Below are positions 1-64,000 of a stretch of 64,000 nt of DNA, in pieces. Numbering within the stretch: position 1 is the stretch's first letter; every line of letters starts with the position of its first letter. The notes below the pieces were generated by a model. That model did no database searches. It saw nothing but the letters and a program-made list of their open reading frames with translations, and was not told the DNA's origin. The stretch comes from an uncultured Nitrospiraceae bacterium (lineage in GTDB: Bacteria; Nitrospirota; Thermodesulfovibrionia; Thermodesulfovibrionales; SM23-35), in contig CAVSHB010000001.1 in the NCBI GenBank assembly GCA_963727775.1, forward strand, positions 128,001 to 192,000, in the 5' to 3' direction. The translations under genes were made by a program, and so were the position numbers.

Positions 1-61
1 CGTTAAGCTCCTTTACCGGCCTGTCCGCCATGCCGTCGCCGATGATTACAACATATTTCAT
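1..61 (-). CDS. apgM: 5' end of cofactor-independent phosphoglycerate mutase (runs off window)
   Basis: Manual translation MKYVVIIGDGMADRPVKELN; the DGMAD N-terminal motif is typical of ApgM-type mutases. Confidence 0.8.
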   Translation of the reverse strand, partial: MKYVVIIGDGMADRPVKELN

Positions 62-113
62 AAGTTGCCTTCCATTCTCTTTTTTATAATTTTATCACAC
101 ATGAACAGCTGCT

Positions 114-350
114 TTACTCTATGATGTCTTCTGCGGCAATATCTATTTTAATGCCCTGGTCCTTTAAGGATTGAATTCCTTTGCTGAGGTTTTCTTCAGT
201 GCCTTCAAGCTCAAGAACCATCTCTCCCGAGGTATCCGTAACTTTTGCCATTCTTATGTTCGGCATAACATCATACTTCTTGGCCATAGTAAAGATAACC
301 GGCTCGTTGATAAGCTGCCGGGGAAATGTCAGCTTAAACTTTTGCTTCAT
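114..350 (-). CDS. NIL domain-containing protein
   Basis: 78 aa from ATG at 350 after GGAGGAG RBS; LTFP..LINEPVI..NIR.A.V....GEMVLELEG pattern of stand-alone NIL proteins. Confidence 0.8.
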   Translation of the reverse strand: MKQKFKLTFPRQLINEPVIFTMAKKYDVMPNIRMAKVTDTSGEMVLELEGTEENLSKGIQSLKDQGIKIDIAAEDIIE

Positions 351-440
351 TATCTCCTCCTTTGCTTTTATCCCGCCTGCAATTCTTGATAACATTTTAC
401 TGCAAAGGCAATTTAATTTCTATCTTTCTGTGAGTTTTAA

Positions 441-754
441 CTGTATTTGTCGGTACCGCCGAAGCATTCTCCGTCGCACGTAATGAAAATACTCAAAGGG
501 AAAAGCGCAGAGTATTTGGCGAGGGAATTTCCTGAACTGGCGAAGAGATATTGGGGGATGCATATCTGGGGCAGGGGATATTGTGTAAGTACAGTAGGAA
601 TAAACGAAGAAACAATACGGGAATATATAAAAAAGCAGCAGGAAGAGGAAGAAAAAGAAGACCAAAGGCGATTATGGAAAGACAACAGCGAATGACATTG
701 TCAGGAGTTGTTGTTTCCTAACAAAGCCACCGACAAGGTCGGTGGTAGTTTACT
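441..754 (+). mobile_element. tnpA: Truncated IS200/IS605-family element: 3' half of tnpA (Y1 transposase) plus right-end hairpin
   Basis: LYLSVPPK..LKGKSA..W.RGYCVSTVG..TIREYIKKQ is the TnpA C-terminal half; the HUH motif and N-terminus are absent; subterminal hairpin CCACCGAC-AAG-GTCGGTGG at 727-745 followed by TAGTTTACT. Confidence 0.85.
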
Positions 755-1531
755 GTAATCTATTAACTCGATTATCGTGGGATGGTCGCTGCAGACAGGA
801 CATTCAGGGTTCCTTGGGATCTTTATCTTTCTGAAAGAAGGTTTCAGGGCATCGTATATGAGTAGCTCTCCTTTGAGTAAATCCCCCTTGCCGATGATCA
901 ATTTCAAGACCTCGGCAGCCTGAAGCGTTCCGATTACACCCGGAACAACTCCGAGCAATCCGACACCCTGAGGGGAAGGAAGTATGCCCGGGGGAGGGGG
1001 CTCTTCGAACAGGCATCTGTAGCATGGTCCTTCGCCGGGCATTACCACTGTTAACTGGCCTTCAAATTTGAATATCGCGCCTGTTACCAACGGTTTCTTT
1101 GCCATTATACAGGCATCGTTTACCAGAAACCTCGTTGCGTAATTATCACTGCAATCAACGACAATGTCGTAATCTTTAATAAGATTAAGGATGTTGTATT
1201 TTGTCAACCTTTGCCTGATAGGAATAATATGAACATCCGGATTAAGGGACTCGAACGTTCTTTTTGCGGATTCAACTTTTGGGATGCCGAGTGTCCTGGT
1301 GCAATGAGCAATCTGACGTTGGAGATTGCTGAGGTCGACTTTGTCATCGTCGATTATGGCGATAACGCCGACTCCCGCCGCGGACAAGTAATATCCTACC
1401 GGCGAGCCGAGGCCTCCTGCGCCGACCATAAATACCTTTGCCTTTAAAAGCTTTCTCTGTCCCTTTGCTCCGACCTCGGGCAGTATGAAATGTCTGCTGT
1501 ACCGCTGGAGCTGTTCTTCCGTGAATTTCAA
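701..1531 (-). CDS. moeB: MoeB/ThiF-family adenylyltransferase (last 17 aa derived from IS200 DNA)
   Basis: RYSRH, GAGGLGS, SNLQRQ, CYRC and CPVC zinc motifs. Confidence 0.9.
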   Translation of the reverse strand: MKFTEEQLQRYSRHFILPEVGAKGQRKLLKAKVFMVGAGGLGSPVGYYLSAAGVGVIAIIDDDKVDLSNLQRQIAHCTRTLGIPKVESAKRTFESLNPDVHIIPIRQRLTKYNILNLIKDYDIVVDCSDNYATRFLVNDACIMAKKPLVTGAIFKFEGQLTVVMPGEGPCYRCLFEEPPPPGILPSPQGVGLLGVVPGVIGTLQAAEVLKLIIGKGDLLKGELLIYDALKPSFRKIKIPRNPECPVCSDHPTIIELIDYSKLPPTLSVALLGNNNS

Positions 1532-1535
1532 TAAG

Positions 1536-2834
1536 CTAATTTTCTTCTTTTCCTTCGACCCGGATGAGCACTGTTTTGTCCTTCACCACAGGCAGTTTGT
1601 CTATCTCTTCCAAAGCCTGACGGACATCTCTTTCTTTAGCGTCATGGGTCAGTACCACGAGGGGGACGGCTTCGCCTTCTCTTCTGCCTTTCTGTATGAC
1701 AGAAGTAATGCTGATATTGTAATTGCCGAGTATCCCCGAGATCTTTGAAAGGACGCCGGGTCTGTCAAGCGCTGAAAACCTGAAATAGTATCTGGATACT
1801 ATTTCATCGATCTTTTTTATCCTTGTATCCCTGAAAATTCTTGGTATTGTCGGCACTCTTCCTACGGCGTTCTTTTTGATGTTCCTTGCGATATCAGCGA
1901 TATCGCTTACAACGGCGCTGCCTGTGGGGACAGAACCCGCGCCCCTTCCGTAGTACATAGTTGACCCCGTTGCATCTCCGTCAACATAAATCGCATTGAA
2001 CGGGCCGTCGACCTTTGCTATCAGATAATCTTTAGGCAGCATGGTCGGATGGACCCTGAGTTCCACTTCGCCGTCGGATTCCTTAGTGATGGCAAGCAGT
2101 TTTACCTTATATCCGAGTTCCGATGCAAAGCCGATATCCTGAGTGGAGATTTTGGAAATGCCTTCGATATATACGGACTTGTATGAGAGCGGAATTCCGT
2201 AAGAGAGGGTGGCGAGGATCGTAAGTTTGTGCGCGGTATCGATCCCTTCGATATCAAAAGTCGGGTCTGCTTCGGCATACCCGAGGGCCTGCGCCTCTTT
2301 TAACGCCTGCGAAAACTCGACGTTCTCATCGGTCATTTTTGTCAGGATGTAATTTGAAGTCCCGTTGATGATCCCATAAATGGCTTTTATCCTGTTTGCG
2401 ATGAGACTTTCTTTCATTACTTTAATAATGGGGATAGCTCCCGCAACAGACGCTTCATATCCAACCTCGACCCCTGCCTGCTGCGCGGCATCGAATATGT
2501 CGGTCCCTTCAGTGGCGAGCAACGCCTTATTGGCGGTCACAACATGTTTGCCTTTCTGGATAGCTTTGATGATAAAATCCTTTGCGGGTCTGATGCCGCC
2601 TATGAGCTCCACGACGATCTGGATATCCGAGTCATTGAAGATATCATTTACATCTGTGGTAAGAACTCCTTCAGGGACTTTTATGCCTCTGTCCCGTTTT
2701 ATATCGAGGTCGGAAATCCTTTTAAGGTTTAACTCAAAACCGAGCCTTTCTACAAGGACATCCTTATTCTCAAGGAGGACCTTTGCGGTGCCGCTGCCTA
2801 CAATCCCAAAGCCTATAATCCCGACGTTTATCAT
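1536..2834 (-). CDS. hom: Homoserine dehydrogenase with C-terminal ACT domain
   Basis: GFGIVG, VVTANKALLA, NGTSNYIL, AEADPTFDIEG, DRPGVL. Confidence 0.97.
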   Translation of the reverse strand: MINVGIIGFGIVGSGTAKVLLENKDVLVERLGFELNLKRISDLDIKRDRGIKVPEGVLTTDVNDIFNDSDIQIVVELIGGIRPAKDFIIKAIQKGKHVVTANKALLATEGTDIFDAAQQAGVEVGYEASVAGAIPIIKVMKESLIANRIKAIYGIINGTSNYILTKMTDENVEFSQALKEAQALGYAEADPTFDIEGIDTAHKLTILATLSYGIPLSYKSVYIEGISKISTQDIGFASELGYKVKLLAITKESDGEVELRVHPTMLPKDYLIAKVDGPFNAIYVDGDATGSTMYYGRGAGSVPTGSAVVSDIADIARNIKKNAVGRVPTIPRIFRDTRIKKIDEIVSRYYFRFSALDRPGVLSKISGILGNYNISITSVIQKGRREGEAVPLVVLTHDAKERDVRQALEEIDKLPVVKDKTVLIRVEGKEEN

Positions 2835-2902
2835 TTTTTCATCACCTTTCTTAAGTCTTTTAGAGCCTGTCTGCTGAACTCAAACATAGTCGCTGTACTC
2901 CA

Positions 2903-3745
2903 TCAGTTAGTATTATACATCTCCTCTGCGTTCATTGAACTTCTTACGAGAGGGCCGGATGCAACATGCTTGAAACCCATCGAGAGGGCCCTTAGCCGGA
3001 GCGCTTCGAATACCTCCGGGTTTATGTACTCGACAACCGGCAGATTGGATTTCGAAGGTCTCAAATATTGGCCTATCGTAATAAGGTCGCATCCCGCATT
3101 CCTCAGGTCTTTCAGAACATCGATGACTTCTTCGGACCTCTCTCCGAGTCCGAGCATCAGCCCTGATTTTGTATATATTTGCGGGGCCCACTTTGTGGCA
3201 TATCCCAATAGAGAAAGGGACCTTTTATAATGCGCCAAAGGTCTCACTGTAGGGTAAAGCCTCGGAACAGTTTCGACATTGTGGTTGAAGACATCGGGCT
3301 TTGCACTCAAGACGGTCCTCAGGTCATTCAACCTGCCCTGAAAGTCGGGGGTCAGTACCTCTATTTTTGCTCCAGGTAGACGGCTTCTGACGGAGTTGAT
3401 AGTCCTGGCAAAATGTTCTGCACCGCCGTCCTGAAGATCATCCCTCGTGACGGATGTTATCACAACATACCTCAAATTCATCTCTCCGGCCACTTCCGCC
3501 ACATTTTCGGGTTCTTCAAAACAAGGAGATTCAGGGGGCGAGGATTCGACGGAGCAGAACCCGCAATGCCGTGTGCATTTAGATCCGAGTATCATGAAGG
3601 CGGCAGTAGGTTTTGAGAAGCATTCCCCTATATTAGGGCATCTGGCTTCCTCGCAGACAGTAATGAGCCCATGGCTTCTCAATATCTGTTTGGCAGTGTG
3701 CAATCCCGCAGGCGCCTTTATCTTTACCCAATCCGGCAGTCTCAA
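2903..3745 (-). CDS. lipA: Lipoyl synthase
   Basis: CEEARCPNIGEC plus radical-SAM CTRHCGFC and C-terminal PLVRSS. Confidence 0.97.
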   Translation of the reverse strand: MRLPDWVKIKAPAGLHTAKQILRSHGLITVCEEARCPNIGECFSKPTAAFMILGSKCTRHCGFCSVESSPPESPCFEEPENVAEVAGEMNLRYVVITSVTRDDLQDGGAEHFARTINSVRSRLPGAKIEVLTPDFQGRLNDLRTVLSAKPDVFNHNVETVPRLYPTVRPLAHYKRSLSLLGYATKWAPQIYTKSGLMLGLGERSEEVIDVLKDLRNAGCDLITIGQYLRPSKSNLPVVEYINPEVFEALRLRALSMGFKHVASGPLVRSSMNAEEMYNTN

Positions 3746-3994
3746 AGCAAACTCCTTTATCCGAAAAAATGCAGTTAGAGGGTGGCAGCTTTAAGTATTA
3801 AACATAAAAGAAATGCCGAATTTTGTCAAATAAAGAAATGGTTTTTAAAATGCTTGTTGTCCTCTTTTCATCTTGTTAATTTTCCCTTTCAAGTGTTATT
3901 CTTTTTTATTAATGATACGGAATTCCTAATCAATTCCGTTGCCTGTCACGCCACGGCTGCAGGCAAGAAAATATTAAGATCAAGGGAAAATAAA

Positions 3995-5170
3995 ATGACA
4001 CACCTGAAACGTCAGCTGCCTTACAGGCCTTCGGAAAGGATGAACGTCGTAAGCTATCCCATAAGGGACATAGTTATGGAGGCGAAGCTCGAAGAGGCCA
4101 AGGGCAAGAAGATGATTTACCTCAACATCGGGGACCCTCCCCAGTACGGGTTTAAACCGTTTAGGGTGATATCCGAGCGGGTCAAGAGTGCACTCGACGA
4201 AAATTGCAAGGGTTATGCGCCTTCCGAAGGCGATGAACAGCTCAGAGAGACCGTGGCCAAGATCGAAAAGTGCAGGCCGGAGGACGTCTTTATCGTTGCC
4301 GGTCTTACCGAGGGCATAGATTTCTTTTTCCATTCGTTCATAGGGTTCGGCGAGAAAGTCCTCCTTCCCAATCCTGTCTATCCGCTTTATCTCAGTAAAG
4401 CAAAGCAGTTTGAGGGTGACAGCGTTTTCTACAGGCACGATGCCGACGGCCAGATTGATATAGGAAACCTGTCGAAGAAGATCGAAGGCGCAAAGGCGAT
4501 GGTGATAATCAATCCCAATAACCCGTTGGGCTCGGTCTATTCCGAAAGGAACCTGTCGGAGGTTGTCCAACTCTGCGCTGAGTATGATGTCCCTATATTC
4601 TATGACGGTTCCTATGACCAGATTATATTTGAAGGCAAAAATGTCGACTTCAGAAAGATAGCAAGGGATAAGGTGCCTTTTATATATGGAAGCTCGATGT
4701 CCAAGAACTTTAGTTATCCCGGCGCGAGGATAGGATGGGTGACGTTCCATGGAGATAAGTGGGAAGAGGTAAAGAATGCCTTCTTTCTATTGTGCAACCA
4801 GCGTCTTTCCGTGAATTGGGAGTATCAGAAAGCAGCGGCAGCAGCCATAGAGGACCCGTCATATCAGGCTTACATAGCGGACATAAGGAAAAAACTTATG
4901 GAAAGACGGGACTCTTTCATGAAGATCGCTAAAGACCTGCCGCTTGCGTTTCCTGTCCCGAAAGGCGCGTTCTATGCCTTCATTAAGCTTAGGACGCCGA
5001 AGTGGAAAAAGGACGTCGAATTCGTACGCGCTGCGCTTAAGGAGGGAGTTGTCTTCGTCCCCGGCTCGGGGTTCGGAAGACAGGAGGATGGAGTTTATTT
5101 CAGGACTACATTCCTGCCCAAGCCCCACATAATAGAAGAGGCCTTCGAAAAAATCAAACGGATATTGTGA
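3995..5170 (+). CDS. PLP-dependent class I/II aminotransferase (alanine aminotransferase-like)
   Basis: LNIGDP, INPNNPLG, SMSK (PLP lysine), GARIGW, PKGAFY; ATG at 3995 chosen over the upstream low-complexity extension. Confidence 0.88.
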   Translation: MTHLKRQLPYRPSERMNVVSYPIRDIVMEAKLEEAKGKKMIYLNIGDPPQYGFKPFRVISERVKSALDENCKGYAPSEGDEQLRETVAKIEKCRPEDVFIVAGLTEGIDFFFHSFIGFGEKVLLPNPVYPLYLSKAKQFEGDSVFYRHDADGQIDIGNLSKKIEGAKAMVIINPNNPLGSVYSERNLSEVVQLCAEYDVPIFYDGSYDQIIFEGKNVDFRKIARDKVPFIYGSSMSKNFSYPGARIGWVTFHGDKWEEVKNAFFLLCNQRLSVNWEYQKAAAAAIEDPSYQAYIADIRKKLMERRDSFMKIAKDLPLAFPVPKGAFYAFIKLRTPKWKKDVEFVRAALKEGVVFVPGSGFGRQEDGVYFRTTFLPKPHIIEEAFEKIKRIL

Positions 5171-7251
5171 GGGTTTAATCCCTTCACCTTCTTCTCGCGA
5201 TTAAAAGTGATCGCCCTGCGCGCACTCCACCTACGACTATTGATTGTCAGGATGCAAGAACTTCTGAGAATTCACAGAAGTAGAAATGCGCACGCACCTT
5301 GCAGAGCATGCAGGCTCCCGATTCTGGCCTTATTTTCTAAAGGAATATATACCCGGGCGTGCATTAACAGCGGATATCAGGTTCTGTGCTTCCTCATTTT
5401 TATCCTTGTCAGAAGAAATAGCTCGTGTATATTTTTTAACCGCTTGCCAAACATTTAGGCACTTCACCTGAAGGGCTGAGTCATATTCCAATATAGAAAA
5501 ATAATCCTTGGTTGCATTTTGAACAATTGCAAATAGTTCAAAATCATTAACATATGTAAATATATGATTATTGATATTCTTGGCATGGGAAGGGATATTC
5601 TTGTCATCTACATAAAACCGAAAATGAATAACATAATCAACATCATTGGCCGTTGTAGTCATAGCCTTAGGAGAAAAGTGGTGAGTAACTGCATTCCTTA
5701 TTCCATCCCAAAAAAGCAGGGGATATTTTTTATAGTCATCTGGGAATAATTTTTCAATAAATAACTTAACATTTTCTTGTGCGTTGTAACCGCTTTTGTC
5801 GTATTTAGTCTTTCCGCAATACAATGCCGATATAAATTCAAGATGAGCGTAAATCAAAATTGGGACAGAAACATTTCCTCCGCCTGGGAATGGTTTTGCT
5901 AACCTAAAATTGACCAGCAAAAGGGGTTAATGATAACCGAAAATTGACCACCCCGGGCACATCTCCTCATGATAAGGTGGGGCGAAATTTAAAGTCGCCC
6001 CATTTTTATGTCGAGGAGGAAAGGAGTGCTCAATATGGATCAGTATGAATTGGTTAGGACGGGTTATCGGGTGTACGGACAAAATATCAGCGAACTGGCA
6101 AGATTGACGGGCCATTCACGAAACACGATCAAAAAAGCCATACGCGGTGAGCCCTGGGGGTACAAGGAACGGAAGCATCAGCCGTTTCCTGCTCTTGGCA
6201 ATTACATGGCTACTATTGATAGCTGGCTTAAGAATGACAAGGACAAGCCGAAGAAGCAGCGGCATACGGCACGCCGGATATACAGTCGTTTGGTGGATGA
6301 GCATGGCTATAAAGGGTGTGAATCCACTCTACGGCGCTATGTAAAACTTGCGAAGATAACTTTCGGCATCGAAAGCCCTCAAGCCTTTATCCCATGCAAC
6401 CCGGAGTCTGGCAATGAAGCGGAAGTTGACTGGGGAATAGCGACGGCAATCATAGCAGGGGAAGAACACCGGCTGAAGTTTTTCTGCATGCGGAGCAAAT
6501 ATTCCGGCAAGCACTTTGTACGTTTCTATCGTTGTGAACGGCAACAGGCATTTCTGGATGCTCACATCCATGCGTTTGCCTTTTATGGCGGCATATTTCC
6601 GGTACTCATCTATGACAATTTAACGACGGCGGTGCAGAAGGTGCTGCGCGTGAGGGGCCGCATTGAGCAAGAAGGCTTCAGCAAGTTCAGGGCCTACTAC
6701 AGCTTTGAAGCCCGGTTTTGCAATCCCGACAGCGGGCATGAGAAAGGGGGCGTTGAAGGGCTGGTGGGTTATGCACGGCGCAATTACATGGTACCCATCC
6801 CAGAAGCCGACAGCCTGGAAGAGCTGAACGATAGAGTCCTTGGGCAGTGCTTTGATTATGGGGAGCACAGGATGGCGGGTCGTGACCGGACAGTTAACGA
6901 ATTATACGAAGGGGAGAAAGAGCGTCTTCTTACCCTTCCCGAAGCTGTGTTCAGCAATATACAGACATCAGGCAGCCGGGCCGACAAATATGCCACGGTC
7001 ATTGTGGACAAGAACCGATATTCCGTCCCAAGCGGGTATGCTGGGTTCAGAGTGAAGGTACTGCTCCATGCTGACAGGGTGGAGATATTTACAGGTACAA
7101 AGAAGTTGACTTCGCATGAGCGGTTGTACGGTAACAACAAATGGAGTCTCAACGTATTTTCTTTTATGAAAACACCCATAAATGCTTATATTACAATAGA
7201 TTACCGTGTATTTGGCTTTCAAATGTAGCCATATAATATAGCATTTTATAG

Positions 7252-7280
7252 TTGACATAGTGGTAATCATATCCTATAAT
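7252..7280 (+). promoter_or_regulatory. Consensus sigma70 promoter of the IS1634 transposase
   Basis: TTGACA (7252-7257), 17 nt spacer, TATAAT (7275-7280). Confidence 0.75.
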
Positions 7281-7287
7281 AGTAGCC

Positions 7288-8919
7288 ATGCCATTTAAAA
7301 AGAAGCCACGCCCCCATCTCGAAATACAGACTTCCGGCAATAAGCACTACGGCGTTATTCGCACTACCTTCCGTGAGAAGGGCGAAATCAGGCACACGAC
7401 ACATGGGACCATTAAGGATATGAGTCTTGAACAACTAAAGCTCATACAGGCCGCCTTCAGGGGCGATGTGCTGGTAAAGGGTTCAGCCGACGCTCACAAA
7501 ATCGCGGAATCGAAAGAGTACGGCGCTTCCTATGCGGTATTGCAGTTGGCGAAGGAATTAGAGTTGGACAAGATGATTTATTCGAGATATTCCGAGCAGT
7601 GGGTTAAAGACTGTCTTGCCATGATAATCGGCCGTTTAGTATATAGCGGCAGCAAGCTGGCTTTATCGCACAGATGGGAGGACACGGCATTATGGGAACT
7701 CTGCGGGATAGAAGGGCCGGTTGACGTAGATAAGCATTGTTATGAGCCTATGGATCGTCTTTTACAGAGGCAGGATGCCATCCAAAGTACATTGGCGAAA
7801 AAGCATCTCCGAAACGGCGCGCTTGTGCTTTACGATATAACCAGCAGTTATTTTGAGGGCGAGTATGAAGACAGTGAGATCGTTAAATTCGGATATAACC
7901 GGGACGGCAAGCGGGGGCATGAACAGATGGTGATAGGGCTGCTTTGCAGTCCCGAGGGGTGCCCTGTGGGTGTGGAAGTTTTCCCTGGGAATACTCAGGA
8001 TGCTCAAACGGTACCCGATAAAATAGCTGAGGTGCAGAAAAAATATGGGATCCAGGAGATAATCTTTGTAGGTGATCGTGGAATGGTTACTCATGCCAAT
8101 TACGAAAAGGTTAAGGATGTAAAAGGGCTCAATATAATATCGGCATTAACACACCACCAGATAAAAGAGCTACTGGAACGCAAGGTGATTCAGATCGATA
8201 TGTTTGATGAAAAGGAGATTATTGAAGTAGTGGATCCTGAGGCGATAGGACGGCGATACTGCTTATGCCGCAATCCAAAGACCGCTACAAGGGAAGCTGT
8301 GACACGCAAAGGCTTGATTGAGGTCACCAGAAAGGCATTGGATAGCATAGCCCAATCAAAACGGAAGTCGTCAAACGAGAAGATAGCGGCAAGGGTGGGG
8401 AAGGTTCTGGGAAAGTGGAAGACAGGTAAATTTGTAGAGTGGTCAGTACAGGATGGACGTCTCACATGGAAATTAAAAACAGAGAAGATCGAGACTGAGG
8501 AATTGATTGACGGCTGTTACATCATTGCCTCCGATGTTCCTGCCGGGCTGATGGCAAAGCAGGCAATAGTGGCATCATATAAAAAGCTTGCTCTTGTAGA
8601 ACAGGCGTTTCGGAACTTAAAGAGCGTACAGCTTGAGGTGCGGCCCGTTTATCACAAGACCGACGACCGAATCCGCTGTCATGTGTTTCTTTGCATGCTT
8701 GCCTACTACTTGCAGTGGCATATGAATCAGAGACTAAAGCCTCTGTTTCAGTCTGACGGAAAAAATAAACACCGCAGATGGACATTTGAGTATGTGATTG
8801 AGAGATTAAAGAGCCTGAGAAGGCAGAGACTTCAAGTGCAGGGCTCTTCGTGCCGAATTGTTTGCACCCCGGATAACAGTCAGCAAAAGATTCTTGATCT
8901 GCTCAAGGTAAAATTGTAG
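7288..8919 (+). CDS. IS1634-family DDE transposase
   Basis: LYDITSSYFEG, GYNRDGKRG, FVGDRGM, VEQAFRNLK, RIRCHVFLCMLAY. Confidence 0.95.
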   Translation: MPFKKKPRPHLEIQTSGNKHYGVIRTTFREKGEIRHTTHGTIKDMSLEQLKLIQAAFRGDVLVKGSADAHKIAESKEYGASYAVLQLAKELELDKMIYSRYSEQWVKDCLAMIIGRLVYSGSKLALSHRWEDTALWELCGIEGPVDVDKHCYEPMDRLLQRQDAIQSTLAKKHLRNGALVLYDITSSYFEGEYEDSEIVKFGYNRDGKRGHEQMVIGLLCSPEGCPVGVEVFPGNTQDAQTVPDKIAEVQKKYGIQEIIFVGDRGMVTHANYEKVKDVKGLNIISALTHHQIKELLERKVIQIDMFDEKEIIEVVDPEAIGRRYCLCRNPKTATREAVTRKGLIEVTRKALDSIAQSKRKSSNEKIAARVGKVLGKWKTGKFVEWSVQDGRLTWKLKTEKIETEELIDGCYIIASDVPAGLMAKQAIVASYKKLALVEQAFRNLKSVQLEVRPVYHKTDDRIRCHVFLCMLAYYLQWHMNQRLKPLFQSDGKNKHRRWTFEYVIERLKSLRRQRLQVQGSSCRIVCTPDNSQQKILDLLKVKL

Positions 8920-9373
8920 CCATTTTCTTGAAATTAGAAATCGCCTTCAAATCATTGCAGCATATGGAGTTCCTCGTAGTTTTTAAAAAGAAAATACGTC
9001 TCAAGCCGGACCATTATCTTGACCTAATTCAGCAACGGCCACTGGCTTTCAATAGTGCCCGGCCTATCCAGCAATGGCGGAAAAGCTGGCCGCAGTCCCT
9101 GCACCTTCTTTTAGAGCGGTTTTGCAGGGCACAGGGCGAAACAAACGGGATCAAGGACTTTATAACCGTTCTCATGTTTTATCGGGACTATAAGGCCGGC
9201 GAGATTGAAGCGGCAGTCGAGTTGGCCATAGAGAACAGCCTCAGCACCAGTGATGGGGTAAACCACATTCTCACCTACACCGGCAGCACCGACACGCCTA
9301 TCGCACCTTTACCGTCATGGCCCACGCTGCCACCTCCGGACTTAGCGGTTTATGCCCAGTTGGGAGGTGTCCA

Positions 9374-10147
9374 ATGAAAACCGGTGCATTAATAGAGTTA
9401 CAGGAGAATCTCAAAACACTGAATCTATCTGCCATGGCTCGCAACATGGAGGGGTTCGTGCGACAGGCCCGGGAAACCGGAATCGGCTATGACGAGTTTA
9501 TATTGAACCTGACCATTGCCGAATTGCAAGCCAGATCAGAAAGCAGGTTGAACCGTCGTATCAGGGAGGCAAAGTTCCCACTTATCAAGCCTCTGGAGAC
9601 CTTTGATCTTGCAGCGGTTCCTGAACTGGATCTTCGGCTCTTTCGGGAGCTTACAGGAGAAAGTTATATCAAAGAACATCGCAACGTCATTTTCCTTGGA
9701 AAAAGCGGTGTTGGGAAGACTCATATGGCCACAGCCCTGGGGATCGAAGCCTGTAAGAACAACTTCAGGACACGGTTTGTAACCTGTTACGGCCTGGTCA
9801 ATGAACTTATCGAAGCAAGACAGGAGAGGACATTGCAGCGTCTTATCCAAAGGTATGTCCGCTATGATCTGCTTATCCTTGACGAACTCGGATATGTCCC
9901 TTTTTCCAAGGAAGGATCGGAACTGCTTTTTCAGGTCCTGGCGGAAAGACACGAGAAAGGATCCGTGATGATCACAACCAACCTGGGGTTTGCTGACTGG
10001 ACCCAGATATTTGGCGATCAGGTAATGACTGCGGCGCTGCTGGACCGGCTGACCCATAGAGCCCATATCATCAACTGTACTTGGGATAGCTATCGGCTGA
10101 AGCAGAGTCTTAAAGAAAAAAGAAAACATGCAGGGAAGGAGAAATAA
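9374..10147 (+). CDS. istB: IS21 helper ATPase IstB
   Basis: GKSGVGKTH Walker A, LLILDELGY, AALLDRLTH; ATGA overlap with the istA stop. Confidence 0.95.
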   Translation: MKTGALIELQENLKTLNLSAMARNMEGFVRQARETGIGYDEFILNLTIAELQARSESRLNRRIREAKFPLIKPLETFDLAAVPELDLRLFRELTGESYIKEHRNVIFLGKSGVGKTHMATALGIEACKNNFRTRFVTCYGLVNELIEARQERTLQRLIQRYVRYDLLILDELGYVPFSKEGSELLFQVLAERHEKGSVMITTNLGFADWTQIFGDQVMTAALLDRLTHRAHIINCTWDSYRLKQSLKEKRKHAGKEK

Positions 10148-10148
10148 C

Positions 10149-10400
10149 ATGGAAACCACAGTGTATAATCCCCAAAAAGGCAGACTGGAAACAATTGAAG
10201 TAGAGTTTACGAGTAACAATACGACCTGGTTCAGCAATTGCAAGAGTCCCAGAGATATCTCGATGATAACAGATTTTGCCGGTGATATTCTGATCAGTGA
10301 ATTCGACTATAGCCATCCAATAAGGATCTACGATATATCGAGGACTGACATTGGCTATAACCAGAAAAAAGCGAGGCAATTGAGGCGCCAGTACGAATAA
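10149..10400 (+). CDS. 83-aa hypothetical passenger protein inside IS21
   Basis: ATG 1 nt after the istB stop, purine-rich RBS, lies within the IS ends. Confidence 0.65.
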   Translation: METTVYNPQKGRLETIEVEFTSNNTTWFSNCKSPRDISMITDFAGDILISEFDYSHPIRIYDISRTDIGYNQKKARQLRRQYE

Positions 10401-10435
10401 CGGAAAATTCGGGCTTCACCAGAAGCTCTACAATC

Positions 10436-10480
10436 GCTCATTTCAGGGTAAGCCATATCTTGGCATCCCCTGAAATGAGC
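10436..10480. repeat. Long hairpin inside the IS21 right end
   Basis: GCTCATTTCAGGG ... CCCTGAAATGAGC perfect 13-bp arms with inner GCCA/TGGC. Confidence 0.85.
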
Positions 10481-10897
10481 TCCTTCAGACGAATTTGAAG
10501 TTGGGAATCGTTGAAATAGGCAGGATGATCACCCCTCATTATCCGGAATTATGAATCGCTCAGGGGTGGTCAAAATTCGGTTATCACAGGTGGTCAATTT
10601 TCGGTTGCTTTTTCGATGGGAATTTAGTTTTATCATCGGATATGTGTTTTTCTATTCCTTCTAAGAAAGTTTTGATATCTCCTATCTGACATTCAAGCCA
10701 ATCACAACATTCTTTAATCTCTTGCTCCATACACTCTCACCCTCCAAGAAAATTTATCCGATATCTTTATGAAATTATGTAGATTATCGCCTGTACTGAA
10801 CACAATTATATCAAACCGTTCGGATGTTTGTTCCAGGAAGTTATGTGCCTGTCGGAGCTCTCTGGAATTCTGCATTTCTTTCGTGCCAACAATACCG

Positions 10898-11829
10898 GGG
10901 TCAGGTCTATATTGTTTACCTTTGCTTTTTCCCGCGCAATATTCTGCTCACGTATGTGAAGTGCATACCAAGGTGATTGGCGACCGAACGTTGAGTGTAT
11001 CCGTGCTTCTCAATGGCCTCGGCTATCTTCCTATCCCGCTTGCGTTTGTCTCTGAGTATACTCTCAGTGAATATTTTGTCAAGCTCAGGACGGTTGGCAA
11101 ACCGCTGGCTCTTGGGTATCGCAGGAACATCCCTGTGTCTTTTAAGATGATCGCTCAGACTGGCGACAAAATCGTCTTCACCGAGAATCGATTGGCACTT
11201 AACTTCATTCCAGATTGTCTCTTTACCGATCCCACATTTGACAAACTGGCGGTATTCTTTCTCTGCTTCGGCTCTTGTTCGGCTGAATTGGCCGAGCACC
11301 CAGTCTATAGTAAGACAAGGCTGGAGCTGTTCCTTACCCGCTGTTGTCCGATAGCTGGACCATTTCCAATCGTCAAGTCTTTCGACCGTTCTTGCGCGGA
11401 TGGGATTCAGCACCACATAACGGCATACTTCAAGGAGATGGCTGTCTTTTTGAATAAGAATGGCCTTATACCTGCCTTGGAAGAGATGTCCGGTTTTTTG
11501 GTAGCGTTTGTTCCGCGCCTGAGTAAAAACGCCGTTTAATTGCCTCATGCCTATGGAGAGATTGCCATCGGGGTTTCGACGAGTAGGTGATAGTGGTTGT
11601 CCATGAGGCAGTAAGCGTGGCAAAGCCAGTAGTAGCGTTTATTGACATGGGCGAGGGTACTGAGAAATGTTTCCCGGTCTGTATCGTCTTTGAACACGGT
11701 CTTTTTATCATTTCCTCTGCTGGTAATGTGATACACAGCGCCAGGGTATTCAATGCGGAGCGGGCGGGCGGGCCATGAAGAGAGCTTAGCAGATGTTTAG
11801 ATAAAAGTCAAACAATATAGACCTGACCC
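10898..11829 (-). mobile_element. RAYT-type element bounded by 20-bp perfect inverted repeats
   Basis: GGGTCAGGTCTATATTGTTT at 10898-10917 and AAACAATATAGACCTGACCC at 11810-11829. Confidence 0.85.
10916..11776 (-). pseudogene. REP-associated tyrosine transposase (RAYT) with C-terminal HTH, two frameshifts
   Basis: MARP(L)RIEYPGAVYHITSRGN, AYCLMDNHYHLL (HUH), GHLFQGRY, YVVLNPIRA, WKWSSY; extra CCCG near 11761-11772 and 1-nt loss in a C-run near 11570-11573. Confidence 0.9.
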
Positions 11830-11915
11830 TACTAAAATGGTCCTAATTATATCAGAGTTAACGGGTGCGTGTTCCAAGGAAGGATCTCATTCCGAAATTT
11901 GTATTTGAATGAAAT

Positions 11916-12065
11916 TTACTTCGACTTTTTCTTTTTGAGCCCGAGAAAGAGAAGCGCCGCAGCGCCCACTCCGATGAGAGTGCGAGCAACCACGCCGGAT
12001 ATTACAACCCCCTTCTTAAGAACGGTTGTCAGTTTATTTCCGGTCTTCTTCGTTTCTTCGTTCAT
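11916..12065 (-). CDS. 49-aa small membrane peptide (single TM, basic tail)
   Basis: MNEETKK...VARTLIGVGAAALLFLGLKKKKSK; weak RBS. Confidence 0.45.
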   Translation of the reverse strand: MNEETKKTGNKLTTVLKKGVVISGVVARTLIGVGAAALLFLGLKKKKSK

Positions 12066-12369
12066 ATTGGCCAGGTGATTATTCCACAATTTCACTCTGA
12101 TGCGGACAGGCTGAGATAGCAAATATCATTTGTAATCCTCACTTCTTGAGAGTATACCACGTGTGAGTAGAAGAGGAAGTAAGCTTGTCCTGTCCCATCT
12201 GACAGCTGGTTTACGTATTTCAATATGGGAATATACCGATTTAATTAAACCTTAAGACAAATGGGAAGCAATGTGAGGCAGTTTGCCTTTAATTATTGAT
12301 ATGATAAACTCGATTACAATAAGAGATCGAAATCTTATAAATCTGTTGGGGTGTAAAGGAGGAAGTAAA

Positions 12370-12906
12370 ATGAAGAAATTTATGTCACTTATCTTCGTGG
12401 TTCTTTTAGGGCTGGCAATAGGTCCTTTAGCCGCCAGTTCCGGAGAGCAGCAGATGGGCTCTGTCACCCACTCCAAGGACTTTGAAAAAATGAAGGAACT
12501 GGTGGGTGTTTGGGAAGGCACAACGGATATGGGAAAGGGGATGGTGTCAATCAAAGCCACCTATGAACTCACCTCAGCGGGGAATGCTATCGTTGAGAGG
12601 CTCTTTGTCGGACTTCCTCATGAGATGGTTACGGTCTATTATGATTACAATGGGAAGTTAGCTATGACCCACTACTGCTCGTTGGGAAACCAGCCGCATA
12701 TGGAACTCATGAACCCTGGTAAAACCAATATGCTGTTTGTCCTATCCAAAAAGAATCCCAACCTTTCCTCAGTGAAGGAAACCCATATGCACTCACTCAA
12801 CATTTCTTTCGATACCAAGGACACTATCACTCACACCTGGTCTCTTTATGAAAAGGGGAAGAAAAAATCAGATTCTGTGATCAAATTAACGCGCACCAAA
12901 ACCTAA
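12370..12906 (+). CDS. Exported hypothetical protein
   Basis: AGGAGG RBS, signal peptide MKKFMSLIFVVLLGLAIGPLAA, motif MTHYCSLGNQP. Confidence 0.75.
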   Translation: MKKFMSLIFVVLLGLAIGPLAASSGEQQMGSVTHSKDFEKMKELVGVWEGTTDMGKGMVSIKATYELTSAGNAIVERLFVGLPHEMVTVYYDYNGKLAMTHYCSLGNQPHMELMNPGKTNMLFVLSKKNPNLSSVKETHMHSLNISFDTKDTITHTWSLYEKGKKKSDSVIKLTRTKT

Positions 12907-12987
12907 CAAAGTTTTACTGAACAAGCGTAAGGCTGGATGAATTTTGAATTACTAGATTAGAGATAGGCTTGTCGTTTATTTCAATCT

Positions 12988-13764
12988 TTAATGGGGCTTA
13001 CTCTCCTTCTTTTTTGCCTCGTCCCATAGTTTGTCCATTTCAGCCAATGTCATCTCGGACAAGGTCTTCCCTTGTTCCGCGGCGTTCATCTCGATGTAAC
13101 GGAAGCGGTGGATAAACTTGCTTATTGTCCTTCTCAGGGCGTCTTCAGGATTGACGCTGATGAACCGTGAGAGGTTGACGAGCATGAACAATATGTCACC
13201 CAGTTCTTCTTCCATGTCAATCCGGTCTTTTGTTTTAAGCGCTTCTTTTAGTTCGTCCATTTCTTCATCAATCTTGAGTAAGACATCGTCGATCTTTTCC
13301 CAGTCGAAACCGACCTGCGCGGCCCTCTTTTGGAGCCTGTGCGCGCGGAGGAGGGAGGACATGGCTTTCGGTACACCCTCAAGGATGGACTCCCGCAGCT
13401 TCCCCTCTTTCTTCTTCAGAACTTCCCACTGCTTAAGAACCTCTTCAGGGGTCCTGCACTCCGCCTCTCCGAATACATGGGGATGACGGTCTATCATCTT
13501 CTTGCCGATCCCATCGATTACGTCGGACATTTCGAATTCGCCGTTTTCCTTTGCAAGCTGACACTGGAATACAATCTGGAAAAGAAGATCTCCGAGTTCT
13601 TCTTTTATCTTGCCGGCGTCATTCTCTTCAATCGCTTCATAGAGTTCATATGCCTCTTCGATGATGTACGGTTTGACAGAATCTCTTGATTGCTTCTTGT
13701 CCCAGGGGCATCCCTTTTCACCCCTGAGCGCTTCCATTATTTTGATCAGTTCCTGAAGTTCCAT
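12988..13764 (-). CDS. mazG: Nucleoside triphosphate pyrophosphohydrolase MazG
   Basis: GCPWD, EEAYE, EELGDLL, RHPHVF, second EELGD. Confidence 0.96.
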   Translation of the reverse strand: MELQELIKIMEALRGEKGCPWDKKQSRDSVKPYIIEEAYELYEAIEENDAGKIKEELGDLLFQIVFQCQLAKENGEFEMSDVIDGIGKKMIDRHPHVFGEAECRTPEEVLKQWEVLKKKEGKLRESILEGVPKAMSSLLRAHRLQKRAAQVGFDWEKIDDVLLKIDEEMDELKEALKTKDRIDMEEELGDILFMLVNLSRFISVNPEDALRRTISKFIHRFRYIEMNAAEQGKTLSEMTLAEMDKLWDEAKKKESKPH

Positions 13765-13769
13765 TTTAG

Positions 13770-13932
13770 CCTATATCATTTATAAATATTTTACTCTATA
13801 CGGAGCAGATGCAGTACCAGAGCGGCTTTATCCCGATTTGGTCGGGATACCTCGGAGGTCCGCAAAAGCGGACCGAGAATGAGCGATGGTACTGCATCTG
13901 CTCCGATTGTCCATGCTTTATGAATATCCGGG
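13770..13932. mobile_element. 163-bp MITE-like structured element
   Basis: TTAG direct repeats at 13766-13769 and 13933-13936; 19-bp perfect internal IR (13801-13819 / 13887-13905) enclosing two hairpins. Confidence 0.65.
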
Positions 13933-13945
13933 TTAGAAATAACCG

Positions 13946-16081
13946 CTATTTGCCCCGCCTTTTTTTTGCAGTCTTTTGATCACAGATGGTCAGAATTATC
14001 TCCCGTTCTTCCATATCGACCCTGTCTACCCTCACCCTTAGCTCTTGCCCTATCGAGAAGGAGCGCTTTGAGTTTCTTCCGAGGAGTTTCATTTGACGTT
14101 CGTCAAGCTGATAGAAATCGTCCGTCATGTAAGACACATGCATAAACCCATCGACAAAGAAGTCCTTAAGCCTGACCCTTAGTCCGTAAGGGGTAACGCT
14201 TACAACTTTGGCGTCAAATTCCTCACCGACCTTGTTTTTCATAAACCATACCCTCATTGCGTCAATGACTTCTCTCTCGGCCTTTTCGGCGACGCGCTCG
14301 GTGCGTGAAGATTGAAACGCAATATCGGAAAGCGTCTTGTTGAGTTCCTGTATTCGTTTGTCCGGCAGAGACTTCTTTTTTAATACCTCTCTTAATATCC
14401 GGTGAACAACGAGGTCGGGATAACGCCTTATGGGGGAAGTGAAGTGGGCGTAGGATTTCGATGCAAGACCGAAATGGCCGACGTTTATCGGCGAATAACG
14501 CGCCTGTTTAAGGCTTCGCAAGATCATATAACTGACAATTTCTTCTTCGGGTTTTCCCCTTACAGCTTTGAGGATTTCCGGAAAATCTTTTGGTCTTAAT
14601 TTTTGTTTCCCCTTCATAGAAGTTCTTGCCATCCGCGCGATATCCTCGATCTTCATGGGGTCAGGCTCTTCATGTACTCTGTATAAAATAGGTACGCCAA
14701 GGCCCTCGATATGTTCGGCCACAGTCTCGTTCGCGGCGATCATGAACTCTTCGATGATCATATGGGCATAATTTCTATTCGCCTTTATGATCGCCTCCGG
14801 AACTCCCTGCATATCGAGCAGGACTTCCGGTTCAGGGAGATCAAAATCCAGGCTCCCCCGTTCAAGTCTCCTTTTCCTAAGGATGCCGCATAATTCGCCC
14901 ATCAACTCAAAATCCTGAATCAGATGATCATATTTCGCGCGTTCGCGGACGTCATTATCAATCAGTATTTTACTCACTGAAGTATATGTCATCCTTTCAT
15001 CGCTGACAATGACACTGGGATAGAATTTCGAGTCGAGCTTGACGCCGTTTCTGTCGAAATTCATTTCAACCGTGAAAGAAAGCCGTTCGACTTTTGGCTT
15101 TAAGCTGCACAGGTCCTCAGAGAGTTCTTTCGGAAGCATCGGGATTACCCTGTCGGGGAAATAAACACTTGTGCCTCTTTTTCGCGCCTCGACGTCGATT
15201 GTCGAATCCCAGCCGACATAGAAACCGACATCCGCGATATGGACATATAAGGTATAACCATGCTCTGATAATTTTATGGATACGGCGTCGTCAAAATCTT
15301 TTGCCCGCTCGCCATCGATAGTGACTGTCGGTAATGATCTTAAATCCTTCCTCCGCTGGACGCCGGTACCTCTGCCTTCCTGCTCCTGTGCCGACAGCAT
15401 TACGGCTTCCTCATGAACATTTCGCGGGAACCTTCCCGGGAGATCGAACTCATCAATAATCGCCTCGATCTCGGACTTAGGGTCCTCAGGCCTGTCCAAT
15501 ATCTTTACTACCCTTCCGGCAGGCGGCTTCCTGTCAGTCGGAAAGCTGACAATTTCAGCTATGACCATATCTCCATTTTTCGCTTCCCCGGTCTCTTTTA
15601 AGGGAATAAAGAGATCAAAACTGATAGACTTGTCTTTAGGTTTTACATAGCTTCCCGCCTTTGTTACTTCAAATTTCCCGGCTATTCTTGCATGCGCTCT
15701 TTCGAGGACCCGTATTATGGTCCCCTCACGCCTGTGCCTGTTTTCGACGCGCACAAGAACCCTGTCATTGTTCATGGCGCCCAAGGCCGATCTGGAGGGG
15801 ATAAACAAGTCCCTCTCTCCGGGTTTTTCCGTTATCACGAAACCATAGCCGTCCTTATGGGCTTCAAAATAGCCGTTCACCAGGTTCATGTCTCCGGAAG
15901 GTCCGTAAAGCCCTTTTCTTGTCAGCACGAGTTCGCCGGACCTGACCATCACCCTTAGCATTCTCTTTAATGCCTTTGCTTCTTTATGGTTCAGGCCCAT
16001 TAGGGAGACTATGTCCCTGAAGCCGAGAGGCCTCCGTGTCTTTTCTATGAAAAATGAATTTATTGTCTCTTTGCTTACCAT
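13946..16081 (-). CDS. rnr: Ribonuclease R
   Basis: TIDGERAKDFDDAV, HFTSPIRRYPDL, cold-shock and S1 domains. Confidence 0.97.
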   Translation of the reverse strand: MVSKETINSFFIEKTRRPLGFRDIVSLMGLNHKEAKALKRMLRVMVRSGELVLTRKGLYGPSGDMNLVNGYFEAHKDGYGFVITEKPGERDLFIPSRSALGAMNNDRVLVRVENRHRREGTIIRVLERAHARIAGKFEVTKAGSYVKPKDKSISFDLFIPLKETGEAKNGDMVIAEIVSFPTDRKPPAGRVVKILDRPEDPKSEIEAIIDEFDLPGRFPRNVHEEAVMLSAQEQEGRGTGVQRRKDLRSLPTVTIDGERAKDFDDAVSIKLSEHGYTLYVHIADVGFYVGWDSTIDVEARKRGTSVYFPDRVIPMLPKELSEDLCSLKPKVERLSFTVEMNFDRNGVKLDSKFYPSVIVSDERMTYTSVSKILIDNDVRERAKYDHLIQDFELMGELCGILRKRRLERGSLDFDLPEPEVLLDMQGVPEAIIKANRNYAHMIIEEFMIAANETVAEHIEGLGVPILYRVHEEPDPMKIEDIARMARTSMKGKQKLRPKDFPEILKAVRGKPEEEIVSYMILRSLKQARYSPINVGHFGLASKSYAHFTSPIRRYPDLVVHRILREVLKKKSLPDKRIQELNKTLSDIAFQSSRTERVAEKAEREVIDAMRVWFMKNKVGEEFDAKVVSVTPYGLRVRLKDFFVDGFMHVSYMTDDFYQLDERQMKLLGRNSKRSFSIGQELRVRVDRVDMEEREIILTICDQKTAKKRRGK

Positions 16082-16201
16082 GGGTTTATCTTTTGGGCCA
16101 TTTTTGAAATGCCTTCATCTTAAAGCAACAATTACTGTTATTATATTATAAACAGGACGATATCGGAACTGCCCCCGATTGTTATCGCCGACTGCCTTTA
16201 A

Positions 16202-16230
16202 TTGACAGTTTTAGCCGATTGTGATACGTT
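16202..16230 (+). promoter_or_regulatory. Putative sigma70 promoter of the TPR/ExeA operon
   Basis: TTGACA, 17 nt, TACGTT preceded by TG (extended -10). Confidence 0.45.
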
Positions 16231-16245
16231 TGAATATTACACATT

Positions 16246-18519
16246 ATGTCAGATAAAGCGACCATTATAAAAGACGCTCAGAAGTATCTTGCCCGCGGTC
16301 AGGTTGATAGAGCTATTTCCGAATGGGAGAAATTGGCAAAAGAATATCCTGACGGAAATACTTATAACACTGTCGGCGACCTGTATCTCAAGAAGGGCGA
16401 CAAGCCAAATGCAATCGATTCGTTTCATAAAGCGGCTCAATTTTTTAGGCAGGAAGGGTTTGCGCTCAAATCATTAGCACTATATAAAAAGATACTGAAT
16501 TTAACTCCGACCGACGCAAATGCCCTTCTTGCTCTCGCGGAGCTGAATGAAGGGAAGGGTCTTACCACAGACGCCATAAAATTTTATCTCGCGGCTGCCG
16601 ATACCCTATCAAAGGAAGGGAAAAAAGAAAAGCTCCTGGAGGTATATGAAAAAATTCTCGCCCTGTCTCCGTCCAATGTGCCTCTCAGGAACAAGATCGC
16701 GGAAATATATACGAAAGAAGGCCTCGTGCTGGAGGCCGCAAACCAGTACATTACTGTTGCAAGGCTCTATGCCGAAAAACAAGACACAGAAAAGGCCATA
16801 GCATTTTATCTGAAAGTGCTTGACGCCCAACCTCTCAACAGGGAGGCGATTATCGAGTTAAACAGCCTGTACGAACAGGTAGGCAATATTGAGCAGGCAC
16901 TGGGGCAGATAGAGGAAGCCGCAATCCTCTTCCCGCAGGATACGGATATCCTTCTCAGGTGCGCTGAGATGCAGACAAGCATCGGCAGGTTTGCTGAAGC
17001 CAGGGAGTATCTCGGGAGGATCACTGAAATTGAACCGGCCAACATTAAGGCAAGACGTCTGCTCGGTGATGTCTATCTGAAAGAGGGCGACAAGGGAAAA
17101 GCCTGGGAAGAGTATCTGTCTGTCCTTGATGATATATTGCTTGAGGAAAACTATGATGAAGCTATAAAACTCCTTGCGTCTTTCAAGGATATCGATCCGG
17201 TGGAGACCGGCAAGAGACTTGTTTCACTCTACATTCAGCTCGGGGATTATATCCAGGTAGTGCGCGAGCTTACTTCTCTCGCGGATGTGTTTATTGAAGG
17301 AGGCAAACAAAAAGAGGCCCTCAATTGCTACAAAGAAGCTTTTAAGATGTCGCCTGACGATGAATTACTCAAGACAAAGGTTGTTGAGCTTGAGAAGGAG
17401 ATCGGCAGAGAACACATTTCGACAGGAGCTGAAAAGACCCTTGAAGAAGTGCTTATAGACTCTGACATATACCTCAGATACGGTCTTTATGAAAATGCAA
17501 GGAATCTCCTTGAGTCTTTCAGGGAGGAAGGGACCGAGAACATCGACCTTCATTTGAGACTCAAGACTTTATATGCTGATACAGGAGATAAAGAACAGGC
17601 GATTACAGAGTGCCTGCTCCTGAGCGAACTCTACTTGCGATCCGGCGATACTGTGGGTAGCGAGCAGGTGATTAGGGAAGCGCATGAGATAAATCCCGAA
17701 GACCCCCGGCTTATCAAAATACCAGCCCCCCTTGAGCATGCAGAGGAAGCTGCTGTTACACCGCCGTCTGAAGGACTTTTAATAGAGGATTACGGGGAGG
17801 AGATCGCAGAAGCCGATTTTTATGCGAGGCAGGGGTTATTCGATGAAGCCCGCGAGATACTGGAAAGACTCCAGAGCCTCTTCCCCGAAAACCGGGAGAT
17901 AAACCGAAAGTTGTCATCCCTCGGCCAGGTAACAGAAGGTGAAGGGGAAATGGAATCTATCGAACAACGTGAACCTTTGATGCCGGAAGGCGAGGTGCTT
18001 GACGTAGAGGAAATAGCGGAACCGGCCCTTGAGGGCAACGTCATTGATATTTTTAACGAATTCAAAAAAGGTCTTGAAAAAGAACTTGAAGAAGAGGATT
18101 TTGAAACTCATTACAATCTCGGTATAGCATACAAGGAGATGGGGCTGATAGATGACGCGATAAGAGAATTCCAGACATCGCGCAAGGACCCCAGGAGATT
18201 TATCCATTCTTCAAACATGCTCGGCATATGTTATATTGAAAAAGGCCTTTCCCCATTGGCTATAGAAGTCTTGAAGAATGCTATTGAAAAGATGGAAGAC
18301 AGGGGAGAATCATACTGGGCAATGAACTATGATCTCGCCGAGGCCTATGAGAAAAACGACAATTTCAAAGAGGCGCTTGATTGCTATACACAGGTATATG
18401 GATGGAATTCTAAATTCCGTGCGGTTTCTGATAAGATAGATCAACTGAAAACGGTAATGGCAAAAGGCGCCGAACAAAAGAAGCCCAAAGAAAGAAAGGA
18501 CAGAGTCTCTTATTTATAA
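16246..18519 (+). CDS. Large TPR-repeat protein (SgmX-like architecture)
   Basis: Many TPRs, acidic linker, C-terminal ETHYNLGIAYKEMGLIDDAIREF. Confidence 0.8.
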   Translation: MSDKATIIKDAQKYLARGQVDRAISEWEKLAKEYPDGNTYNTVGDLYLKKGDKPNAIDSFHKAAQFFRQEGFALKSLALYKKILNLTPTDANALLALAELNEGKGLTTDAIKFYLAAADTLSKEGKKEKLLEVYEKILALSPSNVPLRNKIAEIYTKEGLVLEAANQYITVARLYAEKQDTEKAIAFYLKVLDAQPLNREAIIELNSLYEQVGNIEQALGQIEEAAILFPQDTDILLRCAEMQTSIGRFAEAREYLGRITEIEPANIKARRLLGDVYLKEGDKGKAWEEYLSVLDDILLEENYDEAIKLLASFKDIDPVETGKRLVSLYIQLGDYIQVVRELTSLADVFIEGGKQKEALNCYKEAFKMSPDDELLKTKVVELEKEIGREHISTGAEKTLEEVLIDSDIYLRYGLYENARNLLESFREEGTENIDLHLRLKTLYADTGDKEQAITECLLLSELYLRSGDTVGSEQVIREAHEINPEDPRLIKIPAPLEHAEEAAVTPPSEGLLIEDYGEEIAEADFYARQGLFDEAREILERLQSLFPENREINRKLSSLGQVTEGEGEMESIEQREPLMPEGEVLDVEEIAEPALEGNVIDIFNEFKKGLEKELEEEDFETHYNLGIAYKEMGLIDDAIREFQTSRKDPRRFIHSSNMLGICYIEKGLSPLAIEVLKNAIEKMEDRGESYWAMNYDLAEAYEKNDNFKEALDCYTQVYGWNSKFRAVSDKIDQLKTVMAKGAEQKKPKERKDRVSYL

Positions 18520-18522
18520 TAC

Positions 18523-19341
18523 ATGGATTACCTGGAATATTACGGACTGAAAGAGCATCCATTCTCAAACGTAGTTGACAGCAGATTTTATTACAACGGG
18601 TTATTACACTCCGACGCACTCATTAAGCTAAAGTATGCGGTTGACACAAATAAAGGCCTTGCTGTTGTCATCGGGGGGATAGGAACAGGGAAGACGACCC
18701 TTGCAAGAAGGTTCCTTGAGGAACTGGATGAAGATGCCTATGAGGCCGCCCTTCTTGTGGTTGTCCATTCCAGCGTCAGCTCAGAGTGGCTCTTTAAGAA
18801 ATTTGCTATGCAACTCGGGGTGAAGGACGTAAAGGATGATAAGGTGGAGCTTCTTACACAAATATATAGGAGGCTAAATGAGATCATCGAAGGAGATAAA
18901 AAGGCCGTAGTAATGGTCGATGAAGTTCAGATGTTGAATTCAAAGGAGATCATGGAAGAATTCAGAGGGTTGCTGAACATGGAGTCATCATTCGGGAAAA
19001 TGCTTAATATCGTTTTCTTCGGATTGCCGGACCTTGAAGATGTTCTCTCCCTGGATGAACCGCTCAAGCAGAGGGTGGCGGTTAAGATCAGGCTAAAGGA
19101 ATTCTCGGAAAATGACACACATGATTATATAGGGCACAGGCTCAGGGTCGCGAGATGCAGCAAGAATATTTTTTCAGAGGAAGCCATAAGGTTGATCTAC
19201 CAGTTTACCAACGGGACCCCCAGGCTTATCAATACTGTATGCGATAACGCCCTTCTCGAAGGTTATCTGGCCAGGATAAATACGGTAGAAGGGGCGATTA
19301 TAGAAACCGTTGCGGTTGATCTCGGCCTGAGCATTAAGTAG
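18523..19341 (+). CDS. ExeA/GspA-family AAA ATPase
   Basis: YLEYYGLKEHPF, GGIGTGKTT, VDEVQML, GTPRLINTVCDNALL. Confidence 0.9.
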   Translation: MDYLEYYGLKEHPFSNVVDSRFYYNGLLHSDALIKLKYAVDTNKGLAVVIGGIGTGKTTLARRFLEELDEDAYEAALLVVVHSSVSSEWLFKKFAMQLGVKDVKDDKVELLTQIYRRLNEIIEGDKKAVVMVDEVQMLNSKEIMEEFRGLLNMESSFGKMLNIVFFGLPDLEDVLSLDEPLKQRVAVKIRLKEFSENDTHDYIGHRLRVARCSKNIFSEEAIRLIYQFTNGTPRLINTVCDNALLEGYLARINTVEGAIIETVAVDLGLSIK

Positions 19342-19966
19342 CATTAAGGGCGAATGATATATCTCTGATCTTTAATGTTACCACGTATTTGGAGAGTTCT
19401 ATCCTGATCTTGGACGGGTACCACATATCACCTGTTTTTTCCGGATTTTCATAGGAAACATTGAGTTCCCTGCCTTCTTCAATAGAAATGGCCATCTTCC
19501 TGGGCAGCATTGTTTTCTTGTCCAGCCATAATGTTTTATTGAGGTCTCTGAGAATATAGACGTCTTCTTTTTCTTCTGTCTCGAAGTTATCCAAATCCCA
19601 CCAGAAAAGACAGTCCCTCAGCCCGTATGTAAGAATCGTCCCTTTGTTTCTGTCGACTGCGGGCCTGCTTTTTATTACGCCGTTTTCCGAAGTTATCTCA
19701 AACGCGAGAAACCCGAATGAATAGATGCGCATACTCAGGTCACCGTTCTTCGCTATATTCAGCACGCCGTCCCCCCTGATCTCAGTATCGTCTTTTTCAA
19801 AAGAGATCGAGAATGTGGTTTCTATTGTCGATATATTGTTCTTTGCAGTGAGAACGTCTTTGACATCAACGCCTTCGTATGAGGGCATTTCGACCCGCGG
19901 CCTTGCGCAGGAGAATAAAAGAAAGACGATGCTAAGTAAAAACAGCTTTGAGACAATCTTCGACAT
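19334..19966 (-). CDS. Lipoprotein (LolB/DUF4292-like)
   Basis: Lipobox LLFSC; beta-rich sequence with WYPSKIRI. Confidence 0.6.
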   Translation of the reverse strand: MSKIVSKLFLLSIVFLLFSCARPRVEMPSYEGVDVKDVLTAKNNISTIETTFSISFEKDDTEIRGDGVLNIAKNGDLSMRIYSFGFLAFEITSENGVIKSRPAVDRNKGTILTYGLRDCLFWWDLDNFETEEKEDVYILRDLNKTLWLDKKTMLPRKMAISIEEGRELNVSYENPEKTGDMWYPSKIRIELSKYVVTLKIRDISFALNAT

Positions 19967-21296
19967 TTTTCACTCCTGTTAACTCCAGCCCAAAATTATC
20001 ATTTATCTTTTCGGCATTTCCGATAGGGATGAGGGCATGCCTGAATCCGATTTTTGCCGCTTCTTTTATCCTGGTCTCCGCTTGCGCGACAGCCCTTATC
20101 TCGCCGGAAAGTCCGACCTCTCCGAAAACAAAGATCTTCGGATCAACGGGTACATCTTTTAGCGAAGACGCAATTGTCGTAATGACGCCGAGATCAACGG
20201 CAGGCTCGATTAATCTGAGTCCGCCGACTACATTTACAAAAATATCCATTCCACCGAGATTGAGTCCCACCTTTTTTTCCAGCACTGCCACAAGGAGATT
20301 CACCCTGTTGAAATCCACTCCGATCGCTGTCCTCCTGGGCATCCCGAAGTTGGACTGGGAGACCAGAGACTGTATCTCGACCATCAAAGGTCTTGTCCCC
20401 TCAATGCTTGCAACAACTGTTGAACCGGAAACGTTCAGAGGGCGTTCAATGAGAAAAAGTTCAGACGGGTTTTCGACCTCAAGCAGTCCGGAATCCGACA
20501 TCTCGAATATCCCGATCTCGTTCGTTGAGCCGAAGCGGTTTTTTACAGTCCTTAATATCCGGTATGAATGCCCCCTGTCTCCCTCAAAATAGAGCACGGT
20601 ATCTACGATATGCTCAAGCACGCGCGGGCCGGCAATCGCACCTTCCTTGGTCACGTGTCCCACGATGAATACCGGGATATCGGACCTTTTTGCAAAGAGC
20701 ATCAGCTTCGACGCGCACTCCCTGACCTGGCTTACGGACCCCGGCGCAGAGACAAGCTCCTCCGTGTAAACAGTCTGAATGGAATCAATGACTACGGCAT
20801 CAGGGGCGATCTTTGATATCGAAGTGACGACGGCTTCCAATGAGGTCTCCGCGAGCAGGATGATATTGTCGGAATTTATCGACAGCCTTTCAGATCTGAT
20901 CTTAATCTGTTCAGGCGATTCTTCTCCTGAGACATAAAGCACTTTCCCGTATTGTTTTGAGAGGCCGTACACAGCCTGCAAGAGTAAGGTTGATTTTCCG
21001 ATGCCCGGGTCCCCGCCAATGAGTATTACCGAACCGGCAACAACACCCCCGCCCAGGACCCTGTCGAGTTCCTTAATGCCTGTCGATGTCCTCTGTTGAA
21101 ATCCTGTTGCGATGGAACTGAGGGGTTGCGGCTCTGATTTTCCGAGGTGGGTCACCAACGACGACTGGCGTGCAACCATATCCTTCTTTTCTTCTGCAAA
21201 ACTGTTCCACGCCGCGCAATCCGGGCATTTGCCGAGCCACTTCGGACTTGTGTATCCACACGCCTGACACTGGAAAAGAGTCTTAATTTTCGACAT
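19932..21296 (-). CDS. radA: DNA repair protein RadA/Sms
   Basis: CQACG..KWLGKCPDC, GDPGIGKSTL, KNRFG. Confidence 0.98.
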   Translation of the reverse strand: MSKIKTLFQCQACGYTSPKWLGKCPDCAAWNSFAEEKKDMVARQSSLVTHLGKSEPQPLSSIATGFQQRTSTGIKELDRVLGGGVVAGSVILIGGDPGIGKSTLLLQAVYGLSKQYGKVLYVSGEESPEQIKIRSERLSINSDNIILLAETSLEAVVTSISKIAPDAVVIDSIQTVYTEELVSAPGSVSQVRECASKLMLFAKRSDIPVFIVGHVTKEGAIAGPRVLEHIVDTVLYFEGDRGHSYRILRTVKNRFGSTNEIGIFEMSDSGLLEVENPSELFLIERPLNVSGSTVVASIEGTRPLMVEIQSLVSQSNFGMPRRTAIGVDFNRVNLLVAVLEKKVGLNLGGMDIFVNVVGGLRLIEPAVDLGVITTIASSLKDVPVDPKIFVFGEVGLSGEIRAVAQAETRIKEAAKIGFRHALIPIGNAEKINDNFGLELTGVKNVEDCLKAVFT

Positions 21297-21358
21297 ACGT
21301 CATTATAACAGAAGTAGCATGACCAAGTTAAAGTCGAAAAAAGGCAAGGCTCTTACCC

Positions 21359-23788
21359 TCAAAGTCTTGCTTTTCTCAACCGCAAAGCGTTGGTTATTAC
21401 CGATACCGAACTGAAACTCATGGCAGCCGCGGCAATTATCGGACTTAGAAGAACGCCGAAAAAGGGGTAGAGTATTCCTGCTGCGATCGGTACCCCTACA
21501 GAGTTGTAAACGAACGCAAAAAACAAATTCTGCTTTATATTGCCCATGGTCAACCTGCTCAGCGCCCTTGCCCTCACAATGCCCCTCAGGTCTCCCCTGA
21601 CCAGTGTTACCCCTGCGCTTTCCATCGCTACATCCGTGCCGGTTCCCATGGCAATCCCGACATGGGCTTGCGCAAGAGCGGGAGCATCGTTAATGCCGTC
21701 TCCTGCCATAGCCACGACATGCCCCAACTGCTGGAGGCGCTTAATCTCTTCGACTTTCCGGTCCGGCAGGACCTCGGCGATGACGTCATCAATCCCTAAC
21801 TTTTTTGCCACAGCGTTTGCTGTTGTATAACTGTCACCCGTCAACATTACAATCTTGATGCCTTCCTCATGGAGCTGTCTAATGGCTTCAGGTGTTGTCT
21901 CTTTGATAGGGTCCGCCACACCTATCACTCCCGCAATCTTTCCGTCTACCGATAGGAACATAGCTGTCTGACCCTCAGCGCGCATTTGCTCGGCCTGCGT
22001 AAAAAGTTCTCCTGGGTCTGCGCCGATATCTTCGATGAGGTTCCGGTTGCCGAGGGCGATTTCATGCCCATCCACACGTCCGACAACACCCTTTCCTGTC
22101 TTTGATTCAAAAGATTCCACCTTTGTTGGTTCTACCCCTTTCCCTTCAGCTCCTGAACCTATTGCATTCGCAAAAGGGTGTTCGCTACCCCTTTCCAGGC
22201 TTGCTGCATAAAAGAGGATATCTTTTTCCTCCCATCCGGTAACGGCATATGTCTCAATAAGCTCCGGCTTGCCCAAGGTAAGAGTCCCTGTCTTGTCCAC
22301 TACAAGGACATCAACCTTTTTCATGATCTCGATGGCTTCTGCGTTCTTAAAAAGCACACCCAGGGTCGCTCCCTTCCCCATAGCGACCATTATTGATACC
22401 GGGGTTGCGAGGCCAAGGGCACATGGACATGCTATGATGAGTACGGCGACGGCACTAATCACGGCGTGAGCTAATCGCGGTTCAGGCCCGAACCACGCCC
22501 AGACAAAAAAGGTTATAACTGCAACAAGGACAACTATCTGCACAAAGTAGCCGGCAACGATATCTGCCAGTTTTTGGATAGGAGCACGGCTCCGCTGGGC
22601 CTCAGCGACCATCTGCACGATCCGCGACAGGAGAGTATCAGCTCCAACTTTGTCAGCCTTCATCACAAAGGTACCCGTGCCGTTAACTGTGGCGCCTATG
22701 ACCCGGGCACCGGGTTGCTTTTGCACAGGTATCGGCTCGCCGGTGATCATCGACTCATCGACCGAACTCATACCCTCAGTAACGGTACCGTCGACGGGTA
22801 CCTTCTCGCCCGGACGCACCCGCACCAAATCACCCGGCTGTAAGAGATCGAGGGGGACATCTTCCTCTTTCCCTGCCTGGCTTATGCGACGCGCAGTCTT
22901 TGGGGCCAAACCGAGCAAAGCTCTAATGGCTGCACCGGTCTTGCCCCTTGCTCTGAGTTCCAGCACCTGCCCGAGCAAAACCAGTGCGACAATTACAGCC
23001 GCAGCCTCAAAATAAACGCCTACATCCCCATTTTTCATCCTGAACGATGACGGGAAAATCCCGGGGAACAAAGAAGCAATCATGCTATAGACGTATGCGA
23101 CGCTGACGCCGAGGCCGATGAGAGTAAACATGTTCGGACTGCGGTTTATGACCGATTGCCAACCCCGGACAAAAAAGGGCCATCCTCCCCAAAGGATAAC
23201 AGGCGTTGCGAGAATGAGTTCCGCCCACTTAAGCGTTTCGGCAGAGATCAGTCGGTCCAAAGATATCCCCGGAATCATGTCGCGCATAGCGATCAGAACT
23301 ACAGGGACCGATAAAACCGCGCTGATCCGGAATCTTCGCAGCATAGCGACAAGCTCGGGGTTCTCCTCTTCCTCAAGCTGGACAGTCTTGGGTTCCAGTG
23401 CCATGCCGCAGACAGGACAACTTCCCGGCGTATCCCTTACAACCTCGGGGTGCATGGGGCATGTCCATTCTGTCTTTGTCAGCGCTGCAGGAGGACCCGT
23501 AGACTCAAGCGCCATGCCGCATTTTGGACATGGGACCGGCTTTATCTCCCTGATTTCGGGATGCATAGGACACGTATATGTAACGCCGGGAACTACCTGT
23601 TTAATGTGGAGGGGTTCTGATACAGTTGCTCCTGCAAACTTTTTCGATATGAATATCTCCGGGTCCTTTTTGAACTTTTCAAGGCAGTGTCCGCAGCAAA
23701 AATAATAGGGTACCCCTTTGTACTCATAATGGAACTTAGCGCTCTCGAGATTGACTATCATCCCGCACACAGGATCAATGACTTTCAT
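21359..23788 (-). CDS. copA: Cu+/Ag+-translocating P1B-type ATPase with YHS and two CPMHP metal-binding domains
   Basis: DPVCGM, two [28 protein letters not shown] and MSFSS. Confidence 0.93.
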
Positions 23789-23930
23789 CTTTGCCTCCGG
23801 ATGTATTTGAGCAACAATATCAATAATTATTTAAAGCATACTATAGATTTAGAATCATTGGAAATCATGTCTTCATCAGGTCATCCCTGATCTTCTCAAT
23901 TTCTTCTCTGCCTAATGACGGTGTGTTCTG

Positions 23931-24440
23931 CTAATGGTTATGCTCTTCAGTCTCTTCAGTCTCCTCGCCCTCAGATTCTTTTGAAGGAGCAGGCATCTTG
24001 TGTTCCATCTTACCGGACATCATGCCGCCCATCATACCGCCCATCATGCAATTACTCATGGACATTTTATCCTGTACTCTTGCTTTCATGTCTTTGATAG
24101 TATCCAGCATATGTTTTTTGTCGGCCGGTTTGACGCCGTTGATAATTTTTTCCTGCATATTCATTATATCGATCATCATCTGCATCATATCATGCATCAT
24201 CATCCCATGCCCCATCATCTGCTGCATCATCGGCATCTGATGTCCGCCGCCCATCATGCCCTTTCCCTTCATCTGTTGCATTTTAGGGCACATCATCATG
24301 GGTTGTTTTCCCTCCTCCATTTGCATCGCGGGCTGTTTCATCTCTTCTTTCCCTTTACCCATCATGCCGCTATCCGACTGCGCAAACACAGAACCGCAAA
24401 AAATAAATAAAATCCCAAGGCAAATCAGTAATCTTTTCAT
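23931..24440 (-). CDS. Extremely Met-rich exported protein
   Basis: AAGGAGG RBS inside the longer ORF, signal peptide ending VFA, about 39 Met in 169 aa by hand count, C-terminal EHNH. Confidence 0.75.
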   Translation of the reverse strand: MKRLLICLGILFIFCGSVFAQSDSGMMGKGKEEMKQPAMQMEEGKQPMMMCPKMQQMKGKGMMGGGHQMPMMQQMMGHGMMMHDMMQMMIDIMNMQEKIINGVKPADKKHMLDTIKDMKARVQDKMSMSNCMMGGMMGGMMSGKMEHKMPAPSKESEGEETEETEEHNH

Positions 24441-24605
24441 TCTTCCTTCCTCCTTACTTTTGTTTTTTACGATGAATTTATCGGGGTGTTGATCAAACTT
24501 CTCCTTGCAAATCCTTGCACAAAAGTAATATCTTGTACCCTTGTATACGAATAATGGCCGCAGTTCTATTTTATCCACGCCCATAGTGCATAAGGGGTCT
24601 TTCAC
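24441..24605 (-). pseudogene. Degenerate YHS-domain gene reading in frame into the Met-rich gene
   Basis: KDPLCTM...YKGTRYYFCARICKEKFDQHPDKF; ATT rather than ATG at the RBS-optimal position. Confidence 0.6.
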
Positions 24606-24739
24606 CCTAATGACTCACCTCCTCATATTTCTTGGTATTTAATCTGCAAGTCTAATAACAAGGCTATCAAAAACTTAAGTGGTCGTCAAATTTTTGTAAA
24701 CTCCGGTGGGAACTAACAAAATGGAATATAAAGCACTGA

Positions 24740-24976
24740 GCCCGCGACGCTTTTATCGCCTTATTTATTGTTGCAAGCGACGTACCTTTTGATTTTAATT
24801 TCTTTCCGGTTCTATTCCACAAATCATCTATAGTATGCGCCGATATTACGCTCTTTAATATACTCTTCTATAAGTCCCTTTACCATTTCACTCGTAGTCT
24901 TGCCTTCAATTCTTGCAAGTTTATTCAGTCTGTTTTTAACGTCATTATCTATCCTTATAATCATCTGAGTTGACAT
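24740..24976 (-). pseudogene. CopG/ribbon-helix-helix antitoxin, frameshifted, no toxin partner
   Basis: MSTQMIIRID..KNRL.KLARIEGKTTSE; one extra T in GCATACTATAGAT, then IDDLWNRTGKKLKSKG in the shifted frame. Confidence 0.7.
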
Positions 24977-25257
24977 ATCTTGCCTCCAAATATAATTGTA
25001 TATCACGTATATACAAGCGTCAACCCCTCACACTACTTTTAAACACTGGAAGGCCGTCTCCCAATGATTTTTCTAAGCCTCTCCTTGTCATCATCAATCG
25101 ATCTTCTGTAGTATAAGATGTCGAAAGTGAGCTACTTTCAAACAAAAACACTCAGAGAGCAGTACTTCATCAAAAGACGCAGCATGAAGAATTTACAACT
25201 GAGAACGAGTACAAATAATATTCAGCAATCATAATCAATTGAAGTCATGTTGAATGC

Positions 25258-25550
25258 GGCTTCGAGCACGACTTCTCGCTGCGCGACGGGGCGGGCAACT
25301 ACTGGGACATGGCGAATTTCACAGCCGCGTCGCCGAAGTCAGTCTTCAACGAGGACGGGCGCTATCTGACGCAGATCCCCGAGGACTACTAAGCAACGAA
25401 GACCTATACCGACAAGCTGATCGGATTTATCGACGCTAACCGCGGCGATTACAAGCCCTTCTTCGCCTACTTCACCCCCCCAGGCGCCATATGATGATCC
25501 GTAACACTGCCACGGGAATGGCACTCTCGCCACATCGCTGAGGACGACAA
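25258..25550 (+). pseudogene. Internal fragment of an arylsulfatase gene
   Basis: Manual translation GFEHDFSLRDGAGNYWDM...PEDY*ATKTYTDKLIGFIDANRGDYKPFFAYFTPQAP; GC-rich relative to flanks; in-frame stops. Confidence 0.7.
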
Positions 25551-25583
25551 GACATTACGACAAACAGTACTTCAAAAACTATC

Positions 25584-25979
25584 TTAGTGATGCTCTGCTG
25601 TCTCTGCAGCCTCGGCCTCGGCTTCGGCTTTTGTCTTGTGTACCGTTCCGTCAGGATGATTCGGAGGAGTGTAAATCGTGTATAGTTTAAGCAGGTTATC
25701 TTGAGATGCATTGATTACATTATGGTATGTGCCAGCAGGCACCACCACGGCATTACCGTCACCGACAACGTGTTCCTCCTTACCGTCAAAGACAAACTTA
25801 GCCTTACCTTCTTCTATCCGAAAGAACTGATCAACATTCTGGTGTCCTTCGTTTCCGATTTCCTCTTCGGGTTGCAGACACATTACTACAAGCTGACTAT
25901 GCTTGCCTGTAAATAACACCTGCCGAAAATAGCCGTTCTTTAACGTTGCTTGCTCAATGTTACCAACATAGGGTTTCAT
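25584..25979 (-). CDS. Cupin domain protein
   Basis: FRQVLFTGKHSQLVVM, DQFFRIEEG, VPAGTYHNVIN, LKLYTIY. Confidence 0.88.
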   Translation of the reverse strand: MKPYVGNIEQATLKNGYFRQVLFTGKHSQLVVMCLQPEEEIGNEGHQNVDQFFRIEEGKAKFVFDGKEEHVVGDGNAVVVPAGTYHNVINASQDNLLKLYTIYTPPNHPDGTVHKTKAEAEAEAAETAEHH

Positions 25980-26098
25980 TATCCATACCTCCGTCATATT
26001 TATGCATTTGTGAAAATTGCGACACTACATTATTATTGTTTATATATTAAAATTTATTGCAATTCAACGAGCAATTCAATAGGAAGTTCCCCAAAAAG

Positions 26099-26500
26099 CT
26101 ACGTTATTTTTATCTCAGCCTGTTCACTTCCTATCAATTGCAGGATTTTTTCTATCTTGAAGTGAACCAGATGCTTTGGACCTTTTGCTTTGTCTTCTTG
26201 AGGCGATAACCAGCTTCTAGTCATCCTGGCAATCAGGTCAGGTTCATTATCCTCTTTGATCATCTTGAGATAGAGCCTAATACCAGAATATCCTGTCCCG
26301 CCTTCCACAAAAAGATATGTGGCATATGGATTTGCCTGAACATTATGATAAGTAAGTCTCTCTCGCAGGAGAAAGGCAACCGTACCATCTTCAAATACAT
26401 GGGGTCTTGAATAAATGGCGGCATCCACCATACCATCTTTGTCTGCCGTAGCCAAGACCCCTGTTCCGTGATTTGTGTCAAAGTATTTTTTTAGATTCAT
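26099..26500 (-). CDS. Pyridoxamine 5'-phosphate oxidase-family flavin-binding protein
   Basis: GVLATADKDGMVDAAIYSRPH, LTYHNVQANPYA. Confidence 0.8.
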   Translation of the reverse strand: MNLKKYFDTNHGTGVLATADKDGMVDAAIYSRPHVFEDGTVAFLLRERLTYHNVQANPYATYLFVEGGTGYSGIRLYLKMIKEDNEPDLIARMTRSWLSPQEDKAKGPKHLVHFKIEKILQLIGSEQAEIKIT

Positions 26501-26508
26501 TTATTCTC

Positions 26509-27063
26509 CTATTGCTGTACTGTTTTGATAAGTTTTGAGGTATCGTATTTTTTCTCACGCAAGAGGGATAGAATTCCTTCATATACTGTGTTATCCATTT
26601 CTTTCGTGCGGCTAAGAATCCAGAGATATTTTCTATTTGGATGTCCAATAACTGCATATTCGTAATCCCTACCCAGATCAATAATCCAGTAGTCTCCTGC
26701 AAAGAACCAAAAAAAAGACACCTTTAGTTTGGCATTTGTTTCTTTATCAACAACCCATGCTTTCCCTTTTGCAGACCTTAGATTCCCGCTAAATGAGCCG
26801 TCATAACACTCATTCAGGACAGAAACCTTCCCGTCATCCATAAGTGTATAGGTTGCCTTACTCCCCACACAGCCCTTCTGAAAGCTGTTCGGGTATCGGG
26901 CGATCTCATACCACCGTCCCATATATCGGGTGAGATCAACATGTGTAACTGTTGCTAATGGTTCCGATGGTTCTTTTTCCATATATTTGCATCCTAACAC
27001 AACAAGCAAAGCTGAAGCGATAACTCCAAGAAAAAGAGGGCTTGATATGTATTTGTGCCTCAT
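26509..27063 (-). CDS. blc: Bacterial lipocalin
   Basis: Lipobox VLGC, VDLTRYMGRWYEIARYP, KLKVSFFW, YLWILSR. Confidence 0.92.
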   Translation of the reverse strand: MRHKYISSPLFLGVIASALLVVLGCKYMEKEPSEPLATVTHVDLTRYMGRWYEIARYPNSFQKGCVGSKATYTLMDDGKVSVLNECYDGSFSGNLRSAKGKAWVVDKETNAKLKVSFFWFFAGDYWIIDLGRDYEYAVIGHPNRKYLWILSRTKEMDNTVYEGILSLLREKKYDTSKLIKTVQQ

Positions 27064-27410
27064 TTGGATTCTTTGTACTGGATGAGATTGCAATCACAAC
27101 CTTTTTGCCGTAAGATTTTGACCTGTTTTATTATAGGGTGTACAAAAATGGTTTGAATCATACTCCCTGTTGCAAGTGTCTCATCCAATGGACTATTGTG
27201 ATTATAGCCCCTTGCAAGCATCTCCTGAACAATCTCCTCATGAACTGTGAATAATGCCTTCAGCTTCCCTTTCCATCTCTTTGTCTCAGGATGATTGGCA
27301 TACCCTGCCTTTCCCTGTGTCAGAATATTCCACATGGCATGAAGTTCATTATGTTCCCCAATAAGGTGTTTACTGCATAGACAATTTGGAGGGATGTCCC
27401 ATATTCTCAT
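27060..27410 (-). CDS. Pyrimidine dimer DNA glycosylase / endonuclease V (DenV-like)
   Basis: MRIWD....L..KHLIGEHNELH, GYANHPET, EMLARGYNHNSPL. Confidence 0.85.
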   Translation of the reverse strand: MRIWDIPPNCLCSKHLIGEHNELHAMWNILTQGKAGYANHPETKRWKGKLKALFTVHEEIVQEMLARGYNHNSPLDETLATGSMIQTIFVHPIIKQVKILRQKGCDCNLIQYKESK

Positions 27411-27605
27411 TTTTTATTATATCCAATGGAAGTCACTGTTAAATGTCCTGCAACACCTTCTTCAACGCCTCTATAGGATGCAGGTATTTTCTCCCTTTCA
27501 TGATGGTTCGGATAATTCTTTAACTTTCAGAATTTTCATATTCTTTCCAATTCTTAATATGGGTTAATAGAGAACTCTCCAGTTTGATCTATGAGATTTA
27601 TCAAA

Positions 27606-28094
27606 TTATCTTGAAATCCATTCTGAAACAGTCTGAAATCTATTGACATGGATACACCGGGTGATTTTTACGAATATCAATTTCGTTTCAGTAGAACGAA
27701 TGATCTCATTAAGATTAGGATGCTTCCGCATAAGTACCCGGGCTAATGCTGACCACTTGCCACCTTTTCTCACAGGCATGGCATTCCCTAAAATAGTCAA
27801 AGATTCAGCACTCATATAATCTTCTTCTGTATTAGATCGTGTATCAATGAGAAGGGAGACGCGATTGTCTTTGAGGATATTTTTATATTTCTGTGTCTTT
27901 CGGGGTGTAGCAAATACAATCCCTTTCTTGTCGGGAGTAAGTGCGTAAGCGATCATAGATGTATAAGGTTGTCCATCTAATGCGGTTGCGAGTACAGCAT
28001 GAAGCTGGCCTTTATCTAAGGCGTTTAACCTTTCGAGTATGGGTGCGCTGCCTTTTTTTACTCTGTCAGGTATTGATTCCTTTGATCTTTTCAC
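27606..28094 (-). CDS. Pyridoxamine 5'-phosphate oxidase-family protein
   Basis: AVLAT..GQPYTS, FATPRKTQKYKNI..VSLLID. Confidence 0.82.
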   Translation of the reverse strand: MKRSKESIPDRVKKGSAPILERLNALDKGQLHAVLATALDGQPYTSMIAYALTPDKKGIVFATPRKTQKYKNILKDNRVSLLIDTRSNTEEDYMSAESLTILGNAMPVRKGGKWSALARVLMRKHPNLNEIIRSTETKLIFVKITRCIHVNRFQTVSEWISR

Positions 28095-28139
28095 ATTCCA
28101 CCTTATAGAGATTGAACATTTTCAATGTTTTTTCTAATA

Positions 28140-28637
28140 TCAGCGCAACACAACAATATACCAAACGAGTAAGAACAGGCTACTCCACCAGCCGGTAACT
28201 GATATAATAAAACTCATAGCGATCTTCATCTGAAAATCAGCAGGTAGAATTTCGCTTGCTTTTCCCTCTTTCTCTCTCTTTAAAAGATGTGGACTTACCC
28301 AGAAAGACAGGAAGGAACCGTTTAATATCAACACAACTGCAAGGACTGCATGGATAAATGAAATGCCCGAAAATCCAATATTCCTGTAAGTAATTAGACC
28401 ACCAAGAATCGCTAAAAAGATACCTATCCAAATGAGGGGTTTTGTAATTTTGTGTGTTCGTATTGTTGCCTCTGTCCAATAGGAAGATTTTCTACCTAAA
28501 AATCCATGAAGGTCAATAACAGTTACTGCTCCTAACCCAATAATAAATCCGGCAATGAAAAGAAAAAGTCCAAGAATATCTGTCCAGGAATAAACTTTAT
28601 TGCTCGAGATACCTAAATAAGCAAATAATTGTTCCAT
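28140..28637 (-). CDS. Four-TM hypothetical membrane protein
   Basis: Four hydrophobic segments, uninterrupted 165-aa ORF. Confidence 0.7.
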   Translation of the reverse strand: MEQLFAYLGISSNKVYSWTDILGLFLFIAGFIIGLGAVTVIDLHGFLGRKSSYWTEATIRTHKITKPLIWIGIFLAILGGLITYRNIGFSGISFIHAVLAVVLILNGSFLSFWVSPHLLKREKEGKASEILPADFQMKIAMSFIISVTGWWSSLFLLVWYIVVLR

Positions 28638-28796
28638 ATTTTATGGTGAAATTATATCACGTAATAACCAAATGAGCCAGCTATGTAGACAACAGGCTGT
28701 GAGTAGAAACTTAGTTTGTCTTTTGATATTGTATTGTATAATTTCAATTAGGATAGATGATGGTGTGCCTCTAAAAATGAAAATTAACAAAAGTTT

Positions 28797-29705
28797 ATGA
28801 ATATTGCAATCTTAGGTGCTCCCGGTTGTGTCGGTCGGACCATAATTAAGAAATTTCTTGATTCTTCGCAACATACGATCATAGCTTCGTATCGCATAGA
28901 AGAGGAGATTCCAAAAGATATTCAGAATGACCGTCTTGTTTGGAAACAGGTCGATCTTCTTAATCAATCAAGTGCAGAGAACTTTTTACAAGGTGCTGAA
29001 ATATTGATTTATCTTATACATTCTTTAGGAGCAAAAAATTTTGAACAGCTCGATATACAACTTGCAAATTCTGCAGGCAATGCAGCCAAGCACGTCGGTA
29101 TTAAAAAGATCATTTACCTCGGCGGCATTATTCCTGACAGCCGGAATGTGTCTCCTCATCTTATCAGCAGGATGAAGACAGGACAGGCCCTTGCTTCTTA
29201 CGGAATACCAGTCGGCGAAGTTCGTGCAAGCATACTGCTGGCAACCTGCAGCATGTCTTATCTCATTGTATATTTTCTCGCAAAACGACTTCCTGTCATG
29301 ATAACACCCCGTTGGCTGAATTCTCTCTGTGCACCCATTGCCCTTGAGGATGCAGCAAGTTTCCTCGCTGCTCTGCTCCCCCAGGATATCAAAGATCATG
29401 AAATTTTTGAAATAGGCTCTGATATTGTTCGATATCGGGAACTCCTGTCACTGTGTGGCAAAGCAATCCGGGGAGTTAGTAATATCATAATCCCTGTCCC
29501 TCTTTTTGCGGTACATCTGTCTTCTCTTTGGATCCAGTTGATAACCGGTGTCCCCAATGGCGTCGGAGTGGCGCTTGCTGAAGGGCTAAAAAGCGATACA
29601 ATACCTTCAAAAAACCGTTTCCGTGAGGTTACTGGAAGGGATCCGATTCCTCTCCAATCCATACTTAAACAGCTCTCAGAAGAAATGCGAAAGAAATCGG
29701 AATGA
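28797..29705 (+). CDS. NAD(P)H-binding atypical SDR (YbjT/NDUFA9-like)
   Basis: GAPGCVG, IYLIHSL, IIYLGG, SPHLISR, RLPVMITPRW. Confidence 0.85.
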   Translation: MNIAILGAPGCVGRTIIKKFLDSSQHTIIASYRIEEEIPKDIQNDRLVWKQVDLLNQSSAENFLQGAEILIYLIHSLGAKNFEQLDIQLANSAGNAAKHVGIKKIIYLGGIIPDSRNVSPHLISRMKTGQALASYGIPVGEVRASILLATCSMSYLIVYFLAKRLPVMITPRWLNSLCAPIALEDAASFLAALLPQDIKDHEIFEIGSDIVRYRELLSLCGKAIRGVSNIIIPVPLFAVHLSSLWIQLITGVPNGVGVALAEGLKSDTIPSKNRFREVTGRDPIPLQSILKQLSEEMRKKSE

Positions 29706-30022
29706 CAAAAAGAGGCTTTACTAATGCTCTAATTATCAGGAATGAAAAAGTTCCCGTCTTATTAATTTACGTTTATAATATTGCATTTAAGGCAATCTAA
29801 AAAATCAGTTTCAGGCAGCACTTCAAGCCGATCATTAGAGTATTGGGTTGAGAGTTATTTCCCGTAATCAGCAGAGGTCAGAAATTTTCGATGTATAGAC
29901 TTCTATGTGTTATCGAGGATCAGCGGATGTTCAGTACGCGGAATAATCCTTTTGATACAGATGCTACGTGGTTTGCAGTCTATGCCAAGCTCGATGCAAC
30001 TTTCAACAGGGTTAACTCTGGT

Positions 30023-30718
30023 TTATTTTCCGAATCTGCTTAACGCTTCTTTGGCTGCGAGGGTTTCTGCTTCTTTCTTGCTCTTGCCTTTTCCTGTGCC
30101 GAATTTCTCGCCGGATATGTGCACTTCGACAGTAAAAATCTTTCTGTGCTCCGCGCCCTCCTGCTTCACCATTTTGTATTCAGGGATAGTGCCGAACAAA
30201 AGCTGGGTATTTTCCTGAAGCTCTGTCTTAAAATCGTGGAACTCGCCGGACCCTATGACAATATCTATTTTTTCTATGAATAATTTTAATATGAGTGTCC
30301 TGGACGTTTCAAACCCGCCATCCAAATAAACCGCGCCAAGGACAGCCTCGGTCGCGTCTGCAAGCAGAGATTTTTTAGCCCTGCCGCCGGTGGACTCTTC
30401 TCCTTTGCCGAGCCTGAGATATTTCCCGAGTTCAAGGGAAACGGCGATCTCGGAAAGCACGGATTCTTTAACAAGATAGGACTTCGTCTTTGCCATGACG
30501 GATTCGGTCAACCGGCTGTTATACAAGAACAGATATTCAACTATCACAAATCCGAGAACTGAATCTCCCAGGAATTCGAGCCTTTCATTATATGCAGCGG
30601 CCGTGCCGGGATTTTCATGAAAAAAAGACCTGTGGGTGAGGGCTTCAATAAGTAAATTTTTGTTTTCGAAACGGTACCCGAGGCTGTTTTCTAATGTAGA
30701 GATATCATTTTCGAACAT
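30023..30718 (-). CDS. rnc: Ribonuclease III
   Basis: NERLEFLGDSVL and a dsRBD. Confidence 0.98.
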   Translation of the reverse strand: MFENDISTLENSLGYRFENKNLLIEALTHRSFFHENPGTAAAYNERLEFLGDSVLGFVIVEYLFLYNSRLTESVMAKTKSYLVKESVLSEIAVSLELGKYLRLGKGEESTGGRAKKSLLADATEAVLGAVYLDGGFETSRTLILKLFIEKIDIVIGSGEFHDFKTELQENTQLLFGTIPEYKMVKQEGAEHRKIFTVEVHISGEKFGTGKGKSKKEAETLAAKEALSRFGK

Positions 30719-30730
30719 CGATAGGTGGTC

Positions 30731-31975
30731 TTAATTTTGGAATTTCCTGAACAACAGACAGGCATTGGTCCCCCCGAATCCGAATGAATTCGATAAGGCA
30801 TAATTGACTGTCATCTTCCTCGCGTGGTTCGGCACATAATCGAGATCGCAATCCGGGTCGGGATTATCAAGGTTTATCGTAGGGGGGACAATATCGTTAA
30901 AAATACTGAGAGTGCTGATGACCGCCTCGACACCCCCGGCAGCTCCGAGCAAATGGCCCATCATGGATTTCGTCGAACTGACCGCGATCTTATATGCATT
31001 TTCCGCAAACACGGTTTTAATCGCGCTTGTCTCGATTTCGTCCCCGTATTTTGTTGAAGTCCCGTGGGCATTGATGTAATCTACTTCTGCAGGATGGACT
31101 TCTGCGTCTCTCAATGCCATATTCATGCACCTTGCAGCGCCTTCACCGTTTGGCGAAGGAGAGGTGATATGGTATGCGTCCGCACTCATACCATAACCGA
31201 CAATTTCCGCATATATTCTTGCGCCTCTCTGCACGGCGGTTTCAAAGCTTTCCAGTATTAAAATCCCGGCGCCTTCGCCCATGACAAACCCGTCTCTGTT
31301 AATATCAAACGGCCTGCTTGCCTTTCCCGGTTCATCGTTTCTTACAGACAACGCCTTCATCGCATTGAATCCGCCTATCCCCAGAGAAGTGATTACCGCC
31401 TCTGTACCGCCGGCGATCATGGCATCCGCATCACCCCTCTGGATAAGCTTATATGCGTCGCCGATTGAATGACTGCCTGTAGCGCAAGCAGTCGCCACCG
31501 CGGAGTTAGGGCCTTTTGCTCCGAACTTAATCGATATCTGCCCGGCGGCAAGATTTACAATAAGCATGGGAATAAAAAAAGGGGAAATCTTTCTCGGTCC
31601 CTTCTCAAGCAAGACATTATGATAATGCTCTATGGCATGCAGTCCTCCAATGCCGGACCCGACAGCGACACCGATTCTCTCCGCATTTTTGTCCGTAATC
31701 TTCAACCCGGAATCTTTAATCGCCATTGATGCTGCGGCGATTCCGAAATGGATAAACCGGTCCATCTTCTTTATCTCTTTGGGCTCAATGTAATCTTCAG
31801 GATTAAAGCCTTCTACCTCTCCCGCTATCTGAGTTGCAAAAGCAGACGCCTCAAACTGGGTGATCTTCCTGATGGCCGGCCTGCCGGCTATAATGCCTTC
31901 CCAGCTTTTTTCAACGCCGATGCCGAGGGGGGTTATCATACCTACCCCCGTAATTACAACTCTCTGTTTATCCAT
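30731..31975 (-). CDS. fabF: Beta-ketoacyl-ACP synthase II
   Basis: TACATG, NAHGTST, GHLLGAAG, SNSFGFGG. Confidence 0.98.
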   Translation of the reverse strand: MDKQRVVITGVGMITPLGIGVEKSWEGIIAGRPAIRKITQFEASAFATQIAGEVEGFNPEDYIEPKEIKKMDRFIHFGIAAASMAIKDSGLKITDKNAERIGVAVGSGIGGLHAIEHYHNVLLEKGPRKISPFFIPMLIVNLAAGQISIKFGAKGPNSAVATACATGSHSIGDAYKLIQRGDADAMIAGGTEAVITSLGIGGFNAMKALSVRNDEPGKASRPFDINRDGFVMGEGAGILILESFETAVQRGARIYAEIVGYGMSADAYHITSPSPNGEGAARCMNMALRDAEVHPAEVDYINAHGTSTKYGDEIETSAIKTVFAENAYKIAVSSTKSMMGHLLGAAGGVEAVISTLSIFNDIVPPTINLDNPDPDCDLDYVPNHARKMTVNYALSNSFGFGGTNACLLFRKFQN

Positions 31976-31992
31976 GTGCTTCTCAACCCGTC

Positions 31993-32226
31993 TTACGCCG
32001 CTTTTTTCTTGTTGATATAGGCGACGGCGTCTTTTACTTTCATGATCTTCTCAGCATCTTCATCAGGAATCTCAATTCCGAAAGCCTCTTCAAATGCCAT
32101 GACGAGTTCAACTGTGTCCAGCGAATCCGCCCCGAGGTCTTCGACAAAAGACGCCTCAGGGACAACCTCCGATGAATTCACTCCCAATTGCTTTGAAATG
32201 ATCTCTTTTACCTTTTCTTCTATCAT
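31993..32226 (-). CDS. acpP: Acyl carrier protein
   Basis: [14 protein letters not shown]. Confidence 0.98.
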
Positions 32227-32311
32227 TCATACACCTCCAAATTAAATTTTCAAATTTTAAAGTCCAAATTGCAAATTTTGAGATTTGAGTTTTATATACG
32301 ACATTAAACCG

Positions 32312-33046
32312 TCACATATACATGCCGCCATTTACATGTATCACCTGCCCCGTAATATAATCGGAATCGGGGGAGACAAGATAAATGACCGCACTTGCAA
32401 CATCTTCAACTGTGCCGAACCTTCCTAAAGGGATGAGTTTCTTCATATCTTCTTTTATATTTTCCGGCAGGACATCGGTCATCGCTGTCTCTATAAAGCC
32501 GGGGGCGACAGCATTTACCGTTATCCCCCTGCCTGCATATTCTCTTGCTATCGTCTTTGTAAATCCGACAATACCGGCCTTTGACGCGCTGTAATTTGCC
32601 TGTCCGGGGTTCCCCATAAAAGCGGCTACAGATGTAATGTTTACAATCCGCCCGTATCTCTGTTTGGCCATATCCTTTATCGCTTCTCTGGAACACAGGA
32701 ATACTCCCTTCAGGTTAACAGCCATCACGGAGTCCCATGCGTCTTCCTTCATTCTCATTAAAAGCCCGTCTTTTGTTATTCCGGCGTTGTTTATCAATAT
32801 ATCAAGCCTGCCGAACTCCTTGCGTATCTCCTCAAATACCTTTTCGACCTCTTCTGACTTCGATACATCGAGCTTCATCCCCAGAACTCTGGCCCCGGTT
32901 GCCGACAGGGAAACCGCAACCTCATTTGCCGCAATAAGGTTTCTACCCGCAACAACCAGATTTACTCCTTTTTTCGCCAGTCCTTCGGCAATCGCCTTGC
33001 CTATGCCGCGCGTTCCGCCCGTAACCAATCCGACCCGGCCCTTCAT
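32312..33046 (-). CDS. fabG: 3-oxoacyl-ACP reductase
   Basis: TGGTRGIG, NNAGIT, YSASK; adjacent to acpP and fabF. Confidence 0.96.
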   Translation of the reverse strand: MKGRVGLVTGGTRGIGKAIAEGLAKKGVNLVVAGRNLIAANEVAVSLSATGARVLGMKLDVSKSEEVEKVFEEIRKEFGRLDILINNAGITKDGLLMRMKEDAWDSVMAVNLKGVFLCSREAIKDMAKQRYGRIVNITSVAAFMGNPGQANYSASKAGIVGFTKTIAREYAGRGITVNAVAPGFIETAMTDVLPENIKEDMKKLIPLGRFGTVEDVASAVIYLVSPDSDYITGQVIHVNGGMYM

Positions 33047-33289
33047 AACAATACCACTTCCTCCTTAAAAAACTGGTTTTAATTTTAACAAAGTACTCTT
33101 CTCTTTTCCAGTCTTTATTTGTAGTAGCCTGTTTAAGGATACCCGTAAATCATTGTAATATTCATTAATTTATGTTAATAATATTAGTTAATTGCGCCAA
33201 GAGCTGCCCTGAAAATGTGGCCATTTTTCGGGTTCCTGTTCAGGTAAAACTGCATAAATCAAAATCTTTAAATTATAAGGGAAAATTGT

Positions 33290-34525
33290 ATGAAAGGTAA
33301 AGTATATCTAATTGATGTAACAAACAGGGACGGGGTGCAGACATCCCGGATATTGCTCCCGAAACTCTCCAAGACCATGTTGAACATCTATCTTGACGAG
33401 ATGGGTATCTACCAGAGCGAAATCGGTTTCCCAACTCTAAAACACGAGATCAATTATATAAATGCGAATCTGGAGCTGGTAAAACTCGGGGCGATAAAGA
33501 ATATCCATCTTGAGGGCTGGTGCAGGGCGATACCCGAAGATGTGACACTCAGTTTCAAAAACTGCCCCGAACTTAAACATTTAAACATCTCTATGTCGAC
33601 ATCAGAGATAATGATAAAAGGAAAATTCCAGGGGAAAAAAACTTTTAAAGACATTATTAAGTCCCTTGTCGAGGCAGTCAGGACCGCGAGGGAACTCGGC
33701 GCAGAAACAGTAGGGGTAAACGCTGAAGATGCGTCAAGGACCGAACTCGACAGACTGATAGAATTTGTCATTGCCGGTAAGGAGGCCGGGGCAGACCGTT
33801 TCAGATATTGCGACACTCTCGGGACGGACGACCCGATAACCATATATGAGAGGACAAAAGCGCTGGCGCTTGCTACGAAGTTTCCCCTGGAAATGCATTG
33901 CCATAATGACCTCGGGATGGGGGAAGCCGTTTCCATAGCGGGCGCGCAGGGAGTGGTAGAAGCGGGGATTGATACATATATCAACACAACCGTCAACGGC
34001 TACGGTGAGCGCTGCGGCAACTGTGACCTCGTATCAACAATACTGGCGCTCAAATTCTCTCACGCCCTTAAAGACAAACTCCCTCTCGATGAGCGTGTCG
34101 ACCTTAAGAAGGCTTGGAAGATCGGTAAATATGCATCATACGCATTTAATATACCGATACCGATAAACCAGCCGGGTATCGGCTCAAACGCATTTGCGCA
34201 TGAATCTGGTATACACGCGGACGGAGCCCTGAAAGACAGACGCAACTATGAACTTTATGACCCCGAGGATGTCGGAAGGGGCGAGCCGGAACTCTCGGAT
34301 ACAGGGAGGGTAATTACAACGGGAGAGTACGGAGGCATCAAAGGGTTCAGGCATGTGTATGACAAGCTCGGCATCCATTTCCATGACGACAATGATGCAA
34401 GAAAGGTGCTTGAACTCGTCCAATATGCAAACCTCCACACTCAAAAATCGTTGACGGACGATGAATTAAGGCTCATCGCAAAATACCCCGAAGTGGTCCG
34501 TAAGATATTGACGGTGAATATATAA
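33290..34525 (+). CDS. DRE-TIM metallolyase, probable Re-face citrate synthase (often annotated homocitrate synthase)
   Basis: [32 protein letters not shown]; translationally coupled to isocitrate dehydrogenase. Confidence 0.75.
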
Positions 34526-35601
34526 TGTATAGCATTACATTAATTCCCGGAGACGGCACAGGCCCTGAGATATCCGAGGCCACAAAAAGGGTCATTGAAG
34601 CAACAGGGGTCCCCATTACGTGGGACATCCAGGAAGCAGGACTTGAGGTCTTTGAAAAAGAAGGGACGCCCTTACCGCAAAGGGTCATTGATTCTATAAA
34701 GAAGAATAAGGTGGCTATTAAGGGGCCTATCACCACGCCTGTGGGGACAGGGTTCAGGAGCGTTAATGTGACTCTCAGACAGACCCTTGACCTTTATTGC
34801 TGCCTCAGGCCGTCCAGGACATATAGAGGGGTCAGGACGAGATTCCAGGACGTCGACCTTGTCATAATCAGAGAAAATACTGAAGATTTATACGCCGGCA
34901 TTGAATTTCAGAAGGACTCCGAAGGTGTGAAAAGAATTATCGGCTTAATTCATGAATTAACGGGGAAAAGCATCAGGACCGATTCAGGTATCAGTATTAA
35001 GCCTATTTCCGTTTTCGGCACAGAGAGGATTGTCAGGTATGCCTTCGAATACGCAAAAAGAAATAAAAGGAAAAAGGTCACCGCAGTCCATAAGGCAAAT
35101 ATAATGAAATATTCCGACGGGCTTTTTCTTGAGACTGCGCGGGATGTCGCAAAAAGTTATCCGGACATCGAATTCGAAGACAGGATCGTGGACAATATGT
35201 GCATGCAGCTTGTGCAGAAACCCGAGCTCTATGATGTTTTGGTCCTTCCGAATCTATACGGCGACATTATTTCAGATCTGGCGGCAGGTCTTATCGGTGG
35301 GCTCGGGGTTGCGCCGGGCGCGAACCTCGGGAAGGAATACGCCGTCTTTGAGCCTGTGCACGGCAGTGCTCCGAAATATAAAGGGTTGAACAAAGTGAAT
35401 CCATTGGCTATGATACTTTCAGGTGTCATGATGCTGAAACATCTGGGAGAGTTTAAAGCCGCTGAAAGACTGGAAACCGCCGTTTCTTCCGTCATAGAAG
35501 AAGGGGAAAACGTGACCTATGATATGAAGCCTTTGCCTGAGGACCCGACAGCCGCAACAACATCACAGATGGCGGATGCGATAATCAAAAAATTAATCTG
35601 A
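34525..35601 (+). CDS. icd: Isocitrate dehydrogenase (isocitrate/isopropylmalate dehydrogenase family)
   Basis: [42 protein letters not shown]. Confidence 0.82.
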
Positions 35602-35715
35602 CCCCTCATATGGTAAGCGACAGTCCACAAAAAATAGAACCTCCGAATAAATATAAAAGAGAATATTATTTTTTACAAAGTAATTTCGCACTCCGAAATT
35701 CACGAATAAATCCAT

Positions 35716-37026
35716 ATGTGGTCTGATATCCTTTTTATCATTGTTTTTATTCTCCTGAACGGTATCTTTGCTGCAGCCGAGATCGCGGTGGTTGCATCAA
35801 GGAAAACCCGGATTAAGCAGCTTATTGAAGAGGGCAATGAAACTGCCGTTATCCTGAATAAATTCAAGGAAAAGCCGGATAGTTTTCTCGCTACAACTCA
35901 GTTTGCGGTCACTCTTGTGGGAGTTCTTGCATCGGCAATCGGCGGCGCGGCGGCGATAAAAATTATTAAACCCGTCATCAGCGAGATTCCGTTCAAGCCG
36001 GTTGCAGCATACAGCGAGGCGATTGCTATCGGGTTGGTAACGGTCTTGATAACATATTTTTTACTCGTGTTCGGAGAGCTTATCCCAAAGTCCGTAGCCC
36101 TGGCCAACCCTGAAGGGGTCGGGCTAAAGACCGCAAAATTTATTGACGGATTTTCAAAGATAGCTGTCTTCTTCGTGAAGATACTGACATTCAGCACGAG
36201 TATGTTACTGAAGCCGTTCGGAAGAAAGACATTCACCGGAAGGGCCTACATCTCAGAGGAAGAGATAAGGATGCTGATACGGGAGGGCGGGGAGCAGGGG
36301 GTATTCGAACCTGCCGAACAGGAACTCATCCACAGCGTTTTCGAGTTCACCGATATGTCTGCGAAAGAGGTCATGGCGCCTTCGACACAGATGATAACAG
36401 TGCGGTTGAATACTCCTGTTGAAGACGTAAGGAAGATTATCACTGAGGAACAGTTCTCCCGTTACCCTGTCATAGGAAAAGACCTCAACGATATCAGGGG
36501 AATTCTCTATGCGAAAGATTTCCTGAATGCGTTTGCAAAAGGGGTGGCTGATATAAGAAAACTTATAAAGCCTCCGTTCTTTATCCCTGAGACGATGAAG
36601 ATAAGCAATCTGCTGAAAGAAATGCAGAGGAAAAGGGTCCACATGGCTTTGGTCATAGACGAGTATGGCGGGGTCTCGGGCCTCGTAACGATGGAAGATC
36701 TCCTTGAAGAGATAGTCGGAGAGATAAGGGATGAATACGACATCGAAAGCCCCGTAATCCAGATCAGCGAAAATATATTTTTGGTTGACGCATCCATTAG
36801 TATAAGGGATTTAAAAGACGATTATGAAATTGAAATACCGGAATCTACTGAATACGAGACCCTAAGCGGCTTTTTATTTACCGCCCTTCAAAAAATTCCA
36901 AAAGTGGGAGATATCGTTGAGATAGATGGTAAAAAGATAACTATATCCGAGATGGTGGGGCAGAGGATCGCTAAGGTGAAACTCGAAAACCTGCCTGAAA
37001 AAGAAGAGCCTGAAGAAATTCTTTAG
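35716..37026 (+). CDS. Hemolysin-family CNNM/CBS/CorC protein
   Basis: N-terminal TM domain (FAAAEIA, GELIPK), CBS pair, DEYGG..GLVTMEDLLEEIVGEI. Confidence 0.92.
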   Translation: MWSDILFIIVFILLNGIFAAAEIAVVASRKTRIKQLIEEGNETAVILNKFKEKPDSFLATTQFAVTLVGVLASAIGGAAAIKIIKPVISEIPFKPVAAYSEAIAIGLVTVLITYFLLVFGELIPKSVALANPEGVGLKTAKFIDGFSKIAVFFVKILTFSTSMLLKPFGRKTFTGRAYISEEEIRMLIREGGEQGVFEPAEQELIHSVFEFTDMSAKEVMAPSTQMITVRLNTPVEDVRKIITEEQFSRYPVIGKDLNDIRGILYAKDFLNAFAKGVADIRKLIKPPFFIPETMKISNLLKEMQRKRVHMALVIDEYGGVSGLVTMEDLLEEIVGEIRDEYDIESPVIQISENIFLVDASISIRDLKDDYEIEIPESTEYETLSGFLFTALQKIPKVGDIVEIDGKKITISEMVGQRIAKVKLENLPEKEEPEEIL

Positions 37027-37064
37027 ACATTCTTTCCCGTTTTCTATTATAATTTACGTCTGCA

Positions 37065-37991
37065 ATGAAGAAAAAAGTGTCCATTATAGGTGCCGGTAAT
37101 GTCGGCGCTACAACCGCACAGCTCGTGGGCCAGTCAGGCATTGCCGATGTCGTCCTTTTTGATATCGTGGAGGGAATGCCTCAGGGCAAATCCCTTGACC
37201 TTGCCGAGGCCTGTGCGCTGTGGAATTCATCGTCCTCTATTACAGGTACAAACAATTATTCAGATACTTCAGGGTCCGACGTTGTTGTTATCACCGCCGG
37301 TTTTGCAAGAAAACCCGGGATGTCAAGGAATGATCTCCTTCATGCCAACGCCGATGTGGTCAGAAAAGCAAGCGCAGGCATCGCAAAGACCTCCCCGGAC
37401 AGTATCATCATTGTTGTGACGAACCCGATGGATGTTATGGCCCAACTTGCATGGAAGACGACCGAGTTTTCCTGCAGGCGTGTTATGGGGATGGGCGGCA
37501 TACTTGATGCGTCGAGATTTACTGCATTCCTCTCATGGGAATTGCAGGCGTCCCCTGAAGATATAAAAGCGATAGTGTTTGGAGGGCACGGCGATGAGAT
37601 GATTCCGCTCCCCCGATTTACTACCGTCAGCGGGATACCGATCACAGAGCTTCTGCCAAAGAAAAAGATCGATCTCCTTATCGAGAGGACAAGGAACGGC
37701 GGCGCTGAGATAGTGTCCTTGCTTAAATCAGGAAGCGCATATTACGCGCCTGCGGCATCCACGTTTCAGATGATAAAGTCGGTCCTTCTTGATGAGAAGC
37801 GTATGCTCCCCTGCGCTGCTTTCCTGAACGGTGAATACGGCATGAAGGACGTTTATATGGGCGTCCCTGTTATTTTAGGGGAGGAAGGCGTCGAGAAGAT
37901 CGTAGAGGTAAAACTTGCCAAAGAAGAAAAAGCGCAACTCAGGAAATCGTATGCCTCGGTAAAAAAACTAATCCAGAAATTATCGCTATAG
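37065..37991 (+). CDS. mdh: Malate dehydrogenase (LDH-like)
   Basis: [32 protein letters not shown]. Confidence 0.95.
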
Positions 37992-38002
37992 ACGGAGGAG
38001 AG

Positions 38003-38416
38003 ATGGAGAGAACATTATCTATTGTGAAACCGGACGGAGTTAAGAAAAATGTGATCGGCGCAGTTATACAAAAGTTTGAACAGAAAGGACTCAGGATCGC
38101 GGCCTTAAAAATGCTGAAGCTTTCTAAAGACGATGCAAAGGGATTTTACATCGTGCATAAAGATAGGCCTTTTTACGAGAGTCTTACCGGCTTTATGTCG
38201 GAGGGTCCGATTGTGGTAATGGTAATTGAAGGGGACAACGCTATTCTTAGAGTAAGAGAGATTATGGGCGCGACAAACCCTAAAGACGCAGCCCCCGGCA
38301 CTATCAGAGCTGATTTTGCTTCAGACATAGAGCATAATATCGTCCATGGCTCCGATTCAAAAGAATCGGCTTCCTTCGAGATACCTTACTTTTTTTCTTC
38401 TCTTGAGATTCACTGA
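38003..38416 (+). CDS. ndk: Nucleoside diphosphate kinase
   Basis: [26 protein letters not shown]. Confidence 0.98.
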
Positions 38417-38483
38417 TTTATACTTTTTTTAGGAATATGACGCCTTGACAAGGATTCATATTTTTAGGTTAAATAGATTCGTT

Positions 38484-38558
38484 AGGCGCGTAGCTCAGTG
38501 GGAGAGCGCTTCCTTGACACGGAAGAGGTCAGGGGTTCAATACCCCTCGTGCCTACCA
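38484..38558 (+). tRNA. tRNA-Val(GAC)
   Basis: 75-nt cloverleaf, anticodon arm CTTCC-TTGACAC-GGAAG, TTCAAT T-loop, encoded CCA. Confidence 0.97.
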
Positions 38559-38619
38559 TAAAAAATCAATAACTTACCGGCCTTTACCATTTGCTCTACC
38601 CGTTAAATTGTGCTAATCG

Positions 38620-38716
38620 AAAGACATTGGTATCGATTACAATCCTATACACGCTTGCGAACTGCTCTTACTGCCGCCTGCACATCTGCCTCGATTTCCT
38701 TTGATGAAGTGCGCTC
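38620..38716 (-). pseudogene. Relic of an antitoxin/PIN-toxin pair (antitoxin C-terminus plus first codons of toxin)
   Basis: ...SKEIEADVQAAVRAVRKRV* overlapping GTG-YRIVIDTNVF, the N-terminal motif of PIN toxins. Confidence 0.6.
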
Positions 38717-38718
38717 AA

Positions 38719-38754
38719 TCCCCTCTTAAGCTAAGAGGGGGCAAGGGGGAGTTA
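38719..38754 (+). repeat. Partial palindromic element (copy A) upstream of DUF559 relic
   Basis: CCCCTCTTAAGCTAAGAGGGGGCAAGGGGGAGTTA, near-identical to the 3' part of the minus strand of the copy at 41540-41589. Confidence 0.85.
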
Positions 38755-38866
38755 TGGAGTTTTTAAGAAATGATTCACAATTAAAGCAACGCGCGACGAA
38801 TTAAGATGGAATCAGACTGATAAGGTTTTGGGATAATGAGGTGAGCTTGATATGCAGGGTGTTTTA
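38754..38866 (+). pseudogene. Internally deleted DUF559/Vsr-like endonuclease gene
   Basis: MEFLRNDSQLKQRA / ELRWNQTD / RFWDNEV / DMQGVL across frameshifts, matching the N- and C-terminal motifs of DUF559 proteins with the core missing. Confidence 0.65.
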
Positions 38867-38868
38867 AG

Positions 38869-38906
38869 TAACCCCTCCTATCCTCCCCTTTGCCAAAGGG
38901 GAGGGA
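38869..38906 (+). repeat. Palindromic element (copy B) downstream of DUF559 relic
   Basis: TAACCCCTCCTATCCTCCCCTTTGCCAAAGGGGAGGGA; first 11 nt identical to the copy at 39251. Confidence 0.8.
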
Positions 38907-38990
38907 TAAAAAGATGTAGTCCACATGAAAGCCGGAAGAACTCTTTTTCCGAAAGAATTTAAAACCGCTTAAAATACTATATCTGTCGAT

Positions 38991-41900
38991 TTAATGATCC
39001 AAGTTCATAAAACTTATAATCTCCTTTTCTAAATCGGCATAAATTTCATCAATGGCTTTCTGTATCTCTATGGTCTTCTGAATTGCAGTCACGATCCGGC
39101 AATAGGTTTGTATTTCATCAAGGGACAAAACCCTCTCTTTCCTGTCCTTCAGCCATTTATCACAGACCTGATAACCACCGATTTGATAGCTCCATGCTTC
39201 CCGTGATATGTTTTCAAAGTATTGCTCCTTATTGATATACACACGGCCTGTAACCCCTCCTTCGCCTCCCCTTAAATTAAGGGGAGGGTGGGTGGGGTTA
39301 TATTTCGGCTTATCAACTCTGTTATCTCCCTTTCCCTGAAACCGTGCAACAGGAGAATCAAGCTCCTGTGATTTTAGCAGGTGAAGGTTAACAAGTCTGT
39401 TTCCGTATTCAGACATCTTCTTGAATAGCTTATAGTCCTTAGTAAACGGCACTCTCGGAAAGTCTATCTTCAGGAACTCTGCATATTTTATCCTGTACGT
39501 CTCTGAATATAGAACAGCATATATGTAATAGAAGATTTCTTCAGGGGATATGTCTTTCTTATATGCTCTCGATAAGGATTTAAATATTTCAGACTTTATG
39601 TTCGGCTCTCTTGTCTCTCCATCTGCATGAAATAAGCCCTTCTTTTCTTTTAAGGAATAAAGATACAAAGGGAAAAAATAAGCATTATCCCGTGATGATA
39701 ATATAGTTTTATCTGTTATGAATTGTGATGCATAAATGTGCTTCCATTCAGGGTCTCTTAATCGTCTTGTCAAAGATAATCCTAAATTATTACTAAAGAA
39801 GTTCTGCATGATTTCAATTCTGTCTCTGTCAATAATGAACGGTAAATAGCAGATACTCCTACTATCAAAGGGGCGGTATGCATAGGTACGTATATGCTCT
39901 ATCCAATTGCTGTTCTTAACAGATTCTCTTGCACTCCCTATTTCAAAATCTGTTGTGGCTTTTAATTCAAGAGACTGAGCAACTAAGTCATCAGGTAAAT
40001 CACCTGTAAATATTCTCATCCTTTGTTTGATTCCTTCATCATCAAAACCGATTACAAAATGGTCTCTATGCGTTGTAACTCCAAACGAATCTTTCTCGAA
40101 TATTTCAGATATTGGGACAAATTGCTCGTATTGGGCTTGAAATGAAAAGTCTTTCTCGACAAAAAAGAAATAAGGCTCTATAGGTACCAGGATTTTCCAC
40201 TCTGTTGTATGAAAGTCAGATTTTCCTAAATAGCTGTATTTACTTTCTCTCAAACCGTGAACATCCTGATAGAAAACCCTGCAACCTTTTCCCTTCTTCT
40301 CTTTCTTAACGAATAGGGCAATGGATACACCCTGCTGAATATCAAAAACATTTTCATCCTTACTTCCATCAGGGGCTTTCTCTCCGATACGACTGTTACC
40401 GTGAAGATTCAGAATATAAATTTCATCGAAGCTATCAAGAAGCGTTTTCCTCATACCTCTGTGAATCAGTCCTGATAGATAGGAATTATTAGTTATCATT
40501 CCTATTATCCCTTTCCCGTCACGGTTAATCTTCCAATGTGCAAAACGGATGAATTTTATATAGTCATCAGACAAGGGCTGAATATTCCTTTCCGTTCTGA
40601 CATCCTGTTTGTAGACATTCATTTCATGTTCAATGAAAGCGGATTTATTAACTGAACTTACCGAATAGGGCGGGTTTCCCAATATTACTAATATAGGCTG
40701 TTCTTTCTTAACCTTTCCCGCAAGGTGCGATTCTTCAGACAGTGAAGCCATTCCCGGTAATTCTGTCTGTGCAAGTTCTTCCATCTCAAGGGTATTTGTG
40801 AGATACAGCTTTACCCTGTCATCCTTCTGCAACCTGTATCCTAATTCCTCAAGCAGGAAGGACATTTTCAAATGACCGATAGCATAGGGAGCCATCATTA
40901 ATTCAAAGGCATAGAAGTTTTTCAAGATATGTTCTTTGATGAAATTCTCCTTGGCTCCCTCTCCGTACTTCGAGACAAACTCATCAACTGCCAGTTTAGC
41001 GGTCTCTGCCAAGAAAGTTAACGTACCTGCGGCTGGGTCTAACACTGTCACGGTTTTGTCTGCGAATCCATCAGCTTTCTTAAACTGTTCCTTCAGGATG
41101 CTATGAACTGAACGGACTATGTAAGAAACGACAGGTTCCGGGGTGTAATAAACTCCCCTCATCTCTCTTGCCTTTGGGTCATACTGAGCAAGGAATGTTT
41201 CATAGAAATGCACAATAGGGTCTTTGCCCTTGCCCTCGTGAAAAAATTGATGTAACAGCTTGTGAATGTCCGTTACGGCAAGGATTTCTGATATATCATC
41301 GATAATCCATTCCATCTGCTGCGGTAGGTCTACAGACGATATAAACCTGAATATGTCTCTCAATATCCCTATGGTTTTTGGGATGCTTTCATACGCAAGC
41401 TTTCTGTTAAATCCGCTCTCTGAACGTGTTCGTGCCGCAAATAGTCCATAAGTAACGGTCTGCGCATAAAGGTCTGAAAATTCATCTTCTGTAAGACTGC
41501 TAATAAGATAATCTTTGAATGCCTTGTAGAATCCATGAATAACTCCCCCTTCGCCCCCTCTTAATTTAAGAGGGGGATGGGGGGCGTTATCCCCCGCCAG
41601 TGCCAAAGCGACTGTATCCTTTAGGAACCGTGTCCGTTTTGCAAGCTCTATTGCAAGGGTTTTTGCATCATAGACTTTCGGTATCGAGAAGGAAAAAAAC
41701 TTCTCAAATATCTGCAATAATTCAGCTTCTTTTTCTACAGGGGGCGCGGTCTTGATCTTACTTATCCAATAGGGTCTACCAATAAGGGCTTTATTAATCA
41801 ATACCCCATTACGGTAAAGCCTGAACTCAAGGAAATTGGTCAATATCAGATTAGGGAAAGTATGCAGGTATCTCTTTAGCTGTTCTGTATCCTCTATGCG

Positions 41901-42149
41901 GTCAAGATTCTCAATGGATGGATCTTTAGCCTCTATGTATCCGGTGATATGCTGCTTTCCATCCCACACCCTGAAATCAGGGTTTCCGCCCTCTGTCTTT
42001 TTAGGAAGAATGGTTATATGGATTATTTTCTTTCCGGTAGAAGTGCTGTATTCACTAAGAAGGTCTTTAAGGACGGGATAGTAGCTTTCTTCCCGTGCAT
42101 CTCCGTGAATGCTTACGTCTGCAATCTGCTTCAAATAGGTTTTCAGCAT
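38991..42149 (-). CDS. Single-chain restriction-modification enzyme (PD-(D/E)XK nuclease, N6-adenine MTase, Type ISP-like C-terminal specificity domain; no helicase)
   Basis: NPDF...YIEAK, GVYYTP, DPAAGT, GNPPY, YRPFD, IDFPRVP, IGGYQVCDKWLKDRK. Confidence 0.9.
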   Translation of the reverse strand: MLKTYLKQIADVSIHGDAREESYYPVLKDLLSEYSTSTGKKIIHITILPKKTEGGNPDFRVWDGKQHITGYIEAKDPSIENLDRIEDTEQLKRYLHTFPNLILTNFLEFRLYRNGVLINKALIGRPYWISKIKTAPPVEKEAELLQIFEKFFSFSIPKVYDAKTLAIELAKRTRFLKDTVALALAGDNAPHPPLKLRGGEGGVIHGFYKAFKDYLISSLTEDEFSDLYAQTVTYGLFAARTRSESGFNRKLAYESIPKTIGILRDIFRFISSVDLPQQMEWIIDDISEILAVTDIHKLLHQFFHEGKGKDPIVHFYETFLAQYDPKAREMRGVYYTPEPVVSYIVRSVHSILKEQFKKADGFADKTVTVLDPAAGTLTFLAETAKLAVDEFVSKYGEGAKENFIKEHILKNFYAFELMMAPYAIGHLKMSFLLEELGYRLQKDDRVKLYLTNTLEMEELAQTELPGMASLSEESHLAGKVKKEQPILVILGNPPYSVSSVNKSAFIEHEMNVYKQDVRTERNIQPLSDDYIKFIRFAHWKINRDGKGIIGMITNNSYLSGLIHRGMRKTLLDSFDEIYILNLHGNSRIGEKAPDGSKDENVFDIQQGVSIALFVKKEKKGKGCRVFYQDVHGLRESKYSYLGKSDFHTTEWKILVPIEPYFFFVEKDFSFQAQYEQFVPISEIFEKDSFGVTTHRDHFVIGFDDEGIKQRMRIFTGDLPDDLVAQSLELKATTDFEIGSARESVKNSNWIEHIRTYAYRPFDSRSICYLPFIIDRDRIEIMQNFFSNNLGLSLTRRLRDPEWKHIYASQFITDKTILSSRDNAYFFPLYLYSLKEKKGLFHADGETREPNIKSEIFKSLSRAYKKDISPEEIFYYIYAVLYSETYRIKYAEFLKIDFPRVPFTKDYKLFKKMSEYGNRLVNLHLLKSQELDSPVARFQGKGDNRVDKPKYNPTHPPLNLRGGEGGVTGRVYINKEQYFENISREAWSYQIGGYQVCDKWLKDRKERVLSLDEIQTYCRIVTAIQKTIEIQKAIDEIYADLEKEIISFMNLDH
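39251..39300. repeat. 50-bp palindromic element (copy C), in frame inside R-M gene
   Basis: TAACCCCTCCTTCGCCTCCCCTTAAATTAAGGGGAGGGTGGGTGGGGTTA; minus strand encodes NPTHPPLNLRGGEGGV. Confidence 0.92.
41540..41589. repeat. 50-bp palindromic element (copy D), in frame inside R-M gene
   Basis: TAACTCCCCCTTCGCCCCCTCTTAATTTAAGAGGGGGATGGGGGGCGTTA; minus strand encodes NAPHPPLKLRGGEGGV. Confidence 0.92.
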
Positions 42150-42234
42150 TTTGCCTTATAGAATATACAATTCAGATGCATAAATAAAGTAAAGTGAAGA
42201 AAATGTGGTGGGCTAAACCATTCAGTTACAGGTA

Positions 42235-42288
42235 GTAGCCGCAACCTTTTGGGTTGCGTCATGAATGCAGGCTAACGCCTGCGGCTAC
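42235..42288. repeat. GTAG-family REP doublet (REPIN-like)
   Basis: GTAGCCGCAACCTTTTGGGTTGCG-N8-GCAGGCTAACGCCTGCGGCTAC: two inverted REPs, each with its own hairpin. Confidence 0.8.
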
Positions 42289-42336
42289 CAAAATTTCACC
42301 CCATATTAATCAAGGCTTTTTTCTGCTATTCGTGTT

Positions 42337-43062
42337 TTATTCTTCAACCCTGAATATTTTTTCCTTAGGTAGTCCGTTAAGCAGGTTTTTTAACGCTATG
42401 TCCAGGATTCTGATATCTAATGACTCCAATGTTACCATTACGGAATAATCGCTATTATCAAGAACAGGGTAAGAGCCTATTTTAACGTTTGCATACCGTT
42501 TTACTATCTCGTTAAGAACAGGCGCTATCCTGGACTCGGATTCATTGATATAAACCTTTTTTATATATATCCGGGGCTCATTGAACAATTTTTCCATTAC
42601 AATAAATTTTTTCCTGAGCAATTGCGGTATCCCGGGAAAGACAAAGACATTCCTGATTTTTATTAGTGGAAGACCGAGTGTGCCGTCGCTGACCAGCTCG
42701 GCGCCGTAAGGGACTTCCGCCATCTTCAATTGTTCGGGAGAAAGAGTTCCCTGTTTCATTTCGATTATTTCTTTTAAAGCAGGATCAATGACCGGGTCAA
42801 CGTCGAAAGCTTTGGATATGCCTTCAATTGTGACGTCGTCATGTGTCGGGCCGATCCCCCCGGAAGTAAAGACGTAATCAAACCTGCCGGAAAAATCTCT
42901 GACCTCCGAAGCTATTTCATTAACAGAGTCCGGAATAACCGATATACGGCATAACTGTACCCCATGGTCCCACAGTTCTCGCGCCATAAAAAAAGAATTA
43001 TCATCCTGGACTTTACCGGAAAGGATCTCATCGCCTATGATGATTATCCCTGCTGTCTTCAT
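42337..43062 (-). CDS. CinA N-terminal / molybdopterin-binding domain protein
   Basis: IIIGDEILSG, SGGIGPTHDDVT, PGIP, IGSYP. Confidence 0.88.
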   Translation of the reverse strand: MKTAGIIIIGDEILSGKVQDDNSFFMARELWDHGVQLCRISVIPDSVNEIASEVRDFSGRFDYVFTSGGIGPTHDDVTIEGISKAFDVDPVIDPALKEIIEMKQGTLSPEQLKMAEVPYGAELVSDGTLGLPLIKIRNVFVFPGIPQLLRKKFIVMEKLFNEPRIYIKKVYINESESRIAPVLNEIVKRYANVKIGSYPVLDNSDYSVMVTLESLDIRILDIALKNLLNGLPKEKIFRVEE

Positions 43063-43670
43063 TTCTTAGTCAGCTTTTCCCTGAACCATCTCATTATGTC
43101 ATCGTATGACGGGGGAGTGATCAGAAATACCTCTATATCTTTAGGGAACTGCAGTTTTGTCCTGTCTTCATCTTTCATAATAAGGAGTCCCGCCTCTGCC
43201 TCAGCAAGATTGCTGTCAATAGTGTTCAGGATATGCTGAAGCCTTCTCTCTGAGAATTCGGTGTAAAATTCAAGAATCTTTGTAAACACTTCTTTGGTAT
43301 AAACAACCCTGAGACAACTGCCCCAGTCCGTATAAGGCCCCAGGATATTGTCATCCTCGATGGGTACCAACGTGCTGCCTTCCTCCAGTTTCTTTTTAAT
43401 GATCTGAGGGATTCGCTCGTTAATCTTCGCCCATATGTTTAAAGCCTCATCGCCCTGCCGGGAAATAATCTCACAAAATATTTTTTTTATCTTCCCTGCA
43501 ACCTCAATCTTTTCTATCTGGAGAAAGACTTCATCCCAATACTTGTTTAGAAGTTCTTTATAATCATCGGGAGCGTCTTCAAGCGGATAGATATTTGCAA
43601 CGCAATACAGTTTTCTTTTGCCGATAAAATCTTCGGCGCTCGGCCTGTTAATCTGTCCCAATTCGACCAC
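43059..43670 (-). CDS. Hypothetical cytoplasmic protein
   Basis: 203-aa ORF, AAGGAG RBS, ATGA overlap with the downstream gene. Confidence 0.75.
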   Translation of the reverse strand: MVELGQINRPSAEDFIGKRKLYCVANIYPLEDAPDDYKELLNKYWDEVFLQIEKIEVAGKIKKIFCEIISRQGDEALNIWAKINERIPQIIKKKLEEGSTLVPIEDDNILGPYTDWGSCLRVVYTKEVFTKILEFYTEFSERRLQHILNTIDSNLAEAEAGLLIMKDEDRTKLQFPKDIEVFLITPPSYDDIMRWFREKLTKK

Positions 43671-43692
43671 GTTCCATCACTCCTTTCTTTCT

Positions 43693-46047
43693 TCAGAATC
43701 CCTTGTCTTTCATCAGCAACTCAAGTCTCTTTTTTGCTTCCCCGCTTTTCGGATCAATGACCAATGCATACTTATATTCTTCGATGGCTTTGTCAGGTAA
43801 TTTCAGTTTCTCAAATAAATCCCCGGTAGACACCCTGATACCCGCGTCACTGGGAAGGAACTCCGCAGCTTTGCGCATGACCTTTACAGCTGCCCAATAA
43901 TAATTCTTCCTCAGGTAATAATTGTATACTTCATAAAAATACGACGGGTTTATTGTCTCTTCATTATTTATATACCGGAGGGCATTGAGATATTCTTCTT
44001 CAGCCATCTTATCTTTTCCTGTCCTGTAAAGATAACTTGCGAAAAGAAGATGCGGTTCCACCCTTTCCGGCAGTGAATTGAGGATATCCTCATCGCTTAG
44101 ACCGTTGAGCACCATAAGGGTTATATACTCTCTGGTTTTTTGGGGTTCCATAGATATTGCGGTCTTCACGATCTTTATCCCGGCATCCTTTTCTCCTCTG
44201 GAAAACAGCCACAAAGCATATCTCTTGTGCCTTGCAGGTTTGCCGGCGTCATATTTAATTCCCGACTGGAGCAGTCTGTCGGCAACCGCATATTGCTTCA
44301 ATTCCGACATAATAAGCCCGAGCCTCTGAAGATATTCTCCGTTAACGGGATCCAGCTCGACCGCCTTTTTATAATGACCGACGGCTGCGGTTTTATCTGC
44401 TCGGAATATTTCTATGTTTGCAACAGCGTACTGGTATTTTGCTTCCAGCGGATCAAAGAAAGACGCCATGTAGGCGCTATCCCTTGCAGAATGAATATCT
44501 GCGTTTGATATCTTTTCGTTCAGTTTTAGGTCCTTTATAGATGAAAAATACAATTTCCCTATGTTGATGCCGAGGGAAAATAGAATATCGAGTAATAGTA
44601 AAACAACCACGGAAATTGTCAGAATTCTTAACGGCACTTTCATTTTCTTCAGGTAGGTATCATTAAGCCCCTCATGCACCCTTGTGTTGGCCGCAGAAAC
44701 AGCCAGCCCTGCCATAAAGAAGAAATAGAGTCCGTTTGCGCCGATATTGAGATTAAAATCGGTGATGCCATGAATGAGGATCGAGATCATGCCTGTAACG
44801 GCGGCAATAAAGATATAAACGGAATACATCTCATGTCTTTTCAGATACGTTTTATATGATTTATATAAAAGTGAAAACAAGAACCATGCAAATATCAAGA
44901 AAGCGATAAGGCCGCCATTTGAAAGAAGCTCAATAAAATCATTATGGGCGTGCTCTACAATATTGTCTCCTTTTATCGTCCGATATTTAGGATAGATATC
45001 GATGAAGCTTCCAAATCCGGTGCCCGTCAAAGGGAAGTCTTGTATAATATGCGAACTGTCTTTCCAGATTTGCAGTCTCATGTCGGATATGTCCCCCTGC
45101 TTATTTCTGACACTCTCAAATTTCTCAATGATAGGACCCCAACCGAACCATCCGACAGAAAGGACTATCAGAATACAGATAACAATAATCAGCACGCCCC
45201 TCCTTTTGTCCGATCCTTTGGCAAGAAACATCATACCGAAAACGATCATCGACAGGCACAGGCTCACGATGCCGCTCCTTGAGAGGGTTAGGAAAATCGA
45301 TGTGCCGATGAGTATGGAGGAAAAGCCGACGAGTATATAGATATTAGTGCGTTGGATATTAAAAATTCCCGTTATTTTGTCACGGAATGACTTGTATTTT
45401 AAAAAGCGCGGTTTATAAAACAGGAAAAGGCTTAATATCAAAGGGAAAAGCATCCCCATAAGTCCCGCATAATGATTGCGGTTCGTATAAGGCCCGAACG
45501 GGGAGCCGCCCTGCATCAATTCCCTGAACCAGAAAATCTTATTATTAGATAGGAAATGCTGGATTATTCCGAACAGAGAGAGCAAAGAGGCATAAATGAT
45601 AATTATGCCGATAGTCTTTTGCAAATTGTATTTTCTTGAAAGAAGCTGAACGGTCAGAACGTAAAAGACGGTATATGAGGCCATTCTTAAAAACTCGACC
45701 AACGTAGCTTTTTTATTAATTGAGATCGAGAGCCAGGCGGCGGGTTTATCTATAAAGATTGTTTCTCTGTAAAGGTTATATGTCTCCGGTGAAATAATTT
45801 TAATTATACCCGCCGGTAATGGAATGAGTTGCATGAGTATGTAAGATAATAAAAATATTAAAGGAACGATACCCGGGACCTCATAAATAAATAATTCTTT
45901 TCGAACGAGTTTTTTAAGTAAAAGCAAACAAAAGGCGGATATTGAAAAAACCTCCATAATGGCTATTGACCATGACTCAACACTTCCAAAAGCCAAAGGA
46001 GAAAATATTAGGATGAATATGAAGAGTATAAAAATGGTCCTGTTCAT
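43693..46047 (-). CDS. O-antigen ligase/Wzy_C-family membrane protein with C-terminal TPRs
   Basis: NRNHYAG, SRSG, GTGFGSF, HAHND, multiple TMs, TPR tail. Confidence 0.88.
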   Translation of the reverse strand: MNRTIFILFIFILIFSPLAFGSVESWSIAIMEVFSISAFCLLLLKKLVRKELFIYEVPGIVPLIFLLSYILMQLIPLPAGIIKIISPETYNLYRETIFIDKPAAWLSISINKKATLVEFLRMASYTVFYVLTVQLLSRKYNLQKTIGIIIIYASLLSLFGIIQHFLSNNKIFWFRELMQGGSPFGPYTNRNHYAGLMGMLFPLILSLFLFYKPRFLKYKSFRDKITGIFNIQRTNIYILVGFSSILIGTSIFLTLSRSGIVSLCLSMIVFGMMFLAKGSDKRRGVLIIVICILIVLSVGWFGWGPIIEKFESVRNKQGDISDMRLQIWKDSSHIIQDFPLTGTGFGSFIDIYPKYRTIKGDNIVEHAHNDFIELLSNGGLIAFLIFAWFLFSLLYKSYKTYLKRHEMYSVYIFIAAVTGMISILIHGITDFNLNIGANGLYFFFMAGLAVSAANTRVHEGLNDTYLKKMKVPLRILTISVVVLLLLDILFSLGINIGKLYFSSIKDLKLNEKISNADIHSARDSAYMASFFDPLEAKYQYAVANIEIFRADKTAAVGHYKKAVELDPVNGEYLQRLGLIMSELKQYAVADRLLQSGIKYDAGKPARHKRYALWLFSRGEKDAGIKIVKTAISMEPQKTREYITLMVLNGLSDEDILNSLPERVEPHLLFASYLYRTGKDKMAEEEYLNALRYINNEETINPSYFYEVYNYYLRKNYYWAAVKVMRKAAEFLPSDAGIRVSTGDLFEKLKLPDKAIEEYKYALVIDPKSGEAKKRLELLMKDKGF

Positions 46048-46119
46048 TCTTTCCTGTCTCTATGAAGAATTATATAAAATAGGGGAAAGAATTCACAGAC
46101 TTTTATCACATTTATAAAG

Positions 46120-48228
46120 CTATTTTAGCGATTTTTCTTTATCAGATGGATAGTAACTGTAATACTGATAATAGTATTGATCGCTCTTTTTAACATCAAA
46201 ACAGTTAAGCACAACGCCGAGAATATGCGATTCCATATCAGGCTCACCCCTGCCTCTTAAGTGTTTGAGCCCTCTTTTTACAATTTCATACGTCGTTTTC
46301 CCTGATTTTACTACCACTATTGTTCCGTCAACCATTTTAGTCAAAATAAGGGCGTCGGTGACGGTCATTAAGGGCGGGGAGTCCCAAATGATAACGTCAA
46401 ATTTTTCTTTCAGTATCCGTAATAATTCGTTCATCCTGTTGGATCCGAGGAGTTCGGAAGGGTTCGGCGGCACAGGGCCTGAAGGCAGTATGCTGAGATT
46501 TGTTATAGGCCTTTTAAAAATAGTTTCTATGTCAGGAGAAGCGCCCGCAAGATAGGTGCTTAACCCGCTTAAATTGTTGAGCCGGAATGCCGCATGGATG
46601 CGGGGCTTTCTTAAGTCGCTGTCGATAAGCAAAACAGAGTATCCGGACCGTGCGACGGTTATTGCAAGGTTAATCGATGTTGCGCTTTTCCCTTCTTCCG
46701 GTCCCATGCTTGTTATGAGTATATTTTGCGGAGGTTTCGCCGCGGAGGAAAGCAGAATAGCAGTCCTTATCGACTTGTAACTTTCCGCATATATGGATTG
46801 AGGTTCTCTTAGAATGATTTCTTCGATAGTTTCTTCCTTTGCATCCAATAAAGGCACTAACCCGAGAACCGGCAGTCCGAATCTTGTTTCAATATCTTCG
46901 GGAGATTTAATGGTATTATCAAGATATTCGAAAAAGAACGCCAGGCCAATGCCGCCGAACAGGCCGACAATTAAACCGATGAGAATATTAAGAGTTTTTT
47001 TCGGCTTTATGGGAGCCCCGGGTTTTTCAGCCTTTTCGATTACCCATACATTGACGCTCTTTATTTCTTCCGTAACGCTCTGCTCTTTAATCCGTTTGAC
47101 CAATGCATCGTAAAGCTGCCTTGTTGTCTCAACTTCCCTTGTCAAGACACCATATTGAATGAATTTTTCATTGAGATTAAGCGTCTCTGCCTTAATGCCG
47201 GACATCATTCTCTGCAGGTCCGCCTCATTTGACTTCGCCAACTCATATTCGTTTCTTATGGAACTGATGACCCTTCTTATTTCCTGTTCTCTCTTCTGTT
47301 GTAAAACCTTCAACTCTTCCTCGGCTTTTATCATTGCAGGGTGCTTCTTCCCGTACTTTTTTGAAAGCTCTTCAATATTCTGTTCCGTCTTCAAGACCTG
47401 GCTCCTTAAAGATTGTATAGACGGGTCTGATGTAATCGCAGGCAATGTCTCAGCGTCCTTTAAATTAGTGGAGACGCTCCTGACCTGGCTGTACAATGCT
47501 TCCATCTCTTTTCTTTTTGTTTCAGCCCTGATTAATTGGACATTGATCGCAGAGAGTTTCTCAGGAGTTATGGCTACTTTATCCTGAAGCGTAACAATAT
47601 TATTTGCTCTCATGTAGTCCTGTAAGGCCGTTTCCGCTTTCTGAAGTTTATCTTTTTCCTCTTCAGCCTTTCTTGTCATCCATTCCATTGAGTACCGGGA
47701 AGTGCTCATCTTCATTTCAAGGATTTCATCTATATACGCCTGGGCAACCGAATTTGAAACAAGCACGGCAAATTCGGGGTTTGTCGATACGAAACCCATA
47801 TTAACAATCTTGGTGTTTTTAACAGGGCTTACGACGATCCCGGCGTTTATGATGTCCGCAAGAATATCGGCTTTTGATTTTTGCATGCTTGCAGAAATTT
47901 TACGCCCTTTAAAATAAGATTCATATGTGTTTTCAAGCGAAAGCATTGTTACTACCTTCCGGGCCACAGAAGTGCTTTTTATAATCTGAAATTGGGTCTC
48001 ATAAAATTCAGGTTCATAAGGAGCGTAATAAGGGTACAGCATTGCAAGGTTCGCCGGTTCCACTTTTTCTATTAGGACTTTTGCTGACGCCTGATAAATC
48101 GGTGTGGATGACAAAGTTCCTATGACAACAATAACGGATACTATTATGAAGAAAGTAAGGGCCGTATACCTTCTTTTAAGTATAATCCTCAGGTAATCTC
48201 TTAAGTGAATCTCTTTTTCTTCGATCAT
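46120..48228 (-). CDS. wzc: Polysaccharide co-polymerase / tyrosine autokinase (Wzc/GumC)
   Basis: Two TMs, coiled coil, EEGKS, IDSDLRKP, WDSPP, Tyr-rich tail YYYQYYSYY. Confidence 0.92.
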   Translation of the reverse strand: MIEEKEIHLRDYLRIILKRRYTALTFFIIVSVIVVIGTLSSTPIYQASAKVLIEKVEPANLAMLYPYYAPYEPEFYETQFQIIKSTSVARKVVTMLSLENTYESYFKGRKISASMQKSKADILADIINAGIVVSPVKNTKIVNMGFVSTNPEFAVLVSNSVAQAYIDEILEMKMSTSRYSMEWMTRKAEEEKDKLQKAETALQDYMRANNIVTLQDKVAITPEKLSAINVQLIRAETKRKEMEALYSQVRSVSTNLKDAETLPAITSDPSIQSLRSQVLKTEQNIEELSKKYGKKHPAMIKAEEELKVLQQKREQEIRRVISSIRNEYELAKSNEADLQRMMSGIKAETLNLNEKFIQYGVLTREVETTRQLYDALVKRIKEQSVTEEIKSVNVWVIEKAEKPGAPIKPKKTLNILIGLIVGLFGGIGLAFFFEYLDNTIKSPEDIETRFGLPVLGLVPLLDAKEETIEEIILREPQSIYAESYKSIRTAILLSSAAKPPQNILITSMGPEEGKSATSINLAITVARSGYSVLLIDSDLRKPRIHAAFRLNNLSGLSTYLAGASPDIETIFKRPITNLSILPSGPVPPNPSELLGSNRMNELLRILKEKFDVIIWDSPPLMTVTDALILTKMVDGTIVVVKSGKTTYEIVKRGLKHLRGRGEPDMESHILGVVLNCFDVKKSDQYYYQYYSYYPSDKEKSLK

Positions 48229-48231
48229 GCG

Positions 48232-49026
48232 CTAAAAGAAACTTTCAGGGATTACGATCACATCATCAGGTAAGACAGGCTCGTCATTTTTTACCTTTTC
48301 GATGACCTCTTCAACCCCTTTGACCTTTCTGATAATTTTCACCCTGCCTTTTGACGCCTTATCGGTAAACCCTCCTGCCGCAGAGATTGCCTTCAGGACG
48401 GTTGTCTCCTCTTCATATTTATAAACGTCGGGCTTCTTTACTTCCCCGGTTATGTAAAAAACCCTTGCTTTTGGTATATATACATTGTCCCCGTCCATTA
48501 TTAGGGTGTCTTGAGTCGTGTCGCCTTTTTCAATCAACTTCTTCAGATTAACCGTAATAATATTTTCGCTGGTGTCGGAAGGATTGGATTTCCTCTTGAT
48601 TATCGCCCTGTCCCCTGCGTCTTTGGTAAGGCCTCCCGCTTCTGAAAGCAGCGCAAGAAATGTAGTTTGCCCCGGGAGCACGCAGAGGCCGGGTTTGTTC
48701 ACCTCTCCCATGATAAAAGCTTTCTTGCTTCTGAATTCCTGGATGAATATATTCACCTGCGGATTAACAACGTAACCGTCTGAAAGGCGAGCGGCTATTT
48801 TCTGTGCAATCTTTGACAGTGTAAGTCCTTTAACTTCAACCTGGCCTATCAGCGGCATGACAATAACACCGTCGCCGCTTACCCTGGCCGTGGTTGTTAA
48901 ATCATCGTTGTCGTATACGGATATTTTTAGTACATCCCCTTCGCCTATGATGTAGTCCTGGGCAAAGGAAGCGCTAACTATACAGAAAGTCATAATAAAT
49001 ACATAAAAGAAGAAAAACTTCTTCAT
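48232..49026 (-). CDS. Short periplasmic OPX (Wza-like) polysaccharide export protein with SLBB domains
   Basis: DYIIGEGDVLKISV, PLIGQV..GLT, NPQV, AGG, C-terminal IPESFF; type I signal peptide. Confidence 0.88.
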   Translation of the reverse strand: MKKFFFFYVFIMTFCIVSASFAQDYIIGEGDVLKISVYDNDDLTTTARVSGDGVIVMPLIGQVEVKGLTLSKIAQKIAARLSDGYVVNPQVNIFIQEFRSKKAFIMGEVNKPGLCVLPGQTTFLALLSEAGGLTKDAGDRAIIKRKSNPSDTSENIITVNLKKLIEKGDTTQDTLIMDGDNVYIPKARVFYITGEVKKPDVYKYEEETTVLKAISAAGGFTDKASKGRVKIIRKVKGVEEVIEKVKNDEPVLPDDVIVIPESFF

Positions 49027-49089
49027 ATAATAATTATAAAATAAGAATAGAATTAAAGAAAGAGACTCAGGTGTTGTCAAAAAAATGAG

Positions 49090-51057
49090 TTAAAGCGAGC
49101 CGATAATCCTGAAAAATATGTTGTTCGTTACGTAATCAAAATCAGAGAAGCTGGAATTCCGTTTTTCATATTTATACCCCAAATCTAATTGTATCCATTC
49201 CCTGAATTTATAGGAAAGCGCGAGAGTACCCGAATAATAATCGTCTTCCAGCGGTTTTGTTATGCCGTTGAAAGTGAGCGCGCCCGTATATTGATCATTT
49301 GTATAAGAGAGGTTTATATTACCTGTCAACTTCCCGGTAATTCTCTGCACATAGTTAGCTCCAAAGGTAGTGGCAACTATGAAATTCGTGCCGGCCACAT
49401 CAGTTTCATCGGTTTTCCTTGATGCTTTGAGGATTAAGGAAGTTTTCGGGGTAAATTTATGGTCGATCTGCGCTTCAAGAATAAAATTATTACCGCCCTT
49501 TATGGCAGGGTCAACGAATTCTTTGACGCCGTAACCTGCCTTTATGCTTCCCTTGGATTTAGCGGTTATGTCCCATTGAATACCGCCGAAGAAATTATTC
49601 TCCCGACTATTGGATAAAGTATCTGTGGCATAATTGATATCGGCAAATTCATATTCCACAAAGACAGATGTTTTCGGTCTGACTTTATAAAAGATGTAGC
49701 TTGAAAATGTATTGTCGACGCGATCTCTGAATTTGTTCCTTGAGGCGTCATAGTTCAGAATAAAGTTGGTATAATCGATCCTAAACTTGAATTTATCGCC
49801 GGAGTCATATGTCACTATAAAATCAGCCAGGTTATTCCAGAATTTGTCGAGTTCCGTTGTCACGCCTGATATGCCGGTGCTGCGAGCATCATGTGAGAAT
49901 AAAAGATGGTCAGCGAATTCAAAGGAAAGGCCGCCTCTCAGGTTATACTGGAAAAGGCCCCCTGCTGTGTGGCTGATGTCGTTTCCTGAAGAGTTATTAG
50001 AAAACAGCTCAATATCAGCATTGTAAAATAAATACGTCTGATACCGCTTAAAGGTCTGGGGGCTATACCTGCTGAGGCTGAACCCGCCCGGTGATAAGTT
50101 TGATGTATCGATATTGAGCAGCCTTTCATTAACGTGCGGAAATGTCAGCCATATCCCTGGAGTTATTACCGTTGCGAAATCACTCTTTTTGTTGTCTTTG
50201 GTGTAAAAAACATTGTCGGTATAATATCCGGTAATCGCCAGGAATGGATGCAGAAAACCTTTCCTTGTACCGAAGACATACTCTGTGGACTTTCCTTTTG
50301 GGGTACCGGAGGGTATATTTTCAGTCGGCTGTAACGGAGCAGGCTCGCTCCTGGTTTCTCCGGCAGTTGAGATAGTGCTTGACGGCGCTTCAGGAAGCAC
50401 AGCCGGTCTTTCTTCCATAACAGATTTTTCTGCAGGAGAGTTTATCGGCGGGGGTGGCTCCTTTGTAATTTCCCGTGAAGGCGGGGTATCGTTTGCCTGA
50501 GCTTTTAGTCCTCCATACGGGGTCCCTTCTCCATGGTCTTCTTCAGTTACTGATGGTCCCTGTAATTCAGCTTCCTCTCCGATTTCGACGGGCGACAGGG
50601 CATCTTGAGACCGGTCCGTCTGTTTTTTGGCAAAAACAGAATAAATTATAGTATTGTCCTCAGAAACATCGCTTTTCAGTACTGTCTCATATCCTTTGTT
50701 GTTTAATCCTTCTGCAAAACGGATAGCATCCTCAATGTCTCCGAAAGTCTTAAGAACAGCAATCTGTGTTTCATCGGAAGGCAAAGCGTTTTTTGATAAG
50801 TCTTTGACTTTTGCGGCAAAAACTCTATATAACGTTTTTTTGTCTTTTGAAGGGCCCTTTCGAATTTCTACTTCGTATCCTTCATCCCTTAATTCCCTTG
50901 CAAATTCTTCTGCGTTCTTTTTAACCTTGAAGGTTGCAACCTGTTTCAATTGTGAATTGTGGGAGGCGATGGTCCTGGAAGATTCAGCAGGGCATACTCC
51001 CATTAGGGGGGAGAAAAGTGTAACGATTATGAATAGTGCTATCCATTTTATGTTCAT
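49090..51057 (-). CDS. Outer-membrane beta-barrel (EPS export type) with two N-terminal SPOR-like repeats
   Basis: QVATFK..NAEEFA.EL...GY...YRVF repeated twice, Pro-rich linker, YYTDNVF barrel start, amphipathic strands to the C-terminus. Confidence 0.75.
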   Translation of the reverse strand: MNIKWIALFIIVTLFSPLMGVCPAESSRTIASHNSQLKQVATFKVKKNAEEFARELRDEGYEVEIRKGPSKDKKTLYRVFAAKVKDLSKNALPSDETQIAVLKTFGDIEDAIRFAEGLNNKGYETVLKSDVSEDNTIIYSVFAKKQTDRSQDALSPVEIGEEAELQGPSVTEEDHGEGTPYGGLKAQANDTPPSREITKEPPPPINSPAEKSVMEERPAVLPEAPSSTISTAGETRSEPAPLQPTENIPSGTPKGKSTEYVFGTRKGFLHPFLAITGYYTDNVFYTKDNKKSDFATVITPGIWLTFPHVNERLLNIDTSNLSPGGFSLSRYSPQTFKRYQTYLFYNADIELFSNNSSGNDISHTAGGLFQYNLRGGLSFEFADHLLFSHDARSTGISGVTTELDKFWNNLADFIVTYDSGDKFKFRIDYTNFILNYDASRNKFRDRVDNTFSSYIFYKVRPKTSVFVEYEFADINYATDTLSNSRENNFFGGIQWDITAKSKGSIKAGYGVKEFVDPAIKGGNNFILEAQIDHKFTPKTSLILKASRKTDETDVAGTNFIVATTFGANYVQRITGKLTGNINLSYTNDQYTGALTFNGITKPLEDDYYSGTLALSYKFREWIQLDLGYKYEKRNSSFSDFDYVTNNIFFRIIGSL

Positions 51058-51234
51058 ATTTAGTTCATTATTATAAAGGTATAATTAATATATATATAAC
51101 TATATTATTAAAGATTATTAAAATGGCGCTTCCAAAGTCAAGAAAAATGTGTTACAAACAAATACTTTTGTCATCTGATCGCTTCAGTGATTTTTTTTTG
51201 ACTCCCTGTTATACTCATCAAAGGAGGTGTAATT

Positions 51235-51975
51235 ATGCGCTATATATACTATATCTTAATCATATTTTTTGCCATATCGGCAGTAATAGGCTTCGAATTA
51301 AAGGGCAAACACGGTCCTGTAAAAGATGCGGCTTTGATCATAAATGACAGGGTGATAACCGCTGAAGAATTCAACAAACGTTACTCTGCCCGGCCCCTTC
51401 ACGAAGACAAAAGCGATTTCATTAACTCCCTGATAACAAAAGAGCTCCTTATTCAGGAATCTCAAAAGCAGGGTATAGATAAAGATGAATCTTTCAGGAG
51501 ATCGATACAGAATTTCTATGAACAATCCCTCATAAAACTGCTGATAGACAGAAAATTCGCTTCTCTCAATATTTCTGTAAGCCCTAAGGAGCTGGACAGA
51601 TATATAGCACTTTTAAATAAGAAGATACACATAACAATCTTTGGCTTCAACAGTATTGAACAGGCCGGGAAGGGTGTCTACAAAAACGGCGAGAATAAAA
51701 CCGTAAATTTTGATGATCTCTCTGATGAGATACGATACGGCATAACCCTTACCGGTGAAGGAAAATTCTCCGAACCGCTAAGAATAGGAGAGAAGTATAT
51801 TGTCGTAAGACTTGACAAGATCGAATCCGCCTCAACCCGTGCGCCTTCCGATACAGATAAGGACAAGATTAAGATGATGATTGCTGAGGTCAAAAAAGAA
51901 AAGATCATTAATGACTGGATGGCCGGATTACGGAAGAATGCAAAGATAAAAATAATGGTAAAAGAAGAAAATTAG
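51235..51975 (+). CDS. SurA/PrsA-like periplasmic chaperone (EpsD-like)
   Basis: INDRVIT.EEF, LITKELLIQE..K.GID, G.FSEP, W...LRKNAKI. Confidence 0.7.
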   Translation: MRYIYYILIIFFAISAVIGFELKGKHGPVKDAALIINDRVITAEEFNKRYSARPLHEDKSDFINSLITKELLIQESQKQGIDKDESFRRSIQNFYEQSLIKLLIDRKFASLNISVSPKELDRYIALLNKKIHITIFGFNSIEQAGKGVYKNGENKTVNFDDLSDEIRYGITLTGEGKFSEPLRIGEKYIVVRLDKIESASTRAPSDTDKDKIKMMIAEVKKEKIINDWMAGLRKNAKIKIMVKEEN

Positions 51976-51984
51976 GGGGTATTT

Positions 51985-52587
51985 ATGAAGAGAACTTGGA
52001 GGAGAAGAAATTACTTTATCAAAAAAGAACTACAAGGCAAGTATATCTTCAGCTTCTTTATCTTTATGATCGGTGGAAGTATTATTTTTACTTTGATCTT
52101 CAGCCTTCTCTCTGCCAATACACTTACAATTATTTACGACAATTATAATCTCAGGATAGGAAAAACACCGCTTATTCTGCTTAAGGAGATTCTCAGCGCG
52201 CATTGGATATTTATTGTGACCGCAGGTATTTTTATCGTTGTTGTATCGATGTTCCTTACTCATAGGTTTGCTGGGCCGTTGTTCAGGTTCGAAAAATCCG
52301 TCGAGGAGATGGTGAAAGGGAACTTCAACTTCCAGATAAGACTGAGGGAAAAAGATGAGGGGAAAGAACTTGCTGAACTGATGAACCGGTTGATTACTAT
52401 GGTTTCATCAAATGTTAAGGAAATGAGGCGCTTGGCCGACGAGATTGAGAGCAGGTTGAAAATTGTTTCCGGTAAGATCAGGCAGATTCAGCCGGAAGAA
52501 GCCGCAATTGAACTGGATGAGGCAAGCGTTCTTGCGAAGAAGCTCCGCGATATGGTCGATTTCTTTAAGATAAAGAATGACGTATAA
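51985..52587 (+). CDS. Two-TM HAMP-domain protein
   Basis: RRRNYFIKKELQ, THRFAGPLFRF, LREKDE..ELA..N. Confidence 0.78.
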   Translation: MKRTWRRRNYFIKKELQGKYIFSFFIFMIGGSIIFTLIFSLLSANTLTIIYDNYNLRIGKTPLILLKEILSAHWIFIVTAGIFIVVVSMFLTHRFAGPLFRFEKSVEEMVKGNFNFQIRLREKDEGKELAELMNRLITMVSSNVKEMRRLADEIESRLKIVSGKIRQIQPEEAAIELDEASVLAKKLRDMVDFFKIKNDV

Positions 52588-52589
52588 AC

Positions 52590-53123
52590 ATGTCTATGAA
52601 GATTCTGAAAGCTATTCTTGTAATCTTATTTATTTTCCTGCCTGTTACCGTATCTTCAGAAAATGAGGTAAAAAGCAGGTATATCACAATAAAATATGTC
52701 GGCGAGGACCATCTAAAGAGATTCAATAAGTCAATTTCTCTCGGAAGCCTGTCGTATCTCATGGCAAACAGAAAAAGCATTACCGTTATCGACGAGATTA
52801 AAAACAAAGTGGATGTTGTTCTTGAACGGGTTGAAACGATACTTGAAATGTTTCCGAAAGACGTGCATATCTCAATTGTGCTCCTTCCCTCGGAAGAAGA
52901 AGTCCGGAAAATTTTCAGAAGTAAATACGGGAAAGACGTCGATTTTATCTCCTTTTATTCACCCAGAGATAAAACGATATATGTATCAGTCGGAGACATA
53001 CGCATAGGAGTTCTCGCACATGAGATGGCGCATGCGATAATAGACCTTTACTATGCTATGCCGACTCCTGTAAATGTACAAGAGGTTCTTGCCCAATATG
53101 TAGAGACCCATTTGGGAGATTAG
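52590..53123 (+). CDS. Exported protein with HExxH zincin-like motif
   Basis: Signal peptide; LAHEMAHAII and downstream QEVLA. Confidence 0.7.
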   Translation: MSMKILKAILVILFIFLPVTVSSENEVKSRYITIKYVGEDHLKRFNKSISLGSLSYLMANRKSITVIDEIKNKVDVVLERVETILEMFPKDVHISIVLLPSEEEVRKIFRSKYGKDVDFISFYSPRDKTIYVSVGDIRIGVLAHEMAHAIIDLYYAMPTPVNVQEVLAQYVETHLGD

Positions 53124-53259
53124 GCCGAAAAATGCAGCTATTGTTCAGAAAATTATATCTCGATGAATTGAGAATATCATTATGAAGGCACGCTAAGGTA
53201 TCGAAAAATAATTTTTTTCACAACACCCGCATTTTTCTATTTGCAGTTGAGAAAATAAA

Positions 53260-53742
53260 TTATCTGCCTGAAGGCGATGAAGGACTGACGACTCCTCCGC
53301 CCGGGTCTCCTCCGGGTTGTGCAACTTCTATCGGGGACAAACCCGCAGCCGAGGCCACAGAATAACCAAGACCTATTTCGAGAACTTTAGCTACTGCAGT
53401 AGGGTCTGCGCCTACATCAATCGCGCATCTTGAGCAGACATCAGAGGTTGTACCCGCCTCAATTGCGCCGGTAATAATCTGTTCAAGATCTCCTTTTGCT
53501 TCAATTCCGCATTTAATTACGAGACAAGGATCATGGCCCAATATAATACTGGACTTAGTAATATCTTTTGAATTATTACCTTCCTTAATAAGTCCTTTGA
53601 CAATAGGACAAATATCTTTTGCCTGCTGATATTTCTGGGCTATTATATCCTTCATCGTCTCTTCAGCAAAGACTGTATTATTTATTGCCGGTGCAATCAG
53701 GAATCCTGTTAGAATGATAGCTGATATTATTAGTTTTTTCAT
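53260..53742 (-). CDS. Exported hypothetical protein with ~14-aa helical repeats and Gly/Ser/Pro tail
   Basis: GAGG RBS, signal peptide, repeats such as PCLVIKCGIEAKGD / LEQIITGAIEAGTT. Confidence 0.75.
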   Translation of the reverse strand: MKKLIISAIILTGFLIAPAINNTVFAEETMKDIIAQKYQQAKDICPIVKGLIKEGNNSKDITKSSIILGHDPCLVIKCGIEAKGDLEQIITGAIEAGTTSDVCSRCAIDVGADPTAVAKVLEIGLGYSVASAAGLSPIEVAQPGGDPGGGVVSPSSPSGR

Positions 53743-53959
53743 AATATTCCTCTTACTTTATCTATATCATAATAGAAATACTTTGTCAATAGAGGCTTTT
53801 GTAAACAGTCAACGAAATTCCATAAAATATGTCGAAGCAATATCCGAAGGGCTTCTAAACTATCTAAAAACTCTTTACCTATCTCTGTGACTTTTATGTA
53901 AAATAACAGGAGCTAAGATATTAAGATATAATGAAATAGGCAGTTTATAATGATTTCCC

Positions 53960-54736
53960 ATGAAAGCAATTGATATAAATAACCTTACCGTTAAACTGAA
54001 CAACAGAGAAGTCCTTACCAATATAACAATGTCTTTGGATGAAGGAAGGTTCCTCGGCATTGTGGGTCCTAACGGCGGGGGGAAGACAACATTCCTCAGA
54101 GTTGTGCTCGGACTTGTAAAACCGGCTTCAGGCGAAATCCGTATCTTCGGAAAACTGCCGGAAGAGATTTTGAAGACCGGCAGCATCTTTGGTTATCTTC
54201 CGCAAACATTCAAGGTATCTCCGGATTTCCCTGTCAGGGTAATAGATGTGGTCATGATGGGAAGATACGGCAGGGCCGGCATGCTACGGTGGTTAAAGGA
54301 AAAAGACAAGAGAAAGGCGATGGAATACCTTTCCGTAATGGGGATTGAGAAACTGAAAGATGTGCAGTTCGGTGAACTCTCGGGGGGCCAGCAACAAAGG
54401 GCGTCCATTGCAAGGGCTTTGGCAGGCGAGCCCAGGATCTTACTGCTTGATGAACCGAGCACGGGAATTGATGTTATAGGCCAGGGAGATTTCTATCATC
54501 TCATGAAAGGGCTTCAAAAAAGGTTCAACCTGACCATTTTGATGGTATCTCACGATATCGGAACCATCCCGGCCTACATCGATGAAATAGCATGCCTTAA
54601 CTATACTCTTCATTATCATGGGAATCCTGTCGGCGCTCTTAATGAGACCGTTCTGACAACTCTTTACGGTAAAAATATAGATGTCCTTCAGCATACGGAC
54701 ATCTGCGAAAAATGTGAACGGTTAAGGAGCGCATAA
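53960..54736 (+). CDS. znuC: Zn/Mn ABC transporter ATPase
   Basis: GPNGGGKTT, LSGGQQQR, LLLDEP, VSHD, IACLN. Confidence 0.85.
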   Translation: MKAIDINNLTVKLNNREVLTNITMSLDEGRFLGIVGPNGGGKTTFLRVVLGLVKPASGEIRIFGKLPEEILKTGSIFGYLPQTFKVSPDFPVRVIDVVMMGRYGRAGMLRWLKEKDKRKAMEYLSVMGIEKLKDVQFGELSGGQQQRASIARALAGEPRILLLDEPSTGIDVIGQGDFYHLMKGLQKRFNLTILMVSHDIGTIPAYIDEIACLNYTLHYHGNPVGALNETVLTTLYGKNIDVLQHTDICEKCERLRSA

Positions 54737-54744
54737 ACAATACC

Positions 54745-55545
54745 ATGCTCGAAATGTTAAGTTCTGCTTTCATGCAAAAGGCCTTGATTGTGGGGATTAT
54801 TGTCAGCCTGATATCAGGCCTCGTCTCGGTTTTTGTGGTCCTCCGTAAAATGTCCTTCATCGGGGCGGGCATCTCACATGCCGCTTTCGGCGGAGTTGCA
54901 ATCGGTTTTTTTACGGGGATAAACCCGATAATCACGGCCATCATCTATTCTATCGCAGTCGCACTGGGAATAGATGCGGTAAGCAGAAAAGGGAAGGTCT
55001 CGGAGGATGCCACTATAGGGATATTTTTTGCAAGTTCTATGGCTCTCGGTATTGTGCTTATAAGCCTTTCAAAGGAATTCAATGTCGACCTTTTCGGCTA
55101 TCTTTTCGGCAATATATTAGCTATTACCGAAGGAGAGGTCCTGCTCTCGCTGTGCATAGCGGTGTTTGCAATCGGTGCTATAGTGCTTTTTCTGAAAGAG
55201 ATATTCATTACTACATTCAATGAAGAGATAGCCCGCGTAAGCGGGATATCAGTAAGGGCCATCAATCTCCTTTTCCTGATTGTTCTTGCCGTGTCGATTG
55301 TAATATCCATGAAGATCGTGGGTATTATTCTCATATCGGCATTGCTTGTAATCCCCGGAGCCACAGCGCAGTTGTTCGCAAAGAACCTTTACTTTATGAT
55401 CGCCGCGTCATGCGGTGTCGCAGTAATTTCAACGGTTTTAGGGCTTGTCCTCGCCTATGAGTTCGATATCGCGCCCGGCGGGAGCATTGTCCTAACGGCT
55501 ACGGCAATATTTTTAGTGGTATTGTTTTTTAAAAGGAGACGATAA
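54745..55545 (+). CDS. znuB: Zn/Mn ABC transporter permease
   Basis: ISHAAFGG, YLFGNIL, VGIILISALLVIP. Confidence 0.85.
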   Translation: MLEMLSSAFMQKALIVGIIVSLISGLVSVFVVLRKMSFIGAGISHAAFGGVAIGFFTGINPIITAIIYSIAVALGIDAVSRKGKVSEDATIGIFFASSMALGIVLISLSKEFNVDLFGYLFGNILAITEGEVLLSLCIAVFAIGAIVLFLKEIFITTFNEEIARVSGISVRAINLLFLIVLAVSIVISMKIVGIILISALLVIPGATAQLFAKNLYFMIAASCGVAVISTVLGLVLAYEFDIAPGGSIVLTATAIFLVVLFFKRRR

Positions 55546-55623
55546 ATAATTAACTTCAGGGGGTGTAATTTGGCAGCCTGGATTCCCACCAGTGTCAAAG
55601 ACTACGAAAGAAAAGCACCCCGA

Positions 55624-55652
55624 TTGACAGAACATGTTATATTTGCTAAAAA
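55624..55652 (+). promoter_or_regulatory. Putative sigma70 promoter of the CODH operon
   Basis: TTGACA, 17 nt, TAAAAA with upstream TG; GGAG RBS before ATG 55671. Confidence 0.55.
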
Positions 55653-55670
55653 ATACTTAGGGAGCTAAAC

Positions 55671-56888
55671 ATGAATGTTGTTATTATAGGATCGAGTGCC
55701 GCGGGACTGGCATGCCTCGATACACTTGTAAGATTCTCTCCGGAATTAAACGCTACCATCATATCCGAGGAAGCGTACGCACCGTACTGCAGGTGTCTGC
55801 TCACTTATTATCTCGGTGGAATCCTCAGAGAAAAGCAGATGGTCATCAGGGATACAACCTCATATCCTGCAAATACTAATTTTCTTTTCGGTAAAAGGGC
55901 TGACCGGATAGATACGCAGAATAAGTCTGTCATTCTCACCAGTGGGCAAGAAATCTCCTATGACAAGCTTCTTATTGCTACAGGGTCGAATGCTGTGAAA
56001 CCACAATACTATGATGAAGAGAAGAAAATCTTTACACTCCGATACATGGACGATGCCAAAAAAATTGAACCGCATATTAGGAAGAAGGCAATTATTCTGG
56101 GTGGAGGTTTTGTCGGGATAAAGGCGGCATTCGGGTTGATGGAGCGAAATATCGGTGTCACGGTAGTCATCTCCTCCGGATATCCCCTCTCCATGATTGT
56201 TGATGAAAAAACGGGATGGTTCATCGATAAGGACCTGAGAAGCATGGGCATCGATATACGTACCGGAGAGGATATTGCCGGAATAAAGACTAAAAACGAA
56301 GCACTCCGGGTTTCCCTCTCATCAGGTTTTGAACTGGATAGCGACGCTATTATCGTCGGCAAGGGCGTGAAGCCGAGGGTTGAACTTGCAAAACAAGCTG
56401 GGATTAAGACGGACTTGGGCATCACGGTGGATGAGTTTCTGGAGACCTCTGCCGAAGACATTTATGCCGCAGGCGATTGCTGCGAAACCATGGATATTGT
56501 ACGCAAAAGATTATGGGTAAATGCCATCTGGCCTGTGGCTGTTGAACAGGGCTATTACGCGGCCCTGAATATGCTGGGCATGAAGGCCCCTTACTACGGC
56601 AGTGTCGGCATGAACAGCATGAAGACCCGCGCATTCCACCTTATCACCGCAGGGGTCCTGAAGGGCGGGGAAGGGATTTCCCTGTTTGAGAAATATATAC
56701 CATCAAAGAATCAGTTCAGAAAATTAGCGGTGAGGGACAACGTGCCGGTTGGCATGGCTTTCTATAATAACCCCGAAGAAGCGGGAGTCATCATAAATCT
56801 TATAAAGAAAGGGACGCCGCTCACTGTCGATCCTGTAAAGATCGTGAATAACGAGGTGAGCGTGATGGATATCCTCAAGCCCCTGTAA
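55671..56888 (+). CDS. FAD/NAD(P)-dependent oxidoreductase (FNOR)
   Basis: GSSAAG, YDKLLIATGS, GGGFVG, IYAAGDC. Confidence 0.9.
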   Translation: MNVVIIGSSAAGLACLDTLVRFSPELNATIISEEAYAPYCRCLLTYYLGGILREKQMVIRDTTSYPANTNFLFGKRADRIDTQNKSVILTSGQEISYDKLLIATGSNAVKPQYYDEEKKIFTLRYMDDAKKIEPHIRKKAIILGGGFVGIKAAFGLMERNIGVTVVISSGYPLSMIVDEKTGWFIDKDLRSMGIDIRTGEDIAGIKTKNEALRVSLSSGFELDSDAIIVGKGVKPRVELAKQAGIKTDLGITVDEFLETSAEDIYAAGDCCETMDIVRKRLWVNAIWPVAVEQGYYAALNMLGMKAPYYGSVGMNSMKTRAFHLITAGVLKGGEGISLFEKYIPSKNQFRKLAVRDNVPVGMAFYNNPEEAGVIINLIKKGTPLTVDPVKIVNNEVSVMDILKPL

Positions 56889-56898
56889 GGAGGTGTTT

Positions 56899-57492
56899 AT
56901 GAAGGTAGTAGTCGTCAGACCGGAGAGGTGCGTGGGATGCCTTCAATGCCGTTTTGCCTGTTCAGTTGTCCATTCAGAGAGCAAGTCTCCGTTTACTGCA
57001 CCCTATGAAAGCATTCTTTCGAAGCCGAGAATTCATATCGGAGTGACAACGGGAAAGGAACCGTTCCCGAACAAGTGCAGGCACTGTAATCCTGCTCCCT
57101 GTGAAATGGCCTGCATCACAAAAGCAATATTCAGAGATGAATCAACCGGTATCGTTCTGATCAACCCTGACCGGTGCATAAACTGCGGCATGTGTGCAAT
57201 GGCATGCCCTTTCGGTGTTGTACGGTATCATGTCTATGTCGACAGGAGAACATCCGCCCACAAGTGCGACCAATGCTTTGCAAGGCAGCAAGAGGGTAAG
57301 ATACCCGCCTGTGTTGAAGTCTGCAAAGTGGGCGCCCTTGTTTTCGAGGACTATAACAAAATGATGGATAAGGCCACTGATCAACTGGCCTCTTTGGTCT
57401 ATTTAGGCATCCGGGAAAAAGAGCACGAGAAAGGTTCTTATCCGACTTTGATCGCATATAAAAATATTTTACAGGAAATAAAGAGGAGGTAG
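56899..57492 (+). CDS. cooF: CooF-type 4Fe-4S electron-transfer protein
   Basis: Four Cys clusters (CVGCLQC, CRHC..APC..AC, CINCGMC..ACP, KCDQC..PACVEVC); directly upstream of cooS. Confidence 0.88.
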   Translation: MKVVVVRPERCVGCLQCRFACSVVHSESKSPFTAPYESILSKPRIHIGVTTGKEPFPNKCRHCNPAPCEMACITKAIFRDESTGIVLINPDRCINCGMCAMACPFGVVRYHVYVDRRTSAHKCDQCFARQQEGKIPACVEVCKVGALVFEDYNKMMDKATDQLASLVYLGIREKEHEKGSYPTLIAYKNILQEIKRR

Positions 57493-57494
57493 TC

Positions 57495-59369
57495 ATGAGT
57501 GAATATAAGGAATATTCCATATGCACTGATGCTCAGCTAACCCTGAAAAAGGCCCGTGAAGACGGTGTGGAAACCGCCTGGGACAGATTGAAAAAACAGG
57601 AACCCCAGTGTGGTTATTGTGAATTAGGTGTCTCATGCCGCATCTGCGTTATGGGCCCGTGCAGGATTGATCCCTTTGGTGAAGGCCCGCAGCGAGGGGT
57701 ATGCGGCGCAGACGCCGAAATCATTGTTGCGAGAAATCTGGCCCGTATGATTGCAGCCGGCGCAGCTTCCCATTCAGACCATGGCCGTGACCTCCTGGAA
57801 GTGCTCCATAAAATCGGAATGGGCAAGGCACCCGGATATGGAATAAAAGACCCGGAAAAATTAAAACGCATAGCCGCAGAGCACGGTGTCAATACGGCAA
57901 ATCTGAGCAACGAAGAGATCGCAAAAGGACTTGCAGAAGCCATGATGGAAGATTACGGAATGAAAAAGCAAAGGATCACCTTTATCAACAGGGCCCCTAA
58001 ACAGAGGATCGAGCTCTGGGAAAAATTAAGGGTAATCCCCCGGGGGATAGACAGGGAGACTTCGGAACTCATGCACCGCACGCACATGGGAGTGGACAAC
58101 GATTATATATCCTTGCTGCTTAATACTGTGAAGAACAGTCTTTCAGACGGTTACGGCGGATCGATGATCGGGACCGAAGTGTCGGACATTATTTTCGGGA
58201 CGCCAAAGCCGGGCTTTTCCGAGGTCAATCTCGGGGTATTAAAAGAGGACCAGGTGAATATCCTTGTGCACGGCCACAGTCCTGTTGTTTCGGAAATGAT
58301 AGGCCTTGCGGTTGATGATAAGGAAATGATCAAGCTTGCAAAATCCAAAGGTGCAAACGGGATCAATCTCGCGGGGCTCTGTTGCACCGGCAACGAATTA
58401 ATGATGAGAAAGAAGATACCGATGGCCGGGAACCACCTAATGACTGAACTGACCATGGTGACAGGCGCGGTCGAATCTATTATCGTGGATTATCAGTGCA
58501 TCATGCCTTCTCTGGGGCAGGTGGCGCAGTGCTACCATACCAAACTGTATTCTACTTCGGATAAGGCCAAATTCCCCTTTATGCAACATGTTGAATTTAC
58601 CCCTGAGAACGCAAAAGGACAGGCGTACAAGATCGTGAAGGAATCGATAGAAAACTTCCCGCGCAGGAACAAAGATAAAATTTTCATCCCGGTTGCTCCG
58701 GTCAAGACTATGACCGGCTTTTCCGTGGAAGCCATTCTGGAAGCGCTTGGCGGAAGTCTCACCCCGCTGATTGATGCGATTAAAGCTGGAAAAATCAAAG
58801 GGGCCGTTGGAGTGGTTGGTTGCAACAACCCGAAGATCAAGCAGGATTACGGTCACGTAGGGCTCATCAAAAGGCTTATCACAAATGATATTCTGGTCCT
58901 CACTACAGGGTGTGTGAATGTGGCTGCCGGTAAGGCAGGATTACAGGTGCCTGAGGCAAAAGAGCTTGCGGGCCCGGGGTTAAAAGAGATATGCGGCCTC
59001 CTGAACATTCCCCCTTCTCTTCATGTCGGCTCGTGTGTGGATAATTCGAGGATCATTGCAATCGCCTGCGCATTGGCCAATGCCATTGGGGTTGATATCG
59101 ACAAACTTCCCCTTGCCGCGGCTGCTCCCGAATGGTATTCGGAGAAGGCGGCAACAATCGCTTTTTATGCCATGGCCAGCGGGGTTTTTACCGTGCTCGG
59201 TGTGATGCCGCCTATTTTGGGAAGCAAGAAGATTACCGAGCTTGCCACCTCGGGATTGAATGACGTTTTCGGAGCGTGCTTTGCTGTAGAGCCCGATCCT
59301 GAAAAGGCTGCAGACCTCATAACCGCGCATATCATTGCGAAAAGAAAAGGCTTAGGTTTAAGCGTATAG
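57495..59369 (+). CDS. cooS: Anaerobic Ni-Fe carbon monoxide dehydrogenase catalytic subunit
   Basis: CRICVMGPC, HSDH, VHGH, CCTGNE, VGCNN, TTGC, GSCVDN, EWYSEKA. Confidence 0.97.
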   Translation: MSEYKEYSICTDAQLTLKKAREDGVETAWDRLKKQEPQCGYCELGVSCRICVMGPCRIDPFGEGPQRGVCGADAEIIVARNLARMIAAGAASHSDHGRDLLEVLHKIGMGKAPGYGIKDPEKLKRIAAEHGVNTANLSNEEIAKGLAEAMMEDYGMKKQRITFINRAPKQRIELWEKLRVIPRGIDRETSELMHRTHMGVDNDYISLLLNTVKNSLSDGYGGSMIGTEVSDIIFGTPKPGFSEVNLGVLKEDQVNILVHGHSPVVSEMIGLAVDDKEMIKLAKSKGANGINLAGLCCTGNELMMRKKIPMAGNHLMTELTMVTGAVESIIVDYQCIMPSLGQVAQCYHTKLYSTSDKAKFPFMQHVEFTPENAKGQAYKIVKESIENFPRRNKDKIFIPVAPVKTMTGFSVEAILEALGGSLTPLIDAIKAGKIKGAVGVVGCNNPKIKQDYGHVGLIKRLITNDILVLTTGCVNVAAGKAGLQVPEAKELAGPGLKEICGLLNIPPSLHVGSCVDNSRIIAIACALANAIGVDIDKLPLAAAAPEWYSEKAATIAFYAMASGVFTVLGVMPPILGSKKITELATSGLNDVFGACFAVEPDPEKAADLITAHIIAKRKGLGLSV

Positions 59370-59401
59370 AAAAGAAAATGTAAAGATATCTGAACGCATA
59401 A

Positions 59402-59908
59402 TTCCAAGATCTCCTGATATATTCACAAGTCGATACGAAGGAGAGAGTCTTTAAACCCACAAATTGCTCGGTCGCACTGGAGTCCGCAATTCGGAGTCTT
59501 CGATCGGCCATCGAGGGAAACGAGGCTGAGGTGACATATGATTCTTTGCCTACAGTGATGGCGGATGCTTCACAAAAGAGTAGATTATTTCAAAACCTTA
59601 TCGGTAACGCGATCAAATTTCATGGTGGGAAACGCGTGAGAGTTCGTGTTTCGGCTGAAAGAAAAGGAGATGAGTGGATATTTTCCGTCCGTGATAACGG
59701 TATAGGAATTGATCCGGTGCAGGCAGACAGAATATTTGTTATTTTCCAGCGTCTTCATTCCAGAGAAGAGTACCCCGGGACGGGAATAGGATTGGCAATT
59801 TGCAAGAGAATCGTCGAACGTCACGGTGGGCGTCTTTGGGTAGATTCTGAGTTAGGGAAGGGATCGACCTTTTACTTCACACTTGCCGCTGCAAAAGAAC
59901 TTTCCTAA
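59402..59908 (+). pseudogene. 5'-truncated sensor histidine kinase (HATPase part only)
   Basis: Frame extends upstream as [12 protein letters not shown]..., then [20 protein letters not shown]; no H-box, start or RBS. Confidence 0.8.
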
Positions 59909-60777
59909 TTCGTTCTGCCTTCCTGTTTTAATTTATTTATAATCTCCTGGATCTTCGGTAAGGCTTCAATCGCCGCCTTTTCTCCTTCGAGGACCGCCTC
60001 GTGCCTCCTGGAAAAATCCGCGCTCCCTATGTAACCGACCCGGGGCTTTATAACCACGTCGGCTTTTGCGAGCTGAATAGCTGAAATCTTTGAATACATG
60101 ATGCTTATCGCCTGAAGGATTGTCTCAATCGTACTTTGCGGGGTTGATGAATCGATATCACTTGATATGTCGACAGCAATGACAATGTCGGCGCCGAGCC
60201 TTCTTGCAGCCTCGACGGCAACAGGGCTCACAACACCTCCGTCGACATACATCCTGCCTGAAATGACCGGTGGGACGAAGATACCGGGGATCGAACAGCT
60301 TGCCCTCACGGCAGTGCCTGTATTACCGCTCCCGAAGACAACCTCCTTCCCGCTCCGGATATCTGTTGCGACAGCATAAAAAGGTATCTTCAACTTTTCG
60401 ATCGGTGTGTTTCTAAGGATGTAATTTACATAGCCTTCCAGTTTCTCTCCCTTTATGAAGCCGTTGTCGGGGATCGTAAGATCGATGATATTATCTTTCT
60501 CAAGTGCGAAGGACAGCTTCTGGAGTTCGAATGCGTTGAATCCATATGCGTACAGCGACCCGACAAAGCTCCCCGCGCTTGTGCCGACTACCATATGAAC
60601 CGGGATTTTATTCTCCTCAAGGACTTTTAACACTCCGATATGCGCAAACCCTTTTGAAGCGCCGGCGCCGAGGACCACTGCGACCCTGGCCTGTTTAGAA
60701 AGCGGCCTTATCTCTTTTGGAGTACAGGAGAACAAGGAGAGAATGATCAGCAACGTTATTGAAACTTTTATTGTCAT
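59905..60777 (-). CDS. Patatin-like phospholipase lipoprotein
   Basis: Lipobox SLFSC, GAGASKG, GTSAG, DGG. Confidence 0.9.
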
Positions 60778-60973
60778 GTTTTTATTCAGCGGCATATCTA
60801 TAAAAATAATTCTTCTGGACACTGTTTGTCAAAAGAATGTTCATGGAAAATTGAGCAGACAGTCAACTTAAAACTTGCAGGGTGTCTGTTTACCTCCAAT
60901 ACTATCCGGCTTATGGTGAAATGTTTGCTATAATAAATAAATTACGGATTTTGCATTCTTCATCATATGAGAC

Positions 60974-62035
60974 ATGGAAGATAAAGATAAAACTGAAAGT
61001 CCATCTGAAGGCGAATCGTCAAGATCAAAAGCCGTTTCTAAATATCCCGTTCAGGACACGAAGCTGGTCACCCCTCTGGCAATTACTCTGGTGGTCATGC
61101 TTATCGGGATGTCGGCGTATCAAGTACTGAAATATCTGCTTTTCCCGGTCCTCTCACTTATTAAGTCAAACATTATTACCGTTCTTTTCAGCTCTTCGGT
61201 TGCAACCATTGCCGCCTATTTTATATTGCACAAGCGTCAACTCCTCCTTCAGCAGACACTAAAAGAAATTGAAGAGCGCGAGAGAGCGGAGGGGGAAGTC
61301 AAGACCCTCAATGAGGATTTGGAATACCATATTTCTCAACTGGAGGCCGCAAACAACGAACTCGAATCATTCAGTTACTCCGTATCACATGACCTCCGCG
61401 CGCCGCTTCGCCATATAATCGGGTACGTTGAACTGCTGCAAAAAAATACTTCAGAGCTTGACTCGAAGAGCCTGAGATATTTAACAACAATCTCCGATTC
61501 CGCAAAACGCATGGGTCTTCTGATCGATGATCTGCTGACCTTTTCACGGATTGGTCGCGTCGAAATGCGGAAGACGATGTTCAGCCTCGGACAACTCATC
61601 GAAGACGTCCTGAATGATTTGCAGTACGATATGAACGGACGTAAGATAACATGGGAGATAGGGCCTTTGCCAGAAGTCTATGCCGACCGTTCGCTGATGA
61701 ATCTGGTCTTTCTGAACCTGCTTGCCAATGCGATAAAGTTTACTTCTCCGCGACCCGTGGCCGAGATAGAAATCGGCACTGTCCCCAGAGCAAAGGACGA
61801 AACCGTGGTTTTTGTCCGGGATAACGGCGTCGGGTTTGATATGAAATACACAGACAAACTTTTCGGTGTGTTCCAGCGTCTTCACAGTGCCAACCGGTTT
61901 GAAGGCACAGGAATCGGGCTTGCAAATGTCCATCGCATCATTCATCGACACGGGGGAGAGACATGGGCGGAGGGAGTTGTAGACAAAGGAGCGACCTTCT
62001 TTTTTTCAATTCCGAAATCAATCAAGGGGGAATAA
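60974..62035 (+). CDS. Membrane sensor histidine kinase
   Basis: Two TMs, SYSVSHDLRAPL, NAIKF, DNGVG, GTGIGL. Confidence 0.93.
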   Translation: MEDKDKTESPSEGESSRSKAVSKYPVQDTKLVTPLAITLVVMLIGMSAYQVLKYLLFPVLSLIKSNIITVLFSSSVATIAAYFILHKRQLLLQQTLKEIEERERAEGEVKTLNEDLEYHISQLEAANNELESFSYSVSHDLRAPLRHIIGYVELLQKNTSELDSKSLRYLTTISDSAKRMGLLIDDLLTFSRIGRVEMRKTMFSLGQLIEDVLNDLQYDMNGRKITWEIGPLPEVYADRSLMNLVFLNLLANAIKFTSPRPVAEIEIGTVPRAKDETVVFVRDNGVGFDMKYTDKLFGVFQRLHSANRFEGTGIGLANVHRIIHRHGGETWAEGVVDKGATFFFSIPKSIKGE

Positions 62036-62503
62036 ATGATCTCTGAACTTAAACGTATTTTGTTAGCTGAGGATGACCCAAGGGATGTAGAGCTTATATT
62101 GGAAGCTTTGGGAGATTACAATCTGGCGAACGAGGTGATCGTGGCCAGCGACGGCGAGGAAGCACTGGATTACCTGTACTGCCGTGGAAAATTCAATACC
62201 CGTCCGAGCGGTAACCCGGCTGTAGTGCTTCTGGACCTGAAGATGCCGAAGGTAAGCGGTACGGAGGTGTTGAAACAAATCAGGTCCGATGATAATCTGA
62301 AGATGATCCCGATAGTAGTGCTGACTTCCTCGCGGGAGGAAAAGGACTGGATAGAAAGTTATCAGCTTGGGATAAATGCCTATGTTGTAAAGCCTGTTGA
62401 TTTCCACGAATTTGTCGAGGCAGTCAAAGACCTTGGAGTATTCTGGGCGGTAATAAACGAACCCCCGCCGGGCAGCGTCAGGAGTGTAAGAAAAAAAAGA
62501 TAA
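62036..62503 (+). CDS. Single-domain response regulator (Rcp1-like)
   Basis: LLAEDD, LLDLKMPK, VLTSS, YVVKPVDF. Confidence 0.93.
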   Translation: MISELKRILLAEDDPRDVELILEALGDYNLANEVIVASDGEEALDYLYCRGKFNTRPSGNPAVVLLDLKMPKVSGTEVLKQIRSDDNLKMIPIVVLTSSREEKDWIESYQLGINAYVVKPVDFHEFVEAVKDLGVFWAVINEPPPGSVRSVRKKR

Positions 62504-62564
62504 ATAAAATATCTCCTCTTTATCCTTGCCTTTTCCCGCCGCGGGGTAGAGGTTTCTGAGTAAT

Positions 62565-62602
62565 CCTCTGCCGTCTCCGCCTGAGCTTGGAGACGGCAGA
62601 GG
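62565..62602. terminator. 14-bp GC-rich hairpin between convergent genes
   Basis: CCTCTGCCGTCTCC-N10-GGAGACGGCAGAGG; no clear U-tract. Confidence 0.45.
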
Positions 62603-62644
62603 TATGGGGAGGGTCTTAATATATTGATTATAAAAAGACTCTGA

Positions 62645-63112
62645 TTATGCGCTCTGGGTGGAGAGGAATATCTGCAATGTCATTTGGCTGATCTGGTCTG
62701 TGAGCGCCTCAATTCCGTCGATGTGCTGGTCTTCCTGTTTCAGAATGCCTTCGAGCAGGTCACGCGTTGCAAAGTCACCCACTTCCCCGCAGAGGACAAT
62801 AGCGGCGTTATAAGCCTTTATTGCCGTCAATTCCAACGCATGGTCGTTATTGAGCTGATCCGGAACAACAGCGCCTATGTGCATTGTCTTCAAGTTGCTC
62901 ACAATAGGAATCCCTTCGAGGAAGAGTATTCTGCCGATCAGTTTCTCTGCGTGTTTCATCTCATCTATGGCGCGTTTTTCAAAATGCTGGTGGAGTTTCT
63001 CATATCCCCAGTTATCGCTCATCTCCGCGTGCACCATATACTGGTTGACGGCGGTCAACTCGTCCGCAAGCAGAGAGTTCAGCGTCCCGATAAGTTTCTC
63101 ATTACCTTTCAT
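62645..63112 (-). CDS. bfr: Bacterioferritin
   Basis: MKG..., ELTAVNQY..H, DEMKHA, RILFLEG. Confidence 0.95.
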   Translation of the reverse strand: MKGNEKLIGTLNSLLADELTAVNQYMVHAEMSDNWGYEKLHQHFEKRAIDEMKHAEKLIGRILFLEGIPIVSNLKTMHIGAVVPDQLNNDHALELTAIKAYNAAIVLCGEVGDFATRDLLEGILKQEDQHIDGIEALTDQISQMTLQIFLSTQSA

Positions 63113-63468
63113 TACGGCCTCCTTTTGGTTGTTCTGGTTATTAAACGGTTTTGCCCAAGCGTTGCCTTTCTATCGCTTGATTCCATCCATTTGAAAAGAT
63201 TATATCCGCCGAATAACCGGTTGTCAAACAATTAGTTATGGACTGGATATAGATTCGGGGATGGCGCTTAATCCCGAGGTTTTTACTGGAGACTCGTCAG
63301 GATCAGTCGCTGGAGCCTCACCTGGTTATTATGCTCTTCGGTCTTGAACGTGAGGTAGTCTTTCTTGTCCATTATGTTTTGTCTAAATTGCTGAAGCAGG
63401 GATAAAAGCATCGGGATGCTGAAAGTATTTTTGGAGCCTTCAAGCCGGGAAGTTAATCGGATAGTTCC

Positions 63469-63918
63469 CTACATCTTGATGATCGCCTTCGAATATTTGT
63501 CAGACAATGGATCATATCCGGGTGCGGGACTAAAGTTTTCATTCAGGACTTTTAATCCTGCAATTTTTGATATATCAAATGGCCTCCAATAGGGCAAGCT
63601 TTTGTAATGGCTTGAATAGCCTGAAACCTGGAAAGAATCTACTCGTATTTTTCCGTTGGAGCTGACATAGATCGCGTGGGGGCATACTATTCTTGTCCCG
63701 GCTCCCTTGTAGTTTAATTCGACCTTACACTTAAGCTTGATTGCCTCGGCAATCTGATTTTGAATATACGTCCCGTGTTCACTGCCTTGCAATGAGCTCT
63801 GTTCTGATTCTGAAATATCGTCTGCCAATTCAGGGCGGGATTTGAGGATAGCGAAGGATTTTAAATATTGTATCCACTTTGAGAATAGGGATTTGGTTAT
63901 AAAGATTTCAGACAGCAT
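63469..63918 (-). CDS. Stand-alone WYL-like domain protein
   Basis: IAEAIK....VELNY...RIVCPHAI...WRPFDISKI..L.VL...F; GGAGG RBS. Confidence 0.65.
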   Translation of the reverse strand: MLSEIFITKSLFSKWIQYLKSFAILKSRPELADDISESEQSSLQGSEHGTYIQNQIAEAIKLKCKVELNYKGAGTRIVCPHAIYVSSNGKIRVDSFQVSGYSSHYKSLPYWRPFDISKIAGLKVLNENFSPAPGYDPLSDKYSKAIIKM

Positions 63919-64000
63919 TATGCCTCCCTTGAATCTAACAGCCAATAGTGATTTAAACTAATGCTGATTATATCACAATAATGCTTGATGTCAAGGTTTG

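What the first reader, a model, noticed from the sequence alone, without database searches (positions are those of the whole stretch)
39251..41589. A 50-bp palindrome inserted twice, in frame, into an intact restriction-modification enzyme
Seen: copies C (39251-39300) and D (41540-41589) are both 50 bp, start and end with TA, have TAAC..GTTA inverted tips and a central CCCCT/AGGGG hairpin with compensatory changes (CCTCCCCTTAA versus CCCCCTCTTAA stems). Both are read in the same orientation and frame, giving NPTHPPLNLRGGEGGV and NAPHPPLKLRGGEGGV. Insertion at a TA with duplication adds 48 bp (16 codons); removal restores KPKYTGRVYIN and LAGDIHGFY. Four of six frames of copy C contain TAA, so the frame used is one of only two open ones. 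Established analogues are Rickettsia palindromic elements and cyanobacterial short dispersed repeats. Inference: a frame-preserving mobile mini-element that adds Pro/Gly loops to proteins, spreading locally from the adjacent DUF559 unit.
Basis: partly seen in the sequence, partly recalled or inferred. Interest (0 to 1): 0.85.

Follow-up and report, generated by a model that had tools for sequence, protein, structure and literature searches.

The report
Triplex repeats lodged inside restriction enzyme
Two copies of a 50-base repeat, of a known but unexplained class predicted to fold into three-stranded DNA, sit in frame in two likely surface loops of an apparently intact bacterial restriction enzyme, and the same repeat caps a small nuclease gene (DUF559) that is likely the partner that spreads it.

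Summary
Observation confirmed: both 50-mers lie in frame in an unbroken 1052-aa DrdV-like restriction-modification gene. Each is a hairpin with mirror-image tails, a class II intrastrand-triplex repeat of the BoxC/PIT/TM class: in this genome mirror beats direct register in 39 of 40 sides. About 40 copies occur genome-wide, mostly intergenic. Inward-pointing modules cap 22 of 27 related DUF559 genes, against 5 of 692 control windows. Removing 48 nt matches no ortholog (net +13 and +8 aa). Both alleles occur in other genomes, so they are not local offshoots of the adjacent, deleted DUF559 unit. Site C hosts several unrelated repeat families. In its favour, 50-nt copies are in genes far more often than other lengths (15 of 23 versus 3 of 28), and 82 of 97 empty D alleles have the matching TA. 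Best model: insertion at TA, then in-frame trimming. DUF559 as mobiliser is inferred, untested. This scan has reported the DUF559-triplex link and in-frame copies many times on other DNA; my paper searches found no description.

The parts
39251..39300 (-). Copy C: two-tailed subtype B triplex-type repeat, residues 951-966, in the beta-hairpin turn of the C-terminal domain; net +13 aa against the commonest empty allele
41540..41589 (-). Copy D: two-tailed subtype A triplex-type repeat, residues 188-203, between two helices; net +8 aa; part of a remodelled block seen in 7 of 248 aligned rows, this gene included
38991..42149 (-). Host gene: 1052-aa single-chain DrdV-like (type IIL) restriction-modification enzyme; nuclease PD..ExK (57-75), motif I (371) and NPPY (492) present; no helicase domain
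38720..38905 (+). Internally deleted DUF559 cassette: one-tailed A module running into the start codon (about 38720-38756), frameshifted N- and C-terminal scraps, one-tailed B-like module (38869-38905). The intact sister lies elsewhere in the genome (C1:1444900-1445319)

Best explanation
C and D are two-tailed members of the BoxC/TM class of DNA repeats, predicted to fold into an intrastrand triplex on either strand, which likely inserted at a TA, were likely trimmed afterwards, and now sit in frame in two likely surface loops of an apparently intact restriction enzyme. Shown: sequence, frame, mirror covariation, absence from most orthologs, association with DUF559 gene ends. Inferred step 1 (about 0.9): the hairpin plus its mirror tail forms a purine-motif triplex in single-stranded DNA. 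Step 2 (about 0.55): insertion at TA adds length minus 2, so 50-nt copies keep the frame and survive in genes; later in-frame deletions remove 3-8 host codons. Step 3 (about 0.45): the Vsr-like DUF559 nuclease, whose gene is capped by inward-pointing modules, recognises or cuts the folded strand and so spreads the repeat in trans. Step 4 (about 0.75): the filled alleles are tolerated and move between genomes by recombination among these mosaic genes.
For: Triplex: mirror register beats direct in 39 of 40 asymmetric sides in this genome, and in 29 of 47 elsewhere (10 ties, 8 against); mirror fit 0.969 against 0.871+-0.016 with tails swapped, 0 of 1000 swaps as high. The unconstrained base facing the stem A:T is never G in 102 of 102 positions. 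A+B outward doublets in 5 of 5 cases (typed by eye), as for TM_ECO (PMC4666352 section 18). Insertion rule: 50-nt copies in genes 15 of 23 against 3 of 28, p=8e-5; 10 of 18 against 5 of 28 on the strictest count, p=0.011; TA in the right frame at D in 82 of 97 empty alleles. DUF559: 22 of 27 genes capped at one end, 16 at both, controls 5 of 692; a loose pattern hit 13 of 18 relatives with a full-length DUF559 and 5 of 22 without (counted by eye; kin not independent). Loops: C is coil between two strands, low confidence inside confident flanks; both sites vary in length among homologs. Shared alleles: D is 47 of 48 nt identical in L107 and in L108 while synonymous third positions are 52-64% identical, and the nearest relative changes along the gene.
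Against: No untrimmed product was seen at any of 5 sites tested. Only 4 of 54 empty C alleles have the needed TA. A Vsr-like nuclease has no known strand-joining activity (own knowledge). An IS200-type family in this genome also carries a module before its transposase gene. TM_ECO triplex was not detected in vivo or in duplex DNA (PMC4666352 sections 17 and 20). The model is unreliable around D (pLDDT under 50 for 169-287; pTM 0.41). The trees are poorly resolved: starred branches do not exclude one origin per family. Enzyme activity and translation of the inserts are untested.
Confidence: 0.58

Rival explanations
1. Replacement without duplication: a cut near the site is repaired by joining the repeat's TA ends to two separate TA-containing spots, so host bases are lost at the moment of insertion.
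For: All 5 tested sites differ from 'empty plus 48'. In L362 and L370 the element runs exactly from one stop codon to the opposite gene's stop codon, where L365 has an unrelated 38-nt spacer.
Against: It does not predict the 50-nt bias in genes, since 49-nt copies usually also have two open frames. L346 versus L332-L334 look like successive trims from one left junction, and L373 keeps spacer bases on both sides.
Confidence: 0.22
2. The repeats are spread by an HUH tyrosine transposase (IS200 or RAYT type), or by hitch-hiking; DUF559 is a partner that only binds or cuts them, as Ssn nucleases do with their repeats.
For: 22 Y1-transposase matches in this genome; one family carries a one-tailed module just before its gene in several near-identical copies. 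SsnA cuts single strands near its repeat and modulates transformation, without shown mobilisation (PMC11893778 abstract and Discussion).
Against: The IS200 copies have their own terminal hairpins and a module of another stem type. The end-capping across diverged genes was shown for DUF559; I did not test it for Y1 genes of other genomes.
Confidence: 0.2
3. One reading: a TA-duplicating miniature transposon (MITE) that hopped recently from the adjacent DUF559 unit into this gene twice, cleanly.
For: TA ends, 48-nt arithmetic, 50-nt bias; IS630 genes are present (10 matches); the remnant is 346 nt from C.
Against: No ortholog matches the restored lengths; the alleles are shared with other genomes; the three IS630 families' ends do not resemble the repeat; the neighbour is a dead remnant.
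Confidence: 0.08
4. The inserts are kept by selection: the loops tune the enzyme, or the folded DNA promotes allele shuffling of this defence gene.
For: D is far more conserved than synonymous sites around it; homologs carry palindrome-coded inserts at about 7 loops; loose motifs flag 59 of 227 near-full homologs, some by chance.
Against: The repeat family is about as conserved at unrelated sites; the same peptides recur in MurE, CarB, BirA and an O-methyltransferase; most alleles are empty.
Confidence: 0.12

Closest known systems
BoxC / PIT / TM_ECO intrastrand triplex repeats (Holder et al. 2015, PMC4666352; abstract, passages, sections 17-19 and part 1 of 2 of section 20 read; Table 1 and supplements not seen)
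   Same: About 37-nt G+C-rich unit in class II order (pyrimidine arm, purine arm, mirror tail); two subtypes paired in inverted doublets; tens of dispersed copies; deletions nearby. One site-C insert in a homolog (L107) closely resembles the E. coli oligonucleotide printed in section 17 (by eye).
   Different: Different stem sequences; a two-tailed form sharing one hairpin; copies in frame in proteins (TM_ECO is always intergenic in E. coli K-12); caps on a DUF559 gene (the paper found no link to mobile elements).
Rickettsia palindromic elements (Ogata 2000, not seen; as summarised in passages of PMC10969869, PMC3184786 and PMC3733652)
   Same: Palindromic repeats read in frame inside unrelated proteins.
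   Different: RPEs are about 105-150 bp; no triplex tail or nuclease partner is described in the passages seen.
GTAG/CGTC REPs, REP dimers and RAYT loci (Di Nocera 2013, PMC3733652; abstract start and passages)
   Same: Tagged hairpins, inverted dimers, intragenic copies including two in one gene, an enzyme gene flanked by the repeats.
   Different: No GTAG or CGTC tag; the flanked gene is a Vsr-like nuclease, not a tyrosine transposase.
Ssn nucleases with NTS/SRM repeats (Chenal et al. 2025, PMC11893778; abstract and Discussion read)
   Same: Small single-domain nuclease gene between copies of a dispersed, oriented hairpin repeat.
   Different: GIY-YIG rather than DUF559 fold; no third strand described in what I read; activity shown there, untested here.
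DrdV type IIL enzyme (PDB 7LO5/7LVV); LlaBIII and LlaGI type ISP enzymes (4XQK, 5FFJ)
   Same: Best structural and profile matches for the host protein; nuclease-methylase-specificity order.
   Different: About 20% identity; no helicase, so not a true type ISP enzyme.

Membership tests
BoxC/PIT/TM class II triplex repeats | Pyrimidine arm, complementary purine arm, then a mirror third strand obeying G:G and A/T:A triads | tested here: met
   (G opposite G in 257 of 267, register chosen by best fit; C opposite A occurs, a weaker triad by my recall)
BoxC/PIT/TM class II triplex repeats | About 37-nt G+C-rich dispersed unit, with A+B inverted doublets | tested here: met
   one-tailed copies of 35-38 nt; 5 of 5 outward doublets are A+B
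BoxC/PIT/TM class II triplex repeats | Folds as a triplex in vitro (CD, NMR) | not testable with these tools
   needs oligonucleotide experiments
TM_ECO in the strict sense | E. coli consensus sequence and intergenic position | tested here: not met
   stems differ and C and D are intragenic; filed as a sister subfamily only
TA-targeting MITE (IS630 type) | Terminal inverted repeats | tested here: met
   10-nt tails, one mismatch in C and in D; 20 of 20 subtype B copies mismatched
TA-targeting MITE (IS630 type) | Target duplication shown by an empty site | tested here: inconclusive
   0 of 5 sites restore, but length bias and the TA at D fit insertion plus trimming
TA-targeting MITE (IS630 type) | Ends shared with a cognate transposase element | tested here: not met
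   three IS630 families compared in this genome, ends unlike the repeat
REP/RAYT | GTAG or CGTC tag and a flanked tyrosine transposase gene | tested here: not met
   no such tag; the capped gene is PF04480
DrdV-like type IIL enzyme | One chain with N-terminal PD-ExK nuclease, adenine methylase motifs I and IV, specificity domain, no helicase | tested here: met
DrdV-like type IIL enzyme | Restriction and single-strand methylation activity | not testable with these tools
   no methylome or assay

The most novel reading that the evidence does not exclude
DUF559 plus triplex repeats form an undescribed class of mobile DNA: a Vsr-like nuclease reads a three-stranded DNA fold instead of a terminal repeat, and mobilises a two-tailed 50-mer whose length (48 nt added at TA), two open frames and built-in tail mismatch are tuned so that it can colonise protein loops without killing the gene. 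This would supply the missing partner of the E. coli BoxC repeats and a routine source of new protein loops.
Probability: 0.3. Interest if true: 0.85.

Novelty: new variant of a known kind. Interest (0 to 1): 0.57.

Why it matters
BoxC/PIT/TM repeats have been known since the 1990s, with no function or means of spread (PMC4666352). This case gives a concrete test pair from one genome: an intact 129-aa DUF559 protein and its A and B modules. It also gives two sequence rules to explain: a 50-nt length bias in genes and a fixed tail mismatch in subtype B. In-frame palindromes as such are known (Rickettsia elements, intragenic REPs), so that part is not surprising.

Tried and rejected
Reads: two DNA runs with small shares gave sparse contig cover and no joints; no RNA holder listed; uninformative on excision or splicing. 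Rfam: only the tRNA and one weak tRNA-like match. Idea that the 50-mer is a collapsed A+B doublet or a circle junction of the cassette: rejected, since the two-tailed copies examined have both tails of the hairpin's own type. Idea that tail mismatch is universal: holds for subtype B only (20 of 20; subtype A 16 of 31). Search for an empty allele with D's remodelled left flank: none among 248 rows or in a region search (4 hits, all filled). Copies nested in other hairpins as a duplication test: anecdotal, not counted. The first pattern search was mis-sized and caught only 6 of this genome's copies. The dinucleotide count for D was mis-indexed and was redone. The motif count is loose (31 of 1380 long ORFs of this genome flagged, mostly chance). 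The cyanobacterial short dispersed repeat paper could not be read, so that comparison is open. Paper searches for a DUF559/Vsr-repeat link or for in-frame triplex repeats in restriction genes found nothing relevant in the listings; subscription papers are mostly not covered.

Full report
Observation. Copies C (39251-39300) and D (41540-41589) are as described: 50 nt, TAAC..GTTA tips, two stem variants, two of six frames open. Both are read in one unbroken minus-strand ORF, 38991-42149, 1052 aa. Pfam gives Type_ISP_C, N6_Mtase and Eco57I. Profile and fold searches give DrdV, LlaBIII and LlaGI. There is no helicase, so it is a DrdV-like type IIL enzyme. Nuclease and methylase motifs are present and invariant in a 90-sequence alignment. 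Source names of the homologs point to Nitrospirota.

The family in this genome. A profile found 40 places at E<=1, a few of them weak. Fourteen are two-tailed, 47-51 nt; only C and D lie well inside an ORF, and one more lies near the start of a 322-aa ORF. The rest are one-tailed units of 35-38 nt, alone, in five outward A+B doublets, or capping a DUF559 gene. The intact cassette is at C1:1444900-1445319: the upstream tail runs into the start codon and the downstream module encodes the C-terminus. The unit beside this gene (38720-38905) and C1:1101435-1101590 are internal deletions of it. Related modules sit in frame in carB and a Mur ligase.

What the repeat is. The tail is the mirror image of the purine arm of the hairpin. 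In this genome 46 hairpin sides have a G-rich tail; of the 40 with an asymmetric arm, 39 fit mirror better than direct register. Mirror fit is 0.969 against 0.871+-0.016 when tails are swapped among elements (0 of 1000). In other loci it is 0.862 against 0.761, with 29 mirror, 10 ties and 8 direct of 47. In class-wide pattern searches that left the base facing the stem A:T free, it is A, T or C and never G in 102 of 102 positions of the 51 distinct elements fetched (30 and 20 loci were fetched, mostly one per genome). This is the class II purine-motif triplex of BoxC/PIT/TM_ECO (PMC4666352; abstract, passages, sections 17-19 and part 1 of section 20 read; Table 1 and supplements not seen and may list intragenic cases). 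That paper shows the fold in vitro but not in vivo, finds TM_ECO always intergenic in E. coli K-12, reports A+B doublets and nearby deletions, and finds no link to mobile elements. C and D carry a mirror tail on each side, so either strand can fold. In subtype B the two tails mismatch at that one base in 20 of 20 fetched copies (32 of 32 in the listing, by eye); in subtype A in 16 of 31. Common descent could explain the B result; so could selection against the competing long hairpin.

Empty sites. Against the commonest ortholog allele, C adds 13 aa and D adds 8, not 16. Of 267 distinct homologs, 220 parsed at D and 99 at C, and none has the length predicted by removing 48 nt. An O-methyltransferase loop, the BirA N-terminus and the spacer after birA in relatives also fail to restore. 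First, 15 of 23 copies of 50 nt lie in genes against 3 of 28 of other lengths (p=8e-5); dropping this gene's sites, merging shared sites and counting terminal cases gives 10 of 18 against 5 of 28 (p=0.011). Genes were called by Pfam hit or a homolog, by my curation. Second, 82 of 97 empty D alleles have TA across the Phe-Ile boundary, in the frame the element uses; at C only 4 of 54 do. Insertion of length minus 2 at TA followed by in-frame trimming fits both sets of results best; replacement at insertion remains open.

History. D, with its remodelled left flank, occurs in 7 of 248 rows needing 7 changes. It is 47 of 48 nt identical in L107 and in L108, while synonymous third positions are 52-64% identical, and the nearest relative of this gene changes from window to window. 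L155 has the other subtype at the same junctions. C-type peptides occur in P0048 and P0114. Site C holds palindrome-coded inserts in 27 of 232 rows, from five triplex-type groups and an unrelated family, needing 24 changes. These FastTree trees are weak and do not exclude single origins. About seven loops of the enzyme take such inserts, and L157 holds an apparent whole tyrosine transposase in frame, judged from its HUH-like motif. So the copies are old, shared alleles in tolerant loops, not fresh local hops. The model places C in a coil between two strands (low confidence inside confident flanks) and D between helices in a region too poorly predicted to judge.

The partner. Of 30 DUF559 loci fetched, 28 gave a match, one being this genome's own. 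Of the other 27, 22 have a strict inward-pointing triplex module at one end and 16 at both; control windows gave 5 of 692. The intact protein matches PDB 3HRL, an endonuclease-like protein. IS630 ends in this genome do not resemble the repeat. One IS200-type family carries a module before its gene, which keeps an HUH transposase alive as a rival. The closest tested analogy is the Ssn nuclease-repeat pair (PMC11893778, abstract and Discussion read). No activity of DUF559 was tested here.

Comparison and verdict. In-frame palindromes are known from Rickettsia elements and intragenic REPs (passages of PMC10969869, PMC3184786 and PMC3733652; Ogata 2000 and the cyanobacterial repeat paper not seen). 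The triplex class is known. The DUF559 link, the two-tailed form and the length rule were not found in eight searches (listings only). This scan has noted the DUF559-triplex link in 58 findings and in-frame cases in several genes; those notes are unchecked and are not counted as support. Verdict: a real feature, a new variant of a known repeat class, interest 0.57.

Noticed in passing
window 42232-42288: A GTAG-type REP doublet just upstream of the restriction gene's start, unrelated to the triplex repeat.
   Followed up: no
window 38484-38558 and the following 3.7 kb: tRNA-Val directly precedes the DUF559 remnant and the 40% G+C restriction gene (genome 45%); possibly an integration hot spot.
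   Followed up: no
L157, near residue 866 of the aligned protein: An apparent whole tyrosine (RAYT-type) transposase between REP-coded peptides, in frame in a homolog of this enzyme.
   Followed up: no
G000 C1:671990-672590 and sister copies: An IS200-type family carries a one-tailed triplex module just before its transposase gene, tail pointing into the gene.
   Followed up: partly
L252-L261 (MurE-type ligase loop), L222, L240, L241 (CarB linker), L362-L369 (BirA), L332-L346 (O-methyltransferase): Housekeeping loops repeatedly filled by different triplex-type modules in relatives; L362 BirA carries three.
   Followed up: partly
L362 and L370, spacer after birA: The element spans the whole gap between two convergent genes, its two ends serving as both stop codons.
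   Followed up: partly
G000 C3:135943-139983: A 1346-aa ORF with a peptide that looks like another in-frame triplex module.
   Followed up: no
L286, L324, L327: Two-tailed copies nested inside or between other triplex-type hairpins.
   Followed up: partly
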